A stretch of DNA of 64,000 nucleotides from an uncultured Chloroflexia bacterium (GCA_963744095.1 CAVUSH010000006.1:133670-197669); one strand, 5' to 3'. Positions 1 through 64,000 are shown, numbered from the stretch's first letter. Notes: generated by a model not told the origin, from the sequence alone. Numbers and translations are program-made.

Positions 1-1089
1 GTCGCGCCGGTAGAGGGCGTGGGCCTTCAGCGCCTGCTCGAAGTGGCGGGCGAGGCGCGGGTCGGCGTCGTAGAGGTTCGCCACGCCGATGAGCTTCTCC
101 ATCTTGTCCACGCCGTCCTCGGTCGGCGAGACGGCCTTGTCCTTGAGGTCCACGAAGTAGTCGCCGCCCTCCTCGGCGCCCTCGGGGCGGGGATGGAGCT
201 TGGGGACCAGGCGGGCGAACGTGTAGTAGAGGTCGGCCGACTCCTCGGCCTGGCCGCTGATGATGAGGGGCGTGCGGGCCTCGTCGATGAGGATGTTGTC
301 GACCTCGTCCACGATGCCGAAGAAGCGCTCCCGCTGGACCCGCTCGTCCAGCTCCGTGACCATGTTGTCGCGGAGGTAGTCGAAGCCGTACTCGTTGTTC
401 GTCCCGTAGGTGACGTCCGCGGCATAGGCCTCGCGACGGGTCACCGGGCGCAGGTTGATCAGGCGCTCGTCGGTCGTCGGGTAGCCGGGCTCGAAGACGT
501 ACGCCGTGTCGTGGACGATGATCCCGACGGAGAGTCCGAGGAAGTGGTAGATCGGGCCCATCCATTGCGGGTCGCGCCGGGCGAGGTAGTCGTTGACGGT
601 GACGATGTGGACGCCCCGTCCGGTCAGGCCGTTGAGGATCGCGGCCAGCGGGGCGACGAGGGTCTTGCCCTCGCCGGTCTTCATCTCGGCGATCTTGCCC
701 TGGTGGAGGACGGCCCCGCCGATCAGCTGGACGTCGAAATGGCGCATCCCCAGGGTGCGCCTCATCGCCTCCCGGGCGCAGGCGAACACTTCGGGGAGGG
801 CGTCGTCCAGGGCTGCCTGGAGCCGCTCGTTCTCCCTCGTCCGGCGCGCCTTCTCCATGTCCCGGCGGCGCTCGGGGTCACGCTGCTCGTGCTCGTCCGG
901 GGTCGGGCCGAAGCCGACCTGCAGCTCGGCCAGCTCGGCGCGGATCTCGTCCACGCGGGACCGGATCTCCGCGTCGGACTCGCGCTCCAGCTCGCCTTCG
1001 AGCGCATTCGCGGCATCGACGAGGGGCTGGATCCGCCTGACCTCGCGGTCGTTCGAATCGACGAAACGGGAGAGGAAACCCATGACCAT
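1..1089 (-). CDS. secA: Preprotein translocase ATPase SecA, N-terminal 363 codons (gene continues past the left window edge)
   Basis: Manual reverse translation from the ATG at 1089 gives [23 protein letters not shown]...[32 protein letters not shown]...[11 protein letters not shown]...[17 protein letters not shown]...[20 protein letters not shown]. The frame is open to base 1. It is absent from the ORF track because it is truncated. Confidence 0.92.
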
Positions 1090-1098
1090 GGCCGGGTC

Positions 1099-1104
1099 AG
1101 TATA
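1099..1104 (-). promoter_or_regulatory. -10-like hexamer TATACT, 9 nt upstream of the secA ATG (very short or no leader)
   Basis: The minus strand reads TATACT-gacccggcc-ATG. This AT-rich hexamer is rare in this GC-rich DNA, and every copy I noticed was upstream of a gene. Confidence 0.4.
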
Positions 1105-1203
1105 CGGGCGGGTCCCCTCGGAGTCCCCCGGCGGGCCCCGGGTCCGCGGTCGCTGGCCCCGGCGCCGCGGCATCGGGTCCGGTCGGGCGCGCGGTGGGCG
1201 CGG

Positions 1204-1434
1204 CTACTTCCAGAAGCCTGAGCCGTAGCCGGCGAGGAGCAGGGCGAAGGTCAAGCCCGTGAGGCCGAGCCAGAAGAGGACCGCGACCGGGGTCCGGGTG
1301 GGGTTCATCTCCGTGTTCTTGAGCGGCGCCGCGTTCCAGCGCGGCGATTCGAGCTGGTCGCGCCAGTCCTTCGGAGTATCGGTCTGCGGCTCGAGGCCGC
1401 CCTGGCCGTCGGGCCGGTGGAGCTGGAGGGTCAT
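1204..1434 (-). CDS. Hypothetical small membrane protein (76 aa)
   Basis: The start overlaps the prs stop (ATGA at 1431-1434), suggesting translational coupling. It has one C-terminal hydrophobic helix (VAVLFWLGLTGLTFALLLAGYG). I recognise no family, so it could be spurious. Confidence 0.35.
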   Translation of the reverse strand: MTLQLHRPDGQGGLEPQTDTPKDWRDQLESPRWNAAPLKNTEMNPTRTPVAVLFWLGLTGLTFALLLAGYGSGFWK

Positions 1435-2591
1435 CGGTCTCCCGGGGTGCTGGCCGGTGCGCTGCCGGCGGTGGGGGCGGCGGGGACGGCCTGGTCGTCG
1501 GGGATCCGGGCGTGCTGCGGCGCGAGGTGGTCGGTCTCCAGGTGGGTGCCGGTGCGAGCGTCGAGCAGGTGCTCCACGCCGTCCTCCCAGAGAATCATCT
1601 CCTGGGTGAGGGTCACCTCCGACGAGAAGAGCGCCCCGACCGATTCGCCGCGATGGATCCGCCGGATCGCTTCGCCGATGAGCGGGGCGACCGAGAGCGT
1701 CGTGATCTGGGGAAGGCGCTTCTCCGCGGGGAGCGGGATCGAGTCCGTCAGGACCACCTCCCGCAGGCCGGACGCAGCGATCCGGTCGATCGCGGGGTCG
1801 GACAGGACGCCGTGCGTGGCGCAGGCATAGACCTCCTCGACACCCTCGCCCTGGAGCGCCCGGACCACCTCGAGGAGCGTGCCGCCCGTGTCGATCTCGT
1901 CATCGACGAAGATCGCCCGCCGGTCGCGGACTTCGCCGATGACGTTCATCACCTCGGCCTGGTCCAGGTTGCCGACGCGGCGCTTCTCGATGATGGCGAG
2001 GGGCGCGTCGAGGAGCTCCGCGAACGTCCGGGCCCGCTTGGCGTACCCGAGGTCGGTGACGATGACGACGTCCTCGAGCTTCTTCTGGCGGAAGTAGTTG
2101 GAGAGGAGATGGACGGCCGTCAGCTCGTCGACCGGGATGTTGAAGAATCCCTGGATCTGGCCCTGGTGGAGGTCCATCGAGAGGACCCGGTCGGCGCCGG
2201 CGACGGTGATCATGTCGGCGACGAGGCGGGCGGTGATCGGGACCCGGGGCTGGTCCTTCTTGTCCGAGCGGCCGTAGGCGTAGTAGGGGATGACGGCGGT
2301 GATCCGCCCCGCGCTCGCCCGCTTGAAGGCGTCGATCATGATCAGGAGCTCCATGATCGACTGGTTGACCGGGCGGCAGGTCGGCTGGATGAGGAAGACG
2401 TCCTTCTCGCGGACGTTGTCCAGGATCTTGACGAAGATGTTCTCGTTGGCGAACGAGAAGACCTCCGCCTGGCCGAGCGGCATGCCGAGGTAGCGGCAGA
2501 TCTTGCGGGCCAGGCCCGCGTTGGCGTTCCCGGTGTAGACGTCGAACGAGTCGGAGTACACGGGCGCCTCCTCCGCACCGAACCCCCTCAC
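1431..2591 (-). CDS. prs: Ribose-phosphate pyrophosphokinase (PRPP synthetase) with ~60-aa C-terminal extension
   Basis: 386 aa. Motifs: [37 protein letters not shown] and the PRPP loop [11 protein letters not shown]. The GTG start overlaps the gyrA stop (GTGA at 2588-2591). Confidence 0.93.
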
Positions 2592-5149
2592 GCGACCGGA
2601 CTGCTCCCGGAGCCTGGCCCCGCGTCGGGGTCGTCATTGTCGCCCATGCCCCCGCGCTCCGCCAGCCCTTCGCTGAACGCGGCGATCCCCACCACCCGGT
2701 CGCCCTCGTTGAGGCGCATCGTGATGACGCCGCGGGCGCCGGACGAGTAGCGGTTGATCGTGTCGGTCCGGGTCCGGACCACCTGGCCGCCGGCGCTGAT
2801 GAGGAGGAGCTCCTCGTCCGTCTCGGTGACCTGCTGGACGGCGGCCACGCGGCCCGTCTTGTGCCCCTCGAGCGGGATCAGCATCACGCCCTGGCCGCCG
2901 CGGTGCTTGCGGCGGAATTCGGAGAGCGCCACGCGCTTCCCGTAGCCCGTCTCGGTGAGGACCAGGAGGTCGCGCTCCGGCTGGACCACGCTCATGCGAG
3001 ACGACCTCGTCGCCGGCCCGGGCGAGGCGGATGCCGATGCACCCCGGCCGCTTCGCGCCCCATGGCGCGCACCTCCGTCTCGGCGAAGCGGGCGATCTTG
3101 CCGAGGGCGGTCGCGATGATCATGTCGTCCTGGCCGGCCGCCACGCCCACCCAGGCGAGCTCGTCCTGGTTCGCCAGGGTGATGGCCCGGATCCCGGAGG
3201 AGCGGACCTTCTCGAACAGCTCGAGCGGCGTCTTCTTGATGACCCCGCGGCGGGTCGCCATCACGAGGTAGCGGCCGGCCTTGAAGTCCGAACACGACGA
3301 GCGTTGCCGTGGGAGCCTCGCCGGCCTCCACCTGGACGCCGGGCAGGTTGATGATCGGGATCCCCTTGGCCTGGCGGCTGGCGTCGGGCACCGAGTGAAC
3401 CTTGGCCGAGAAGACCCGGCCCCGGTTCGTGAAGAAGAGCGCCCAGTCGTGGGTGTTGGCCACGAGGAGGCTGTCGACGGCGTCCTCCTCCCGCGTGACA
3501 TGGCCGATGATCCCCTTCCCGCCGCGGCCCTGGCGGCGGTAGGTGGCGACGGGCTGGCGCTTGATGTAGCCGCGCCGGCTGATGGTGACGACGACGTCCT
3601 CGTCCGCGATCAAGTCCTCGTCGGTCAGCTCGCGGCTGGAGTCGTCCACCACCCGCGTCCGGCGCTCCCCGGCGTATTTCCGCTTCAGCTCCGTCAGCTC
3701 GTCCTTGATGATGGCCAGGACGCGAGACGGGTTGGCGAGGATGTCCTCGAGCTCCGCGATGAGCTGGATGACCGCGAGGTACTCGTCCTCGATCTTCTTG
3801 CGCTCGAGGGCCGCCAGGCGGGCAAGGCGCATGTCGAGGATCGCCTGGGCCTGGATCTCGGAGAGCCCGAACTGCGCGATGAGGTTGTTGCGGGCCGTCT
3901 CGACGTCGGCCGAGGCGCGGATCGTCGCGATCACCTCGTCGAGATGGTCGAGGGCGATCTTGAGGCCCTCGAGGACGTGGGCCCGCTCACGCGCCTTGCC
4001 GAGGTCGTACTCCGTGCGACGCCGGACGATCTCGCGGCGGTGCTCGATATGGTGGGCGATGACCGCCTTGAGGGGGAGGGTCTGCGGCTGCCCGTCGACC
4101 AGGGCCAGCATGTTGAGGTTGAAGGCCAGCTGCATCGCCGTGTGCTTGAACAGGTTGTTCAGCACGGTGTGCGGGTTGGCGTCGTTCTTGATCTCGACGT
4201 AGATCCGCATCCCGTCGCGGTCAGACTCGTCGCGAAGGTCGGCGATCCCGTCGATCCGCTTGTCTTTCACCAGGTCCGCGATCTTCTCGAGGAGCGTGGC
4301 CTTGTTCACCTGGTACGGCAGCTCGCTGACGATGATCGCCACCCGGTCGCGGCGGGCCTCCTCGAAGGCGACCTGGGCCCGCATGATCACGCGGCCGTGG
4401 CCGTGGGCATACATCTGACGGATGGCGTCCACGGTCTCCGTGGCGCCCGTGATGGCGTTCTTCTGCTGCTCGTAGCGGAAGATGGAGCCGCCGGTCGGGA
4501 AGTCGGGCCCACGCACGAAGGCGCACAGGTCGTCGGAGGTGAGCTCGGGGTCGTCGATGAGGGCCATCTCCGCGTCCACGATCTCGCCGAGATGGTGCGG
4601 CGGGATGTTGGTGGCCATCCCGACGGCGATCCCCGACGAGCCGTTGATGAGCAGGTTCGGCAGCTTCGCCGGGAGGATCGTCGGCTCCCGGTGCTGGCCG
4701 TCGTAGTTGTCGGCGAAGTCGACCGTCGCCCGGTCGATGTCGGCGAGCATCTCGGCGGCGATCGCGGTCAGGCGCGCCTCCGTGTAGCGCATCGCCGCGG
4801 CGGAGTCCCCGTCCACCGAGCCGAAGTTGCCCTGCCCGTCGATCAGCGGGTAGCGCATCGAGAAGTCCTGCGCCAGCCGGACGAGGGCGTCGTAGATCGC
4901 CGCGTCACCGTGCGGATGGAGCTTGCCCATCACCTCGCCGACGATCGCCGCGCATTTCCGGAAGGAGCTCGTGGCCGAGAGCCCCATCTCCCCCATCGTG
5001 TAGAGGATCCGGCGATGGACCGGCTTCAGCCCGTCGCGGACGTCCGGCAGGGCGCGGGCCACGATCACGCTCATCGCGTAGTCGAGGTAGGACGTCCGCA
5101 TCTCGTCCTCGATGCGGATCGAGCGGACGTCGCCCAGGTTGTCGGTCAC
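2588..5149 (-). CDS. gyrA: DNA gyrase subunit A; the ORF is open, but an internal ~300-nt segment of the C-terminal domain is out of frame
   Basis: 853 aa. Motifs: [34 protein letters not shown] (catalytic Tyr region) and the GyrA box QGRGGKG. Residues encoded by ~2996-3290 are an R/P/G-rich non-GyrA string. The canonical beta-pinwheel sequence appears in the alternative-frame ORF 2992..3501. Confidence 0.9.
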
Positions 5150-5186
5150 GGTCGCGTTCTCCGGTGGCAGGCGGCGGGACTGAGGC

Positions 5187-6223
5187 TCATGGCGGTGGCG
5201 CCCCCGCGGCCGGGCGGCCCGGGCTCGCGGCGAGGAAGGCGGCGGCCGCGGCGGCCGCAGTCGACGTGGACGGGGCTCCCTTCGTCCGCCGGACGCCGGC
5301 CAGCGTCGCCCGGATCGCGTCGCGATCGGCGGCGGGGAGCTTTGCCAGGGTGTCCCGCAGCACCCAGGCCCGGTTGCCGTCCGCGGCCGCCGCGGCGATC
5401 CGTGCCTGGGCGCGGCAGAAGGCGACGACCGGTGCGGGATCGACCTTGGCCAGCTCGCGGAGCGCCCATGACAGCGCCTTCTGGACGTCGGGCTCCGCGT
5501 CGCCGATCAGCTGCCCGACGAGGTCCAGGCCGTGGGCGATCACGAGCTCGGAATGCCCGGATGGGTGGTTTCGGTGCGGGATCGTCGCGATCGTGGAGCC
5601 GACGAGCCGTCGTTCCCAGGGGCTGCGGCTGTAGACGAGCTGATCCAGCTCCGCCCAGCGATACGGCTCGGACAGGATCCCGGTGGCCGTGACCCCGGCC
5701 AGGGTGTCGACCGTGATCCATTCGTCGGCGTCGCGCCCGATCCGCCGGATCACCTGCCAGGCTCGCTCGGGGTCGGCGGCGACGATCCAGCCGAGGACGT
5801 GGATCGCCAGCCAGCGGAGCTCGCGGATCTCGTCGCCGGCCAGGGCCTCGGCCACCACGAGGAGGCGCGACGGGGCGGTCCCCCGGACCTCCCGGCGGAG
5901 GCCGGCGGCCACCGCGTCGAGGAGCGGCGTCCGGATCCCGAGCGTGGGGCCGATCCCGGGAGCCACCAGTCGCTGGCCGGTGCGGTAGGCGGGGTCGGCA
6001 ATCGTGCCGAGGCCCGTGCGCGCCGCGTCGGCGAACGCGCGCGGGTCGTCCAGGTGGTCGGCGAGGCCCCGGCCGACGGCGTGCGCCGTGGACAGGTGCC
6101 CGGTCACGAACGCCCGGGCGGCCGCCGTGGCCTCGCTCGGGCTACGGCCCCCCGCGGCCGCGGCCGCCCCGATCCCCGCGGATGCCGGCGCCCCGATCCC
6201 CGCGGCCGCGGCCGCCGGTGCCA

Positions 6224-6227
<4 letters not shown>
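5187..6227 (-). CDS. DNA alkylation repair (AlkC/AlkD-like HEAT-repeat) family protein
   Basis: 346 aa, helical-repeat protein. The motifs [12 protein letters not shown] and [18 protein letters not shown] resemble the DNA_alkylation family. Termini are Ala/Gly-rich. The start overlaps the upstream thioesterase stop. Confidence 0.6.
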
Positions 6228-9546
<3,319 letters not shown>

Positions 9547-9550
<4 letters not shown>

Positions 9551-10335
9551 GCCACACCTCCGATCGCGTGGCGGACGCCGCGCCCGTGGAGCTCGGTGGC
9601 CAGGGCGCGGTAGGCGGCCGCGCCACGACTCTCCGGGGCGTACTGGGCGATGGGCCGGCCATGGCTGGGCGCCTCGGCAAGGCGGACGCTCCGCGGGACC
9701 ACCGTCTCGTAGACGGCGTCCGCAAGGTGGCGACGCACCTCCGACGCCACCTCCGCGGAGAGGTTCGTCCGCGCGTCGAACATGGTCAGGACGATTCCGT
9801 TGACGGCCAGGGCCGGGTTCAGGTGATCGCGGACGAGGTGGATGGTCGCGATCAGCTGGCTGAGGCCCTCGAGCGCGTAGTACTCGCACTGGAGCGGCAC
9901 GAGAACGGCGTCCGCCGCCGTCAGCGCATTCACGGTCAGGAGGCCAAGAGATGGAGGGCAGTCGACGAAGACGTAGTCGTAGGCGTCCACGACGGGCGGC
10001 AGCAGCCTCGCGAGGCGCCGCTCGCGCTGGGTGACCCCGGCAAGCTCCACCTCGGCCCCGGCGAGGGCGATCGATGAGGCAACGAGATGGAGGCCCGGGA
10101 CATCGGTGTGAACGACGAGATCCTGGAGCGGCACATCATCGACGAGCGCGTCGTAGATGGACCGTCCATCAGCGGCACGCTCGGCCCCAAGACCGCTCGT
10201 GGCGTTGCCCTGGGGGTCGAGGTCGATGACGAGGACGCGCGCGCCGTCGGCGGCAAGGTAGGCGGCGACGTTGACGACGGTGGTCGTCTTCCCGACGCCG
10301 CCCTTCTGGTTGGCGCAGGCAATCGTCTGGCCCAT
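9547..10335 (-). CDS. parA: Chromosome partitioning ATPase ParA/Soj
   Basis: 262 aa. It has the deviant Walker A NQKGGVGKTTT and the motifs LVIDLDPQGNATSGLG and VFVDCPPSLG. Confidence 0.93.
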
Positions 10336-10604
10336 CTACTGGCCAGGCTGAGAGGGGATCACGATCGTGAAGTCTACCATCGGGGACTCGTTCCTTCCTC
10401 CTCGCCGCCTCCGATTCGGCCGCTGGCGCTCGGGGCGCGTCCTGGCAACGACCTTGTCGGGCCGCGGCGGGACGGGTGCCTTGCTGCAGTCTGCCCGTCG
10501 TCGCCCATCTGCCGCTTAGCGCCGGCATCACGAGCTCCCACAGCACCGCTGCGGCACCCACGGCCCGTGGCGGCTCCTGTGCATGCCGGCCCCGGTTCCG
10601 GCCG

Positions 10605-10618
10605 GTTTCACGTGAAAC
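10605..10618. promoter_or_regulatory. parS: parS centromere-like ParB-binding site
   Basis: GTTTCACGTGAAAC is a perfect 14-bp palindrome identical to the core of the consensus parS (tGTTNCACGTGAAACa). It lies 270 bp upstream of parA in the 480-bp parA/mreD divergent spacer. Confidence 0.85.
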
Positions 10619-10718
10619 GAACGCAAGGCGGGCCATCCACGGGTACGGGGTTTCCGATCACGCTCGAGCAGAGCCACGGCCGGCTGATCCGCCCGTTCGA
10701 GAAGTGCGGGCATCGTCG

Positions 10719-10748
10719 TTGCCCCATATCGGGAGCCGTCGGTATACT
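10719..10748 (+). promoter_or_regulatory. Putative sigma70-type promoter for mreD-mrdA-rodA (TTGCCC-N18-TATACT)
   Basis: A -35-like TTGCCC at 10719-10724 and a -10-like TATACT at 10743-10748, about 70 nt upstream of the mreD start. Confidence 0.4.
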
Positions 10749-10816
10749 CGTCGGGCAGACCCCGTGGTCGTGCCGGGTCGGTCCGGCGATCGCGGGCGAA
10801 CTGAGGAACGACCGTC

Positions 10817-11323
10817 TTGAGCCTGGTTCTCGCAGCGGTCGGTGCCACAGTGGCTGCGCTCATTCAGTCAACCGTCCTGCCCTTCGCCGCCGCAGGCGCC
10901 GGGGGCCTCGATCTCGTCCTCGTCATCGCCGTCGTCTGGACGATGGCGCTGGGCCTCGAGGGTGGCCTCGTCTGGGCCTTCCTCGGAGGGCTGGTCATCG
11001 ACGTACTGCTCATGCGGCCGCTCGGGCTGACCGCGTTCATCGATCTCCTCGCCGTCGGCGCCGCGTGGGTGACCGGCCGGGTCTTCGTGCGCGCCCGGTA
11101 TCCCGTGATCGTGATCACGGCCGCGGCGCTGGCGGCGATCGCGGTCCCCCTGACGGTTGTCCTGTACCAGGCGCTGCGCGACGTGCCGGGCGACGTCGAC
11201 CCGACCGCGGGGCTCGTTCGCTCCACGATCCTTGCGGGGGTCTTCGCCGCAGTCGCGGCACCGCCGGCCCTCGCGTTCGCGCGGCGGACCCGAGTCGAGG
11301 AAGCCGAGCGGGTGGACTGGTGA
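10817..11323 (+). CDS. mreD: Rod shape-determining protein MreD
   Basis: 168 aa, polytopic. The pattern LDLVLVIAVVWTMALGLEGGLVWAFLGGLVIDVLLMRPLG matches the MreD signature. It sits directly upstream of and overlaps PBP2. The start codon is TTG. Confidence 0.7.
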   Translation: MSLVLAAVGATVAALIQSTVLPFAAAGAGGLDLVLVIAVVWTMALGLEGGLVWAFLGGLVIDVLLMRPLGLTAFIDLLAVGAAWVTGRVFVRARYPVIVITAAALAAIAVPLTVVLYQALRDVPGDVDPTAGLVRSTILAGVFAAVAAPPALAFARRTRVEEAERVDW

Positions 11324-13248
11324 GCGTTCTCGAGCAGCCCCTGTCCCACCAGCGGCGGCCCGCCCGCTTCGTCGTGTTCGGCATCGCCGTCGTGGTCGTC
11401 CTGAGCGGCCTGACGCTCCGTCTCTCGTCGATGCAGCTGGGCGGGTCTGCCCAGCCGGGGGGCGCGCCGGCTGCCGCGGGTGGCGACACGCGCCTGACGG
11501 CCCTGCAGCCGGTCGTCTCCACCCGGGGGCTCATCTACGACCGCGCCGGCAGGCCGCTCGTGGCGAACGTGCCGACCTTCACGGTGCGGGTGCGTCCTGC
11601 CGATCTTCCCCTCTCCCGGCGACCGGAGGTGGTCGAGCGGCTCGCGGGCCTGCTCGACACGACCCCGGGAGCCATCAACGCGAGCCTCGACGCGGGCTCG
11701 GCCTCGCGCTTCGACGCCGTGGCGATCGCCCGGGACGTCCCGGAGGCGACGGCCCGCCTGATCGCCGAGGATGGCCTCACCCTTCCGGGGGTGGAGGTGA
11801 CGGTCGAGCCTCGTCGCGATTACCTGGCCGGCGCCCTGATGACCCAGGTCCTGGGCTACACCGGCGCCGTCTCGCCCGAGGCCTACGCGGAGCTCGCGGA
11901 CAAGGGGTACCTCGCCGACGACCGGATCGGCCAGGCGGGCGTGGAGCTCACCTACGAGGCCGAGCTCCGGGGGACCTACGGCACCGAGCGGGTCGAGAAG
12001 GACGGGACCGGTCGCACGGTCCGCGTGATCGGGATCGAGACGCCGCCGACCGCCGGAAGCTCCCTCGTCCTCACGATCGACTCGAAGGAGCAGAAGCTGG
12101 CCGAGAAGGCCCTGAAGTGGGGACTCGCCAAGGCCGGCCTCAAGCGCGGCTCCATGGTCGTGCTCAATCCGCAGACCGGCGAGGTCCTGGCGATGGTGAG
12201 CCTGCCGACCTATGACGCGAACCAGTTCTCCCGGGGGATCACCAACGCGCAATTCAAGGCGCTTCTCGACAACCCGGACAAGCCGCTCATCAACCACGTC
12301 ATCGGCGACATCCAGCCGCCGGGCTCCACCTACAAGCTCGTGACAGGCCTCGGTGGCCTCGCCGACAAGGTCATCACCACGACGTCCACCCTGACCAGCA
12401 AGCCCTACGTCCAGCTCGGGGACACCAAGTTCTGGGAGTGGAACAAGCAGGGATGGGGTCCGCTGAACATCATCGAGGGCTTCGGCCACTCCAGCGACAC
12501 CTACTTCTACCAGCTTGCCCACGGCCTCGGCATCGAGCGGATAGCCCATTGGGCGCAGCAGCTGGGCTTCGGGAGCCCTACCGGGATCGACCTCCCGTTC
12601 GAAGCGGCCGGCCTGGTTCCGACCGACCAGTGGAAGATGGATCGCTTTGGCCTGCCGATCTACCCGGGCGAAGTGCTCCAGGCGGGGATCGGCCAGGGGT
12701 ATGACCTGGCAACCGTCCTGCAGATCGCCAACGCCTATGCCGCCGTCGCCAACGGCGGCAAGCTCTACGAGCCCCAGGTCGTCCGCGAGGTCCGCGGCCC
12801 GGACGGAACGGTCGTCCGCCCGTTCGAGCCGAAGCTGATCCGCAGGATCAAGGCGCCGGCCGCGGTGTTCACCACGATGCGCGAGGCGGCCCGCCGCGTC
12901 GTGACGATCCGCCACACCTACAACTTGGTCGACCTCCCGATCGTCGTCGCCGGCAAGACCGGCACGTCCGAGTTCGGCGTGCGGGACAAGAACGGCGTGC
13001 TGCCGTACAGCCACTGGTTCGCCGGGTTCGTGCCGAAGAACGCCTGGAAGAAGGACAACCCGTCCGGCAGCGTCACGAAGCCCGACGCGCAGCTCGCCTT
13101 TGCGGTCTTCACCTACGACTCGCGAACGCTGGGAAACGTCGCCACCGAGGTAGCGAAGTACTACCTGCAGCTCCACTTCGGGATCAAGCAGGACTACCGG
13201 ATTCCCGAGCTCCTCAAGCGGACCAACTTCTACCAGGGTCGCACCTGA
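11320..13248 (+). CDS. mrdA: Penicillin-binding protein 2 (elongasome transpeptidase)
   Basis: N-terminal TM helix, dimerisation domain (RGLIYDRAGRPLVAN) and transpeptidase motifs (PPGSTYKLVTG = SxxK; KTGTSE = KTG). I set the start to GTG 11320, overlapping the mreD stop. The first 411 codons of the track ORF are spurious. Confidence 0.88.
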   Translation: MSVLEQPLSHQRRPARFVVFGIAVVVVLSGLTLRLSSMQLGGSAQPGGAPAAAGGDTRLTALQPVVSTRGLIYDRAGRPLVANVPTFTVRVRPADLPLSRRPEVVERLAGLLDTTPGAINASLDAGSASRFDAVAIARDVPEATARLIAEDGLTLPGVEVTVEPRRDYLAGALMTQVLGYTGAVSPEAYAELADKGYLADDRIGQAGVELTYEAELRGTYGTERVEKDGTGRTVRVIGIETPPTAGSSLVLTIDSKEQKLAEKALKWGLAKAGLKRGSMVVLNPQTGEVLAMVSLPTYDANQFSRGITNAQFKALLDNPDKPLINHVIGDIQPPGSTYKLVTGLGGLADKVITTTSTLTSKPYVQLGDTKFWEWNKQGWGPLNIIEGFGHSSDTYFYQLAHGLGIERIAHWAQQLGFGSPTGIDLPFEAAGLVPTDQWKMDRFGLPIYPGEVLQAGIGQGYDLATVLQIANAYAAVANGGKLYEPQVVREVRGPDGTVVRPFEPKLIRRIKAPAAVFTTMREAARRVVTIRHTYNLVDLPIVVAGKTGTSEFGVRDKNGVLPYSHWFAGFVPKNAWKKDNPSGSVTKPDAQLAFAVFTYDSRTLGNVATEVAKYYLQLHFGIKQDYRIPELLKRTNFYQGRT

Positions 13249-14408
13249 TGGGCGTCCTCCGCGTCGAGCGAAGCGCTTCCTCGGACCTCGCGGCAAAGGC
13301 GTCGGGCGTCGCCTGGCGCGACTACGACATCCAGCTGACGGTCTACGCGGTGCTCCTGGCAGCGATCGGCCTGGCGATGGCATACAGCCACACGACCGCC
13401 CAGCTCGGAGAAGCCCTCGTTAGCGGCACGACGTTCGCCCGCGGCCTCGTCTGGGCGGGCCTGGCCCTCGTCGTCTACGCGGCGGCAACGATCTTCGACT
13501 ACCGCTGGCTCCGGACCCTGACGTGGCCCATCTACGTGGTGAACCTGGCCCTCCTCGTCGTCACCCTCCTCCTCGGCGACGCGGACGCCGCCTCGTCGCG
13601 CTGGATCTCGGTGCTCGGTTTCCAGTTCCAGTTCAGCGAGCTGGCCAAGATCCTGATGATCATCGTGCTCGCGCGCTACCTCGCCGACCGGGACCGGAGG
13701 CTCGATTCGCTTGCGTCGATCCTGGGGGCGTGCCTCGTCATGGCGCCGCCGTGGATCCTGGTCCTGCTCCAGCCCGACCTCGGGACATCGCTCGTCTTCT
13801 TCGCCATCCTCGCGGGGATGCTGTTCATGGCCGGCGCAAGCCTCCGCTGGCTGGGGGCCCTCGCAGTCGCCGGCCTGGCGGCGCTGCCGCTCGTCTGGAC
13901 CTACGTGCTCCACGACTACCAGCGGGAACGGCTCACGAGCTTCCTCGACCCCGCCCGGGACCCGCTCGGAGCGGGCTTCCAGCTGCTGACGGCCCAGAAG
14001 GCCGTCTCCTCCGGCGGCCTCCTCGGCGCCGGGCTCACCAACGGGGCGCAGAACCAATCGGACCTCCTGCCGGTCCAGACCACCGACTTCGTCTTCGCGA
14101 TCGTGGCCGAGGAGCTCGGCTTCGTGGGGTGCGTGGTGATCTTTCTCCTTTTCGCGGCGCTGATCTGGAGGGTGCTGGCGATCGCCTGGCGCTCGCGCGA
14201 CCCATTCGGCCTCATGGTGGGGGCCGGGATCGCCTCGATGATCCTCTTCCAGCTGACCGTGAACGTGGGGATGGTCCTCGGGATCATGCCGATCACCGGG
14301 ATCCCCCTCCCGTTCATCACGCACGGCGGCTCGTCCCTCATCAGCATGGCGATCGGGCTCGGCGTCCTCCAGAGCGTCGCCATCCGCCAGCAACGGGCCG
14401 AGTGGTAA
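13248..14408 (+). CDS. rodA: SEDS-family peptidoglycan polymerase RodA
   Basis: 386 aa, ~10 TM. Typical FtsW/RodA/SpoVE motifs: FQFQFSELAKI, TDFVFAIVAEELGF, GIPLPFITHGGSSL. Located downstream of PBP2. Confidence 0.9.
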   Translation: MGVLRVERSASSDLAAKASGVAWRDYDIQLTVYAVLLAAIGLAMAYSHTTAQLGEALVSGTTFARGLVWAGLALVVYAAATIFDYRWLRTLTWPIYVVNLALLVVTLLLGDADAASSRWISVLGFQFQFSELAKILMIIVLARYLADRDRRLDSLASILGACLVMAPPWILVLLQPDLGTSLVFFAILAGMLFMAGASLRWLGALAVAGLAALPLVWTYVLHDYQRERLTSFLDPARDPLGAGFQLLTAQKAVSSGGLLGAGLTNGAQNQSDLLPVQTTDFVFAIVAEELGFVGCVVIFLLFAALIWRVLAIAWRSRDPFGLMVGAGIASMILFQLTVNVGMVLGIMPITGIPLPFITHGGSSLISMAIGLGVLQSVAIRQQRAEW

Positions 14409-14421
14409 GGAGGAGCCCTGC

Positions 14422-14937
14422 ATGACCCGCGGCGATACGCCCGACCAGGGGGATGACGACCCTCCCGAGCCATTCCTCGGCCCGCGGACGCTGATCTCCG
14501 CCGCCGGCGACCTCCTGGCGATCGCGCCCGTGCTCGTCGCTGCCGACGATGACCTCGACTCCGTCATCCGGCGCGCTGCGGCCTCGCCGTCGACGCGGGT
14601 CCTCGGGGTCGTGGACCCGGCGGGCGTGCTGATCGGCGTCGTCACTCCGCACGACCTGGTGGCCGCCGTCGTGGGCCGGCTGGCCCCCGGCGCGCTCCTG
14701 ACGCAGATTCACGATGTCGACGGCGTCGGGGAATACGGCCGCTACGTCGAGGCGACGGTCGCCGGGGACCTGATGCGCCCTCCGGCGGCCCTGCCCGCGA
14801 CGGCGACGCTGGGCGAGGCGTTCAACCTCATGTACCTCCGCGACCTCTCCGGCGCATACGTCATCGACGACGCGGGGCGCCCGAGCGCGTACCTCGACGG
14901 GCTGGAGCTCGCCGCCGCGATCGTGGCCGCGGGCTGA
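14422..14937 (+). CDS. CBS-pair domain protein
   Basis: 171 aa with two CBS-like units (RVLGVVDPAGVLIGVVTPHDL; SGAYVIDDAGRPSAYLDGLEL). A strong SD (AAGGAGG) lies 9 nt upstream. Confidence 0.55.
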   Translation: MTRGDTPDQGDDDPPEPFLGPRTLISAAGDLLAIAPVLVAADDDLDSVIRRAAASPSTRVLGVVDPAGVLIGVVTPHDLVAAVVGRLAPGALLTQIHDVDGVGEYGRYVEATVAGDLMRPPAALPATATLGEAFNLMYLRDLSGAYVIDDAGRPSAYLDGLELAAAIVAAG

Positions 14938-14945
14938 CTTCGCCC

Positions 14946-16211
14946 ATGGAGCCCTGGATCGCCCTCGCGATCTTCGTGGTCACGTACGGGGCGATCGCCT
15001 CGGACCGCATCGACCGGACGCTGGCCGCCCTGCTGGGCGCTGCCGTCGTCATCCTGCTCGGGATCATCACCCAGGCGACAGCCTTCGGGGCCGTCGACTG
15101 GAACGTCATCTTCCTCCTGTTCGGGATGATGGTCATCGCCGGCGTCATGCGGCGGACCGGCGTCTTCGGCTGGCTGGCGATCAGGACGGTCCGCCTGGCG
15201 CGGGGCGAGCCACTGGCGATCCTCCTGCTCCTCGCAGGGGTCACCGCCCTCCTCAGCGCCTTCCTCGACAACGTGACGACGATCGTCCTGCTCGTGCCCG
15301 TCACGCTCTTCATTGCCACGACGCTGCGGCTCTCCCCGATCCCCTTCGTTCTCGCCGAGGTGCTGGCCTCGAACATCGGGGGGACCGCGACCCTGATCGG
15401 GGACCCGCCCAACATCCTGATCGGGTCGGCCAGCGGGCTGACCTTCCTCGACTTCCTGCTCAACCTCACCCCGGTCATCATCGTGATCTTCGTCGTAGCC
15501 GCCGGCGCGCTGGCCATCGTCTTCCGCCGCCAGATGTCCGTGGCCCCCGAAGTCCGGGAGGCCGTCCTCGCGATCGACGATTCGGAGTTCATCTCCGACC
15601 ATCGCCTGCTGCGCCTGAGCCTTCTCGTGCTGGCCCTCACGATCACCGGATTCCTCTTCGCCTCGGTCATCCACCAGCAGCCGGCGACCATCGCCCTGCT
15701 GGGGGCGGCCGTCCTCCTCCTCGTGTCCCGGCTCGATCCCGAGGAGCTCATCCGGGAGGTGGACTGGTCGACGCTCCTCTTCTTCGTCGGCCTCTTCGTG
15801 CTGGTCGAGGGGCTCGTCGCGACCGGGGTGATCGCCGCTCTCGGAACGCAGCTGGTCGAGATCACCGGCGGCGACCAGGCCGTGACGACGCTGGGCCTGC
15901 TCTGGGTGAGCGGGATCGCGTCCGCGTTGGTCGACAACATCCCCTACACCGCGACGATGATCCCGGTCGTCCAGCAGCTCGGGACCAGCGGCCTCGCCGT
16001 CGAGCCGCTCTGGTGGGCGCTGGCGCTGGGGGCGTGTCTCGGCGGCAACGCCACGATCATCGGGGCGTCCGCCAACGTCGTCGCGGCGAACGCGGTGGCC
16101 CGGGCGGGCCACCCGATCAGCTTCGGGCAGTTCCTCCGCGTCGGCGGCCTCGTCGCCCTGCTCTCGCTGCTCATCTCGAGCGCCTACGTCTGGCTTCGGT
16201 ACCTTGTCTAG
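14946..16211 (+). CDS. ArsB/NhaD-superfamily permease (citrate-transporter-like ion transporter)
   Basis: 421 aa, polytopic. Characteristic motifs: AFLDNVTTIVLLVPV, SNIGGTATLIGDPPNILIG, ALVDNIPYTATMIPV. Confidence 0.75.
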   Translation: MEPWIALAIFVVTYGAIASDRIDRTLAALLGAAVVILLGIITQATAFGAVDWNVIFLLFGMMVIAGVMRRTGVFGWLAIRTVRLARGEPLAILLLLAGVTALLSAFLDNVTTIVLLVPVTLFIATTLRLSPIPFVLAEVLASNIGGTATLIGDPPNILIGSASGLTFLDFLLNLTPVIIVIFVVAAGALAIVFRRQMSVAPEVREAVLAIDDSEFISDHRLLRLSLLVLALTITGFLFASVIHQQPATIALLGAAVLLLVSRLDPEELIREVDWSTLLFFVGLFVLVEGLVATGVIAALGTQLVEITGGDQAVTTLGLLWVSGIASALVDNIPYTATMIPVVQQLGTSGLAVEPLWWALALGACLGGNATIIGASANVVAANAVARAGHPISFGQFLRVGGLVALLSLLISSAYVWLRYLV

Positions 16212-16214
16212 TCG

Positions 16215-17468
16215 ATGACGCCGCTCGCCTTCTCCCTCGATCCCGTGCCCGCCCTTGCCCTCCCACCGCCGGACACCAGGTCGGTCGACACCCTGGACAT
16301 CCTCGTGGGGCTCTTCATCCTGCTTCTGGCCGCGAAGGTCGGCGAGGAGATGTTCCGGCGGCTCCGCCAGCCGGGGGTGATCGGCGAGCTCGCGGGGGGC
16401 TTCGTCGTCGGGCCGTTTGCCCTTGGCCTCGTGGCTCCGGGCGAGACGGCGATGGTGCTGGCCGAGATCGGCGTGGTCATCCTGCTCTTCGCCGTCGGGC
16501 TGGAGATCAAGACCGACGAGCTGCTCCAGGTCGGCCGGCCGGCCGCGGTCACGGCCGTCCTGGGGGTGATCCTGCCGATCGCCGCCGGGGCGGGCTATGC
16601 CGTGATCGCGGGAGAGCCGCCGGCCACCGCCGCGTTCGTCGGTCTGGCCCTCGCGGCCACCAGCGTCGGCATCACGAGCCGCGTGCTCACCGAGCTCGGC
16701 GTCCTGGACCGGCGCTTCGCCCGGATCATCATCGGGGCCGCCGTCATCGACGACGTCCTGGCCCTCGTCCTCATCGGGATCGTCTCCGGCGCGGCCGAGG
16801 GCGACCTCGGGATCGCCACCCTCGGCCTGATCGTCGGCGCCGTCGGCTTCGTCGTCCTCGGCTTCGCCGCCGCCCGGCGGGCTCGCGGTCTGAAGCGCGA
16901 GGTCTTCACCTGGCCGCTCTTCACCGACACGCCGCTCGTGCTCGCCTTCCTGCTCATGCTCGGTCTCGCGATCCTGGCCGCGTACATCGGGCTGGCCGCC
17001 ATCATCGGCGCGTTCGTGGCGGGTCTGATCGTGGCCGAGACCGAGGCCCAGGACGAGATCGAGCACGAGATCAAGCCGCTCGCCTCGATCTTCACCCCCT
17101 TCTTCTTCGCCGTGACGGGCGCCCAGCTGGACCTTGGGGCGCTGGCGGATCCCAGGCTCGCGCTCTCCGCGCTCGTGCTGGCCGCCCTGGGGATCGCCAC
17201 CAAGGTCCTGGCCGGCGTCATCGGGGCGCGCGGGACCGGCCGCTGGAGCGCCCTGGCGGTGGGTGTCGGGATGGCGCCGCGCGGCGAGGTCGGGATCGTG
17301 GTCGTGACGCTGGGGCTCAGCCTCGGCCTGCTGACCTCGAGCCTCTTCAGCGGCGTGCTCGTCGCGGTCGTGCTGACTACGGTCGCCGCGCCGATCATGT
17401 TGAACCTCGTGATCCCCCGCGCCGCCGCGGAAACGGAGGGCGCCGCCGGGGTGCCGGCGTCGGGCTAG
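16215..17468 (+). CDS. Cation:proton antiporter (CPA2 / Na+/H+-exchanger family)
   Basis: 417 aa, ~12 TM. The N-terminal LLAAKVGEEMFRRLRQPGVIGELAGGFVVGP is typical of Kef/NapA-type exchangers. Confidence 0.8.
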   Translation: MTPLAFSLDPVPALALPPPDTRSVDTLDILVGLFILLLAAKVGEEMFRRLRQPGVIGELAGGFVVGPFALGLVAPGETAMVLAEIGVVILLFAVGLEIKTDELLQVGRPAAVTAVLGVILPIAAGAGYAVIAGEPPATAAFVGLALAATSVGITSRVLTELGVLDRRFARIIIGAAVIDDVLALVLIGIVSGAAEGDLGIATLGLIVGAVGFVVLGFAAARRARGLKREVFTWPLFTDTPLVLAFLLMLGLAILAAYIGLAAIIGAFVAGLIVAETEAQDEIEHEIKPLASIFTPFFFAVTGAQLDLGALADPRLALSALVLAALGIATKVLAGVIGARGTGRWSALAVGVGMAPRGEVGIVVVTLGLSLGLLTSSLFSGVLVAVVLTTVAAPIMLNLVIPRAAAETEGAAGVPASG

Positions 17469-17484
17469 GGGCGCGGGCGTCGGG

Positions 17485-18753
17485 CTAGGGGCGCGGGCCC
17501 TCCGCGGCGGCCGCCGCAGGCTCACCCGTGCCGACGAGCTCATCCTCGCCGTCGCCCTCCCCAGGCTCGAGCCCGGCCGGGCCCGCATCGTGGGCGCCGC
17601 GCGCGTCTCCCGTGGCCGCCTCATCGGGGCTCAGGCCGTCGGCGCGGCGGAAGGCGTACTTGTACAGGTCGCGCAGCGTCGCGGCGATCGGCAGGGCGAG
17701 GATGGCACCGAGCAGGCCGGCGATCGCGCCGCCGAGGATCAGCGAGAAGATGACGACCGCCGGGTGCAGGTTGGTCGCGTCGCCCTGGATCTTGGGGACC
17801 AGGATGGTGTTCTCGACCTGCTGGATCGCGAAGTAGAGCAGGAGGGCGGCGACGATCGCCGGCACCCCGGCCGTCGCGCCGAGGAGGACGGCCGGGATCG
17901 CCGCGATGATCGGGCCGATGACCGGCAGCAGCTCCAGGATCCCCGCGATCACCGCGAGCAGGACCGCGTAGCGGGAGAACACCGGGTCGACGAGGGCGCC
18001 GAGCACGAGAAGGCCGACGAAGGTCGCCAACCCGACGACGAGGCCGAGGATCAGCTGGCCCCGGATCCACGAGCCGAAGACGCGCCGCACGATCCCCAGC
18101 GTCGCCCACGTGTCGGCGCGCCACGCCGCCGGGACGGCGCGATCGAAGCTGCGCACGATCGCCGGCCGGTCCTTGAGGATCCAGAAGGTCCAGACGGGGA
18201 TGATCAGGTATCCGAAGATCGAGCCCACGAAACCGAGCACCGAGCTGAAGACCGGGCGGAGGATGCTGGGGATGATCGACCCGATGTTGGCGACGAAGTC
18301 CGCCACGGCCTTGTCGATGGCCGCCTTGACGTCGGCCGGCAGGTCGAGCCGGTTCCACCACCCGAGCAGCTCCGCGAGGCGGCCGTTGAGGTCGTCGACG
18401 TAGCCCGGGGCATCCTTGACGAAGGCGCGGACCTGGTCGATCAGGGGCCCCACGAGGAGCAGGACGAGCTCGACGAGGACGAGCGTCGCGACCACGTAGA
18501 CCAGGAGGATCAGGAGGGCCCGGGGAACCCGCCGGCCGCGGAACTGGACCCGGGCCAGGCGCTCGACGACCGGATCGAGCAGGTAGACGATGAGGATCCC
18601 GACGACGAACGGGGCCAGGACGTCGCGTCCGAGCCAGAACAGCACGGCCAGCATCGCGACGCCGGCGAGGAGGACGAGGACGCGCCGCGACGGCAGGGAC
18701 ACGCTCCCGGGCGCGCGGGCAGCGGGTGCGGGCGATCCGGCGGGAACCTCCAT
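17485..18753 (-). CDS. AI-2E family transporter (PerM/UPF0118)
   Basis: 422 aa, polytopic. It has the C-terminal conserved block LELLPVIGPIIAAIPAVLL...QQVENTILVPKIQG. Confidence 0.8.
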   Translation of the reverse strand: MEVPAGSPAPAARAPGSVSLPSRRVLVLLAGVAMLAVLFWLGRDVLAPFVVGILIVYLLDPVVERLARVQFRGRRVPRALLILLVYVVATLVLVELVLLLVGPLIDQVRAFVKDAPGYVDDLNGRLAELLGWWNRLDLPADVKAAIDKAVADFVANIGSIIPSILRPVFSSVLGFVGSIFGYLIIPVWTFWILKDRPAIVRSFDRAVPAAWRADTWATLGIVRRVFGSWIRGQLILGLVVGLATFVGLLVLGALVDPVFSRYAVLLAVIAGILELLPVIGPIIAAIPAVLLGATAGVPAIVAALLLYFAIQQVENTILVPKIQGDATNLHPAVVIFSLILGGAIAGLLGAILALPIAATLRDLYKYAFRRADGLSPDEAATGDARGAHDAGPAGLEPGEGDGEDELVGTGEPAAAAAEGPRP

Positions 18754-18773
18754 CCTTCCGGCAGACTACCACC

Positions 18774-19541
18774 GTGACCGAGCCATCCGGAGCCCGCCGG
18801 GGCCCCTCCGTCGATTCCCCCGCCCGAACGCCGCCGCCGGCCGCCCCGGCGCGCCAGCGGTGGCGCCTCTTCGTGGCGGTTCCGGCGCCGGCCGCGGCCG
18901 GCGGGGTGGCCGGCGCGGGCGCCGCGCGGAGCCTGCCGTGGCTTCTTTCGTCGGCCGGCCTGCCGGTCGCCGGGGAGGGCGCCGGAAGAGGCCGCGTGGT
19001 GCCGGCGGCACCCCTCCCGGTCGGCGTCGCCGGCGAGCGGGAGGTCGTCGATCTCTACCTTGCCGAGTGCCTTCCCGCCGGGGCCGTCCGAGCGGGCGTC
19101 GTCGCCGCCCTCCCCGTCGGAATGTCGCTCCTGGATCTCCACGACGTCTGGGTCGGGGCGCCGTCGGCGCCGGCCGCCGTCGTTGCCGCGGACTACCGGG
19201 TGCACCTGGCCGGACCCCCCCGCCGGGTGGTCGAGGATGCGGTCCAGGCGCTCCTGGGCGCGTCCGCGCTGCCCCGCGAGCGCCGCCGCGAGAAGAAGAC
19301 CATCGCCTACGACCTGCGGCCGCTCATCCTCGGCCTGGAGATCCGGGGCAGCGACGAGATCGGCGTGACCCTGGCGATGCGCCTGCGCCATGCACCCGAG
19401 GCGGTGGGGCGGCCCGACGAGGTGGTGGCTGCGCTCGGCGAGCCGCCGGCGCCGGCGCTGCCCGGGCCGCTCACCGTGCGCTCGCTCGTGCGGGAACGGA
19501 TCGTGATGGCCGACGACCCCGACGCCTCGTCGATGCGCTGA
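18774..19541 (+). CDS. Divergent DUF2344/TIGR03936-like (radical-SAM-linked) protein
   Basis: Resembles the family in the blocks AGLPVA...PLPVGVAGEREVVDLYL, AADYRV and KKTIAYDLRPLILGLE. The usual N-terminal SHLD block is not recognisable. The start is moved to GTG 18774 to avoid a 5' overlap with the divergent AI-2E gene and remains uncertain. Confidence 0.45.
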   Translation: MTEPSGARRGPSVDSPARTPPPAAPARQRWRLFVAVPAPAAAGGVAGAGAARSLPWLLSSAGLPVAGEGAGRGRVVPAAPLPVGVAGEREVVDLYLAECLPAGAVRAGVVAALPVGMSLLDLHDVWVGAPSAPAAVVAADYRVHLAGPPRRVVEDAVQALLGASALPRERRREKKTIAYDLRPLILGLEIRGSDEIGVTLAMRLRHAPEAVGRPDEVVAALGEPPAPALPGPLTVRSLVRERIVMADDPDASSMR

Positions 19542-19705
19542 GGCCGCGGTCGGGTCGGGACGTACGCCCCGCCCCGATCCTGCCGGTCGGCTCTCGCGGC
19601 GGCGCGTCCCGCGGGCCCAGAGTCAGCAGCTGGCGGTGTGGACAGGCCCCGATCTCGGGCCGTGATCCGGAGCGCCGTCCCCCGGTGGATCCACGGAGGT
19701 GCGCC

Positions 19706-20653
19706 ATGGCTCACGCGATCGAGGTGCGCGGCCTGACGCGGTGGTACGGCAAGCGGCGCGGAGTCATCGAGCTCGACGTCGCGGTCGAGGAGGGCGAGGT
19801 CTTCGGATTTCTCGGCCCGAACGGCGCCGGCAAGACGACGACGATCCGGATGCTGATGGGCCTCATCCGGCCGAGCGCAGGCGCGGCCACGATCTGGGGC
19901 CTGGACGCCTGGCGTGATGCCCCGGCGGTCCACCGACGGGTCGCCCATCTTGGCAGCGACCCCGGCTACCTCGGCGAGCTCACCGCCGCCCAGACGCTCG
20001 ACCACGTGGCGGCGCTGCGGGGCGTCGCGAAGGGCGCCTGGCGGCCGCTGGCGGAGCGCCTCGAGCTGGACCCCACGGTCCAGGTGAAGAAGCTGTCCCG
20101 CGGCAACCGCCAGAAGGTGGGGGTCGTCCAGGTGTTCATGGGCGCCGAGCCGCTGCTCGTCATGGACGAGCCCTCGACGGGCCTGGACCCGCTCATGCAG
20201 CGCGAGTTCCTGAGCCTCGTGGCGGAAGCTCGGGCGGCCGGCCGGACGGTCTTCCTGTCGTCGCACAACCTGACCGAGGTGGAGCGCGCCTGCGACCGGG
20301 TCGCGATCATCCGCGAGGGACGCCTGGTGAAGATCGCCACGGTGGCCGCCCTCGTCGGCGACCACACCCGCTCGATGAACCTCGTGCTCGCCAGCCCGGC
20401 GGAGCCGGCGACCTTCGACCTCCCGGGGGTGACGGTCCTCTCCAGCACCGGCCAGGACGTCCACGTGATGGTCCGCGGCGACGTGAACCCACTCCTCCGC
20501 CGCCTGGCCGGCCTCGAGGTCCGCGACATCTCGATCACCACGCCCGACGTCGAGGACCTCTTCTTCCGCTACTACGATGGGTCCGTGGCCGGCTCGGAAG
20601 GGCGGACGGCCGCGGCGAACGCGACCGAGACCCCGCTGGAGGTGCCGCGATGA
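19706..20653 (+). CDS. ABC transporter ATP-binding protein (ABC-2/drug-exporter type)
   Basis: Walker A GPNGAGKTTT, signature LSRGNRQKV, Walker B LLVMDEPSTGLD, H-loop SSHNL. The ATG at 19706 is preceded by GGAGG. Confidence 0.92.
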   Translation: MAHAIEVRGLTRWYGKRRGVIELDVAVEEGEVFGFLGPNGAGKTTTIRMLMGLIRPSAGAATIWGLDAWRDAPAVHRRVAHLGSDPGYLGELTAAQTLDHVAALRGVAKGAWRPLAERLELDPTVQVKKLSRGNRQKVGVVQVFMGAEPLLVMDEPSTGLDPLMQREFLSLVAEARAAGRTVFLSSHNLTEVERACDRVAIIREGRLVKIATVAALVGDHTRSMNLVLASPAEPATFDLPGVTVLSSTGQDVHVMVRGDVNPLLRRLAGLEVRDISITTPDVEDLFFRYYDGSVAGSEGRTAAANATETPLEVPR

Positions 20654-21453
20654 CCGGGCTCGCGTTCCGCCTCGAGATGCGGCGCAGCCGGATGGTTGCC
20701 TTCTGGCTGGCCGTCATCGTGCTTGCCTACGGCGGGATCATCGCGGCGATGTACCCGATCCTGCTGGAGAACGCGGCGGCGCTCGAGGACTACATGAAGA
20801 TCTTCCCGAAGGAGCTCATGGCGGCCTTCGGCATGACGGGCAGTCTCGTCGATCCCGGGGTCTTCTTCGGGACCTATATCGGGAGCATGCTGTGGCCCGT
20901 CGTCGCGGCGATCGCGGCGATCATCCTCGCCACCCGCCCGGTCGCGGCCGACGTGGACCGGGGCTGGGCAGATGTGGTCCTGGGCACGCCCCTCACTCGA
21001 GCGCGGTTCCTCGCGGCCGCCATCGCCTCGCAGGCGCTCGTGCTCGCCGCGCTCGCCGCTGCGACCGTGACCGGCGTGCTGGTGATCGGCCGGCTCGTCG
21101 GCGCCGACTTCGACGTCGGGCGCTTCGCCGCGGCGACCGTCGTCCTGTGGCTGTTCGGCTGCGCGGTCGGCGGCGTCACGTCGCTCATCGGGGCCGTCAC
21201 CCTCAGCCGGGCGATCGCCGGCGGCCTGGCCGCGGGGATCCTGATCCTGATGTATCTCATGAACGTCGTGGCCCAGGTCCAGGTCGACCTGGCCTGGGTG
21301 GGGGACTTCGGCGCGTTCAAATACCTGCTCACGACCGACCTGATCGACACGGGCATCATGCCGTGGACGTCGGTCGCGATCTTCGCGATCGTGGCGGTGG
21401 CGGGCTGGCTGGGCGCGGTCCTCGTCTTCCGGCGCCGGGACCTCCTCGCCTGA
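20650..21453 (+). CDS. ABC-2 family transporter permease
   Basis: 267 aa, 6 predicted TM. The start overlaps the ATPase stop (ATGA). Confidence 0.65.
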   Translation: MTGLAFRLEMRRSRMVAFWLAVIVLAYGGIIAAMYPILLENAAALEDYMKIFPKELMAAFGMTGSLVDPGVFFGTYIGSMLWPVVAAIAAIILATRPVAADVDRGWADVVLGTPLTRARFLAAAIASQALVLAALAAATVTGVLVIGRLVGADFDVGRFAAATVVLWLFGCAVGGVTSLIGAVTLSRAIAGGLAAGILILMYLMNVVAQVQVDLAWVGDFGAFKYLLTTDLIDTGIMPWTSVAIFAIVAVAGWLGAVLVFRRRDLLA

Positions 21454-21454
21454 T

Positions 21455-22153
21455 TCAGATGACGCCGCGACCGCGGACCATGCCGGGCTGCATCTCGGTC
21501 GCCGCGACGATGTGGCGACGGTTCAAGAGGGCGAAGCTGTAGCGGGAGATGACCCGACGGTCGGCGAGCGAGCGGGTCCGAACGTCGGTCATGGGGATCC
21601 ACACCGGGCTGGGCGATTCGATGAATGCCGACAGGACCCCCTCCGGGTTGAGGTGAACCTCGCCGGTGAGGGTGTGACCGGGGGTCACCACGATGAGGAG
21701 ACAGGTCCGCTTCAGCAGGAACTCGCGGCCTGGTGCTTCGGGCTCGTCGACGTCGGCCGCCTGTCCGATGAGCGTCACCTCGTCCGGGCTCACCCAGATG
21801 CTGGGCGAGGTCACCTTGGTCGGGTCGCCGTTGCGGCGCAGGACGGTGACGTCGCGGAGCTGGATCAGGCCAGGGTTGCTGTTCACGAAGTCGGACAGCC
21901 GGTGATGGAGGCCGATCAACACGCTTCCCGAGAGCCGGAGATGCTGGCCCACGAGCTCGATCGGGAGCCCTTCGGCCCGCTCGGCGGCTGTTGGCGGCGC
22001 GACCGCCTCGACGACGAGGGCTTCGAGATGCGTCGCCGCATCGCCGTCGACGATGTCGTCGTCGCGTTCGGGGACGATCGCGTCGAGCGTCGTTGCAGGA
22101 CCGAGCGCAGCGGCGACGGCCTGGTCGCCGTCGGCGCGTGGTTGATCGGTCAT
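21455..22153 (-). CDS. Hypothetical protein, module A' (divergent A domain with acidic N-terminal tail)
   Basis: 232 aa from the internal ATG at 22153, 19 nt after the stop of the B gene. Residues ~65-215 keep the landmarks of the A domain (RLSDFVN, PDEVTLI, GHTLTGEVH, WIPMTDV, LLNRRH). The upstream part of the 406-aa track ORF lies inside the B gene. Confidence 0.55.
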   Translation of the reverse strand: MTDQPRADGDQAVAAALGPATTLDAIVPERDDDIVDGDAATHLEALVVEAVAPPTAAERAEGLPIELVGQHLRLSGSVLIGLHHRLSDFVNSNPGLIQLRDVTVLRRNGDPTKVTSPSIWVSPDEVTLIGQAADVDEPEAPGREFLLKRTCLLIVVTPGHTLTGEVHLNPEGVLSAFIESPSPVWIPMTDVRTRSLADRRVISRYSFALLNRRHIVAATEMQPGMVRGRGVI

Positions 22154-22172
22154 GGCAGAGCGCCGTCCTGGG

Positions 22173-23081
22173 TCAGCCCGGATCGGCGGCCGCATCTGCC
22201 GCCGCTGTGGCACGATCGGCGGGCGGCGCGACCGCGACGGGGCGGGCCACGGCCCCGGCACGCGGCGCGGGCGAGGTTCGGCGGCGACGACGCGGCGTGA
22301 CCGGGTTGAGCAGAACCGGCCACCAGTCGCAGGCGCAGAGGCCCTGCGGGCAGCCCGGATGGGGCAGGCGCGGCGCGTGGAGCTCGTCGGTGATCGGGAA
22401 GATCCGCCCGTTGTCGGCGCGACAGGCCGCACAGCACGATGCGCCGACCAGCTCCGCTTCCCGCGAGACCGCCTCGAGCGCCCTGAGCGTCGCGGCCACG
22501 CCCTCCCGGTGAAGGGCAACGATGTCGTCGGCGGGAGGAGGATCACCGCCGGCCTCTTCGAACAGCGCGGCGGCCTGTCGCCGCCGGATCCGGCACACGT
22601 CGTCCCAGCGCTTGTCGCGTCGGGCGGCCCGGACGGCGCGCTCCGCGGCGGCCAGGTAGAGCGTGCGTGCCGCATGGACGGCAGCGGCCGTCAGCGGTGC
22701 GTCCTCCGCCTGTCGCCGGCGGTTGGCCGGTACGCCGGCAAGCTGCGCGAGGTGGAGCCAGCGGCGCCGCTCGCGCGCCCAGCTCTGCTCATCGGACTTG
22801 CGCTTGCGCTGGGCCTCGAAGACCTCGACCGCGGCCTCGGTCAGGTAGATCGCCCGGCCCTCGGAGTGCCGGACGACGATCGGGAGGCGACAGCGTGGGC
22901 ACAGCCGGGTGTGATCAGGGGGTGGGTCGACCACGACTCCGCAGTTGGGGCAGGCGGCGCCGATCACGGGCGCGGGCAGCGGCGGCTCAGGCGGAGGTGG
23001 CTCGACTTCCGCGGGCAGCTCGACATTCCTGGCGGAGCGGTCGAGACCCAGGAGCCTCAGAAGAAACGCTATCTGGATCAC
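22173..23081 (-). CDS. Hypothetical protein, module B (zinc ribbon + Arg-rich helical region + Cys/His knuckle)
   Basis: 302 aa, GTG start. Blocks: CPNCG-x12-CPRCR, IYLTEAAVEVFEA, a helical Arg-rich middle and CCAACRADNGRIFPI...PRLPHPGCPQGLCACDWW. It is collinear with the C-terminal 245 aa of the 569-aa neighbour. Confidence 0.6.
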   Translation of the reverse strand: MIQIAFLLRLLGLDRSARNVELPAEVEPPPPEPPLPAPVIGAACPNCGVVVDPPPDHTRLCPRCRLPIVVRHSEGRAIYLTEAAVEVFEAQRKRKSDEQSWARERRRWLHLAQLAGVPANRRRQAEDAPLTAAAVHAARTLYLAAAERAVRAARRDKRWDDVCRIRRRQAAALFEEAGGDPPPADDIVALHREGVAATLRALEAVSREAELVGASCCAACRADNGRIFPITDELHAPRLPHPGCPQGLCACDWWPVLLNPVTPRRRRRTSPAPRAGAVARPVAVAPPADRATAAADAAADPG

Positions 23082-23332
23082 CTCGGTTCATGTGCGCACG
23101 CGGCCGGGACGCCGTCCGAATCCGCGTGCGGCCACTTCGCTGCCACCAGAGGTCATTCCGCAATGTGCTCAGGGTACTCCAGTGCCCGGCACCGATCCCG
23201 CGGGTGCTGAACATTCCGCGAGCTCGAGCGCCGGCAATCCCGTGCCGGGGACCCCGGCCCGGATTGGATCCTCGCCCTCGGCGCCGGCGGGACGCGAATC
23301 GGGCTCGAACCGGGAAGGCCGCCTGGTCGCGA

Positions 23333-25042
23333 TCAGGCGGTGGGGGCCGGTTCGTCCGGGGCGGCTTGCGGGTCCGTGCCCGAGCGACGCCGCAGGTACC
23401 GGCGCATCGTCGTTCGATCACGGGCCGCGAGGTCCCAGCCGCAGCGGCAGAGGCCCTTGGGGCATCCCTCGTGCGGAAGCCGTGGCACGCGCATCTGGTG
23501 GGCGATTCGGAAGATCCGCCGATCGTCTGCTCGGCAGACGTCGCAGCAGGCTGCGCTCACCATCTCCGCGTCACGGGAGACCTCCGCGACGCCGCGCAGC
23601 TCGGCCGCCACGCCCTCGCGGTACGTGGCGATGACGTCCGCCGGAGGCGGCAGCGGCGAGCCGGCGACGCGATACAGGACGGCCGCCTGGTCACGCCGGA
23701 TTCGCGATGCCGTCTCCCAATCGTGGTCGCGTTTCGCGGCCCTGAACGCGCGATCGACCGTAGTCAGGTAGAGCCTCCGAGCGGCCTCCACGGCCTTCTC
23801 GGATAGCGACCCGGCGGCCAGCCTGGATGTCCGCTCGGTCGGGGCGCCGGCCGCAGCCGCGAGCCGGAGCCAGCGTTCTCTCTCCCGCGCCAGCTTCCCG
23901 GCGCTGGCAACACGTCGCCGCTCGGCCTCGAACACCAGCACCGCGGCCTCGGTCAGGTAGACCGCGTGCCCCTCGACGCGCTTCACGATGATCCGCTGGC
24001 GGCACCGCAGGCAGCGCCGGCTGGACACCGGCGGCGGCTCCAGGAGGAGGGCGCAGTACGGGCAGAAGGCCGTGGGCACGGGCGCAGCCAGGGCCTTCTT
24101 CGTGGTGCGGGTGGGCTTGGAGCGCTTGGGCTTGGAGCGCGTGGACGTTCCCCGCGTGGACGTGCCCCGCGCGGACTTGGGGGTCACGGCGGCGGTGGGC
24201 GAGGGCGCAGGTCCCGTTGCGGCCGTGCGCGGGGACCTGGGGGTCACGGCGGCGGTGCGCGCGGGCGCAGGTCCCGCCGTGGCGCTAAGCGTGGACTCGG
24301 GGGTCACGGCGACGATGCGTTCGGCCGGCGAGCGCTCTGCGGCCGGAGGCCCTGCGACGGAGCGGCCTGGCCCGGTGGGGCCGGAGTCCTGGGGCCCGGA
24401 GCCCCCGGACGCGGCCGGGCGCGGCCCGCCGTCGCCGCCGACACGCGGCTGCCAGCCGTCGTGGCGGGTACTGGGCTGGGAGGGCGCCAGGGCCGCTTCG
24501 CCGAGGTTCGGCGCTGGGTGCAGCAGGCCCCGGATCTCAGGCCCGCCCGTTTCTTCTGGGACGTGGGCGACTGGTCGGCCCTCGACCGCCCGAAACAAGC
24601 TCGTCAGATTGCGATTCACGAGGAGGACGTCCACATCCTCCGTGACCGTGGCCGGACCGCGCCGGTAGGTGATGCTGGCATCGGTCATCGGCACCCACGC
24701 CGCGCGCCGCAGGACTGCCCCGAGCGGATCGGACGCCGACGTGCTGTGGACGACCCCCACGATCTCGTAGGGGCCGAGATCGACCACGAACAAGGTGGCA
24801 TAGGTGCGCACCCGACGGGCCGTGTCACCAGGAGGACCGGCCGCGACGACGGCGCAGAGCTCGTCGCGGGCGAGCAGGAGCTCGGGGGTCTCCACGACGT
24901 GGCCATCGGCCAGGCTCTCGAGGCGAGCGTCGTGGATGCGCAGCTCCGGGCTCGCGTTGAGAAGGTCGGTCAGGCGACCGTCCCCGAGATCCAGGCTCCC
25001 GAACAGGCGGCAGTCTGAGGCGTACGCTTCCACCGCGATCAC
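23333..25042 (-). CDS. Hypothetical fusion protein A-linker-B
   Basis: 569 aa, GTG start. Residues 1-155 are the A domain. Residues 156-325 are a disordered P/T/S/G/K-rich linker containing a 60-bp tandem repeat. Residues 326-569 are module B (CPYC-x14-CLRCR; CCDVCRADDRRIFRI...PRLPHEGCPKGLCRCGW). Confidence 0.65.
   Translation of the reverse strand: MIAVEAYASDCRLFGSLDLGDGRLTDLLNASPELRIHDARLESLADGHVVETPELLLARDELCAVVAAGPPGDTARRVRTYATLFVVDLGPYEIVGVVHSTSASDPLGAVLRRAAWVPMTDASITYRRGPATVTEDVDVLLVNRNLTSLFRAVEGRPVAHVPEETGGPEIRGLLHPAPNLGEAALAPSQPSTRHDGWQPRVGGDGGPRPAASGGSGPQDSGPTGPGRSVAGPPAAERSPAERIVAVTPESTLSATAGPAPARTAAVTPRSPRTAATGPAPSPTAAVTPKSARGTSTRGTSTRSKPKRSKPTRTTKKALAAPVPTAFCPYCALLLEPPPVSSRRCLRCRQRIIVKRVEGHAVYLTEAAVLVFEAERRRVASAGKLARERERWLRLAAAAGAPTERTSRLAAGSLSEKAVEAARRLYLTTVDRAFRAAKRDHDWETASRIRRDQAAVLYRVAGSPLPPPADVIATYREGVAAELRGVAEVSRDAEMVSAACCDVCRADDRRIFRIAHQMRVPRLPHEGCPKGLCRCGWDLAARDRTTMRRYLRRRSGTDPQAAPDEPAPTA
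24179..24319. repeat. 60-bp tandem repeat (~2.3 copies) inside the A-B linker coding region
   Basis: Lines 24181, 24241 and 24301 all begin gggtcacggcg(g/a)cg(g/a)tg; the first two also share gcgggcgcaggtccc. The repeat encodes AVTP(E/R/K)S...(T/A)(A/T)GPAP...TA units. Confidence 0.8.
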
Positions 25043-25048
25043 GGGCCT

Positions 25049-25054
25049 ATCTTA
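25049..25054 (-). promoter_or_regulatory. -10-like TAAGAT, 6 nt upstream of the GTG start of the A-B fusion gene (leaderless-type)
   Basis: The minus strand reads ccACTAAGAT-aggccc-GTG. The same ACTAAGAT-N6-start arrangement is found upstream of the A1 paralogue. Confidence 0.45.
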
Positions 25055-25291
25055 GTGGACCGCCGTTCGTGGACCCATAGCGTCTCCGTCCCGGTGAGCG
25101 CTCGTCGGGCTCGGGGCCGTAACGTTCGGAACCGCGATCGGCGGATGCCGGGCGGCCCGCGTGGGCGAGGTTGCGCAGGACACGGCGGCGGCTCGCCCAC
25201 GTTGACTGTCAGGGCGGGTCGACGCCGATCGTCCGGCCCGGCGAGCCGCGGACGCCGGGTTCGGAGCGCGAGCCCGAAGTCTCCGCTCAGG

Positions 25292-25903
25292 TCAGAGAAT
25301 GGGCTCCGCCGGCTGCCAGGTGGTCGCTTCGTCACGATCCGGGCGGTCGTCGTCGCGGAGCGTGCCGGTGAGGTCGAGCGCGCCTGGCGCGGCGAGCCGG
25401 GGCGCCCCGGGAACCTCCCAGGGAAGGACCGCGCTCGCCAGCTCGACGGCCCGAAACGAGCTCGCCATGTTCCGGTTGACGACGAGCGTTGCCACAGCGT
25501 CCCTGACCGGGTCTTCACCCAGGTGGTAGACGACGATGACATCGGTCAGTGGCACCCACGCCGCGCGTCGCAGGACCGCCCCGAGCGGATCGGACGCCGG
25601 AGTGCCATGGACCGCGCCCACGACTTGATATGGGCCGAGATCCACCTCCACCCGGGTGGCAAGGGTGCGCAACCGGCGGGTCACGTCGCCCCGCGGTCCG
25701 CTCGCCACCACGGCGTAGAGCTCGTCGCGGGCGACCGTAAGCTCGGGGGTCTCCATCACGTGGCCGTCGGCCAGGCTCTCGAGGCGGGCGTCCCGAATCG
25801 AGAGCTCGGGGCTCGCGTTGAGAAAGTCGGTCAGGCGACCATCCCCGGAGTCGACTTGACCGAAGAGGCGACAGTCCCCGGCGTACGCCTCCAGTGCGAC
25901 CAT
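25292..25903 (-). CDS. Hypothetical protein, module A1 (standalone A domain)
   Basis: 203 aa. 108 of the first 154 residues are identical to the N-terminus of the 569-aa fusion protein in an ungapped hand alignment. Confidence 0.65.
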   Translation of the reverse strand: MVALEAYAGDCRLFGQVDSGDGRLTDFLNASPELSIRDARLESLADGHVMETPELTVARDELYAVVASGPRGDVTRRLRTLATRVEVDLGPYQVVGAVHGTPASDPLGAVLRRAAWVPLTDVIVVYHLGEDPVRDAVATLVVNRNMASSFRAVELASAVLPWEVPGAPRLAAPGALDLTGTLRDDDRPDRDEATTWQPAEPIL

Positions 25904-25909
25904 GGCACC

Positions 25910-25915
25910 ATCTTA
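25910..25915 (-). promoter_or_regulatory. -10-like TAAGAT, 6 nt upstream of the A1 ATG (leaderless-type)
   Basis: The minus strand reads ggACTAAGAT-ggtgcc-ATG, duplicated together with the A domain. Confidence 0.45.
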
Positions 25916-25963
25916 GTCCTCCGTCCGGTGAACCGCCGCAGGAATCCTGTCGCGCTCCGGCGG

Positions 25964-25992
25964 TTGCGGGATCCGGCCGATCGCCGTACACT
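25964..25992 (+). promoter_or_regulatory. Putative sigma70-type promoter for rplU-rpmA (TTGCGG-N17-TACACT)
   Basis: The -35-like and -10-like hexamers have a 17-nt spacer and lie ~113 nt upstream of the rplU ATG. Confidence 0.45.
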
Positions 25993-26104
25993 CGCCATTC
26001 GCGCCCGGCAGGTCCGGACGCCGCGCTGTGCCACCCGCGGCCCACCCCGGCCGCTTCACCAGCGGCCCCCCGCGCCCGCGCGCCACGGCCCAACCCGGAG
26101 ACCC

Positions 26105-26764
26105 ATGTACGCAGTCATCGAGACCGGCGGGAAGCAGTACCGCGTCGAGGTCGGCACCGAGCTCGCGGTCGAGCTCCTCGAGGTCGAGGCGGGCCAGGAG
26201 ATCACGCTCGAGCGCGTTCTCCTCGTGGCGGACGGCGACGAGGCGGCGATCGGCCGTCCGGTCGTCGACGGCGCCACGGTCAGCGCCACGGTCCTGCGCA
26301 ACGACCGCGCGGACAAGGTCATCTCGTTCAAGTACAAGCCGAAAGCCCGCCGCCGGGTCAAGAAGGGCCACCGCCAGGAGCAGACGGTCCTCCGGATCAC
26401 CGACGTGACCCTCAACGGGAAGAGCGCCGCGGAGGAGGCCCGGAAGATCGCCGAGGCGAAGAAGACCGAGCGGCAGCGCCTCGAGGAGGTGGCCGCAACC
26501 CAGGCGGCCGCCGACGCCGCGCTCGCCGCGACCCTCGCCGCGAAGACCGCCGAAGCCGCCGAGGCAGCCGGGGTGGCTGCGGCCGAGGCCGAGGCGCCGA
26601 AGAAGGCCCGCCCCCGGGCGGCGAAGCCCGCCGCCGCGAAGCCCGCCGCCGCGAAGCCCACGGCTGCGAAGCCCGCGGCTGCGAAGCCCGCGGCTGCCCC
26701 GCCCGCCGAGGCGGATGCGGCACCAAAGCCGAAGCGGACACGCGCCGCCCAGAAGGAAGACTGA
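26105..26764 (+). CDS. rplU: 50S ribosomal protein L21 with ~115-aa Ala/Lys/Glu-rich C-terminal extension
   Basis: MYAVIETGGKQYRVEVG...KVISFKYKPKARRRVKKGHRQEQTVLRITDV is canonical L21. The tail contains five AAKPA units. Confidence 0.92.
   Translation: MYAVIETGGKQYRVEVGTELAVELLEVEAGQEITLERVLLVADGDEAAIGRPVVDGATVSATVLRNDRADKVISFKYKPKARRRVKKGHRQEQTVLRITDVTLNGKSAAEEARKIAEAKKTERQRLEEVAATQAAADAALAATLAAKTAEAAEAAGVAAAEAEAPKKARPRAAKPAAAKPAAAKPTAAKPAAAKPAAAPPAEADAAPKPKRTRAAQKED
26621..26695 (+). repeat. 15-bp tandem repeat x5 (gcgaagccc[gc]c[gc]gc[ct]) encoding (AKPAA)n in the L21 tail
   Basis: Five consecutive in-frame 15-bp units are directly visible. Confidence 0.85.
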
Positions 26765-26767
26765 CCG

Positions 26768-27100
26768 ATGGCCCACAAGAAGGCAGGCTCCAGCTCCAGA
26801 AACGGCCGCGATTCGGCCGGTCAGCGCCTTGGCGTGAAGGCCGGCGACGGACAGCTCGTTCCCGCCGGCTCCATCATCGTCCGCCAGCGCGGGATGACGT
26901 TCCTCGCCGGCACGGGCACGGGCCTCGGGCGCGACTACACGGTCTTCGCCACGGTCACCGGTCGGGTCCGCTTCGAGCACCAGACCCGCAGCAAGAAGCG
27001 CATCCGCGTCGAGCCGGTGGTCACGGAGGCCGCCGCGGTCGCCGAGGCACCGGCAGCCGCCGAGACCGCGGCCGCCGAGACCGCGGCCGCCGGCGCCTGA
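26768..27100 (+). CDS. rpmA: 50S ribosomal protein L27 with Ala-rich C-terminal tail
   Basis: [24 protein letters not shown]...GSIIVRQRG is canonical. The tail is [23 protein letters not shown]. Confidence 0.93.
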
Positions 27101-27121
27101 CGCGGACGATCCGAGGTTCCG

Positions 27122-27337
27122 ATGAAGCAGGGCATTCACCCCAAGTACTACAAGGCCTCCGTCCACTGCGGCACGTGCGGGACGGAGTTCGAGGTGGGCT
27201 CCACCCGGGAGTCTCTCCGCGTCGATGTCTGCAGCAGCTGCCACCCGTTCTTCACCGGCAAGCAGATGATCGTGGACACGGCCGGCCAGGTGGAGCGCTT
27301 CCAGCGTCGCCTGGACCGCGCTTCGACCGGCCGCTGA
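27122..27337 (+). CDS. rpmE: 50S ribosomal protein L31 (Zn-binding type A)
   Basis: MKQGIHPKYY...HCGTCG...VCSSCHPFFTGKQ. Confidence 0.93.
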   Translation: MKQGIHPKYYKASVHCGTCGTEFEVGSTRESLRVDVCSSCHPFFTGKQMIVDTAGQVERFQRRLDRASTGR

Positions 27338-27374
27338 CCACGGACCGTCCGACGCCGGCGACCACGGCGATCGC

Positions 27375-27398
27375 ACGGCGGGCCGTCCGGCCCGCCGT
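27375..27398 (+). terminator. GC-rich hairpin downstream of rpmE (possible terminator or attenuator)
   Basis: acggcgggcc-gtcc-ggcccgccgt forms a perfect 10-bp stem. There is no clear U-tract. Confidence 0.3.
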
Positions 27399-27424
27399 CG
27401 TGACTTCCGGCCGGTAGACCGGCG

Positions 27425-28411
27425 ATGGCCCGTTTCTCGTACGGCGGCCAGGCCCTGATCGAGGGCGTGCTCATGCGCGGCCGCGACGCGATCGCGGTCG
27501 CCCTGCGCCACCCCGACGGCCGGATCGTCTGGTCCGACGAGCGGCTTGGCACGGGCTTCCGCGGCACCCGCTCCGCGAAGCTGCCGCTCGTGCGCGGCCT
27601 CGTCCTGCTGTACGAGACGCTCGTCATCGGGACGCGGTGGCTCGTCCGCTCGGCCGGGGTGGCGGCGGCCCAGGACCTCGCGCCGGCCACCACGTCCGAT
27701 GGGCGCCGGGCCGATGCAGCCGACCTGGGCAAGGGATCGATCGCCCTGATGCTCGTCTTCACGCTCGTGCTCGGCCTCGGGCTCTTCTTCTTCGTTCCCC
27801 TGCTCGTCGCGCGGTTCGTCGCCGGAGGCCAGCCGGGGATCGTTGAGCGCGCCGTTGAGGGCGTGGTCCAGGTGGCGATCTTCCTGGGCTACCTCATCCT
27901 CATCGGGCGGACTTCCGATGTGCGGCGAACATTCCAGTACCACGGCGCGGAGCACATGACCATCCACGCCCTGGAGGCCGGCGACCCGCTCACGGTCGAC
28001 GCGGTCCGGAGGTACCCGACGGCCCATCCGCGCTGCGGCACGGAGTTCCTCGTCGTGGTCATCCTCGTTTCGATCGTCACGTTCTCGATCGTGGGACGGC
28101 AGTCGCTCCCCGTGATGATCATCAGCCGGCTCGTCCTGATCCCCGTCATCGCCGCGGTCAGCTACGAGCTCCTCCGCTTCGGCGCCCGACACCGCGGCAA
28201 CGCGCTCGTCCGCGTCCTCTTCGAGCCGGGCATCTGGGTCCAGAAGATCACCACGAAGCAGCCGACCGACGACATGATCGAGGTCGCGATCGTCAGCATG
28301 GAGCAGGCGATGACGGCCGACGGCGAGACGCTGCCGGCGGGGAGCGGCTCCATCGCCCGCTCGCCGCTCGTCCTCGCGGGAGCACCCCCGGCGCCCGCCG
28401 TCGAGGCCTGA
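27425..28411 (+). CDS. DUF1385 family membrane protein (PrmC-associated, YqhQ-like)
   Basis: The N-terminal YGGQALIEGVLMRG and HGAEH motif are present. It shows the classic rpmE-DUF1385-prfA-prmC neighbourhood. Confidence 0.8.
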   Translation: MARFSYGGQALIEGVLMRGRDAIAVALRHPDGRIVWSDERLGTGFRGTRSAKLPLVRGLVLLYETLVIGTRWLVRSAGVAAAQDLAPATTSDGRRADAADLGKGSIALMLVFTLVLGLGLFFFVPLLVARFVAGGQPGIVERAVEGVVQVAIFLGYLILIGRTSDVRRTFQYHGAEHMTIHALEAGDPLTVDAVRRYPTAHPRCGTEFLVVVILVSIVTFSIVGRQSLPVMIISRLVLIPVIAAVSYELLRFGARHRGNALVRVLFEPGIWVQKITTKQPTDDMIEVAIVSMEQAMTADGETLPAGSGSIARSPLVLAGAPPAPAVEA

Positions 28412-28414
28412 CGG

Positions 28415-29512
28415 GTGGACTCGCTCGACCAGAAGCTGCGCGCCGTCGTCACCCAGTACGAGACGCTGCAGGCGGAGCTGGCCCGGCCGGAGAGCATGGC
28501 GGACCCCGACGCGCTCCGCCGCCTGGGGAAGGAGATGGCCCGCCTGGAGCCCGTCGTCGAGACGTTTCGCCGCCTGGAGCTGATCCGGGCCGAGCTCGCC
28601 GGGGCGCGCGAGATGCGCGACGCGGAGGCCGACGAGGAGCTGCGGGCGATGGCCCACGAGGAGGCGGGGCGCCTGGAGGCCGCCGAGACGGTGGTCCTCG
28701 ACGAGCTCAAGGTCCTCCTCCTGCCGCGGGACCCGAGCGACGACAAGAACGTGATCCTCGAGGTCCGGGCCGGGGCGGGCGGCGAGGAGGCAGCCCTCTT
28801 CGCGGGCGACCTCCTGCGGATGTACCTCCGCTGGGCCGAGCGCCACCGCTTCCGGGCCGAGGTGATGGCCCTCAACGAGACCGGCATCGGGGGGGTCAAG
28901 GAGGCGGTCGTCGAGATCTCCGGCGACGGGGCCTACAGCCGCCTCAAGTACGAGAGCGGGACCCACCGCGTCCAGCGGATCCCGGCCACGGAGTCGTCGG
29001 GCCGGATCCACACGTCGACGGCCACGATCGTCGCCCTCCCCGAGGCGGAGGAGACGGACCTCGCCATCGACGAGGAGAAGGACCTTCGGATCGAGGTGAA
29101 ACGGGCGTCCGGCCCCGGCGGGCAGGGCGTCAACACGACGGACTCGGCGGTCCGCATCACCCACCTGCCCAGCGGCCTGGTGGTGGAGATCCAGGACGAG
29201 CGGAGCCAGCACAAGAACAAGGCCAAGGCGATGGCCATCCTGCGGGCCCGCCTCGTCGACGCCGAGCGTTCCAAGCAGCGCCACACGGACTCCGCGGTGC
29301 GGCGCTCGCTCCTCGGATCCGGCGACCGGGCCGACAAGATCCGGACCTACAACTTCGCCCAGGACCGGGTCACGGACCACCGGATCGGGATGGATCTCTC
29401 GAACCTGCCCGGCGTGCTCGACGGGAACCTCGATCGGCTCATCGACGCCCTTGCGGAGACCGATCAGGCCGAGAAGCTCCGGAGCCTGACCGAGGAGGAC
29501 GGCTCCGCGTAG
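28415..29512 (+). CDS. prfA: Peptide chain release factor 1
   Basis: 365 aa. It has the PAT-type recognition region ([14 protein letters not shown]) and the GGQ motif ([23 protein letters not shown]). Confidence 0.95.
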
Positions 29513-29547
29513 GCGCGGGCTGGCGCCCGGGCCCGCGGGATCCCGCG

Positions 29548-30492
29548 ATGGCGACGATCGGCGAGCATCTCGCGGCCGCGGTCGACCGCCTGCGCGCGAG
29601 CGGCTCGGAGACCGCCCGCCTGGATGCCGAGCTGCTCCTGGCCCACGCGATCGGGGTCGAGCGAACCGCCGTCATCGCCCATCCCGAAGGGACGGTGGGT
29701 ACCGAGGCCGCAGCGCGCTTCCTCGGCCACGTTGCCAGGCGCGCCGCCGGCGAGCCGGTGGCCTACATCCGCGGCCTCAAGGAGTTCCACGGCGTGGCCC
29801 TTGCCGTCGACGCCCGGGCGATGATCCCTCGCCCCGAGACAGAGGTGCTCGTGGAGCTGGCCCTCGGCACGATCGGCGAGCGCCTGGCGGGCACCCCCCG
29901 GCCGCCGGGAACCCCGCCCCTCGCCGTGGCCGACGTCGGGACCGGGAGCGGCGCGATCGCCGTGGCCCTGGCGGTGGCACTCCGCCGCCGAGGGATGCTC
30001 GGCGAGGTTGAGATCGTCGCCTCCGACGCGTCCGCCGAGGCGGCCGACCTCGCCCTCGAGAACGCGGTCGCCCAGGGCGTCGGGGATCGCGTGGCGGTCG
30101 CGACGGCCGACCTGCTTCCCGCCCCCGGAGGACAGGTGGGCCTCCTGGTGGTGCCCGCCCGCTTCGATGTCGTCTGCGCCAACCTGCCCTACATCCCATC
30201 CCCGGTGGTGCCCGAGCTCCCGGTGGCGGCCTCCTTCGAGCCCCGGGCCGCGCTCGACGGGGGACCGGACGGGCTCGACGTCATCCGGCGCCTGCTCGCG
30301 CTCCTGCCGGATCGGGTCGGGGCCGCCGGCGTCGCGCTCCTGGAGATCGGCGACGAGCAGGGACCGGCTCTCCGCGCGGCCGCGGCGGAGCGGCTCCCCG
30401 GCTGGGAGGTGCGCCTCGAGCCGGACCTGGCCGGAACGCCGCGCGTCGCCGTGCTCGAGGCTCCGCCCGATCCGGCAGTCCCGCCGGCATGA
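29548..30492 (+). CDS. prmC: Release factor glutamine N5-methyltransferase PrmC
   Basis: SAM-binding motif DVGTGSGAIAV and catalytic NLPYIP (NPPY-type) motif. Located downstream of prfA. Confidence 0.85.
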   Translation: MATIGEHLAAAVDRLRASGSETARLDAELLLAHAIGVERTAVIAHPEGTVGTEAAARFLGHVARRAAGEPVAYIRGLKEFHGVALAVDARAMIPRPETEVLVELALGTIGERLAGTPRPPGTPPLAVADVGTGSGAIAVALAVALRRRGMLGEVEIVASDASAEAADLALENAVAQGVGDRVAVATADLLPAPGGQVGLLVVPARFDVVCANLPYIPSPVVPELPVAASFEPRAALDGGPDGLDVIRRLLALLPDRVGAAGVALLEIGDEQGPALRAAAAERLPGWEVRLEPDLAGTPRVAVLEAPPDPAVPPA

Positions 30493-31325
30493 GCGGTCGC
30501 CGAATCCGCCTCGTCGCCCTCGACCTCGACGGAACGCTGATCGGCGACGACCTGCGCCTCCCGCCGCGGACCGTGGCGACGATCCGGGCCGCGGTCGCGC
30601 GCGGCGTCCACGTCGCCCTCGTCACCGGGCGCATGTCGAGCTCCGCCCTCCCCTACGCCCGCGAGCTCGGGCTGCGAGCCCCGCTCGTCGGCCTCCAGGG
30701 TGCGCTCGTCCGCGAGATGCCCGCGCCGGGCAGCGCCCGCCTGGGTCGCCTTCTCCTCCACCGCCCGCTGCCCGCCGACGTGGCCCGGGACGCGATCGCC
30801 TGGTGCCGCACGGCGGGCCTGACGCCCCACGTGAACCACCTGGAGAAGATGGTGATCCCCGCCGGCGACGAACGGGCGGACGATTATTCGCGCTGGAACT
30901 TCGGGCGCGTCGTCCTGGTGCCCGACCTCGACGGCTGGGTCCGGGCGCCGGTCACCAAGATCATCGCCGTGGGCCAGCCTCCGTTGCCGGACGAGGCCCT
31001 GGAGCGTGCCCGGGCCGCCTTCGCCGGGCGTGCCGACCCGACGGTCAGCCACCCGATGTTCCTGGAGTTCCTGGCCCCGGGCGTGAACAAGGGGCGGGCC
31101 GTCCGATTCCTGGCCCGCCGGCTCGGGGTGGACCTGCGCGACACGCTGGCGATCGGCGACCAGCGCAACGACGTCGAGATGATCGCGGAGGTGGGGATGG
31201 GGGTGGCCATGGCCGGGGCTCCGGACGCGGTTCGCGCCGTGGCCCGCCTGGTGGCGCCTCCGCTCGCCGAGGAGGGAGCGGCCCAGGTGATCGAGGACCT
31301 CGTGCTCGGCGGTCGGCGGACCTGA
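30489..31325 (+). CDS. Cof-type HAD-IIB family hydrolase
   Basis: [10 protein letters not shown] (motif I), VTGR (motif II) and GDQRNDVEM (motif IV). The start overlaps the prmC stop. Confidence 0.8.
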
Positions 31326-31446
31326 CGGGCAGGGCCACGCCGCCGATGGGCGCCGGGCGCCTTCCACGAGGGACGCGACGCCGCCGCATGGGCCAGAATG
31401 GGCTCGGGCCGGACGGAGCGATCCGGCGGGGCCGAAGGAGTCGCGG

Positions 31447-32727
31447 ATGAGCATGTCCGGCGCGCTGCGCTCCGCCTGGGCGTCGATCCGGGAGATCGAC
31501 CCGGAGGTCTGGGCGGCCATGCGCGGCGAGGCCGAACGCCAGCGCTGGAAGATCGAGCTGATCGCGAGCGAGAATTACACCTTCGCCGCGGTCATGGAGG
31601 CCCAGGGCTCCTGGCTCACGAACAAGTACGCGGAGGGCCTCCCGGGGCGCCGCTACTACGGTGGCTGCGAGTGGGTCGACGTCGTGGAGCGGCTCGCCCG
31701 GGAACGCGCCCTGGCGCTCTTCCCCGGCGCCGCCCACGTGAACGTGCAGCCGCACTCCGGGGCCCAGGCGAACCAGGCCGCCTTCTTCGCGGTGCTGACG
31801 CCGGGCGATCGGATCCTGGGCCTGCGCCTGGATCACGGGGGCCACCTGACGCACGGCCTCGGAGTGAACCTGAGCGGCCGCTGGTTCGAGGCCCACCACT
31901 ACGGCGTCGACGCGGTGACGGAGACGATCGACTACGAGGCCCTGGAGCGCCAGGCCGCCGAGGTTCGCCCGAAGCTCCTGATCGCCGGAGCGAGCATGTA
32001 CTCGCGGATCCTCGACTTCGAACGGCTCGCCACGATCGCCCACGGGGTGGGAGCCCGTCTCCTGGTGGACATGGCCCACATCGCGGGCCTGGTCGCGGCC
32101 GGGGTCCACCCGTCGCCGTTCCCCCACGCCGACCTCGTCACCACCACGACCCACAAGACCCTGCGTGGACCGCGGGGAGGCCTCATCTTCTCCTCCCCCG
32201 AGCTCGCCACCGCGGTCGACCGAGCCGTCTTCCCGGGGATCCAGGGCGGCCCGCTCATGCACGTGATCGCGGCCAAGGCGGTCGCCCTCCGCCTCGCCGC
32301 GAGCGACGAGTTCCGCGACGACCAGCGGCGAACCGTGGAGAACGCGCGGGTGCTCGCCGCCGAGGTGGCCCAGCGGGGCGGACGGATCATCGCGGGGGGA
32401 ACGGACACCCACGTCTTCTCGATCGACGTCCGGCCCTTCGGGACGACCGGCAAGGAGGCCGAGCGACTCCTGGACGACGTCGGGATCACCGTGAACAAGA
32501 ACACCATCCCCTTCGATCCCGCCTCCCCCAACGTCACCTCGGGCATCCGGGTCGGGACGCCGGCGACGACGACCCGGGGCTTCGGGCCCGCCGAGATGCG
32601 CGACGTGGGGCGCCTGCTCGTGGAGGCGCTCGTCAGGCGCGACGAGCCGGCCGAGCACACCAGGATCGGGGCCGAGGTGCGCGACATCTGCGCCCGCTTC
32701 CCGGTCCCGGGCCTGCCGGAGGCGTGA
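31447..32727 (+). CDS. glyA: Serine hydroxymethyltransferase
   Basis: [21 protein letters not shown], and [14 protein letters not shown] with the PLP lysine. Confidence 0.96.
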
Positions 32728-32752
32728 CGGCCGCCCGCCCGGGGATGACCCG

Positions 32753-33841
32753 GTGACCGGCGTCGACCTCCTCGTTCCCGCCGCGGTCGCGTTTCTCGCG
32801 GCTGCAGTCCTCGCCTTCGTCCTGACCCCGGTCGTGCGCCGCCTGGCGCAGCGCGTGAAGGCCGTCGACCATCCCGACGAGCGCCGCGTCAACACGACCC
32901 CCGTGCCCCGGGGTGGCGGCGTGGCCGTGGGCGTGGCCTTCCTCGTCGTGGTGGCCGCGCTCTTCGCGACCGACGCGATCGTGGGCCTGTGGGGACCGCT
33001 CGATGCCCTGGCCCGGCCCGAGATCGCCGCCCTCCTCATCGGGGGCGCCGCCGCGGTCGTGGTCGGCCTCATCGACGATCAGCTCGACCTCCGGGCGCGC
33101 TGGCAGTTCGGCGGCCAGCTGCTCGTCGCCCTGGTCCCGGTGGGGCTGGGAATCACGGTCGGAGTCATCGCCAACCCGTTCGGCCCCGGGGTCATCCGGC
33201 TGGAAGGAATCTGGGCCGCCATCTTCGTCGTGGTCTGGACCGTCGGGATGATCAACAGCATCAACTTCATCGACGGCCTCGACGGCCTGTCCTCGGGCGT
33301 GGCCCTGATCGCCGCGGTGACGCTGGGGATCATCAGCGCGACCGGGCTGGCCACCGAGCCGGTCGTGGCGCTGGTCTGCGCGATCCTGGCGGGGGCGCTC
33401 CTGGGGTTCCTGCGCTGGAACTTCCACCCCGCGTCGATCTTCATCGGCACGAGCGGCGTCATGTTCCTCGGCTACACCCTGGCGCTCCTCTCGATCCTGG
33501 GCAGCGCCAAGGTGGTGGTGGCGCTCCTCGTGCTCGGCGTGCCCATCATCGACACCTTCTACATCATCGTGCGGAGGGTCTCCCGGGGCCGCTCCCCCTT
33601 CTCGGCCGACCGCGGCCACATCCACCACCGCCTCCTGGACCTGGGCCTCAGCCACACCCAGACCGTCCTGCTCATCTATGCCATCTGCATCGGCCTCGGA
33701 GCCCTCTCGCTGGTCCTGTCCGGGAGCGGGCAGCTCTACGCGTTCCTGGGTGCGTTCCTGGTCTTCGGCCTCGTCATCCTCCTCCTCGACCGGGTGGTCG
33801 AGGACCGGAACGCGGACGAGGAGGGACCCGGCGCGGGCTGA
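32753..33841 (+). CDS. MraY/WecA-family polyprenyl-phosphate N-acetylhexosamine-1-phosphate transferase (GT4 family)
   Basis: 362 aa, ~11 TM. Motifs: IDDQLDL, NSINFIDGLDGL, and C-terminal SPFSADRGHIHHRLL. Confidence 0.85.
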   Translation: MTGVDLLVPAAVAFLAAAVLAFVLTPVVRRLAQRVKAVDHPDERRVNTTPVPRGGGVAVGVAFLVVVAALFATDAIVGLWGPLDALARPEIAALLIGGAAAVVVGLIDDQLDLRARWQFGGQLLVALVPVGLGITVGVIANPFGPGVIRLEGIWAAIFVVVWTVGMINSINFIDGLDGLSSGVALIAAVTLGIISATGLATEPVVALVCAILAGALLGFLRWNFHPASIFIGTSGVMFLGYTLALLSILGSAKVVVALLVLGVPIIDTFYIIVRRVSRGRSPFSADRGHIHHRLLDLGLSHTQTVLLIYAICIGLGALSLVLSGSGQLYAFLGAFLVFGLVILLLDRVVEDRNADEEGPGAG

Positions 33842-33897
33842 GCGCGCTACCCTAGCGGGGGCCCCGGATCGGGTGAGGCCCGGGTGAAGGAGCGGGC

Positions 33898-34950
33898 GTG
33901 CCAAAGCGAGGCGTTGAGGAGGGCGCACGGGACGCTGTCCTGGCGCTGCTCGGCACCCCGGGCCTCCGGACGTGGGTCGCGATCGTCGCCGGCGCCGTGG
34001 CGGTCGGGACGGCCGGCTACATGGTCCTCGAGGGTTGGGACCTGCTCGACGCCCTCTACATGACGGTGATCAGCGTCACCACGGTCGGGTTCAAGGAAGT
34101 CCGCGAACTTGACGCCACGGGGCGCATCTGGACCATGATCATGTCGGGGACGGGAGTGGTCCTCGTCTTCGGGACGGTGGGCCTCGTCACGGAGTACCTC
34201 ATCCTCGAGGCGACGAGCGGAAGGAGCCGGACGCGACGGATGGCGAAGGCGGTCGGGGCCCTGAGCAGTCACTACGTCCTCTGTGGCTATGGGCGGGTCG
34301 GGTCCACCGTGGCCCGGGAGCTGGTGCACGAGGGCACCGCTTTCGTGGTGATCGACGTGAACCCCGCCTCGCTCGAGCGGGCGCGGGCCGACGGGCACCT
34401 CGTGGTCGAAGGCGACGCCACGGACGACGCCACGCTCCGCGCGGCCGGGATCGAGCGGGCGCGCGGCCTGCTCTCGACGATCGACTCGGACGCCCAGAAC
34501 GTCTACGTGATCCTCTCGGCCCGGGCTATCAACCCCTCCCTCCTGGTGGTCGGCCGGGCCGGCACGCCGTCCGCCGAGGAGAAGCTGGCTCTCGCGGGCG
34601 CCAATCGGATCGTGTCCCCATACACGATGGCGGGCCGGCGCCTCGCCGAGCTGGCAATCCGGCCGCGGGTCGTCGACTTCCTCGACGCCGCCCTGTCCCA
34701 CGGGGAGCTCTCGTTCAGCCTGGAAGAGCTCCACGTGACGCTCGACGGCGGGTTGAACGGGGTGACGGTCGCCGGCCTCCGCGAACGCGGCCTCTTCGTG
34801 CTCGCCATCCTCACCGACGATGGCCGCTACGCGGCGAACCCAGCGGACGACCGCCGGCTCGCGGTTGGCGAGACGATCATCGCGTCCGGGTCCGCGGACG
34901 CCTTCCGCTCGGCGCACGACAACGACGGGCCGGCGGGCGCGCGCCGATGA
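33898..34950 (+). CDS. Two-TM K+-channel-like protein with RCK (TrkA-N/TrkA-C) domains; atypical filter TTVGFKE
   Basis: The pore helix and filter read [15 protein letters not shown]. The Rossmann motif is [16 protein letters not shown], followed by a TrkA-C-like C-terminus. Confidence 0.75.
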
Positions 34951-35681
34951 CCGTGGAGGCGCTGCTCGCGGCCGCGGTGATCGGCGCGATCGTCGTCGCC
35001 ATCGTCGTGGCGGTCGCCCGGGGTCGCGTGGTCCGGGCGCGACGCAGGCAGGTGTCGGACGCGGCCCTGCGCGAGAGCGAGCGAGTGGCGATGAGCCGAC
35101 TCGCCTGGCTTATCGGCCGTTCGGAGGAACCTCCGGAGGTGGCGCCGCCGCCGGCGTCCGCCCGCGACGCGCGGCCGCCGGCCGCCGGCGTGGCTGGCCT
35201 GCCGCTCGAAGAACGGGTGGTCTCGCCGCGACTCCGGCTCTGGCGGGACACCGCCGCGGTGCTCCTCGTCGGGGCAATCGGGGTCCTGGTGGTCACCTTC
35301 GTCCTGCCGCCCGCCCCACCCGCCGACGGTGGCGTGCTGGGCGCGACGGCCACGCCTCGACCGGCCGCGTCGCCGGACGCTCCGGCGCTGACGCCGCCGG
35401 CCACGCCCGCGCCCATGTCGCCCACGCCGACGGCGACGCCCGCGCCCGCGCCCACGCCCATGTCACCCACGCCGACGCCCGCGCCCGCGCCCACGCCCGC
35501 TCCTACGCCGACGCCCGCGCCGACGCCCGCCCCGACCGCGGAGCCGGCGCCACAGCCGACGCCCCGCCCGACCGCTCGCCCGACGCCGCGCCCGACCCCC
35601 CGCCCCACGCCGACGCCCGTGGTCGTGACGCCGCCACCCGCCGCGACCCCGGAACCGTCGTCGCCGTCCCCGGCACCGTAG
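34947..35681 (+). CDS. Hypothetical membrane protein with Pro/Thr/Ala-rich C-terminal repeat region
   Basis: 244 aa. The start overlaps the channel stop (ATGA). It has two hydrophobic helices, then PTPxPAPxP-type low complexity. I recognise no family. Confidence 0.4.
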
Positions 35682-35739
35682 GCCGGCAGCAGGAGACCTG
35701 CCGGGCGCCGCGATTCGCTGCCGGGCCGCAACCCTTTGC

Positions 35740-35745
35740 TATACT
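35740..35745 (+). promoter_or_regulatory. -10-like TATACT upstream of the atp operon
   Basis: TATACT lies 30 nt upstream of the first atp-operon ORF, followed by the SD-like GGAGGG. Confidence 0.35.
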
Positions 35746-35775
35746 CCCCCGGCGTCGGAGGGACCCGCGCTACGC

Positions 35776-35994
35776 ATGACCGGACGGTCGTTTGCCTACT
35801 TCGCGCTCTTTTCGGAGATCGGCATCGTCCTCCTGGTGACCATCCTGGTCGGTGTGCTCGCGGGGTACTGGGCCGATCAGCAACTGCGGACGCTGCCGAT
35901 CTTCCTGCTCGTCGGGTTTCTCGTGGGACTGACCGCCGGAGCGCGGGTGGTGTACCAGCTGATCAACCGCTTCCTGGCCGAGGCAGAGGATTGA
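35776..35994 (+). CDS. AtpZ/AtpI-like small membrane protein of the F-ATPase operon
   Basis: 72 aa, two TM helices. It occupies the first position of the atp operon. Confidence 0.6.
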   Translation: MTGRSFAYFALFSEIGIVLLVTILVGVLAGYWADQQLRTLPIFLLVGFLVGLTAGARVVYQLINRFLAEAED

Positions 35995-36040
35995 GGGGCC
36001 GCGCGGCAGACGCGCCGCGCGCCGTGCGACAGGAGCGACC

Positions 36041-37078
36041 GTGGCCAACGACCCCGAGACGGAGACCGTTGCGCACGGCGCGGCCGACGGCCGCGCCGTG
36101 CGTCGTCGCATCCATCCCGTCGTCTGGCTCCTCTTCGCGGCCATTGTCATCGACGTCGTCGCCTTCTTCGTCGCGCCGCCGTTCCCCAAGGGCGGGGAGG
36201 CCGGCGACGCCTGCGCCTTCCCGGTCTGCTTCATCAACGGCAACCTGGAGTTCCCGCCGCCACACGTCGTCTGGGACCTCGACCCGGCCAATCCCATGCC
36301 CACCGGGTCGCTGGTGGTCACGTTCCATCCGAGCATCACCTCGACCCTCCTGACGATGTGGATCATCGAGCTGGTGCTGCTCGTCGTCGGGTTCGCCGCC
36401 ACGCGCCGGCCGCGTCGCGTCCCGGGGCGGCTCGAGAACTTCGTGGAGTGGGCATTCGAGTCGCTCGACGGCTTCGCCCGCTCCACCGGCGGCCCGACGG
36501 CGGCCCGGCACGTGCCGATCTTCGCCTCGTTCTTCATCCTGATTCTCTTCTGCAACTGGAGCGGCCTCCTGCCGCCGGTGGGCAAGATCGAGGAGCTGCG
36601 CGCGCCGACGAGCGACGTGAACGTCACGATCGGCCTGGCCCTCGTCGCGTTCGTCTACTTCGAGGTCCAGGGCTTCCGGGCGCTAGGTGCCGGCTACGTG
36701 GGCAAGTTCTTTCCGATTCGCGAATTCCGGAGCGGGATCGGGGCCGGCCTCATCGCCATGTTCGTGGGCGCGATCGAGCTGATGCTCGAGCTCGTGAAGC
36801 CGATCACGCTGAGCATGCGGTTGTTCGGCAACATCTACGGGGGCGAGGTCGCGCTCGGCGTCGTCACCGCCCTCACGGTGGCCCTCCTGCCGGTCATGAT
36901 CTACGGCCTGGAGGCCATGCTCAACTTCGTGCAGGCCCTGATCTTCAGCACCCTCACCCTCATGTTCGCGCTCGTCGCGATGGAGTCACACGAGGAGGAG
37001 CACGCGGTCCACGACGCCGCGCTCGCCGTCGAGGAGTCGAGCGGGCGCGAGCACCTCGCCACGTCGCCGGCGTACTGA
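36041..37078 (+). CDS. atpB: F0F1 ATP synthase subunit a (with long N-terminal extension)
   Basis: The conserved block ITLSMRLFGNIYGGE carries the essential Arg, and the C-terminal FVQALIFSTLTLMF is present. Confidence 0.9.
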   Translation: MANDPETETVAHGAADGRAVRRRIHPVVWLLFAAIVIDVVAFFVAPPFPKGGEAGDACAFPVCFINGNLEFPPPHVVWDLDPANPMPTGSLVVTFHPSITSTLLTMWIIELVLLVVGFAATRRPRRVPGRLENFVEWAFESLDGFARSTGGPTAARHVPIFASFFILILFCNWSGLLPPVGKIEELRAPTSDVNVTIGLALVAFVYFEVQGFRALGAGYVGKFFPIREFRSGIGAGLIAMFVGAIELMLELVKPITLSMRLFGNIYGGEVALGVVTALTVALLPVMIYGLEAMLNFVQALIFSTLTLMFALVAMESHEEEHAVHDAALAVEESSGREHLATSPAY

Positions 37079-37142
37079 CGGCTATTCAACCCACGGCCCA
37101 CAGACCCGGGACGTCCCGGGCCGCACGGAGGAACAGGTCAAC

Positions 37143-37355
37143 ATGGAGCATATCGGCGCTGGGCTCGCTGCCCTCGGCGTTATCGGCCCCGGCATCGGCA
37201 TCGGCATCCTTGCCGGGATGTCGAGTGCCGCAATCGGCCGCAACCCGGATGCCGCCTCGCAGATCCGCGGCCTCGCGATCATCCTCGCCGCGTTCGCCGA
37301 AGGCCTCGGGGTGCTGGCGGTCGTCGTCGGCCTTCTCGCCATCTTCATCACGTAG
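37143..37355 (+). CDS. atpE: F0F1 ATP synthase subunit c
   Basis: 70 aa hairpin with the loop RNPD and the carboxylate in AAFAEGLG. Confidence 0.92.
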   Translation: MEHIGAGLAALGVIGPGIGIGILAGMSSAAIGRNPDAASQIRGLAIILAAFAEGLGVLAVVVGLLAIFIT

Positions 37356-37379
37356 CCAGCGACCCACCGGAGCCCCGGA

Positions 37380-37943
37380 GTGCACCTCTTCGCCGCTGCC
37401 AGCGAGGTCGCCCGCTCCGCCGTGGTGCTCACGGCGGAGGGCACGGCCGCGGGTGGCTTCACGATCAACCTGTTCTGGGTGATCGTCGCCGCCCTCAACT
37501 TCCTCGTCTTCTTCGCCCTGGCCTGGCTGATCATCCTCAAGCCCCTCTCGGGCCGGCTCGCCGACCGTCGCGTGGCGATCGACCAGGGCCTCAAGGACGC
37601 CGAGAAGGCCCGTGTCGCGCTCGAGACGTCGGCGGCCGCCGCGGCCGACGAGATCGCCGCGGCGCGTCGCGAGGCGCGCGAGATCCTGGATCGCGCCCAG
37701 CGCGTCGCCCAGGAGTCGCGCGAGGCCGACATCGCCGCCACCCGCGAGGAGCTGGAGCGGTTGCGCGTCCGCGCGGCGTCCGAGATCGAGGCCGAGAAGG
37801 GCCGGGCGATCGCGGACCTGCGGGCGGAGGTCGCGGACCTCGCCATGGCCGCCGCGGGCCGCATCGTCGGGGAGTCCATGACCGGCGAGCGCCAGCGCCG
37901 CCTCGTCGAGGAGTTCCTCGCCGAGTCGACGCCGCGGTCGTAG
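37380..37943 (+). CDS. atpF: F0F1 ATP synthase subunit b
   Basis: Single N-terminal TM followed by a long charged coiled coil. Assigned by operon position. GTG start. Confidence 0.85.
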   Translation: MHLFAAASEVARSAVVLTAEGTAAGGFTINLFWVIVAALNFLVFFALAWLIILKPLSGRLADRRVAIDQGLKDAEKARVALETSAAAAADEIAAARREAREILDRAQRVAQESREADIAATREELERLRVRAASEIEAEKGRAIADLRAEVADLAMAAAGRIVGESMTGERQRRLVEEFLAESTPRS

Positions 37944-37950
37944 CGTCCCG

Positions 37951-38514
37951 ATGGCTCGCCCTTCCACCGCTGCCCGACGGTACGCGGAAGCCGTGTTCGA
38001 GATCGCCCGGCGCGACGGGACCGAGGACGCCTGGCAGGTGGCTCTCGACGCCGCCTGGGACGTGCTCGGGTCCGCCGAGGTCCTCCGCATCGTGGAGAAC
38101 CCGGCGATCCCATTGCCGCAGCGGCAGGACGCCGTCCGCGCGGCGCTCGCCGTGGAGTCCAGCGTTACAGTCGCCGTTGGACGGCAGCTCACGAACCTGG
38201 TCGGGGCGCTCGTGGCGCGACGGCGGGTCTCCCTCGTCCCGGCCATTGCCGGCGAGTACGGACGCCTCCTCGACCACGACCGCGGCGTTGCCGCCGCGGT
38301 CGTCACCAGTGCCGCCCCGCTCGCCGCCGACGAGACCACGGCCATCGGGGCCCGGATCGAGGCGTTGGCGGGGACAACGGTCTCGCTCCGGACAGTCGTC
38401 GACCCCGCCCTCATCGGGGGCGTGACCGTTCGCATCGGCGACCAGCTCATCGACGCCAGCGTGCGGGGACGCCTCGAGCGACTCCGCAGCCGCATCGTCG
38501 CCGGAGCCCACTGA
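37951..38514 (+). CDS. atpH: F0F1 ATP synthase subunit delta (OSCP)
   Basis: The N-terminal ARRYAEAVFEIA and C-terminal DPALIGGVTVRIGDQLIDASVRGRL are typical of this subunit. Confidence 0.87.
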   Translation: MARPSTAARRYAEAVFEIARRDGTEDAWQVALDAAWDVLGSAEVLRIVENPAIPLPQRQDAVRAALAVESSVTVAVGRQLTNLVGALVARRRVSLVPAIAGEYGRLLDHDRGVAAAVVTSAAPLAADETTAIGARIEALAGTTVSLRTVVDPALIGGVTVRIGDQLIDASVRGRLERLRSRIVAGAH

Positions 38515-38574
38515 ACCCGCCCCACCCCGCGCCGGACGACCACCGGCCTGCCGCCACCGACTGGAGCACGACCC

Positions 38575-40110
<1,536 letters not shown>

Positions 40111-40134
40111 CGGCCGGGGGACCAGGAGCGGAGC

Positions 40135-40986
40135 GTGGCCAGCCAGCGGGACATCCGACGGCGCATCGGCGCCGTCAGGAACATCAAGCAGATCACCCGG
40201 GCGATGCAGTTCGTCGCTGCGTCGAAGCTCAAGCGCGCCCAGGATGCGACGCTCTCGAGCCGCCCCTACAGCCAGAAGATCGACGAGGTCATCGCCGACC
40301 TGGCCGCCGTCCTCGACGCCGAGCACGACCCCCTCCTCGCCCGTCGCGAGCACGGCAAGCGCCTGTTCGTCGTCGTCACGACAGACCGCGGGCTGGCCGG
40401 GCCCCTGAACACGAACACGGTCCGCTTCGCCCTCAAGGAGATCCTGGAGCACGAGGGCGACCTCTCCGTGGTGACCGTGGGGCGCAAGGGGCGGGATGCC
40501 CTGCGCCGGGCGCGGGTGCCCATGGAAGCCCACTTCGCCGGCTTCGGCGATCGGCCCAGCTTCGCCGACGTGACCCCGCTCACCCGCCTCATCACCGACG
40601 ACTTCCTGGCCGGGGACTACGCCCGGATCGACCTCGTCTACCCGAAGTTCGTGTCGACGCTCGTCCAGCGCCCCAGCCTGGAGCAGCTCCTCCCCATCCA
40701 GCCGGCGGTGGACACGGACGGCATCCCCGGCCACCAGTTCATCTTCGAGCCGAACCCGGCATCCGTCCTCCGCCAGCTCCTGCCACGCTACGTGGCAACC
40801 CGCGTCTACCAGGCCATCCTGGAGACGACGGCCTCGGAGATGTCGAGCAAGATGGTGGCGATGAAGAACGCGACGGAGAACGCCGAGGAGCTCATCGAGG
40901 ACCTGACGCTCTCCTACAACAAGGTTCGCCAGGCCAACATCACCCGCGAGATGGTCGAGATCGCGTCCGGCGCCCGGGCGCGCTGA
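40135..40986 (+). CDS. atpG: F0F1 ATP synthase subunit gamma
   Basis: The N-terminal IRRRIGAVRNIKQITRAMQFVAASKL and C-terminal LTLSYNKVRQANITREMVEI are typical of this subunit. Confidence 0.93.
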   Translation: MASQRDIRRRIGAVRNIKQITRAMQFVAASKLKRAQDATLSSRPYSQKIDEVIADLAAVLDAEHDPLLARREHGKRLFVVVTTDRGLAGPLNTNTVRFALKEILEHEGDLSVVTVGRKGRDALRRARVPMEAHFAGFGDRPSFADVTPLTRLITDDFLAGDYARIDLVYPKFVSTLVQRPSLEQLLPIQPAVDTDGIPGHQFIFEPNPASVLRQLLPRYVATRVYQAILETTASEMSSKMVAMKNATENAEELIEDLTLSYNKVRQANITREMVEIASGARAR

Positions 40987-42426
<1,440 letters not shown>

Positions 42427-42435
42427 GAGCGCGAG

Positions 42436-42864
42436 ATGCCCATCCGGCTCGAGATCGTCACCCCGGAGCGGCGGGTCTACGCGGAGGAGGTCGACGCGGT
42501 CGCCCTGCCCGGCAGCGAAGGCGAGCTCGGCATCCTGCCGCACCACGCCCCGCTCCTCTCCCTGCTGGGGGCGGGCGAGCTCCGCGTGCGCAAGCGCGGC
42601 ACGGAGGAATCCTTCGCCATCATCGGCGGCTTCGTCCAGGTTCTCCCCGACAAGATCGTGGTGATGGCAGAGACCGCCGACCTGGCGGCCGAGATCGACC
42701 TCGAACGGGCCCAGGAGGCTCGCCGCGACGCCGAGCGCGCCCTCGAGGCCGGGCTCGTGGAGTCGGCCGACCTCGCCCAGGCCCGGGCCGCCCTGCAGGC
42801 CGCGCTCGTCCGGATTCGCGTTGCCGAGCGTCGTCACCGGGAGGGGCCGCGGCGGCGCGGCTAG
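42436..42864 (+). CDS. atpC: F0F1 ATP synthase subunit epsilon
   Basis: Beta-sandwich N-terminus (LEIVTPERRVY...GELGILPHHAPL) plus a helical C-terminus. Confidence 0.9.
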   Translation: MPIRLEIVTPERRVYAEEVDAVALPGSEGELGILPHHAPLLSLLGAGELRVRKRGTEESFAIIGGFVQVLPDKIVVMAETADLAAEIDLERAQEARRDAERALEAGLVESADLAQARAALQAALVRIRVAERRHREGPRRRG

Positions 42865-42890
42865 CGCCGAGCGGCCGCGGGACGACGGCA

Positions 42891-44237
42891 ATGGCGGACG
42901 CCCGCCCGTTCCACTGGGAGTTCACGCCGGCACCGGTCACCCGGGAGGTCTTCCGGGTGGAGGGCGGCCGGCCGCTGGCCGGCACGGTCCGGATCAGCGG
43001 TGCGAAGAACGCCGCCCTCAAGCTGCTGGCGGCGGCCGTCCTGACCGGCGAGCGCTGCCGGCTCACGAACGTGCCGGAGATCGAGGACGTCCGGGTGATG
43101 GCCGAGACGCTCGCCGACCTGGGCGTCGTCGTGGATCACCCGGAGCACGGCGTCTACGAGGTCGCCGCGGGCGACGTCGACTGGCTCTTCGTGCCCCTCG
43201 AGGCGGCCGCCAAGATGCGGGCCAGCTTCATCCTCTTCGGCCCGCTCCTGGCCCGCTTCGGCCGGGTGATCATCAGCAACCCCGGCGGCGACAGGATCGG
43301 CAGGCGGCCGGTCAACCTCCACGTCGATGCCATGCGGGCCCTCGGCGCCGAGATCGAGTACCGCAACGGCTACTACCTGGCCAAGGCGCCCGGTCGGCTG
43401 CGGGGCGCCGAGGTGACCTTCCCCTTCGTCTCGGTCATGGGCACCGAGAACGCGATGCTGGCGGCAGCCCTGGCCGAGGGGCGGACGGTGATCCGGCCGG
43501 CGGCGCAGGAGCCGGAGGTGGACGATCTCGTCGCCTTCCTCCAGAAGATGGGCGCCGCCGTCGAGCGGACGGCCCCGGACACCCTCGTGGTGGAGGGGCG
43601 ACGGCGGCTCCGCGGCGCGGAGCACAGCGTGATCCCCGATCGGATCGAGGCCGGCACCTTCGTCGTCGCCGCGGCCGTCGCGGGTGGGCGGATCACCCTG
43701 GAGGGCGCGCCCTGCGACTTCCTCGGCTCGTTCATCGAGACCGTGGGGCGGATGGGCGTCCAGGTCGCCTGCGGCCGCGACACGATCGAGGTGGAGGGCT
43801 CCCCGCCGGGGACCGCCGCCTACCGGGCGATCGACGTGGAGACGGGGCCCTATCCCGGCTTCGCGACCGACCTGCAACCCCCGACGAGCGTCCTCATGAC
43901 CCGCTGCGCCGGCACGAGCCGCCTCCACGAGACGATCTTCGAGGATCGCCTGGAGTGGCTCGGCGAGCTGCGCCGGATGGGCGCCGACGTGGCCATCCTC
44001 GACGCCCACCACGCCGAGATCGGGGGACCGGCCCGGCTGCGCGGCACGGAGGTGGTCATCAGCGACCTGCGCGCCGGCGCGTCGCTCATCCTGGGGGCCC
44101 TCGCGGCCGACGGGATCTCCACGATCCACGGCGCCCATCACGTTCAGCGCGGCTATGAGAACATCGACCGCAAGTTCCACGACCTCGGCGCCCGGATCGA
44201 GCGCCTCCCCGAGCAGGTGAGCAGCACGCCTTCATGA
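42891..44237 (+). CDS. murA: UDP-N-acetylglucosamine 1-carboxyvinyltransferase (Asp at the Cys115-equivalent position)
   Basis: [15 protein letters not shown], then [15 protein letters not shown] with D134 where E. coli has C115, and GFATDLQ. Confidence 0.93.
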
Positions 44238-45232
44238 AGATCGGCATCGACCTCGGGACCGCGAACGTCATCGTCTACGTCAAGGGCCGCGGCATCGTCA
44301 TCCAGGAGCCATCCGTCGTTGCGGTGAGCGAGGACAACCGGATCGTCGCGGTGGGCGAGGAAGCCCGCCAGATGATCGGGCGGACGCCCGGCAACATCCA
44401 GGCCATCCGCCCCATGAAGGACGGCGTGATCGCCGACTACGTCATCACCGAGGCGATGCTCCGCTACTTCATCGGGCGGGCGCGGAAGGGGTCGTTCTCC
44501 CTCAGCCGGCCCGAGGTGATGATCAGCGTCCCGGCCGGCGTGACGTCGGTGGAGAAGCGCGCCGTCCGCGACGCGGCCCTCAAGGCCGGCGCCCGCGAGG
44601 CGTTCCTCATCGAGGAGCCGCTGGCCGCCGCGATCGGGGCCAACGTGCCCATCAGCGGGCCGTCGGGCAATCTCATCATCGACATCGGCGGCGGCACGAG
44701 CGAGATCGCCGTGATCGCCCTGGGCGGGATCGTCGTCAGCAACAGCCTCCGGGTGGGCGGCAACCGCTTCGACGACGCGATCGCCAGCTACATCCGCAAG
44801 AAGTACAACCTGATGGTGGGCGACCGGACGGCCGAGGAAGTCAAGATCCAGATCGGCACGGCCCTCCCGCTCGAGCGCGAGCTGCAGATGGAGGTCCGCG
44901 GCCGCGACCTGATCGCCGGCCTGCCGCGGACGATCCCCATCACCTCGTCCGAGGTGATGGAGGCGATCGAGATGCCCCTCCAGCAGCTGGTGGCGGCGGT
45001 GCGCGGGGTGCTGGAGCAGACCCCGCCGGAGCTCTCGTCGGACATCATCGACAAGGGCATGGTGATGTCCGGCGGCGGCTCCCTCCTGCGCAACATCGAC
45101 CGGCTGCTCACCCAGGTGACCGGCGTCCCGTGTCACGTCGCCGAGAACGCTCTCAACTGCGTCGCCCTCGGCACCGGCCTCGCCCTGGAGCACTTCGACT
45201 TCTTCAAGAAGTCCCTCGTCCAGCAGGTCTGA
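44234..45232 (+). CDS. mreB: Rod shape-determining actin homologue MreB
   Basis: [63 protein letters not shown]. Confidence 0.95.
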
Positions 45233-45239
45233 GCTGCCG

Positions 45240-45980
45240 ATGGACGGCGAGGGACTCGGGGCATCGCCGGGCATCGTCTTCATGGACCTCCACTGCCATA
45301 CGAACGCGAGCTTCGACTCCCTGGCCGATCCGCTGACCGTCGTGCGGGCCGCCCGCGATCGCGGGCTCACCCACCTCGCGATCACCGACCACGACCGGAT
45401 CGACGGCGCCCTTCGCGCCCGCGCCGCGGCCATCCCGGGGATCACCGTCATCGTCGGCGAGGAGGTGAAGACCGCGGCCGGCGACCTCGTCTGCCTCTTC
45501 CTCGAAGAGGCGATTCCGCCGGGCCTCTCGCCCGCGGCGACGATCGCCCTCGCCCGCGCCCAGGGTGCGCTGGTGGGCATCCCGCACCCGTTCGACCGCT
45601 ACCGCGGCTCGATGGGGAAGGCGGAAGAGGAGATCCGAGCCCTGGCCGGGCTCGTCGACTGGGTCGAGGCCTTCAATGCCCGGGTCGTCGGCGGGAAGGG
45701 CAACGAGCGGGCCGCGGAGCTCGCCCGAACGGCCGGGATTCCCGGCGTCTCCGTCTCCGATGCCCACTCCACGCTGGAGGTCGGCGTGGCCGCGACGCGC
45801 ATGGAGGGCAACCCCTCGACGCCGGCCGGGCTGCTGGCCGCGCTCCACACGGCCCGGATCGTGCCCGGTCGGGCCACGTACTACGTCCGGGCGATCACCC
45901 CGGTCGCCAAGCTCGTCCAGCGCATGCGGGGAAACGGCCGGGTCCGGCCCGCCGCCGCGCCCGAGGAGCCAGGCCGGTGA
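45240..45980 (+). CDS. PHP-domain metal-dependent phosphoesterase
   Basis: MDLHCHTNASFDS and LAITDHDRIDG are PHP motifs I and II. Confidence 0.75.
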   Translation: MDGEGLGASPGIVFMDLHCHTNASFDSLADPLTVVRAARDRGLTHLAITDHDRIDGALRARAAAIPGITVIVGEEVKTAAGDLVCLFLEEAIPPGLSPAATIALARAQGALVGIPHPFDRYRGSMGKAEEEIRALAGLVDWVEAFNARVVGGKGNERAAELARTAGIPGVSVSDAHSTLEVGVAATRMEGNPSTPAGLLAALHTARIVPGRATYYVRAITPVAKLVQRMRGNGRVRPAAAPEEPGR

Positions 45981-47080
45981 GCGCGCCGCGCCCGCCCGAG
46001 CCGGCCGCCGCGGCCCCGGCCCCGCTCCCCGAGGGCGAGGTCACCCCCGAGCAGCTGTCGCTCGGCCGGCGCCTGCGCCAGCCCCGGACGATCATCTCGA
46101 TCGCCGTCCCGCTCGTGATCATCAGCGCCTTCGTCGGCCTGAACTGGAAGCAGCTCGAGCGGGTCCCGGAGCTGATCCTCGCGGCCAACCCGGTCCTCGT
46201 CCTGGCGGCGTTCGTGGTCTATTACCTGGGCTTCCCGCTCCGCGGCTACCGCTGGACCCTGCTCCTGCGCGGCGCAGGCTTCTACTGCCCGACGAAGGAC
46301 GCCACCGAGATCATCTTCCTGTCGTGGCTCGTGAACTGCATCGTCCCGGCCAAGCTGGGCGACTTCTACCGGGCCTACCTCCTGAAGATCAACAGCGACG
46401 CCTCGCTGTCGCGGACCTTCGGCACCGTCTTCATCGAGCGGGTCCTCGACCTCTTCGTGATCGTGATCCTGGGGCTGGCCGCCGGCTTCTGGAGCTTCCG
46501 CGGCCAGCTGCCGCCGGAGATCCAGGTCATCGTCGGGATCGGGGTCGGGGTGATGGTGGTCCTGGCCGTGGGGCTGCTCTTCCTGCGGCGCGTCGGGGCC
46601 CGCCTCCTCGCTGCCCTCCCGCTGCCCCGCAAGCAGACGATCCTGGAGCTCTACGAGCGCTTCGAGGAAGGCGTCTTCGGGGCGGTCGGCTGGCGGGCGC
46701 TGCCGCGCCTCCTCGTCCTCACGGGCCTGATCTGGATGACCGAGTCGCTGCGGCTCTGGTTCGTCGTCCAGGCGCTGGGCTTCCCCGACGTGTCGCTGGG
46801 CATCTCGGGGGCGGTCTTCGTCGCCCTCATCGGGTCGCTGTTGACCGCCGTCCCCCTCAGCCCTGCCGGCCTGGGCATCGTCGAGGCGGGGATCATCGGC
46901 GTCCTGACCCTCGTCTACAACGTCCCGCTCGCCGAGGCCACCGCGATCGCCCTCCTCGACCGGGTCATCAGCGTCTTCTCGGTGATCATCCTCGGGTCCA
47001 TCGCCTACGTCCTCTCGCCCAAGCCGCGCGGGGAGGGCCGCATTCCCGCCGCTCCGGACGCAGTCGCCGCGCCCGCCTGA
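45977..47080 (+). CDS. Flippase-like / lysylphosphatidylglycerol-synthase TM-region family (UPF0104) membrane protein
   Basis: 367 aa, ~8 TM. The family-typical block is FPLRGYRWTLLLRG...PAKLGDFYRAYLLK. Confidence 0.7.
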   Translation: MSAPRPPEPAAAAPAPLPEGEVTPEQLSLGRRLRQPRTIISIAVPLVIISAFVGLNWKQLERVPELILAANPVLVLAAFVVYYLGFPLRGYRWTLLLRGAGFYCPTKDATEIIFLSWLVNCIVPAKLGDFYRAYLLKINSDASLSRTFGTVFIERVLDLFVIVILGLAAGFWSFRGQLPPEIQVIVGIGVGVMVVLAVGLLFLRRVGARLLAALPLPRKQTILELYERFEEGVFGAVGWRALPRLLVLTGLIWMTESLRLWFVVQALGFPDVSLGISGAVFVALIGSLLTAVPLSPAGLGIVEAGIIGVLTLVYNVPLAEATAIALLDRVISVFSVIILGSIAYVLSPKPRGEGRIPAAPDAVAAPA

Positions 47081-47214
47081 CGTCCAGGGCCCGGTACCCG
47101 CCCGCGCGGGCGGCCATGACCCGGAGTACCAACGGGCCATGGTTCCCGAACGCGCCACTCTCGATAGTGACGCCACGCGGGTTTGCCGCCAACCTCACGG
47201 AGCGCCCACCGGGA

Positions 47215-47733
47215 ATGACCGAGCAGAACGGCGGCCCCTTCACGGAGTGGCTGCGCGCACAGCTCAAGGCCAAGAAGATGTCGCAGCGCCAGCTGGCGCA
47301 GGCGTCGGGCGTCGACCACTCGACGATCTCCCGCCTCGTCCGCGGCGACCGGACGCCGTCGCTGGGCACGGCGACCAAGCTGGCCCGCGGGCTGCGCGAG
47401 CTTCGCGACGACGCGGACGCCCCGCAGTACCTGGGATTCGTGTCGAGCGGGGCCACGGTGAACCCGACCGCGCGGGTCGAGTACGCGCTGCGCGCGGATG
47501 ATGCCCTCGGCGAGCCCCAGGTCCGCCAGATCATGGAGTACTACCTCGCCGTCCGGATGCGCCGCTACGCCCGGCCGGTCGCGCCGGCGCCCCGCGTGGG
47601 GCTCCAGGACCGACCGCTGGCGCGCCAGGCGTCCGGCTCGCTCGCCTCGGTCGTGGGGCTCTCCACGGAGCGCCGGGTCTCCACGGTCCGCCCGGCCCCG
47701 ATGCTCGTGCGGCGACCCTCCGGGAGGCCCTAG
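47215..47733 (+). CDS. XRE-family helix-turn-helix transcriptional regulator
   Basis: The HTH reads MSQRQLAQASGVDHSTISRLVRGDRTPSLGTATKLARGL. The C-terminal half is uncharacterised. The start is uncertain (there is an in-frame ATG about 100 nt upstream). Confidence 0.7.
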   Translation: MTEQNGGPFTEWLRAQLKAKKMSQRQLAQASGVDHSTISRLVRGDRTPSLGTATKLARGLRELRDDADAPQYLGFVSSGATVNPTARVEYALRADDALGEPQVRQIMEYYLAVRMRRYARPVAPAPRVGLQDRPLARQASGSLASVVGLSTERRVSTVRPAPMLVRRPSGRP

Positions 47734-47787
47734 CAGAGAACGAATCGACCACCCCGGGAGCGCCCTCCTCTCCCGGGTCCTGGGGAC

Positions 47788-47823
47788 AGCGAACGCCGGC
47801 GTACTGGGGCGCCGGCGTTCGCT
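47788..47823. terminator. Bidirectional GC-rich hairpin between convergent genes
   Basis: agcgaacgccggcg-tactgggg-cgccggcgttcgct forms a perfect 14-bp stem between the XRE gene (+) and the GT-C gene (-). Confidence 0.55.
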
Positions 47824-47874
47824 CGTTCGCCGGCATGCCGGGGAGCCGCGGGCGCCCGGCGCTCTGGCCGCTCG

Positions 47875-49488
47875 TCAGTGGCCGGCGATCTCGTAGATCG
47901 AGATCCAGCGGCCCGGCGCCGCCTCGAACCGGGTGACCAGGGGTCCCGCGGCGATCCCGACCTCGGCCAGGCGCGCCTCCTCGGCGGGCCCGAGGCAGGC
48001 GAGGCCCACGACGTCCTCGAACAGGGCGTCGCAGAGAACCGTGACCCGCGTTGCGCCCGCCGCCGGGGCCGGCGGGTGCCCGAGCACCGTCACCGGATAG
48101 TCGACCGCGGTCGTCTTCTTGAACTTCGGTGAGCCGGCGATCGCAGCCGGGCGGTCGCCGTTGACCTCCACGACGCGCTCGCCCGCCGCGAGGCCGGCCG
48201 GCCACCCTCCGTCGGCGTTCACGGCCGGCAGCGGGACCACGAGGAGGTTCCAGGCGGCCACGGCGGCCACGACAGCCACGACCACGACGCGTCCCGCCGG
48301 GCGCCGCCACACGACCGCCGCCCCCAGCCCCAGGAGGGCGAAGACGATCGGGTCGAGGGCCAGGTGGTAGTGGTCGACGTACAACGGGATCACCTGCGAC
48401 AGCCACGGTGCCGCGATCACGAGCCCGCCGCACCCGAGAACGAGGCCGACGCCCAGCAGTCGCGCGGCGCCGGCGGGCGAGGGAACGCCACGGCCGACTG
48501 CCTCGGACGACGGATCGACGGACGGATCGCGAACCGGTCTGCGCTCGCCCGCCGCGATCAGCCCGGCGCCGATGACGAGGGCGCCCGCGGCCGCCGTCAC
48601 GACCAGCGACCGCAGGACTTCGCCCACGAGGGGCACCGAGAGGACGCGGAGGGGCACGAAGACCGCCCGGAGCCAGAGGGGGGGCGTGCCGTCCCCGACG
48701 CCCCCCCTGGCCTCCATGAGCGCCCGCAGCTCGCCGAACCCGGTGAGCATCTCGCTGGCGAGGACCGGGACGAACGAGAGGGCCACGATCCCGGCCGCGC
48801 CGGCAAGCCAGGGGACGGCGCGCCGTCCGTTGCGACGCAGCTCGTCGACGGCAAGGACCGCGACCGGGGCCAGCAGCACCCACGCCAGCACGTGCGACTG
48901 CCCTGCCAGCACCACCCCGATCCCCACGGCCACCCACCAGCGCGGATCGCCCCGCCGCCGCCCTTCGAACGCTGCCGCGAGCGCGAACGCAGCGGCAGGA
49001 GGCACGAAGGCCGGGTTCCACAGGCGGACCGAGGCGTCGATCATCTGCATCGAGACGACGGCCAGCAGGCCGGCAACGAGTCCCGCCACCGGTCCGCCGG
49101 CGGCCCGGGCCAGCCACCAGACGAACCCGACGGTGGCGATTCCACCGAGGGCGATCCCGAACGTGACCGCGGTGGGGTCGTCGCCCCCCGACGGCAGGGC
49201 GAAGAGCGCCCCGACGTAGTAGAAGACGGCCCCGTGGTGGATCCCGCCGGTTGACGTCTGGGCCCCCACGAGGGTCAGCTGACCGTTGACGATCGCGCGG
49301 ATGGCCAGCATCTGCTCACCCTGGTCGGTGTCCCACGGCCCCCGGGTGGCCATGTCGGGGATCCGGAGCAGGGCGGCCAGGATGAGCAGGCCCACGACAA
49401 CGGCCACGTCGGCCGCGGGACCGGCCAGGAGGCGCGCGACGGCTCCCCCCGGCGGTTCGGAGACCCCGACCTTCCCGGTGCCGCTCAT
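47875..49488 (-). CDS. GT-C fold membrane glycosyltransferase (ArnT/PMT-like, family 39-like)
   Basis: 537 aa, with many TM helices followed by a soluble C-terminal domain. The assignment rests on topology and general family resemblance. Confidence 0.55.
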   Translation of the reverse strand: MSGTGKVGVSEPPGGAVARLLAGPAADVAVVVGLLILAALLRIPDMATRGPWDTDQGEQMLAIRAIVNGQLTLVGAQTSTGGIHHGAVFYYVGALFALPSGGDDPTAVTFGIALGGIATVGFVWWLARAAGGPVAGLVAGLLAVVSMQMIDASVRLWNPAFVPPAAAFALAAAFEGRRRGDPRWWVAVGIGVVLAGQSHVLAWVLLAPVAVLAVDELRRNGRRAVPWLAGAAGIVALSFVPVLASEMLTGFGELRALMEARGGVGDGTPPLWLRAVFVPLRVLSVPLVGEVLRSLVVTAAAGALVIGAGLIAAGERRPVRDPSVDPSSEAVGRGVPSPAGAARLLGVGLVLGCGGLVIAAPWLSQVIPLYVDHYHLALDPIVFALLGLGAAVVWRRPAGRVVVVAVVAAVAAWNLLVVPLPAVNADGGWPAGLAAGERVVEVNGDRPAAIAGSPKFKKTTAVDYPVTVLGHPPAPAAGATRVTVLCDALFEDVVGLACLGPAEEARLAEVGIAAGPLVTRFEAAPGRWISIYEIAGH

Positions 49489-50468
49489 GCCGCGGCCGTC
49501 CGCGAGCCGGCCCCGCGGAGCTCGAAGGCCTCCGGGGGAAGCGGCTTCAACGGCAGCCCCGCGGCAAGGCTTCGCGCCCGTGCCACGTTCACCGCGTCAT
49601 ACCCCTGGTCCATCCCCGGCGTCTCCAGGTAGTAGGCGACGTGGGCCAGCCCCGGATGGGTCAGGAGGCGGGCAAGGCCGGCGCCGGCGCCCATCTCGCC
49701 CGCACCGAGATGCTCGTGGCGATCGAGCCGCGCGCCGCGCGTCGCCTTCGAGTCGTTCAGGTGGATCATCACGAGCCGCTCGAGCCCGACCCGGGCTGCC
49801 AGCGCCTCCACGAGCCCGTCCACGCCGGTGGAGGTCGCGACGTCGTGTCCGGCAGCCCACAGGTGCGCCGTGTCGAGGCAGAGCCCGACCCGCCCCGGGG
49901 GGACGCCACGCGCGGCAACGGCCTCGAGGATCGCCTCCAGCTCCTCGAGGGTCGCTCCCACTCCATCGCCGCTTCCCGCGGAGTTCTCCAGCACGAGGAG
50001 CGGCGCGCTCACCGGTGGGCCCGCCGTCGGCGCGCCGCCCGGGACGTCCGCCAGGACGCGGGCGACGCCTTCGGCGACCCGGGCGACCCCGGCTGCGACC
50101 CCGGCCCCCTTGTGACTCCCGACGTGGACGTTGACGAACCGGGCACCGTAGTCGGGCGCGACCGCCAGCTCGTGCGCGAGCAGGGCGACCGATCGCTCGA
50201 AGAGCTCCGCCGCGGGGCCCGCGAGGTTGACGAGGTACGAGGCGTGCACCGCGACCGGGCCGATCCCGAGCGCCTCCAGCCGCTCGCGGAAGGCCGGGAG
50301 CTCGGCCGGCGGCTGCGCCCGTCGCTTCCAGGCGGTCGGGTTGTCGATGAAGACCTGGAGCGCGTCGGCTCCGATCGCGTGGGCACGCTCGACGGCCCGG
50401 ACCATCCCGGCGGCGAGCGGGAGGTGCGCGCCCAACGGCCGTCCGTCGGGGAGGGCTGGGCGCGCCAC
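49485..50468 (-). CDS. nfo: Deoxyribonuclease IV (endonuclease IV, AP endonuclease family 2)
   Basis: GAHLPLAAGM, ALQVFIDNPTAW, VHASYLVNLA, LVLENSAGSG, LCLDTAHLWAAGHD, MIHLNDSK. These are metal-binding TIM-barrel motifs. Confidence 0.88.
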   Translation of the reverse strand: MARPALPDGRPLGAHLPLAAGMVRAVERAHAIGADALQVFIDNPTAWKRRAQPPAELPAFRERLEALGIGPVAVHASYLVNLAGPAAELFERSVALLAHELAVAPDYGARFVNVHVGSHKGAGVAAGVARVAEGVARVLADVPGGAPTAGPPVSAPLLVLENSAGSGDGVGATLEELEAILEAVAARGVPPGRVGLCLDTAHLWAAGHDVATSTGVDGLVEALAARVGLERLVMIHLNDSKATRGARLDRHEHLGAGEMGAGAGLARLLTHPGLAHVAYYLETPGMDQGYDAVNVARARSLAAGLPLKPLPPEAFELRGAGSRTAAA

Positions 50469-50478
50469 AGACGTCGGA

Positions 50479-51075
50479 TCAGCGCTTCGCGGCGGGCCTG
50501 GCGCCCCGGCCGGGCGTGTACGACCCGGCGATGATCGGCTCGATGAGCCCGAAGTCGCCGTCGCGGCGCCGGTAGAGGAGGTTCAGCCGCTCGTTCTCGG
50601 CGTTGACGAAGATGAAGAAGGCGTGGCCCAGCGACTCCATCTCGGTGATCGCGTCCTCCTCGAACATCGGCTCGAGGGCGAATTGCTTCGTCTTCACCAC
50701 CCGTCGCTCGCGACCCGCGTCGGCCGTGCCGTCGGCGATCCGGGCCAGGATCTCCTTCTCCTCGGGCCCCCGTGCCCGGACCCGGGGCTTCTCCCGGTGA
50801 TCGACCGCGCGCCGCTCCACCTTGTCGACCACGTCATCGATCGCGGCCTCCCACGTCGACGCGTCCGCCCGCCCGCGGACCGTCTGGCCGTCGATGTCGA
50901 GGGTGACGTCCGCGATCCGCGAATCGTCGGCACTCCGGTGGTGCTCCACGGAGAGCTCGATGATCGCCTCGGTCCGGTCGTCGAGGAAGCGCTCCAGGCG
51001 TCGAGTCTTCCGTTCGGCGTACTGGCGTACGGCGTCCGGGACGTCCATGTTCTTGCCCTTGACGATCGTCCTCAC
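50479..51075 (-). CDS. hpf: Ribosome hibernation-promoting factor (long HPF)
   Basis: The GTG start at 51075 is preceded by GGAGG. The N-terminal IVKGKNMDVPDAVRQYAERK is the S30AE domain, and the C-terminal KTKQFALEPMFEEDAITEMESLGHAFFIFVN is the dimerisation domain. Confidence 0.88.
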   Translation of the reverse strand: MRTIVKGKNMDVPDAVRQYAERKTRRLERFLDDRTEAIIELSVEHHRSADDSRIADVTLDIDGQTVRGRADASTWEAAIDDVVDKVERRAVDHREKPRVRARGPEEKEILARIADGTADAGRERRVVKTKQFALEPMFEEDAITEMESLGHAFFIFVNAENERLNLLYRRRDGDFGLIEPIIAGSYTPGRGARPAAKR

Positions 51076-51147
51076 GGTTGACCTCCAGGGTGCGTGCGGG
51101 CCGGCCGGTCCGCGGGGCGCGGCGTCCGACGGCTGCCCGATCCGTCG

Positions 51148-51153
51148 AGTATA
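51148..51153 (-). promoter_or_regulatory. -10-like TATACT upstream of hpf
   Basis: TATACT on the minus strand, ~70 nt upstream of the hpf GTG, in the comF-hpf spacer. Confidence 0.35.
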
Positions 51154-51219
51154 GGTCGGCATCGGCGTGCCTTCGACCGGCGAGGGTCCCGATTGCGAGG
51201 GCCCTGGGCCCGCCGATCG

Positions 51220-51918
51220 TCATGCCTCCCGGGCGACCGTCAGGGCCGAGACGGCCGCCGCCCCGGCGTCCAGGAGCGCCTCGGCGCAGGCGACCAGGGT
51301 GGCCCCGGTCGTCACCACGTCGTCGACGAGCACGAGCCAGCGGCCGGTCACGGCGGCCCGACTCCCGGGCTCGACTGCGAACGCGGCCGCGACGTTGGCC
51401 GCCCGGCGGTCGCGGCCCAGCTCGTACTGGGGCGCCGTCGCCCGATCGCGTCGCAGGGCGACCACGGCCGGAAGCCCGAGCGGTGCTGCCGCCGCCCGCG
51501 CGAGCAGCTCCGCCTGATCGTAGCCGCGTGCCGCGCGGCGCGCGGGATGGACCGGGACGTGGACGAAGACCTCGCCGCCGATCGAGGCCTCCCGCCAGCG
51601 CGCGGCAGCCGCGGCGCCGAGCGGCCCGGCCAGGCGCTGCTCCCCGCGGTACTTGAGGGCGTGGAGCGCGTCGCGCACGAGCCCCCCGTACGGAGCGCAC
51701 CACTCCAGCTGGACGAGGGGGAGCGGGACGTCGGACGGCATCCCGACGGGGGCGCCGGGCAGGGCGCCCCCGCGAACGGCAAGCGCCCGGCCGCACGGGC
51801 CGCACAGCGCGACTCCCTCCCGGGCGCAACCGATGCAGACCGCCGGAAGCGCAAGATCGAGCAGCCGTCCGGCGATGGTGCCGGGCCCGGGTGCCCGGAG
51901 ACGAGACACACCGCCCAT
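51220..51918 (-). CDS. comF: ComF-family phosphoribosyltransferase-domain protein
   Basis: An N-terminal double CxxC zinc finger (CIGC...CGPC), then LKYRGEQRLA and the PRT motif LVLVDDVVTTGATL. Confidence 0.8.
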   Translation of the reverse strand: MGGVSRLRAPGPGTIAGRLLDLALPAVCIGCAREGVALCGPCGRALAVRGGALPGAPVGMPSDVPLPLVQLEWCAPYGGLVRDALHALKYRGEQRLAGPLGAAAAARWREASIGGEVFVHVPVHPARRAARGYDQAELLARAAAAPLGLPAVVALRRDRATAPQYELGRDRRAANVAAAFAVEPGSRAAVTGRWLVLVDDVVTTGATLVACAEALLDAGAAAVSALTVAREA

Positions 51919-52010
51919 GCCGCGAGGATGGCGCGCGCCGCTTACCCGCCGCTCACCAGCCGCTTACCCGCAGCTCATCCGCCGCTCACCGGCCGCATAC
52001 CCGCCACGTA

Positions 52011-52427
52011 TCACACTCCGGATCCGGCGTGGTCCCGGTCGATCTCGCCCAGCTGGATCACGTCCCCGACGGTCGTCCCGGACGCGGCCGCGGTCCCTGC
52101 CGGGAGCTCCAGGCAGCCGTCGGCGCCGCGAGCCCACCAGACGACGCCCGTCCAGGGGCGAAGCACCCGCCGCACCGTCACGACTCGTCGTCCCCCGTCG
52201 ACGCCGGGCTTCGCCAGGAAGATGGCATCGATCGGGAAGCGCATGAAGAGCATGTGGATGCTCGACGCCGGCCGGAGCCAGAGCCCTTCGCCGGCCGGCA
52301 GCTCGCCCCGCCCCATGAGGCCCATGAGGCGACCGCCGAACGACTCGGCGACCTCGAGCGATTCCGCGATCTCGGTGCCGCGGGTCGCGTTACGGGCGCC
52401 CAGGGAGCCGGACCGGTGCCGATCCAT
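52011..52427 (-). CDS. DUF192 domain protein
   Basis: RLMGLMGRGELPAGEGLWLRP...MRFPIDAIFL...CLELPAG matches the DUF192 pattern. Confidence 0.75.
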   Translation of the reverse strand: MDRHRSGSLGARNATRGTEIAESLEVAESFGGRLMGLMGRGELPAGEGLWLRPASSIHMLFMRFPIDAIFLAKPGVDGGRRVVTVRRVLRPWTGVVWWARGADGCLELPAGTAAASGTTVGDVIQLGEIDRDHAGSGV

Positions 52428-52450
52428 CGGACCGGGTGCGAGGGGCGGTC

Positions 52451-53398
52451 TCAGCCGCCGGGTCCGCCCGGACCGCCGAGGTTCTTGGCGATCAGGATGA
52501 TCGCCGGGCCCAGGATGACGATGAAGAGCGACGGGAAGATGCAGCCGACGAGCGGGAGGAGCATCTTGATCGGCGCCTTGGCGGCCATCTCCTCCGCCCG
52601 CTGCCGGCGCTCGATTCGGAGCTGCTCGGACTGGACCTGGAGGACCTTGCTGATGGAGACGCCCAGCTGCTCGGCCTGGATGATGGCGCCGATGAAGTTG
52701 GTGAGGGGCGCGACCTCCGTCCGGGGCACGATGTCGCGCAGCGCCTCGCGGCGGGCCTTGCCGACGCGGACCTCGGCGAGCGAGCGCCGGAACTCGTCCA
52801 CCAGGGCGCCCTGCATCTTCTCCACGACCTTGCCCAGGGCGGCGTCGAAGCCGAGGCCCGCTCGGACGGAGATCGTGAGGAGGTCCAGGGCGTCCGGGAT
52901 CTGCAGGACGATCGAATGCTGGCGCGCGTGGATCCGGCGGTTGAGCCAGAACTCCGGGGCGATGTAGCCGACCACCACCCCGGCCGCGCCGAGGGCGATC
53001 GCCATCAGCAGCCCCGTGTTGAGCAGGAAGAAGAACAGCAGGAAGAAGATGATCGCGAAGACCCCGGCAGAGATCGCCTTGATGCCGAGCCAGTCGGAAA
53101 CCCGCAAGTCGCCCGGGTTGCCGGCCATGGCCAGGCTCTTCTCCGTCCTGGTGGCGAAGGAGGCGGAGGTGACGCGCGAGACCGATCCCGAGAGCCGGCC
53201 GGCGAGCGGCCTGACCGTCCGCTCGAAGAACGGCTGCTGGAGCTCGAGCTCCTCCAGGCTCTTCGCCTGCATCGACCCCAGCTGGGTCAGGCGGGCCTGG
53301 ACCGGGTCGACGCTCGACGAGCCCGCGAGGCCGATGGCGATGACGAGGATCGCCCCGGCGGCGGCACCGGCGACGAGCAGGGGGATCAGGGTGTCCAT
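52451..53398 (-). CDS. tadC: Tad pilus inner-membrane platform protein TadC (T2SS-F family)
   Basis: 315 aa with a T2SSF domain (LPDALDLLTISVRAGLGFDAAL). It is the second of two paralogous platform genes after cpaF. Confidence 0.8.
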   Translation of the reverse strand: MDTLIPLLVAGAAAGAILVIAIGLAGSSSVDPVQARLTQLGSMQAKSLEELELQQPFFERTVRPLAGRLSGSVSRVTSASFATRTEKSLAMAGNPGDLRVSDWLGIKAISAGVFAIIFFLLFFFLLNTGLLMAIALGAAGVVVGYIAPEFWLNRRIHARQHSIVLQIPDALDLLTISVRAGLGFDAALGKVVEKMQGALVDEFRRSLAEVRVGKARREALRDIVPRTEVAPLTNFIGAIIQAEQLGVSISKVLQVQSEQLRIERRQRAEEMAAKAPIKMLLPLVGCIFPSLFIVILGPAIILIAKNLGGPGGPGG

Positions 53399-53401
53399 GC
53401 C

Positions 53402-54409
53402 CTACACCTCGATGTCGACGATGCGCCGGATGAACATGAAGCCGATGAACATCATGATCCCGCCGGTCGCCAGCAGGATGATCCCCGCCGGGATCCCCGC
53501 GATGGCCACCTCCGGATCGAGCATGGGCTGGAGGAAGGACGGGGCGATGAGGACGAGGATCCCGACCAGGCCGATCGGGAGGAAGGCCACCACGTAGCCC
53601 GACATTCGCTGCTGGGCGGTGAGCGTGCGGATCTCGCCCTTGATGCGGACGCGCTCGCGGATCGTGAAGGCGATGGAGTCCAGGATCTCGGCGAGGTTCC
53701 CACCCACCGAGTACTGGATCGAGATGGCCGTGACCATCAGCTCCAGGTCGTCCGAGCGGACCCGGCGGACGAGGTTCTCGAGGGCCTCTTCGAAGGGGAG
53801 GCCCAGGTTGACCTCGCGGATCACCCGGGCGAACTCGATGGAGATCGGCGGGCGCGCCTCGCGGACCACCAGCTCGATGGCCTGGAGGAACGACGAGCCA
53901 GCCCGGAGGGCGTTCGCGATGAGGGTGATGGTGTCCGGGAGCTGCTTGTTGAACTGGTTGATGCGCTTGCCCTGGCGACGCCTGACGTACCAGCGCGGGA
54001 TGAAGAAGCCGAGGACACCGCCCACCAGGAGGATGAGCGGGTTCTGGAGCATCGGGAGGGCGAAGCCGGCGAAGAACATGAGAATCGGGATGCCGACGAT
54101 GGCCCCACCCCAGATGAAGAGGTACTCGCTCACCTTGAGCTTGAGGTCGGCCCGCGCCAGGTCGCGCGCCAGGTTGGCCCCGAAGTCGCGCCCCTCCACG
54201 GCCTTGTTGAGCTGCGAGATCGCGGCGCTCTGCGAGATGAGGTCGCCGAGCGACGCGGAGCTCTCGGTCTTCTTGCCCTGTTCGCGCCCGGACGCGTAAC
54301 GCTCCAGGCGCGCGCTCACGCCCGCGCCGGCGCCGGACGAGGCAATCCCGACGGCGATCACGAGGATGGCGAGCGCCGCGACGGCGGCGACGACGATGGT
54401 CAGCGACAC
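53402..54409 (-). CDS. tadB: Tad pilus inner-membrane platform protein TadB (T2SS-F family)
   Basis: 335 aa with a T2SSF domain (LPDTITLIANALRAGSSFLQAI). Located directly downstream of cpaF. Confidence 0.8.
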   Translation of the reverse strand: MSLTIVVAAVAALAILVIAVGIASSGAGAGVSARLERYASGREQGKKTESSASLGDLISQSAAISQLNKAVEGRDFGANLARDLARADLKLKVSEYLFIWGGAIVGIPILMFFAGFALPMLQNPLILLVGGVLGFFIPRWYVRRRQGKRINQFNKQLPDTITLIANALRAGSSFLQAIELVVREARPPISIEFARVIREVNLGLPFEEALENLVRRVRSDDLELMVTAISIQYSVGGNLAEILDSIAFTIRERVRIKGEIRTLTAQQRMSGYVVAFLPIGLVGILVLIAPSFLQPMLDPEVAIAGIPAGIILLATGGIMMFIGFMFIRRIVDIEV

Positions 54410-54427
54410 GGCAAATCCTCCCGCGCG

Positions 54428-55843
54428 CTAGTAGACGAAGCCGAAGAGTCCGGGTGGCAGGTGGATCCCCATCACCTCGAACTTCTCGACGAACTTCGGG
54501 CGGATCCCGGTCGGCTTCAGCACGCCCAGGATCTTCCCCTCGGCAACGCCCGTCTGCTCGAAGACGAAGACGTCCTGCATCACGATCACGTCACTTTCCA
54601 TCCCCTGGACTTCGGTGATGTTCGTGATCCGGCGGGTGCCGTCCTTGAGCCGGGCCTGGTGGACGATGAGGTCGACAGCGGAGGCGATCTGCTCGCGGAT
54701 GGCGCGGAGCGGCAGATCCACGCCGGCCATCAGGACCATCGTCTCGAGGCGCGCCAGCATGTCGCGGGGGCTGTTGGCGTGGCCGGTCGACATCGAGCCG
54801 TCGTGGCCCGTGTTCATGGCCTGGAGCATGTCGAGGGCCTCGCCGGCGCGGCATTCCCCCACGATGATCCGGTCGGGCCGCATGCGGAGGGCATTGCGGA
54901 CGAGCTCGCGAATCGGGATCGCACCGCGCCCCTCGATGTTGGGCGGCCGCGACTCAAGCGTCACCACGTGTTCCTGGCGGAGCTGCAGCTCGGCGGCGTC
55001 CTCGATCGTGATGATCCGCTCGTCGTTCGGGATGAACGCGGAGAGGACGTTCAGGGTCGTCGTCTTGCCCGAGCCGGTGCCGCCCGAGACGAAGACGTTG
55101 AGGCGCGCCTCGACGCAGGCCTTGAGGAAGTCGAACATCTCCGGCGTCGCGGTCCCGAAACGGATCAGGTCGTCCACCGTGAAGGGGGAGGCGGCGAACT
55201 TCCGGATCGTGATGACCGGACCGACGAGCGAGAGCGGCGGGATGATCGCGTTGACGCGGGAGCCGTCGGTCAGGCGGGCGTCGACCATCGGCGAGGACTC
55301 GTCGACGCGGCGCCCGATGGGAGCGATGATCCGGTCGATGATCCGCATCACGTGATCGTCGTTCTGGAAGACCACGTTGGTCAGCTCGAGCTTGCCGTTC
55401 CGCTCGATGTAGACCTGGCGCGGGCCGTTCACCATGACCTCGGTGATCGACTCGTCGCGGAGCAGCGGCTCCAGTGGCCCGAGGCCGATGATCTCGTCGG
55501 TGATCTGCTCCAGCATCCGGACCCGCTCGGCGCGGGTCAGGGCCAGGCCTTCCTCGTCGATGACCTTGCCGAAGATCTCCTCGATCTGGCGCCGGACCTC
55601 GACCTGGTTGGAGAGGTCGAGCTTCGGGTCCAGGTCCGAGATGACCCGGCTCTGGATCCGGAACTTGACGTCCCGGAACGACTCGCGGGAAGGCGCGCTG
55701 GGGACGACGTGCTGGACGGGCGCGAGCGTCGGCGGCCCGCCGGCGGGCGCGCCGGGTCCGGCCGGTGCCGGGGAACCTCCCGGCGCGGCCGCCGGTCCGG
55801 TACCGGCGGGTCGAGCGCTCTCGATTCGCTTCAGCAGGGACAT
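54428..55843 (-). CDS. cpaF: Tad/Flp pilus secretion ATPase CpaF/TadA
   Basis: Walker A SGGTGSGKTTTLN, plus IITIEDAAEL, RMRPDRIIVGECRGAEA-type box and QAMNTGHDGSMSTGHAN. Confidence 0.94.
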   Translation of the reverse strand: MSLLKRIESARPAGTGPAAAPGGSPAPAGPGAPAGGPPTLAPVQHVVPSAPSRESFRDVKFRIQSRVISDLDPKLDLSNQVEVRRQIEEIFGKVIDEEGLALTRAERVRMLEQITDEIIGLGPLEPLLRDESITEVMVNGPRQVYIERNGKLELTNVVFQNDDHVMRIIDRIIAPIGRRVDESSPMVDARLTDGSRVNAIIPPLSLVGPVITIRKFAASPFTVDDLIRFGTATPEMFDFLKACVEARLNVFVSGGTGSGKTTTLNVLSAFIPNDERIITIEDAAELQLRQEHVVTLESRPPNIEGRGAIPIRELVRNALRMRPDRIIVGECRAGEALDMLQAMNTGHDGSMSTGHANSPRDMLARLETMVLMAGVDLPLRAIREQIASAVDLIVHQARLKDGTRRITNITEVQGMESDVIVMQDVFVFEQTGVAEGKILGVLKPTGIRPKFVEKFEVMGIHLPPGLFGFVY

Positions 55844-55890
55844 CGCCCAACCACCCCTTCACGCCCCCGAGCGGGAGCCTTCACGACCTG

Positions 55891-57126
55891 TTACCGCCAC
55901 GCGAAGAGCGACTTCTTGGGAGCCGGCCGGGGCACCTCGACGGGTGCTGCGTCCGGCGCCCCGAGGAGCGCCCGGGCGAGGCGGAGGATGTCCTGCGACA
56001 CCTGCGCCTCGCGGTTGCTGACGAAGAACGGCACGCCCCGGTTGAGGGCGTACACGACGCTCCGGCCGTCGCTGACGACCGTGTGGCCCACCTTGCGGCC
56101 GATCGAGTGCTCGACGTCCGCGACGCGGATCCCGAGCGCCGAGTCGGCGCGGTTGAGAACGAGCTCCATCTTTTCCTGGGGGTAGCCGAGCTGATCGGCG
56201 ACCTCCAGGAAGAGCCGCATGTTCTTGATGCTCGTGATCTCCAGGGTGAGGACCGTCAGGATGACGTCGGCCGTGTCGAGGATCGCGAGCGTCGAGTCGT
56301 TGAACGCAGCCGCGCAGTCGACGATCACCAGGTCGCTCTTCGCCCGGAGCACCTCGAGCACGCGCCGGATCGCGGCGGGGGTCACCAGCTCGGCCGTCTC
56401 AGGCGACGGAGGGGCCAGGAGCACCTTCGTCCCGGTCGAGTGGGTGACGACGAAGGTGTCCAGGGATTCGGGCTCGCCGCCGGCCTCCAGCTCCGGGATC
56501 AGGTCGGCGATCGACTTGTTCCGGGGGTTCAGGTTGAGCAGGACTCCGACGTCACCGAACTGGAACGAGCCGTCGACGAGGACAACCTCGCGGCCCGGCT
56601 CCGACGCCGCGGCGACCGCCGTGTTCACCGCGATCGTCGTTCGCCCGACCCCACCCTTCGGGCTGTAGACCGCCACCACGCGCCCCGACGCCCCGGTCCC
56701 GGCGGACGTCCGGTCGACGGCGGGTGCGGCCATCCGTCCGATCTTCTCCCGCTCGCGGGCGTGGACCTGGCGGATGGAGGCCGTCAGCTCGTCCGAGCTG
56801 AAGGGCTTGACGAGGAACTCGCGGGCCCCGGCCAGCATCGAGCGGCGCAGGTAGTCCGCCTCGCCCTGGACCGACATCATGACGACCGAGGAGCTCGGGA
56901 CGCGCGCCGTCAGGAGCTCCGTGGTTGCGATCCCGTCCATCTCGGGCATGTTGATGTCCATCAGGACGATATCCGGGAGGAACTTCGCGGCCATCTCCAG
57001 CGCCTCGGCGCCGGACGCGGCCGCCCCGACCACCTCGACGTCCTTCTCGAACCCGAGAAGCTTCGTCAGGTGGTCGCGCGTCTCCGTGATGTCGTCCACG
57101 ATCAGGACGCGGATCTGGTCGCTCAT
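55891..57126 (-). CDS. cpaE: Response-regulator receiver domain fused to CpaE/TadZ-type ParA-like ATPase
   Basis: The REC domain reads RVLIVDD...DIVLMDINMPEMDG...MMS. The deviant Walker A is SPKGGVGRTTIAVN. Confidence 0.87.
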   Translation of the reverse strand: MSDQIRVLIVDDITETRDHLTKLLGFEKDVEVVGAAASGAEALEMAAKFLPDIVLMDINMPEMDGIATTELLTARVPSSSVVMMSVQGEADYLRRSMLAGAREFLVKPFSSDELTASIRQVHAREREKIGRMAAPAVDRTSAGTGASGRVVAVYSPKGGVGRTTIAVNTAVAAASEPGREVVLVDGSFQFGDVGVLLNLNPRNKSIADLIPELEAGGEPESLDTFVVTHSTGTKVLLAPPSPETAELVTPAAIRRVLEVLRAKSDLVIVDCAAAFNDSTLAILDTADVILTVLTLEITSIKNMRLFLEVADQLGYPQEKMELVLNRADSALGIRVADVEHSIGRKVGHTVVSDGRSVVYALNRGVPFFVSNREAQVSQDILRLARALLGAPDAAPVEVPRPAPKKSLFAWR

Positions 57127-57229
57127 CGGCCGGTCGGCCTCTGCCTCGTGTCGGGATTGGCTTGGCTGGTTCGATCGGTGGCTCGCGCCGGGGGCGGCCG
57201 TGCGGCGCGCCCCGCGCTGTGAGCTGCCC

Positions 57230-58087
57230 CTAAGGCCGCGGCGTCGGGAGGACCGTCTCGACGAGCCGCGGTGGGATCACGGCCCAATTGTCGACGAGCA
57301 GGCGGAGGGTGATGCCGGTCGTCTCCTCGTTCGGCGCTTCCTTGTCCTCGGGGGAGCGGAGGACGAGGGTGAGCGTGCCGTCGACCTGGGCGAAACGCAG
57401 CGCCTCGGCCTCCTGGGTCGTGACGGCGAGGATGACGATCGGGGCGGTGACGGCGGGAGGCGTCCCCTCGGTCGGCGGCGGGCTCTCCTGGGCGGGCGGT
57501 GCCGGCAGCAGCGTGCCCACGACCTCCACGTTCTGGACGATCGCCTTCACGGACAAGTGGTTGAGATTATCCACCCCGGAGATCGCGCCCGTCTCAGGGT
57601 CGAGGGACACGACGGGGAACTTCTCCCAGGGGGTGATCGCCATCACGACGTCGACGCGATCGCCCGGCTTGATGAGCGTCCCAACGCCGGAGACCTGGTC
57701 GACCTCGATCGACATGGCCCGGCGGCCGGGCTCCAGGAGGCGGGCAATGTCCGGGTTGACCGTCGAGGTCGAGAAGGCATTCGCGTCGACGAGCTGGCCC
57801 TTCGTGAGCTGGGTCGTGACCGTGCGGCCGATGACCTCGCTCGTGAGCGTATAGGCGCCCACGGGCTTCTCGTCGACCTTGACCTCCTGGGTCGTGACGA
57901 GGTCGGCGGTGAGCGTGGTTCCCAGCGGAACGTCAGCGGCAGTGACGACGATCGTCGAGGTCGTCACGAGCGGCCCCGTGGGGTTGCTGGTGCCCCCCCC
58001 GCCCCCGAGGAGGAGGACGACGCCGACGAACGCCACCGCGGCCAGGAAGAATCCGATCAGGAGGATCAGGCGATTGTTGCGCTTCAA
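57230..58087 (-). CDS. cpaB: Flp pilus assembly protein CpaB (SAF + RcpC domains)
   Basis: 285 aa with an N-terminal TM anchor, a SAF-like segment (VVTAADVPLGTTLTADLV), then GDRVDVV. Confidence 0.8.
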   Translation of the reverse strand: MKRNNRLILLIGFFLAAVAFVGVVLLLGGGGGTSNPTGPLVTTSTIVVTAADVPLGTTLTADLVTTQEVKVDEKPVGAYTLTSEVIGRTVTTQLTKGQLVDANAFSTSTVNPDIARLLEPGRRAMSIEVDQVSGVGTLIKPGDRVDVVMAITPWEKFPVVSLDPETGAISGVDNLNHLSVKAIVQNVEVVGTLLPAPPAQESPPPTEGTPPAVTAPIVILAVTTQEAEALRFAQVDGTLTLVLRSPEDKEAPNEETTGITLRLLVDNWAVIPPRLVETVLPTPRP

Positions 58088-58261
58088 GGTTGGTCTCCCC
58101 GTTGCCGTTTGACAGGCGGCACCACTCTAGCACCGGCCGATGGCAGCGCGACCATACAAAAGTGCTAGGACCGGTGGGAACAAATGGAAGGATTTCCCGC
58201 ACCGGCGCTCTGTCTCCGCCGGGGAGACGACGCACCTGCGCCGCGACCCCGCGAAAGCGGC

Positions 58262-58293
58262 CGAGACCGGCCACCCGGGGGAGGCCGGTCTCG
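58262..58293 (-). terminator. Second GC-rich hairpin downstream of flp-1
   Basis: cgagaccggcc-N10-ggccggtctcg forms a perfect 11-bp stem. Confidence 0.4.
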
Positions 58294-58331
58294 ATGTCAG
58301 GCTGTGGCCCCGACGAGGGGCGAAGAAGGGA

Positions 58332-58363
58332 AATGGGCCGCCGGGATGTCCGGGCGGCCCATT
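58332..58363 (-). terminator. Hairpin immediately downstream of flp-1 (probable intrinsic terminator or attenuator)
   Basis: aatgggccgcc-N10-ggcggcccatt forms a perfect 11-bp stem starting 14 nt after the flp-1 stop. On the minus strand it is followed by TCCCTTCTTC. Confidence 0.55.
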
Positions 58364-58376
58364 CCTCAGTTGGTTC

Positions 58377-58550
58377 CTAGACGGACGAGCCGACCGTCGA
58401 GAGGATCGTCGAGACCTGCGAGCCCAGGAAGATCAGGGCAACGATCGCGACGATGGCGATGAGCGCGAGGATCAGCGCGTACTCCGCGAGACCCTGGCCC
58501 TCCTCGTCACGGTCCAGGAGATACGAGATAAGTCCGGACAGATATGCCAT
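58377..58550 (-). CDS. flp: Flp-family type IVb pilin, copy 1
   Basis: MAYLSGLISYLLDRDEEGQGLAEYALILALIAIVAIVALIFLG... carries the G/xxxxEY prepilin motif. I prefer the ATG at 58550 by analogy with copy 2. The track start (GTG at 58562) adds 4 codons. Confidence 0.85.
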   Translation of the reverse strand: MAYLSGLISYLLDRDEEGQGLAEYALILALIAIVAIVALIFLGSQVSTILSTVGSSV

Positions 58551-58768
58551 TAGGTGGTTCACCCCCTTCCCTTCTGGAGTCCCCCGCGTCCGCGGGAGCT
58601 GGCAGGGCCCCCAGGGCCCCGAACTCTGTCGTCTGCCGCGGTCGGTCGTGTGCAGTCGCCTCCCGACCGGACGGCCAGCGAACGGTAGGCCCGCCCCGAG
58701 CGGGTGTCAAGACCCGGCGGACTGTTCGGTGGTGCGAGGCCGCGCCACCTCGCGGTCCCGGACGCGAC

Positions 58769-58797
58769 GACGCCGGGTCCGCGGGGGACCCGGCGTC
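58769..58797 (-). terminator. Hairpin downstream of flp-2
   Basis: gacgccgggtcc-gcggg-ggacccggcgtc forms a perfect 12-bp stem 24 nt after the flp-2 stop. Confidence 0.5.
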
Positions 58798-58820
58798 GCG
58801 CCTGCGGCTGAAGGGTGGTC

Positions 58821-58991
58821 CTAGACGGACGAGCCGACCGTCGAGAGGATCGTCGAAACCTGCGTGCCCAGGAAGATGAGGGCGACGATCGCGACGATGG
58901 CGATGAGCGCGAGGATGAGGGCATACTCGGCGAGGCCCTGCCCCTCCTCGTCCCGATGGATGATGCCGAGAACGTAATTGATGAGCGCCAT
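58821..58991 (-). CDS. flp: Flp-family type IVb pilin, copy 2 (56 aa; not reported as a separate ORF in the track)
   Basis: Manual translation gives MALINYVLGIIHRDEEGQGLAEYALILALIAIVAIVALIFLGTQVSTILSTVGSSV. GGAGG lies 5 nt upstream of the ATG. The mature part differs from copy 1 at a single residue (T for S). Confidence 0.87.
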   Translation of the reverse strand: MALINYVLGIIHRDEEGQGLAEYALILALIAIVAIVALIFLGTQVSTILSTVGSSV

Positions 58992-59116
58992 AATGGCCTC
59001 CCCAGATGAGTGCGCACACCCCGAGACCGGGGCAACCCGGAGATTACGCGCGCGTTCCGCCGGTATCCAATGGCCCGTTGGTAGGGACGTGCGGTGGTAC
59101 TCCAGGACCAGCCGGC

Positions 59117-59314
59117 TCAGGTGCAGGCGAGACCCAGCAGCAGCCGGCCGGACTTGTCGACCTCGCTGCCGATCAGGCTGAGGACCCAGGCCAGCTGAGG
59201 GCGGAGGAGGACGAGCACGGCGACGGCGACGAGGATCGCCAGGGCCACGATCACCCCGAATTCCACGAAGCCCTGGCCGGCCGCGCCCGGCGCGCCCCGG
59301 CGAGGCACGATCAC
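59117..59314 (-). CDS. Divergent Flp-like pilin, copy 3, with C-terminal extension
   Basis: AAGQGFVEFGVIVALAILVAVAVLVLL aligns with EEGQGLAEYALILALIAIVAIVALIFL of flp-1 and flp-2. The GTG start overlaps the upstream kinase stop (GTGA). Confidence 0.65.
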   Translation of the reverse strand: MIVPRRGAPGAAGQGFVEFGVIVALAILVAVAVLVLLRPQLAWVLSLIGSEVDKSGRLLLGLACT

Positions 59315-60438
59315 GAGTCGGCCGGCGCCGCCGCGAGCGGGAAGCGCGCCGTGACGCCGCGACCGTCAGCTGCGAACTCCACCCTCCCTCCGGCCGCCTC
59401 GGCCCGCTCCTCGATCTCGCGGCGGATGGTCGGGGTCAGCACGGCCACGACGCCGTGCGCAGCCGCCCGAGCCCGGCGGTCGTCCACCATCTCTCGGAGC
59501 GCGGCCGGCGCGTCGGCGCGCAGCTCGTCCTCGGGGGCCTCCGCCGAGGTCGGGTGGATCGCCCGGACGATCACCTCGAGCTCCTCGCCCCAGTCGAGCG
59601 TGAGCACGACCTTCTCCGCGTCTCCACCCGCCAGGCGTGCCACGGACTCGTCGGCGACGCGGAAGATGGCGCTCTCGAGCTCCATCGGGAGGCGGCGATC
59701 CGACCCCAGCGAGTCGAACTCGACCGGCACCCCGGCCCGCCGGCTCCGGTCGCGGGCGACCCGGCGCAGGGTGGGCACCAGGCCCAGGTCGTCGAGGACC
59801 ATCGGCCGGACGTCGAAGATGAACGCCTTGGTCGCCTCCAGCGTGCGCTGGACCATGGCGGTCAGCTCCCGGACCTCGGCCCGCGCCGCCGCCGGGTCGA
59901 GGTCCAGCAGGCGCTCGACGATCTGCGCCTGCAGGACGATGTTGGTCAGGCTCTGCGCCGGCCCATCGTGCATTGCCCGGGCGATGTCGCGGCGGAGGTC
60001 CTCCTGGGCGGCGAGGATCACCCTCCCGACACCGGGCGCCGTCGCAGCTGCGGCCGGGCCCGCCCGGGCGGCGACCACGGGGCTCGTCGTCTCGGCCGGA
60101 TCCCCCGAGGCGCCGAGGGCCTCCCGCACGCGGGCCAGCCCCTCGCGGGAGCGCTCCAGGGTCTTGCGCTTGCCCGCGAGCACGTCGAGCTGGGCCTCCG
60201 CGACGGCCGCCCGCCGGGTGAGCGTCAGCAGCTGGGCGTTCGCCTCGGCCAGCTCGGCCGGAGCGGCCCCGGCGCCGAGGCCGTCGAGGCGCTCGGCCGC
60301 CTGCGCCCGCTTCTGCTCGTGGCGGGCCGCCTCGGTGCGCGCCTGCCCCTCGAGCAGCTCGATCTCGGCGAGCTCCCGGTCCAGTCCCTCGAGCTCGTGG
60401 TCGAGCGCCTCGCCGGGCCCCATGTGGAGGTCTGCCAT
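59311..60438 (-). CDS. Cytoplasmic HisKA_3-type histidine kinase-like protein with degenerate ATP-binding domain
   Basis: An N-terminal coiled coil, then the H-box DIARAMHDGPAQSLTNI. I could not find a recognisable N-box Asn or a DxGxG (G1) motif in the C-terminal domain. Confidence 0.65.
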   Translation of the reverse strand: MADLHMGPGEALDHELEGLDRELAEIELLEGQARTEAARHEQKRAQAAERLDGLGAGAAPAELAEANAQLLTLTRRAAVAEAQLDVLAGKRKTLERSREGLARVREALGASGDPAETTSPVVAARAGPAAAATAPGVGRVILAAQEDLRRDIARAMHDGPAQSLTNIVLQAQIVERLLDLDPAAARAEVRELTAMVQRTLEATKAFIFDVRPMVLDDLGLVPTLRRVARDRSRRAGVPVEFDSLGSDRRLPMELESAIFRVADESVARLAGGDAEKVVLTLDWGEELEVIVRAIHPTSAEAPEDELRADAPAALREMVDDRRARAAAHGVVAVLTPTIRREIEERAEAAGGRVEFAADGRGVTARFPLAAAPADS

Positions 60439-60447
60439 GGTCCCGGG

Positions 60448-61185
60448 TCAGTCCTCCGGCATCCGGATCCAGCCCTGGCGCATCGCGTACACCACGGCCT
60501 GGGTCCGGTCGTTGACTGCCAGCTTGCGCAGGATCGAGCTCATGTGGTTCTTCACGGTCTGCTCGCTGATCGAGAGCTGGTAGGCGACCTGCTTGTTCGT
60601 CATCCCCTGGGCGATGTTGTCGAGGATCTCGACCTCGCGCGGGGAGAGCGGGGCGAAGATCGGGGCGGCCTCCTGGCCGTAGATCGCCAGCTCGCGGAAC
60701 TCCTTGAGCACCCGGGAGGCGACCGCCGGCTTGGCGAAGACCTTGTCGTTGATGAGGAACTCGCCCCCGGCGACGCGGCGGATGATGGTGACCAGATCGT
60801 CGGGACCCACGTCCTTGAGGATGAAGGCGGCGGCTCCGGCGCGGATCGCCTGGAAGAGCGCCTCCTCGTCCTCGTCGGAGGCGAGGATGATGATCCCGGT
60901 CGCCGGGAGGTCCCGCTTGATCTTCTGGGTGGCCTCGATGCCGCCCGGGGCGGGGAGCGAGAGGTCCATCAGGATGATGGCCGGGTCGGTCTGGATCGCC
61001 ACGTCGTGGGCAGAGCGACCGTCGTCGGCCTCGCCCACGATGTCGAAGTCGGGCTCCCGCTCCAGGATCGCCCGCATGCCCACGCGAACGAGGGCGTGGT
61101 CGTCGACGAGCAGGATCCGGATCCGCTCGTCGGTGCCGCGCCGGTCGGGGCCACCCCGCCGGCGGTCCGGCCCGGGATAGGTCAT
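60448..61185 (-). CDS. NarL/LuxR-family response regulator (DegU-like)
   Basis: The REC domain reads ILLVDDH...IILMDLSLP...ILAS. The LuxR HTH reads LSPREVEILDNIAQGMTNKQVAYQLSISEQTVKNHMSSILRKL. Confidence 0.93.
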   Translation of the reverse strand: MTYPGPDRRRGGPDRRGTDERIRILLVDDHALVRVGMRAILEREPDFDIVGEADDGRSAHDVAIQTDPAIILMDLSLPAPGGIEATQKIKRDLPATGIIILASDEDEEALFQAIRAGAAAFILKDVGPDDLVTIIRRVAGGEFLINDKVFAKPAVASRVLKEFRELAIYGQEAAPIFAPLSPREVEILDNIAQGMTNKQVAYQLSISEQTVKNHMSSILRKLAVNDRTQAVVYAMRQGWIRMPED

Positions 61186-62321
61186 GCGCTGCCTCCTTTC
61201 TCAGGGACGGGAACGTCAAGCACCACCACCGTGCCGTTCGCCGGTTGCGAACGGACCGTGAATGCAGCGCGAACCAGCTCGGCCCGCTCGCGCATGAACT
61301 GGAGCCCGAAGGTGCGCCGCCCGGGAGCGGCGGGGGCGTCGGGATCGAACCCCCGACCGTCGTCGCGGACCTCCAGGATCCAGCGGTCCTCGACCCGCCG
61401 GGTGGCGAGCAGCACGTGGCGCGCGCCGGCGTGCTTCCGGACGTTCTGGAGGGCCTCCTGCAGGACGCGCAGGACCACCACCTGCTCGACGCCGTCGAGC
61501 TCGTCGGGCGACGCCGCCAGGTCGACCTCCACCGCGGCCCCGGTCAGCGCCTGGAGCGTGGCGGCCGCGTCGCGGATGGCCCCGTCCAGGCCGACCTCGT
61601 CGAGGATCGGGGGCCGCAGCTGGCTGATGAACGCCCGCACGTCGCCCAGCTCGCGCCGCAGCCGCTCGCGCATGAAGCGGAGCTCATTGCGCGCGGCGGG
61701 CCGGTCGCGGTCCAGGATCTTCTCGATGTACTCCACGCCGAAGATGGCGTTGGCCAGCGCCTGCGCCGGCCCGTCGTGGATCTCCTGGGCGAGCCGCGTC
61801 CGCTCGGCCTCGCGCGCCTCCACGATGCGCATCAGGAGGCCGTCGGCGAGCTCCGGCCCCGCCGGGTCGGCGAGCAGCGAGGAATCCCCCCGCTCGAGGA
61901 AGAGCCAGGTGCGCTCGAGGCCGCGCACGACCAGGTCCAGGCGCGCCAGCTCGGCCTGCCGCTCACCCAGCTCCGACGTCTTCAGGGCGATGCGGCGGCG
62001 AAGCTCCGAGGCCCGACCCTCCTCGGCGGCCGCTTCCGCGGCCTCCACGCTGGCGACCGGGCCGGGCGGCGCCACGCGATCCGCGCCGTTCACGTTCGCG
62101 CCGGGGCCGCCGGCCTGGAGATCGGCGAGGACCCGCTGGTCGGCGTGGTCCAGGGCGTCGCGATCCTCGTGCCACCCGGCAAGGCTCTCGTGGAAGGCCT
62201 CGCGGTAGCGCTCGGTCACCGTGCGCATGGTGTTCGCCGCGTAGGCGAGCGCCGCCTTCGCTTCCTCGTGAAGAGTGTCGAACCGACCCGCCGCATCGCC
62301 GGCACCAATCTCAGCGCTCAT
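61182..62321 (-). CDS. Cytoplasmic HisKA_3 histidine kinase (DegS-like)
   Basis: I set the start to the ATG at 62321 (MSAEIG...). H-box LAQEIHDGPAQALANA, N-box LQEALQNVRKHA, G1 VRDDGRGFD, G2 FGLQFMRERA. No TM segments. Confidence 0.85.
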   Translation of the reverse strand: MSAEIGAGDAAGRFDTLHEEAKAALAYAANTMRTVTERYREAFHESLAGWHEDRDALDHADQRVLADLQAGGPGANVNGADRVAPPGPVASVEAAEAAAEEGRASELRRRIALKTSELGERQAELARLDLVVRGLERTWLFLERGDSSLLADPAGPELADGLLMRIVEAREAERTRLAQEIHDGPAQALANAIFGVEYIEKILDRDRPAARNELRFMRERLRRELGDVRAFISQLRPPILDEVGLDGAIRDAAATLQALTGAAVEVDLAASPDELDGVEQVVVLRVLQEALQNVRKHAGARHVLLATRRVEDRWILEVRDDGRGFDPDAPAAPGRRTFGLQFMRERAELVRAAFTVRSQPANGTVVVLDVPVPEKGGSA

Positions 62322-62330
62322 CTGGCGGCC

Positions 62331-62336
62331 AGTATA
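62331..62336 (-). promoter_or_regulatory. -10-like TATACT, 9 nt upstream of the kinase ATG
   Basis: The minus strand reads TATACT-ggccgccag-ATG, the same geometry as upstream of secA. Confidence 0.4.
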
Positions 62337-62343
62337 CGGGGGC

Positions 62344-63987
62344 TCACGGGCACACCACGCGGAGGACCCGGATGTTGCCGCTCCCGGCAGCGCCGTCCGC
62401 CGGGGGCGGCAGGCCGACGGGCTCCAGGCAGGCCGTGTCCGCATCGGAGGTCAGGCGGGCGGGCCAGCCGCCGTGGTCGCCGTCGATGATGACGATCCGC
62501 GCCCCGAACGTGCGGGCAAGGTCCAGCACGCTCGCGACCGGCTCGTCGGGCAGGGCCAGGGCGGAAACCCGGTGCACCTCCGCGACCCAGATGGGGTGGT
62601 TGGCGATGACGGGGGACGCTCCATCGAGGGGGACGCCCGCCGCGGCCATCCGGCGCCCCAGGTCCGTGTACGCGGCCTCCGTTCCCCGGGCCTGGCTGCC
62701 GTAGGTGATGACGCCCGGCACCATGAAGAGGAGGGCGCCGACGACCGCGAAGAGGGGCGCCAGCCACGCCACCGGACGCGTCCAGCCGCGCCGCCGACCC
62801 ACCCACGCGAGGCCCTCGTCCAGGCCGGCCAGGCCGGCGACCAGGAGCAGGACGGAGGCCGGGACGGACGCGTGGAGGAATGTCCCCCAGCGCGTCTGGA
62901 CGGGGAAGACGAGGGTCGCGACCAGGAACGTGATCAGGGCGAGGACCAGCAGGGGCCGGAGCGCCCGCAGTCGGGCCGCCCAGGGCAGCGCGACCAGCCC
63001 GACGACGGCGATCGGGGCGCCCGGCACCAGCAGGACGTCGAGCAGGTTGTGCAGGAAGCCGTCCACGCGCTGCTGCAGCAAGGCGGCCGGTCCAAGGGCC
63101 AGGTAGCTGGCCGCCGTGGCGGGATCCTGCCAGGCGAAGATCTCGAAGCCGGTGATCGCCCAGGCGTTCGTGATGGCCTGGCCCGGCAGCGGCGACCCGA
63201 AGACCAGCCAGTTCCGGGCCAGCCAGGGCGCCATGACGGCAAGCGCGATCACCCCCGGCACGGCGATCGCCCGCACGACGGGGCCGAGGCCGGCCCGTCG
63301 CCAGGCGCCGAACGCGACGAGCGCCCACGCCAGGCCCACCCAGGCCGCCTCGTTGCGGGCCAGGCCGGCGACCCCGATCGCCAGGCCCAGGCCGACCAGG
63401 CGGGCGTCGAGAAGCCGCACCGGTCGCCGGCGGACGAGCCGGACCATGAGCAGGCAGGCCAGGAGGGACGGCAGCCCGAACGCGGTGCTCGAGTCGAGGT
63501 GGAGCGAGGGAAGGACGAGCGGCAGGGCGACGGCGGCAACGAGCCCCGCTCCCAGGGCCAGCGTCCGCGTTCGCTCGGTTCCGAGCGCGCGCTCCTCGGC
63601 CACGTCGGCAGCGATCCGCCAGGCGGCCACGGGGACCAGGGCGCCCAGGGCGGCCGCCACGGGGAGGGTCATCGCGTACGCCGTGGATCCCGTGGCCAGC
63701 AGCGGCACGAGGCCGAGCAGGCTCGGGAGCGGCTGCCAGATCTCGAAGGCCGGGCGCGGGAAGAAGAAGCCGAGGACGCCCGTCAGGGGATCCCGGGCCG
63801 GGCTGGCATAGGACCAGATGGCGTCGCTGACGAAGCCCCGGCCCTCGGCCAGGTTGCGGGCGACGCCCCAGTAGTAGGCCGTGTCCTCGGGGATCGGGAA
63901 GGGGACCTGGCCGGCGGCCCAGAGCCGAACGAGCAGGGCCACGGCAAACACGAGGCCCGCGCTCAGCCAGGCCTCGCGCCGGCTCAC
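62344..63987 (-). CDS. GT-C fold membrane glycosyltransferase (ArnT/PMT-like)
   Basis: 547 aa, polytopic. The first-loop acidic motif PEDTAYYW resembles the D/E-x-x-YW motif of the ArnT/PMT families. It ends in a soluble C-terminal domain. Confidence 0.62.
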   Translation of the reverse strand: MSRREAWLSAGLVFAVALLVRLWAAGQVPFPIPEDTAYYWGVARNLAEGRGFVSDAIWSYASPARDPLTGVLGFFFPRPAFEIWQPLPSLLGLVPLLATGSTAYAMTLPVAAALGALVPVAAWRIAADVAEERALGTERTRTLALGAGLVAAVALPLVLPSLHLDSSTAFGLPSLLACLLMVRLVRRRPVRLLDARLVGLGLAIGVAGLARNEAAWVGLAWALVAFGAWRRAGLGPVVRAIAVPGVIALAVMAPWLARNWLVFGSPLPGQAITNAWAITGFEIFAWQDPATAASYLALGPAALLQQRVDGFLHNLLDVLLVPGAPIAVVGLVALPWAARLRALRPLLVLALITFLVATLVFPVQTRWGTFLHASVPASVLLLVAGLAGLDEGLAWVGRRRGWTRPVAWLAPLFAVVGALLFMVPGVITYGSQARGTEAAYTDLGRRMAAAGVPLDGASPVIANHPIWVAEVHRVSALALPDEPVASVLDLARTFGARIVIIDGDHGGWPARLTSDADTACLEPVGLPPPADGAAGSGNIRVLRVVCP

Positions 63988-64000
63988 GGGGCGGCCTCTG

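Follow-up and report, generated by a model that had tools for sequence, protein, structure and literature searches.

The window, a stretch of 64,000 nucleotides from a Limnocylindria (Chloroflexota) genome, carries at 21455-25903 an array of four genes on the minus strand, to which all features given below belong. The array is built from two modules, with A present in three copies and B in two. Standalone A1 (25292-25903, 203 aa), recognized by BLAST to the fused A module, is followed by a fusion gene (23333-25042, 569 aa) in which, according to the alignment of the junction, an A1-type module is joined in frame to a complete protein of the "long B" type. Then come short B (22173-23081, 302 aa), related by BLAST to the fused B, and A' (21455-22153, 232 aa), which starts 19 nt past the short-B stop and was assigned through Pfam DUF6812. 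These four open reading frames, described in an earlier note, were recovered at the same positions, and all display coding-type codon composition (GC3 83-86%, GC2 47-61%). A mechanical reading frame at 21455-22675 (406 aa) was rejected as the A' gene because it overruns A' and its 5' excess has non-coding codon-position GC; a database protein is 100% identical to the 232-aa A'.

Reading of the sequence located a -10-like hexamer, TAAGAT, 6 nt ahead of the A1 ATG (25910-25915) and again 6 nt ahead of the GTG start of the fusion gene (25049-25054). The arrangement of ACTAAGATnGnnCC plus start is common to both genes, and in A1-type genes elsewhere the position of the A1 hexamer is taken by TACCAT or TAGCAT. 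The TAAGAT ahead of A1 suggests a putative promoter and a leaderless transcript. Its position before the GTG of the fusion gene supports a start at 25042 rather than that of the 566-aa database call. Scans for sigma-70 promoters and terminators in 21000-26300 gave no match, and an Rfam scan of 20500-27500 found no structured RNA.

The composition of the fusion protein became clear from a MAFFT alignment with unfused long-B proteins. The segment behind the A module, which the earlier note had taken for a linker, corresponds to the N-terminal half, now degenerate, of a long-B protein that is present in full: a disordered, Pro/Ala-rich, strongly basic region with a pI of 11.7 (24068-24580, from composition and alignment) that includes three tandem repeats of 60 nt (20 aa) at 24168-24347. 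The old long-B start, MPKMRGLLH, persists in it as GPEIRGLLH, and the vestige PEIRGLLH lies at 24518-24541. A database relative of the fusion, P0006, still reads SSMPKIRGLLH at the junction. The same junction is common to seven related database proteins (P0002-P0007), among which P0006 and P0007 are N-terminal fragments, and a further entry, P0001, equals the fusion protein of the window at 100% identity. The idea that the long-B N-terminal motif is redundant in fusions was dropped, since RGLL is kept in all of them; the loss is limited to the RLADLF, PPIVV, and VGVMA stretches. Judged from the sequences retrieved, the fusion is confined to one sub-lineage, that of the window.

Module A and its Sm-like barrels

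The close kinship between A1 and residues 1-154 of the fusion, noted earlier from a hand alignment, was reproduced with 108 of 154 residues identical without gaps (E 2e-70). The fused A module (24581-25042) scores 161-167 bits with the A-family HMM. A', which had been proposed as a remote relative retaining several landmarks, matches A1 and the fused A in BLAST at 27-29% identity (E 4e-5 and 1e-4), and the landmarks RL(S/T)D..N, G.VH, W.P.TD, and NR are invariant columns in an alignment of 22 A sequences; on both grounds, A1 and the fused A are considered homologous to A'. A1-type proteins form a widespread group: database searching retrieved 306 homologues at 58-94% identity. The group consists of standalone proteins of about 203 aa, and by sequence A1 is a member of it and not merely a local copy. 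For A', 514 homologues were retrieved, the best 120 of them at 68-100% identity.

The earlier note could place neither module in a named family, which no longer holds for A. A' passes the Pfam model DUF6812 (PF20660) with 39.6 bits against a gathering cut-off of 27.1 (E 5.3e-10) over two stretches, and the PF20660 annotation is precomputed on all listed A' orthologues. A1 stays below the cut-off with 15.6 bits, and the fusion protein has no DUF6812 match at E ≤ 1. Relative to DUF6812, a Pfam family without assigned function, A1 and the fused A are a divergent branch, and the A modules of the array are distinguished as a tandem pair linked to module B. A literature search on DUF6812, PF20660, or Limnocylindria together with Sm-like proteins or zinc ribbons found nothing relevant.

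Structure prediction with AF2, performed on single chains for both A' and B, folds A' into two strongly bent five-stranded beta-barrels (pLDDT 77.5, pTM 0.73). In a Foldseek search of this model against the PDB, the top 50 matches were all Sm/LSm proteins, with probabilities of 0.99-1.00, E values of 5e-3 to 7e-2, and target TM scores of 0.46-0.66. The sole sequence signal in this direction is a weak match to Sm D3 (E about 1), and the A pattern G...RLsDfvN...L.dv recalls the Sm1 motif. An internal repeat, by which one half of A is related to the other, was detected with hhalign (P = 8e-4). In A', an N-terminal acidic tail with a conserved IVDGDAATHLEAL motif precedes the two DUF6812/Sm-like barrels (core 21458-21973), whereas in A1 the predicted tandem barrel occupies residues 1-155 and the acidic tail follows it.

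The likeness to Sm/LSm proteins thus concerns the small, strongly bent five-stranded barrel of the model, and clear differences exist. In canonical Sm proteins a helix precedes strand 1, whereas the predicted A barrels have a helix between strands 2 and 3. Sm, LSm, and Hfq proteins are single domains assembled in hexameric or heptameric rings, whereas A has two barrels per chain. The Pfam LSM profile did not match any array protein at E ≤ 1. Because of the helix position and this lack of an LSM match, RNA binding is not transferable from Sm or Hfq to A. Module A is, as modeled, an acidic protein (pI 4.6 in A1, 4.6-5.1 among A proteins) whose two DUF6812 barrels are Sm/LSm-like in fold.

Module B, a zinc-ribbon protein with a Cys/His cluster

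Short B and residues 318-560 of the fusion share 124 of 243 residues (51%, E 1e-74), in agreement with the "half identical" estimated by eye. The B architecture comprises a short N-terminal motif of the type hxxLL(R/G)xLL, a spacer whose length varies, a C4 zinc ribbon, Arg-rich helices, and a Cys/His cluster. In short B the N-terminus is of the hxxLLRLLG type, and its orthologues read MDFLRRLLG and MNLLRRLLG. The long-B consensus contains conserved short motifs within disorder, namely MPKMRGLL..RLADLF, RPPIVV.G, VGVMA, and D..W.LP. The ribbon, the helices, and the terminal cluster, all of them pointed out in the earlier note, are invariant across 15-83 B members. Arg is invariant or almost invariant at more than 15 positions, and the B domains have a pI of 9-10.

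The zinc ribbon lies at 24002-24064 in the fused B (CPYC-x13-CLRC, residues 327-347, from alignment and AF2) and at 22890-22952 in short B. Its presence in both proteins was rightly recognized before, but not its spacing, given then as x12/14: both copies read C-x2-C-x13-C-x2-C, in line with the invariant CPxC-x13-CxxC of the family (alignment columns C11, C14, C28, and C31). A C4 ribbon has two CxxC knuckles placed on beta-hairpins, with which the B sequence and model agree. The ribbon strands are modeled with pLDDT above 90, and the ribbon packs against the helical domain in a model whose block-mean pLDDT for ribbon and helices is 80-97. The cluster was defined by invariant columns as CC-x2-C-x20-H-x2-C-x4-C-x-C-x-W in the fused B (residues 499-536, 23435-23548) and lies at 22323-22436 in short B. 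Its invariants are six Cys and one His, plus D190, and AF2 models it at low confidence. Sub-threshold matches to zf-C3HC4_3, a family of RING-type cross-brace fingers with eight ordered Cys/His ligands, occurred in 12 of 83 members (best E 0.021). A distant B subfamily has no Cys cluster and no A nearby.

No confident family or fold match was obtained for B in Pfam, NCBIfam, PADLOC, PHROGs, PDB, or BFVD, and to this extent the earlier difficulty in placing it persists; the same resources gave no confident HMM or structure match of A and B to characterized families with a known joint function. Foldseek of the B model against the PDB returned nothing below E 0.1 (a zinc knuckle and generic helical repeats only), and PDB profile searches with B sequences produced only noise. 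Among the C4 zinc ribbons known from RNA polymerase subunits and from enzymes that act on nucleic acid, which include RPA12/Rpb9/RpoP, the Fpg zinc finger, and DZR, B weakly resembles RpoP and RPA12. Weak matches to DZR and other Zn_ribbon families occur in as many as 11 of 83 members, and in the fold comparison 27 residues align with the Fpg zinc finger (rmsd 2.9). These likenesses are limited to a generic motif of about 30 residues, and the C4 ribbon proteins have no counterpart of the helical domain and C-terminal cluster of B.

WhiB-like (Wbl) proteins are small, conserved, Cys- and Arg-rich Fe-S regulators found lineage-wide in actinobacteria, high-GC Gram-positive-type bacteria. B can be compared with them by analogy only, as another small, Cys- and Arg-rich protein strongly conserved throughout its lineage: like WhiB, it could couple a metal cluster to regulation. 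Pfam Whib did not match the window proteins or 83 relatives. The WhiB four-Cys motif (C-xn-C-x2-C-x5-C) differs from the B spacing, with its six Cys, one His, and separate C4 ribbon, as do size and architecture. On sequence grounds, module B is a new protein family.

Distribution, A-B linkage, and the upstream element of B genes

Both families are strongly conserved and, as found here, occur essentially only in Limnocylindria, so that the decay of homologues elsewhere, which the earlier note had considered, is not what is seen. The fusion query retrieved 162 database matches, nearly all through its B domain, and among the matches listed for the fusion, A', and A1 queries identities are about 60-90%. 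A B profile matched 584 clusters at the 50% identity level among 1.84 billion representatives. The source names of loci and matches are Limnocylindria or generic Chloroflexota labels, apart from a few.

The association between the modules extends well beyond this genome. Of 80 loci anchored on a B gene, 38 have an A gene no more than 3 kb away, a count inflated by shared ancestry since all loci come from one class, and at least eight arrangements occur. Those seen include co-directional A->B and B->A, divergent and convergent pairs, a triad, a permuted triad, and the fusion. On a complete chromosome, a triad of A', long B, and short B stands between serS and the trp operon. Each family consists of two old paralogues, and A' pairs with short B, A1-type with long B. 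About 30 B loci lack an A gene inside the 3-kb range, and A stands alone in five of six A-anchored contigs (three of four long contigs for A', two of two for A1-type). Linkage is frequent, not obligatory. The flanking genes named earlier for the window, an ABC-2 exporter and rplU, are not conserved neighbors: rplU, rpmA, prfA, DUF1385, and ABC-2 permease genes were found in none of the 80 loci, where the only ABC ATPase matches, at 25-53% identity, are weak and dispersed, and gene calls on eleven long contigs gave varied neighbors.

Short B is preceded by a 12-nt element, GGAGTACCCTGA, located by a site scan at 23169-23180, 86 nt before the start codon. It contains a -10-like hexamer of the form TAnnnT and occurs upstream of both B paralogues. 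In 1.55 Mb, 30 sites with at most one mismatch were detected, 28 of them upstream of a B-family gene and in the same orientation; about 0.13 exact sites are expected from base composition. The pairing potential of the element as RNA is no greater than in shuffled controls. The motif sequence is not U-rich. A wider regulon was sought with a 14-mer, GGAGTACCCTGAGC, in metagenome contigs; the 120 matches listed are random contigs, none of which carries B, and give no information on it.

Proposed function and alternatives

The recurrence of A beside B throughout the class, together with their fusion in one sub-lineage, makes a joint function probable, perhaps one that involves nucleic acid. The Rosetta-stone reading of the earlier note gains from the linkage and from the recurrence of the fusion in database proteins. 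The proposal preferred here, to which slightly less than an even chance is given, is that A and B form a complex with nucleic acid as its target, in two cognate pairs, and that the B genes are co- or autoregulated. The array would then consist of an A1-type/long B pair and an A'/short B pair. A is proposed to bind B on account of the charge complementarity between acidic A and basic B, together with the fusion. B would supply a basic surface of zinc ribbon and Arg helices, and its Cys cluster may bind metal, either as two Zn or as an Fe-S cluster. The Sm-like barrels, if correctly modeled, could serve as a docking, oligomerizing, or RNA-contacting unit. Co-regulation or autoregulation of the B genes might proceed through GGAGTACCCTGA, a candidate promoter or operator.

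A rather unlikely alternative, although the one that survives best, is that A and B do cooperate, but in a scaffolding or assembly role among proteins and not on nucleic acid; cell division, the envelope, the cytoskeleton, and the maturation of metalloproteins are conceivable settings. The layout of long B, with a short N-terminal peptide, a disordered spacer, and a folded C-terminus, resembles that of tethering or scaffold proteins, and short linear motifs are conserved inside the disordered part. Small Sm/SH3-like barrels often mediate protein-protein contacts, as LSm14 and Edc3-type domains do, and the A' fold matches include entries of this type (2vxe, 6f9w). In addition, no nucleic-acid-binding family was detected in B. 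However, B is very basic, with many invariant Arg residues and a spacer of pI 11.7 beside the zinc ribbon; membrane segments are absent, and division, envelope, or cytoskeleton genes are not recurrent neighbors.

That no partnership exists at all is improbable. In such a case, adjacency would reflect synteny passed down inside a single class, and the fusion would have arisen by accidental, neutral read-through and become fixed in a small sub-lineage. A single fusion type is known, represented by six proteins and one fragment among 508 retrieved family members, A genes are often alone, and a single class stands behind all the data. Against this, proximity has outlasted many rearrangements, which inertia alone would not predict, and the pairing is paralogue-specific. 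The fused proteins are 68-100% identical to one another, dN/dS among the window paralogues is 0.42-0.46, and the charges of A and B are opposite.

A mobile, prophage-derived, or anti-phage module is very improbable, also in the version that regards the B C-terminus as a head-morphogenesis domain like that of MuF/SPP1 gp7. By eye, the B pattern CC..C..D.rIF.I....P.LPH..C....CRC approaches the MuF end, ...D.rtR..H..l.G.v....pP..nCRC, and hhalign pairs exactly these segments. The likeness in spacing (D..rIF...P.H..C..CRC) is superficial, and B has no phage context: hhalign against Mu F and SPP1 gp7 gave a probability of 1.9%, and none of 83 B members matched Phage_Mu_F (PF04233) even at E ≤ 10, a profile that the control Mu F and SPP1 gp7 proteins match at about 1e-32. 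This homology was therefore rejected. A defense, phage, or mobile origin is largely refuted by PADLOC (nothing at E ≤ 1), PHROGs (zinc-ribbon noise only, E ≥ 0.019), an empty BFVD fold search, and IMG/VR, which holds no relatives of A or B; furthermore, the GC content of the array matches that of its flanks, and the genes have housekeeping neighbors at various sites of the chromosome. A reading as a functionless junk family in local expansion, or as an artifact of annotation or assembly, for which only missing annotation and missing expression data speak, is scarcely credible and refuted by conservation, given hundreds of homologues in independent assemblies, the codon-position GC, invariant Cys, His, Arg, and Trp columns, and one fusion junction recurring in several assemblies.

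The novelty lies in the families and their association, not in a mechanism. The pairing of an Sm-like double barrel with a basic zinc protein, together with the natural fusion and the private upstream signal, offers handles for experiments in the form of a predicted interface between the proteins, a candidate binding site, and candidate metal sites. Should RNA or DNA be the target of the A-B complex, a new kind of bacterial Sm-like system would be added, together with a new fold that binds nucleic acid. Otherwise, what is gained is a class-specific marker gene set and a corrected annotation, with A as a DUF6812, Sm-like protein and B as a new family. A broader form of the proposal, which we consider doubtful, sees in A and B an undescribed, class-specific nucleoprotein or regulatory machine that combines tandem Sm-like barrels with a new fold of zinc ribbon, Arg helices, and metal cluster, in two co-duplicated cognate pairs and with B subunits that would recognize, or be controlled through, a private 12-nt signal. 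Limnocylindria are abundant, uncultured Chloroflexota of soil and freshwater, and such a machine, if real, would belong to the core of gene expression in this class, as a part specific to the lineage, and would be no variant of a known system.

The array and its two families

All four minus-strand open reading frames that the earlier note had drawn are present in the ORF listing: A1 (25292-25903, 203 aa), the fusion of an A1-type module with a long B protein (23333-25042, 569 aa), short B (22173-23081, 302 aa) and A' (21455-22153, 232 aa). The paralogy proposed for them by eye is borne out by alignment. A1 and residues 1-154 of the fusion share 108 of 154 residues without a gap (E 2e-70), fusion residues 318-560 are 51% identical to short B (E 1e-74), and A' is a remote relative of A1 and of the fused A module (27-29% identity, E 1e-4 to 4e-5). 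All three similarities are far beyond chance. The landmark motifs first picked out in A correspond to invariant columns of the A-family alignment, and the zinc ribbon is spaced C-x2-C-x13-C-x2-C in both B copies, which corrects the x12/14 spacing first reported.

In all four ORFs GC3 is 83-86%, and GC is distributed over the codon positions as in the coding regions of high-GC genomes (G+C of the window ~72%). The window paralogues give a dN/dS of 0.42-0.46. A 406-aa mechanical ORF (21455-22675), which overruns A' and overlaps short B out of frame, was rejected as a high-G+C artefact; its 5' overrun has a GC2 of 84% and a non-coding codon-position pattern. At the other end of A', the stop codons of the convergent ABC-2 permease gene (ending at 21453) and of A' (ending at 21455) are separated by one base, and no terminator-like hairpin was detected near this point. 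The genes rplU and rpmA (26105-26764 and 26768-27100) encode L21 and L27 proteins with low-complexity tails: an Ala/Lys/Pro-rich C-terminal extension of ~115 residues with AAKPAAAKP repeats in L21, and an Ala-rich tail in L27. Basic tails of this kind seem to be common in this genome.

Database searches retrieved 162 homologues with the fusion as query (nearly all through its B domain), 514 with A' and 306 with A1, with identities mostly of 60-90% among the matches listed. The B profile, searched exhaustively against 1.84 billion representatives, returned 584 clusters at E <= 1e-3, of which 159 reach E <= 1e-30. In a scan of species genomes, 80 B loci were found, and the source names are Limnocylindria or generic Chloroflexota in all but one; the exception, labelled Candidatus Sulfotelmatobacter, may be mis-binned. 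The window itself is assigned to Candidatus Limnocylindria, a Chloroflexota class, by the source names of the homologues. A and B are two real, strongly conserved families, essentially restricted to Limnocylindria in the data searched.

Predicted folds of A and B

The earlier note could place neither module in a named family. For A this no longer holds, as A' passes the gathering threshold of Pfam DUF6812 (39.6 bits against 27.1, in two stretches); A1 stays under it with 15.6 bits, and the fused A module gives no match to this profile. The AlphaFold2 model of the A' core (pLDDT 77.5, pTM 0.73) comprises two five-stranded barrels, and every one of its 50 best fold matches among PDB entries is an Sm/LSm protein, with probabilities of 0.99-1.00, E values of 5e-3 to 7e-2 and target-normalised TM scores of 0.46-0.66. 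A profile search of PDB sequences with module A gave a weak match to Sm D3 and nothing more. The DUF6812 match, the modelled barrels, the Sm/LSm fold matches and the relatedness of its two halves (hhalign P = 8e-4) identify module A as a tandem Sm-like barrel, though not one of the canonical Sm type: the modelled helix is placed between the second and third strands, and a match to the LSM profile is absent. The A proteins are acidic (pI 4.6-5.1). In the acidic N-terminal tail of A', residues 34-46 (22016-22054) read IVDGDAATHLEAL, nearly invariant across A' orthologues within an otherwise variable tail; this segment may be a docking peptide.

For B the earlier statement stands: Pfam, NCBIfam, PADLOC and PHROGs yielded no family beyond generic zinc-ribbon noise, and PDB sequence profiles gave RNA-polymerase-type zinc ribbons alone (E >0.5). 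For the fused B domain, AlphaFold2 gave an overall pLDDT of 77. The model is good for the zinc ribbon and helices, from residue 49 to ~170 (block means 80-97), and poor for the C-terminal Cys/His cluster, as expected from the absence of metals in the model. Foldseek searches of PDB and BFVD with this model found no match below E 0.1. The B C-terminus was also compared with the end of the phage MuF/SPP1 gp7 domain, and a likeness between the two is not supported. Across alignments of 15 to 83 sequences, the invariant columns include the four ribbon cysteines, many arginines, two tryptophans and the C-terminal pattern CC-x2-C-x2-D...LPH-x2-CP-x3-C-x-C-x-W, a cluster that would bind metal. B domains are basic (pI 9-10). 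With its zinc ribbon, helical domain and Cys cluster, B forms a new family. Among the hits of the exhaustive profile search there is also a distant B subfamily (locus L082, 8001-9029; database proteins P0344, P0348, P0351, P0356 and P0362) that keeps the N-terminal motif, ribbon and helices, has an acidic spacer and ends before the Cys/His cluster. At L082, the one locus examined, it lies beside rpsF-ssb-rpsR with no A gene close by.

Origin of the fusion and upstream elements

The relatives of the fusion are mostly long-B proteins of 400-650 aa rather than A-B fusions. They consist of a conserved N-terminus, MPKMRGLLHSRPKIDEAE...RLADLF, a disordered spacer with the short conserved motifs RPPIVV.G, VGVMA and D..W.LP, and the B domain. 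Short-B proteins start with a related motif, e.g., MDFLRRLLG or MNLLRRLLG, and (M)IQIAFLLRLLG in the window, so that an N-terminal hxxLLRxLL peptide is a hallmark of the B family. Alignment with the long-B proteins shows how the fusion is built: an A1-type gene runs on in frame into an entire long-B gene. The former long-B start survives as GPEIRGLLH in fusion residues 167-175, and one relative retains SSMPKIRGLLH at this place. The junction is common to seven related database proteins (P0002-P0007, with N-terminal fragments in P0006 and P0007), which are 65-89% identical to the window fusion in best local alignments; a further entry, P0001, matches it at 100% identity. In an HMM screen of 508 retrieved family members, six A-B fusions were found, all of a single type to which the fragment P0007 also belongs, which points to a single fusion event. 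The disordered spacer of the fusion contains 20-residue units rich in Pro, Ala and Thr, encoded by three tandem 60-nt repeats (24168-24347; two copies have 83% and 68% identity to the reference copy).

A 12-mer, GGAGTACCCTGA, is a specific signal common to the upstream regions of B genes. In the window it occupies 23169-23180 (minus strand), within the 251-nt spacer that precedes short B and 86 nt from its start codon. Across 1.55 Mb of related loci plus the window, 30 sites occur with at most one mismatch; 19 of them are exact, where base composition predicts ~0.13. Of the 30 sites, 28 (window and L001-L087) precede a B-family gene, short or long, in its own orientation, 26 to ~90 nt from the start codon. 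The element includes a TAnnnT hexamer, and its base pairing shows no excess over shuffled controls. It is probably a promoter or operator private to B genes, through which they would be co-regulated or autoregulated. An 11-bp hairpin (GACTGGGCAGC-loop-GCTGCCCAGTC) stands between this element and the Shine-Dalgarno sequence in the long-B genes of L003 (hairpin at 9228-9255) and, in equivalent form, of L006 and L011; all three have the same stem with different loops, hence there is no stem covariation.

In A1-type genes, by contrast, a TAnnnT hexamer is found 6-7 nt upstream of the start codon, a position suggestive of leaderless transcripts. On the minus strand of the window it is TAAGAT, 6 nt before the start codons of A1 (25910-25915) and of the fusion (25049-25054); A1-type genes of other loci have TACCAT or TAGCAT in this position. 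As ACTAAGATnGnnCC and the start codon are common to A1 and the fusion gene, the duplication of A included this putative promoter.

Genomic linkage and possible partnership of A and B

A and B are repeatedly linked and were fused once. In 38 of the 80 loci, B has an A gene no more than 3 kb away; 12 further loci hold a B-B pair without A. The commonest arrangement is A' followed by long B and short B, which on the complete chromosome OY970185.1 is flanked by serS and trpE. Others include short B, A' and long B in this order, A' before short B, short B before A', divergent pairs (A' with short B, A1-type with long B), convergent pairs, and the fusion. Pairing is paralogue-specific, short B going with A' and long B with the A1-type.

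The fusion, this paralogue-specific adjacency and the opposite charges suggest that A would bind B, in line with the joint action that the earlier note had proposed. The complex would act on nucleic acid, as suggested by the Sm-like fold of A and, in B, by the Arg-rich helices, the basic ribbon and the very basic spacer. Together with metal binding by the Cys cluster and control through the 12-mer, this reading is proposed tentatively, with a little less than even confidence. A scaffold or assembly role for the two partners, with no nucleic acid involved, is unlikely, and still deserves some weight.

The remaining neighbours vary and include serS/trp, rpsF-ssb-rpsR, purine genes, cdd/deoA and others. 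No B was found near A on five of six long contigs anchored on A, so the linkage is not obligatory. Such loci would suit two families without a real partnership, which is improbable next to the fusion and the paralogue-specific pairs. An origin in mobile or defence elements is very improbable, and a search of IMG/VR returned no relatives of A or B. That the array is junk is hardly credible.

No mention of DUF6812/PF20660 or of the A and B proteins was found in the literature searched. An acidic A that would bind a basic B, in a complex that would act on nucleic acid, is the preferred reading of two families that, as known here from sequences and models, match with their association no known kind of system.
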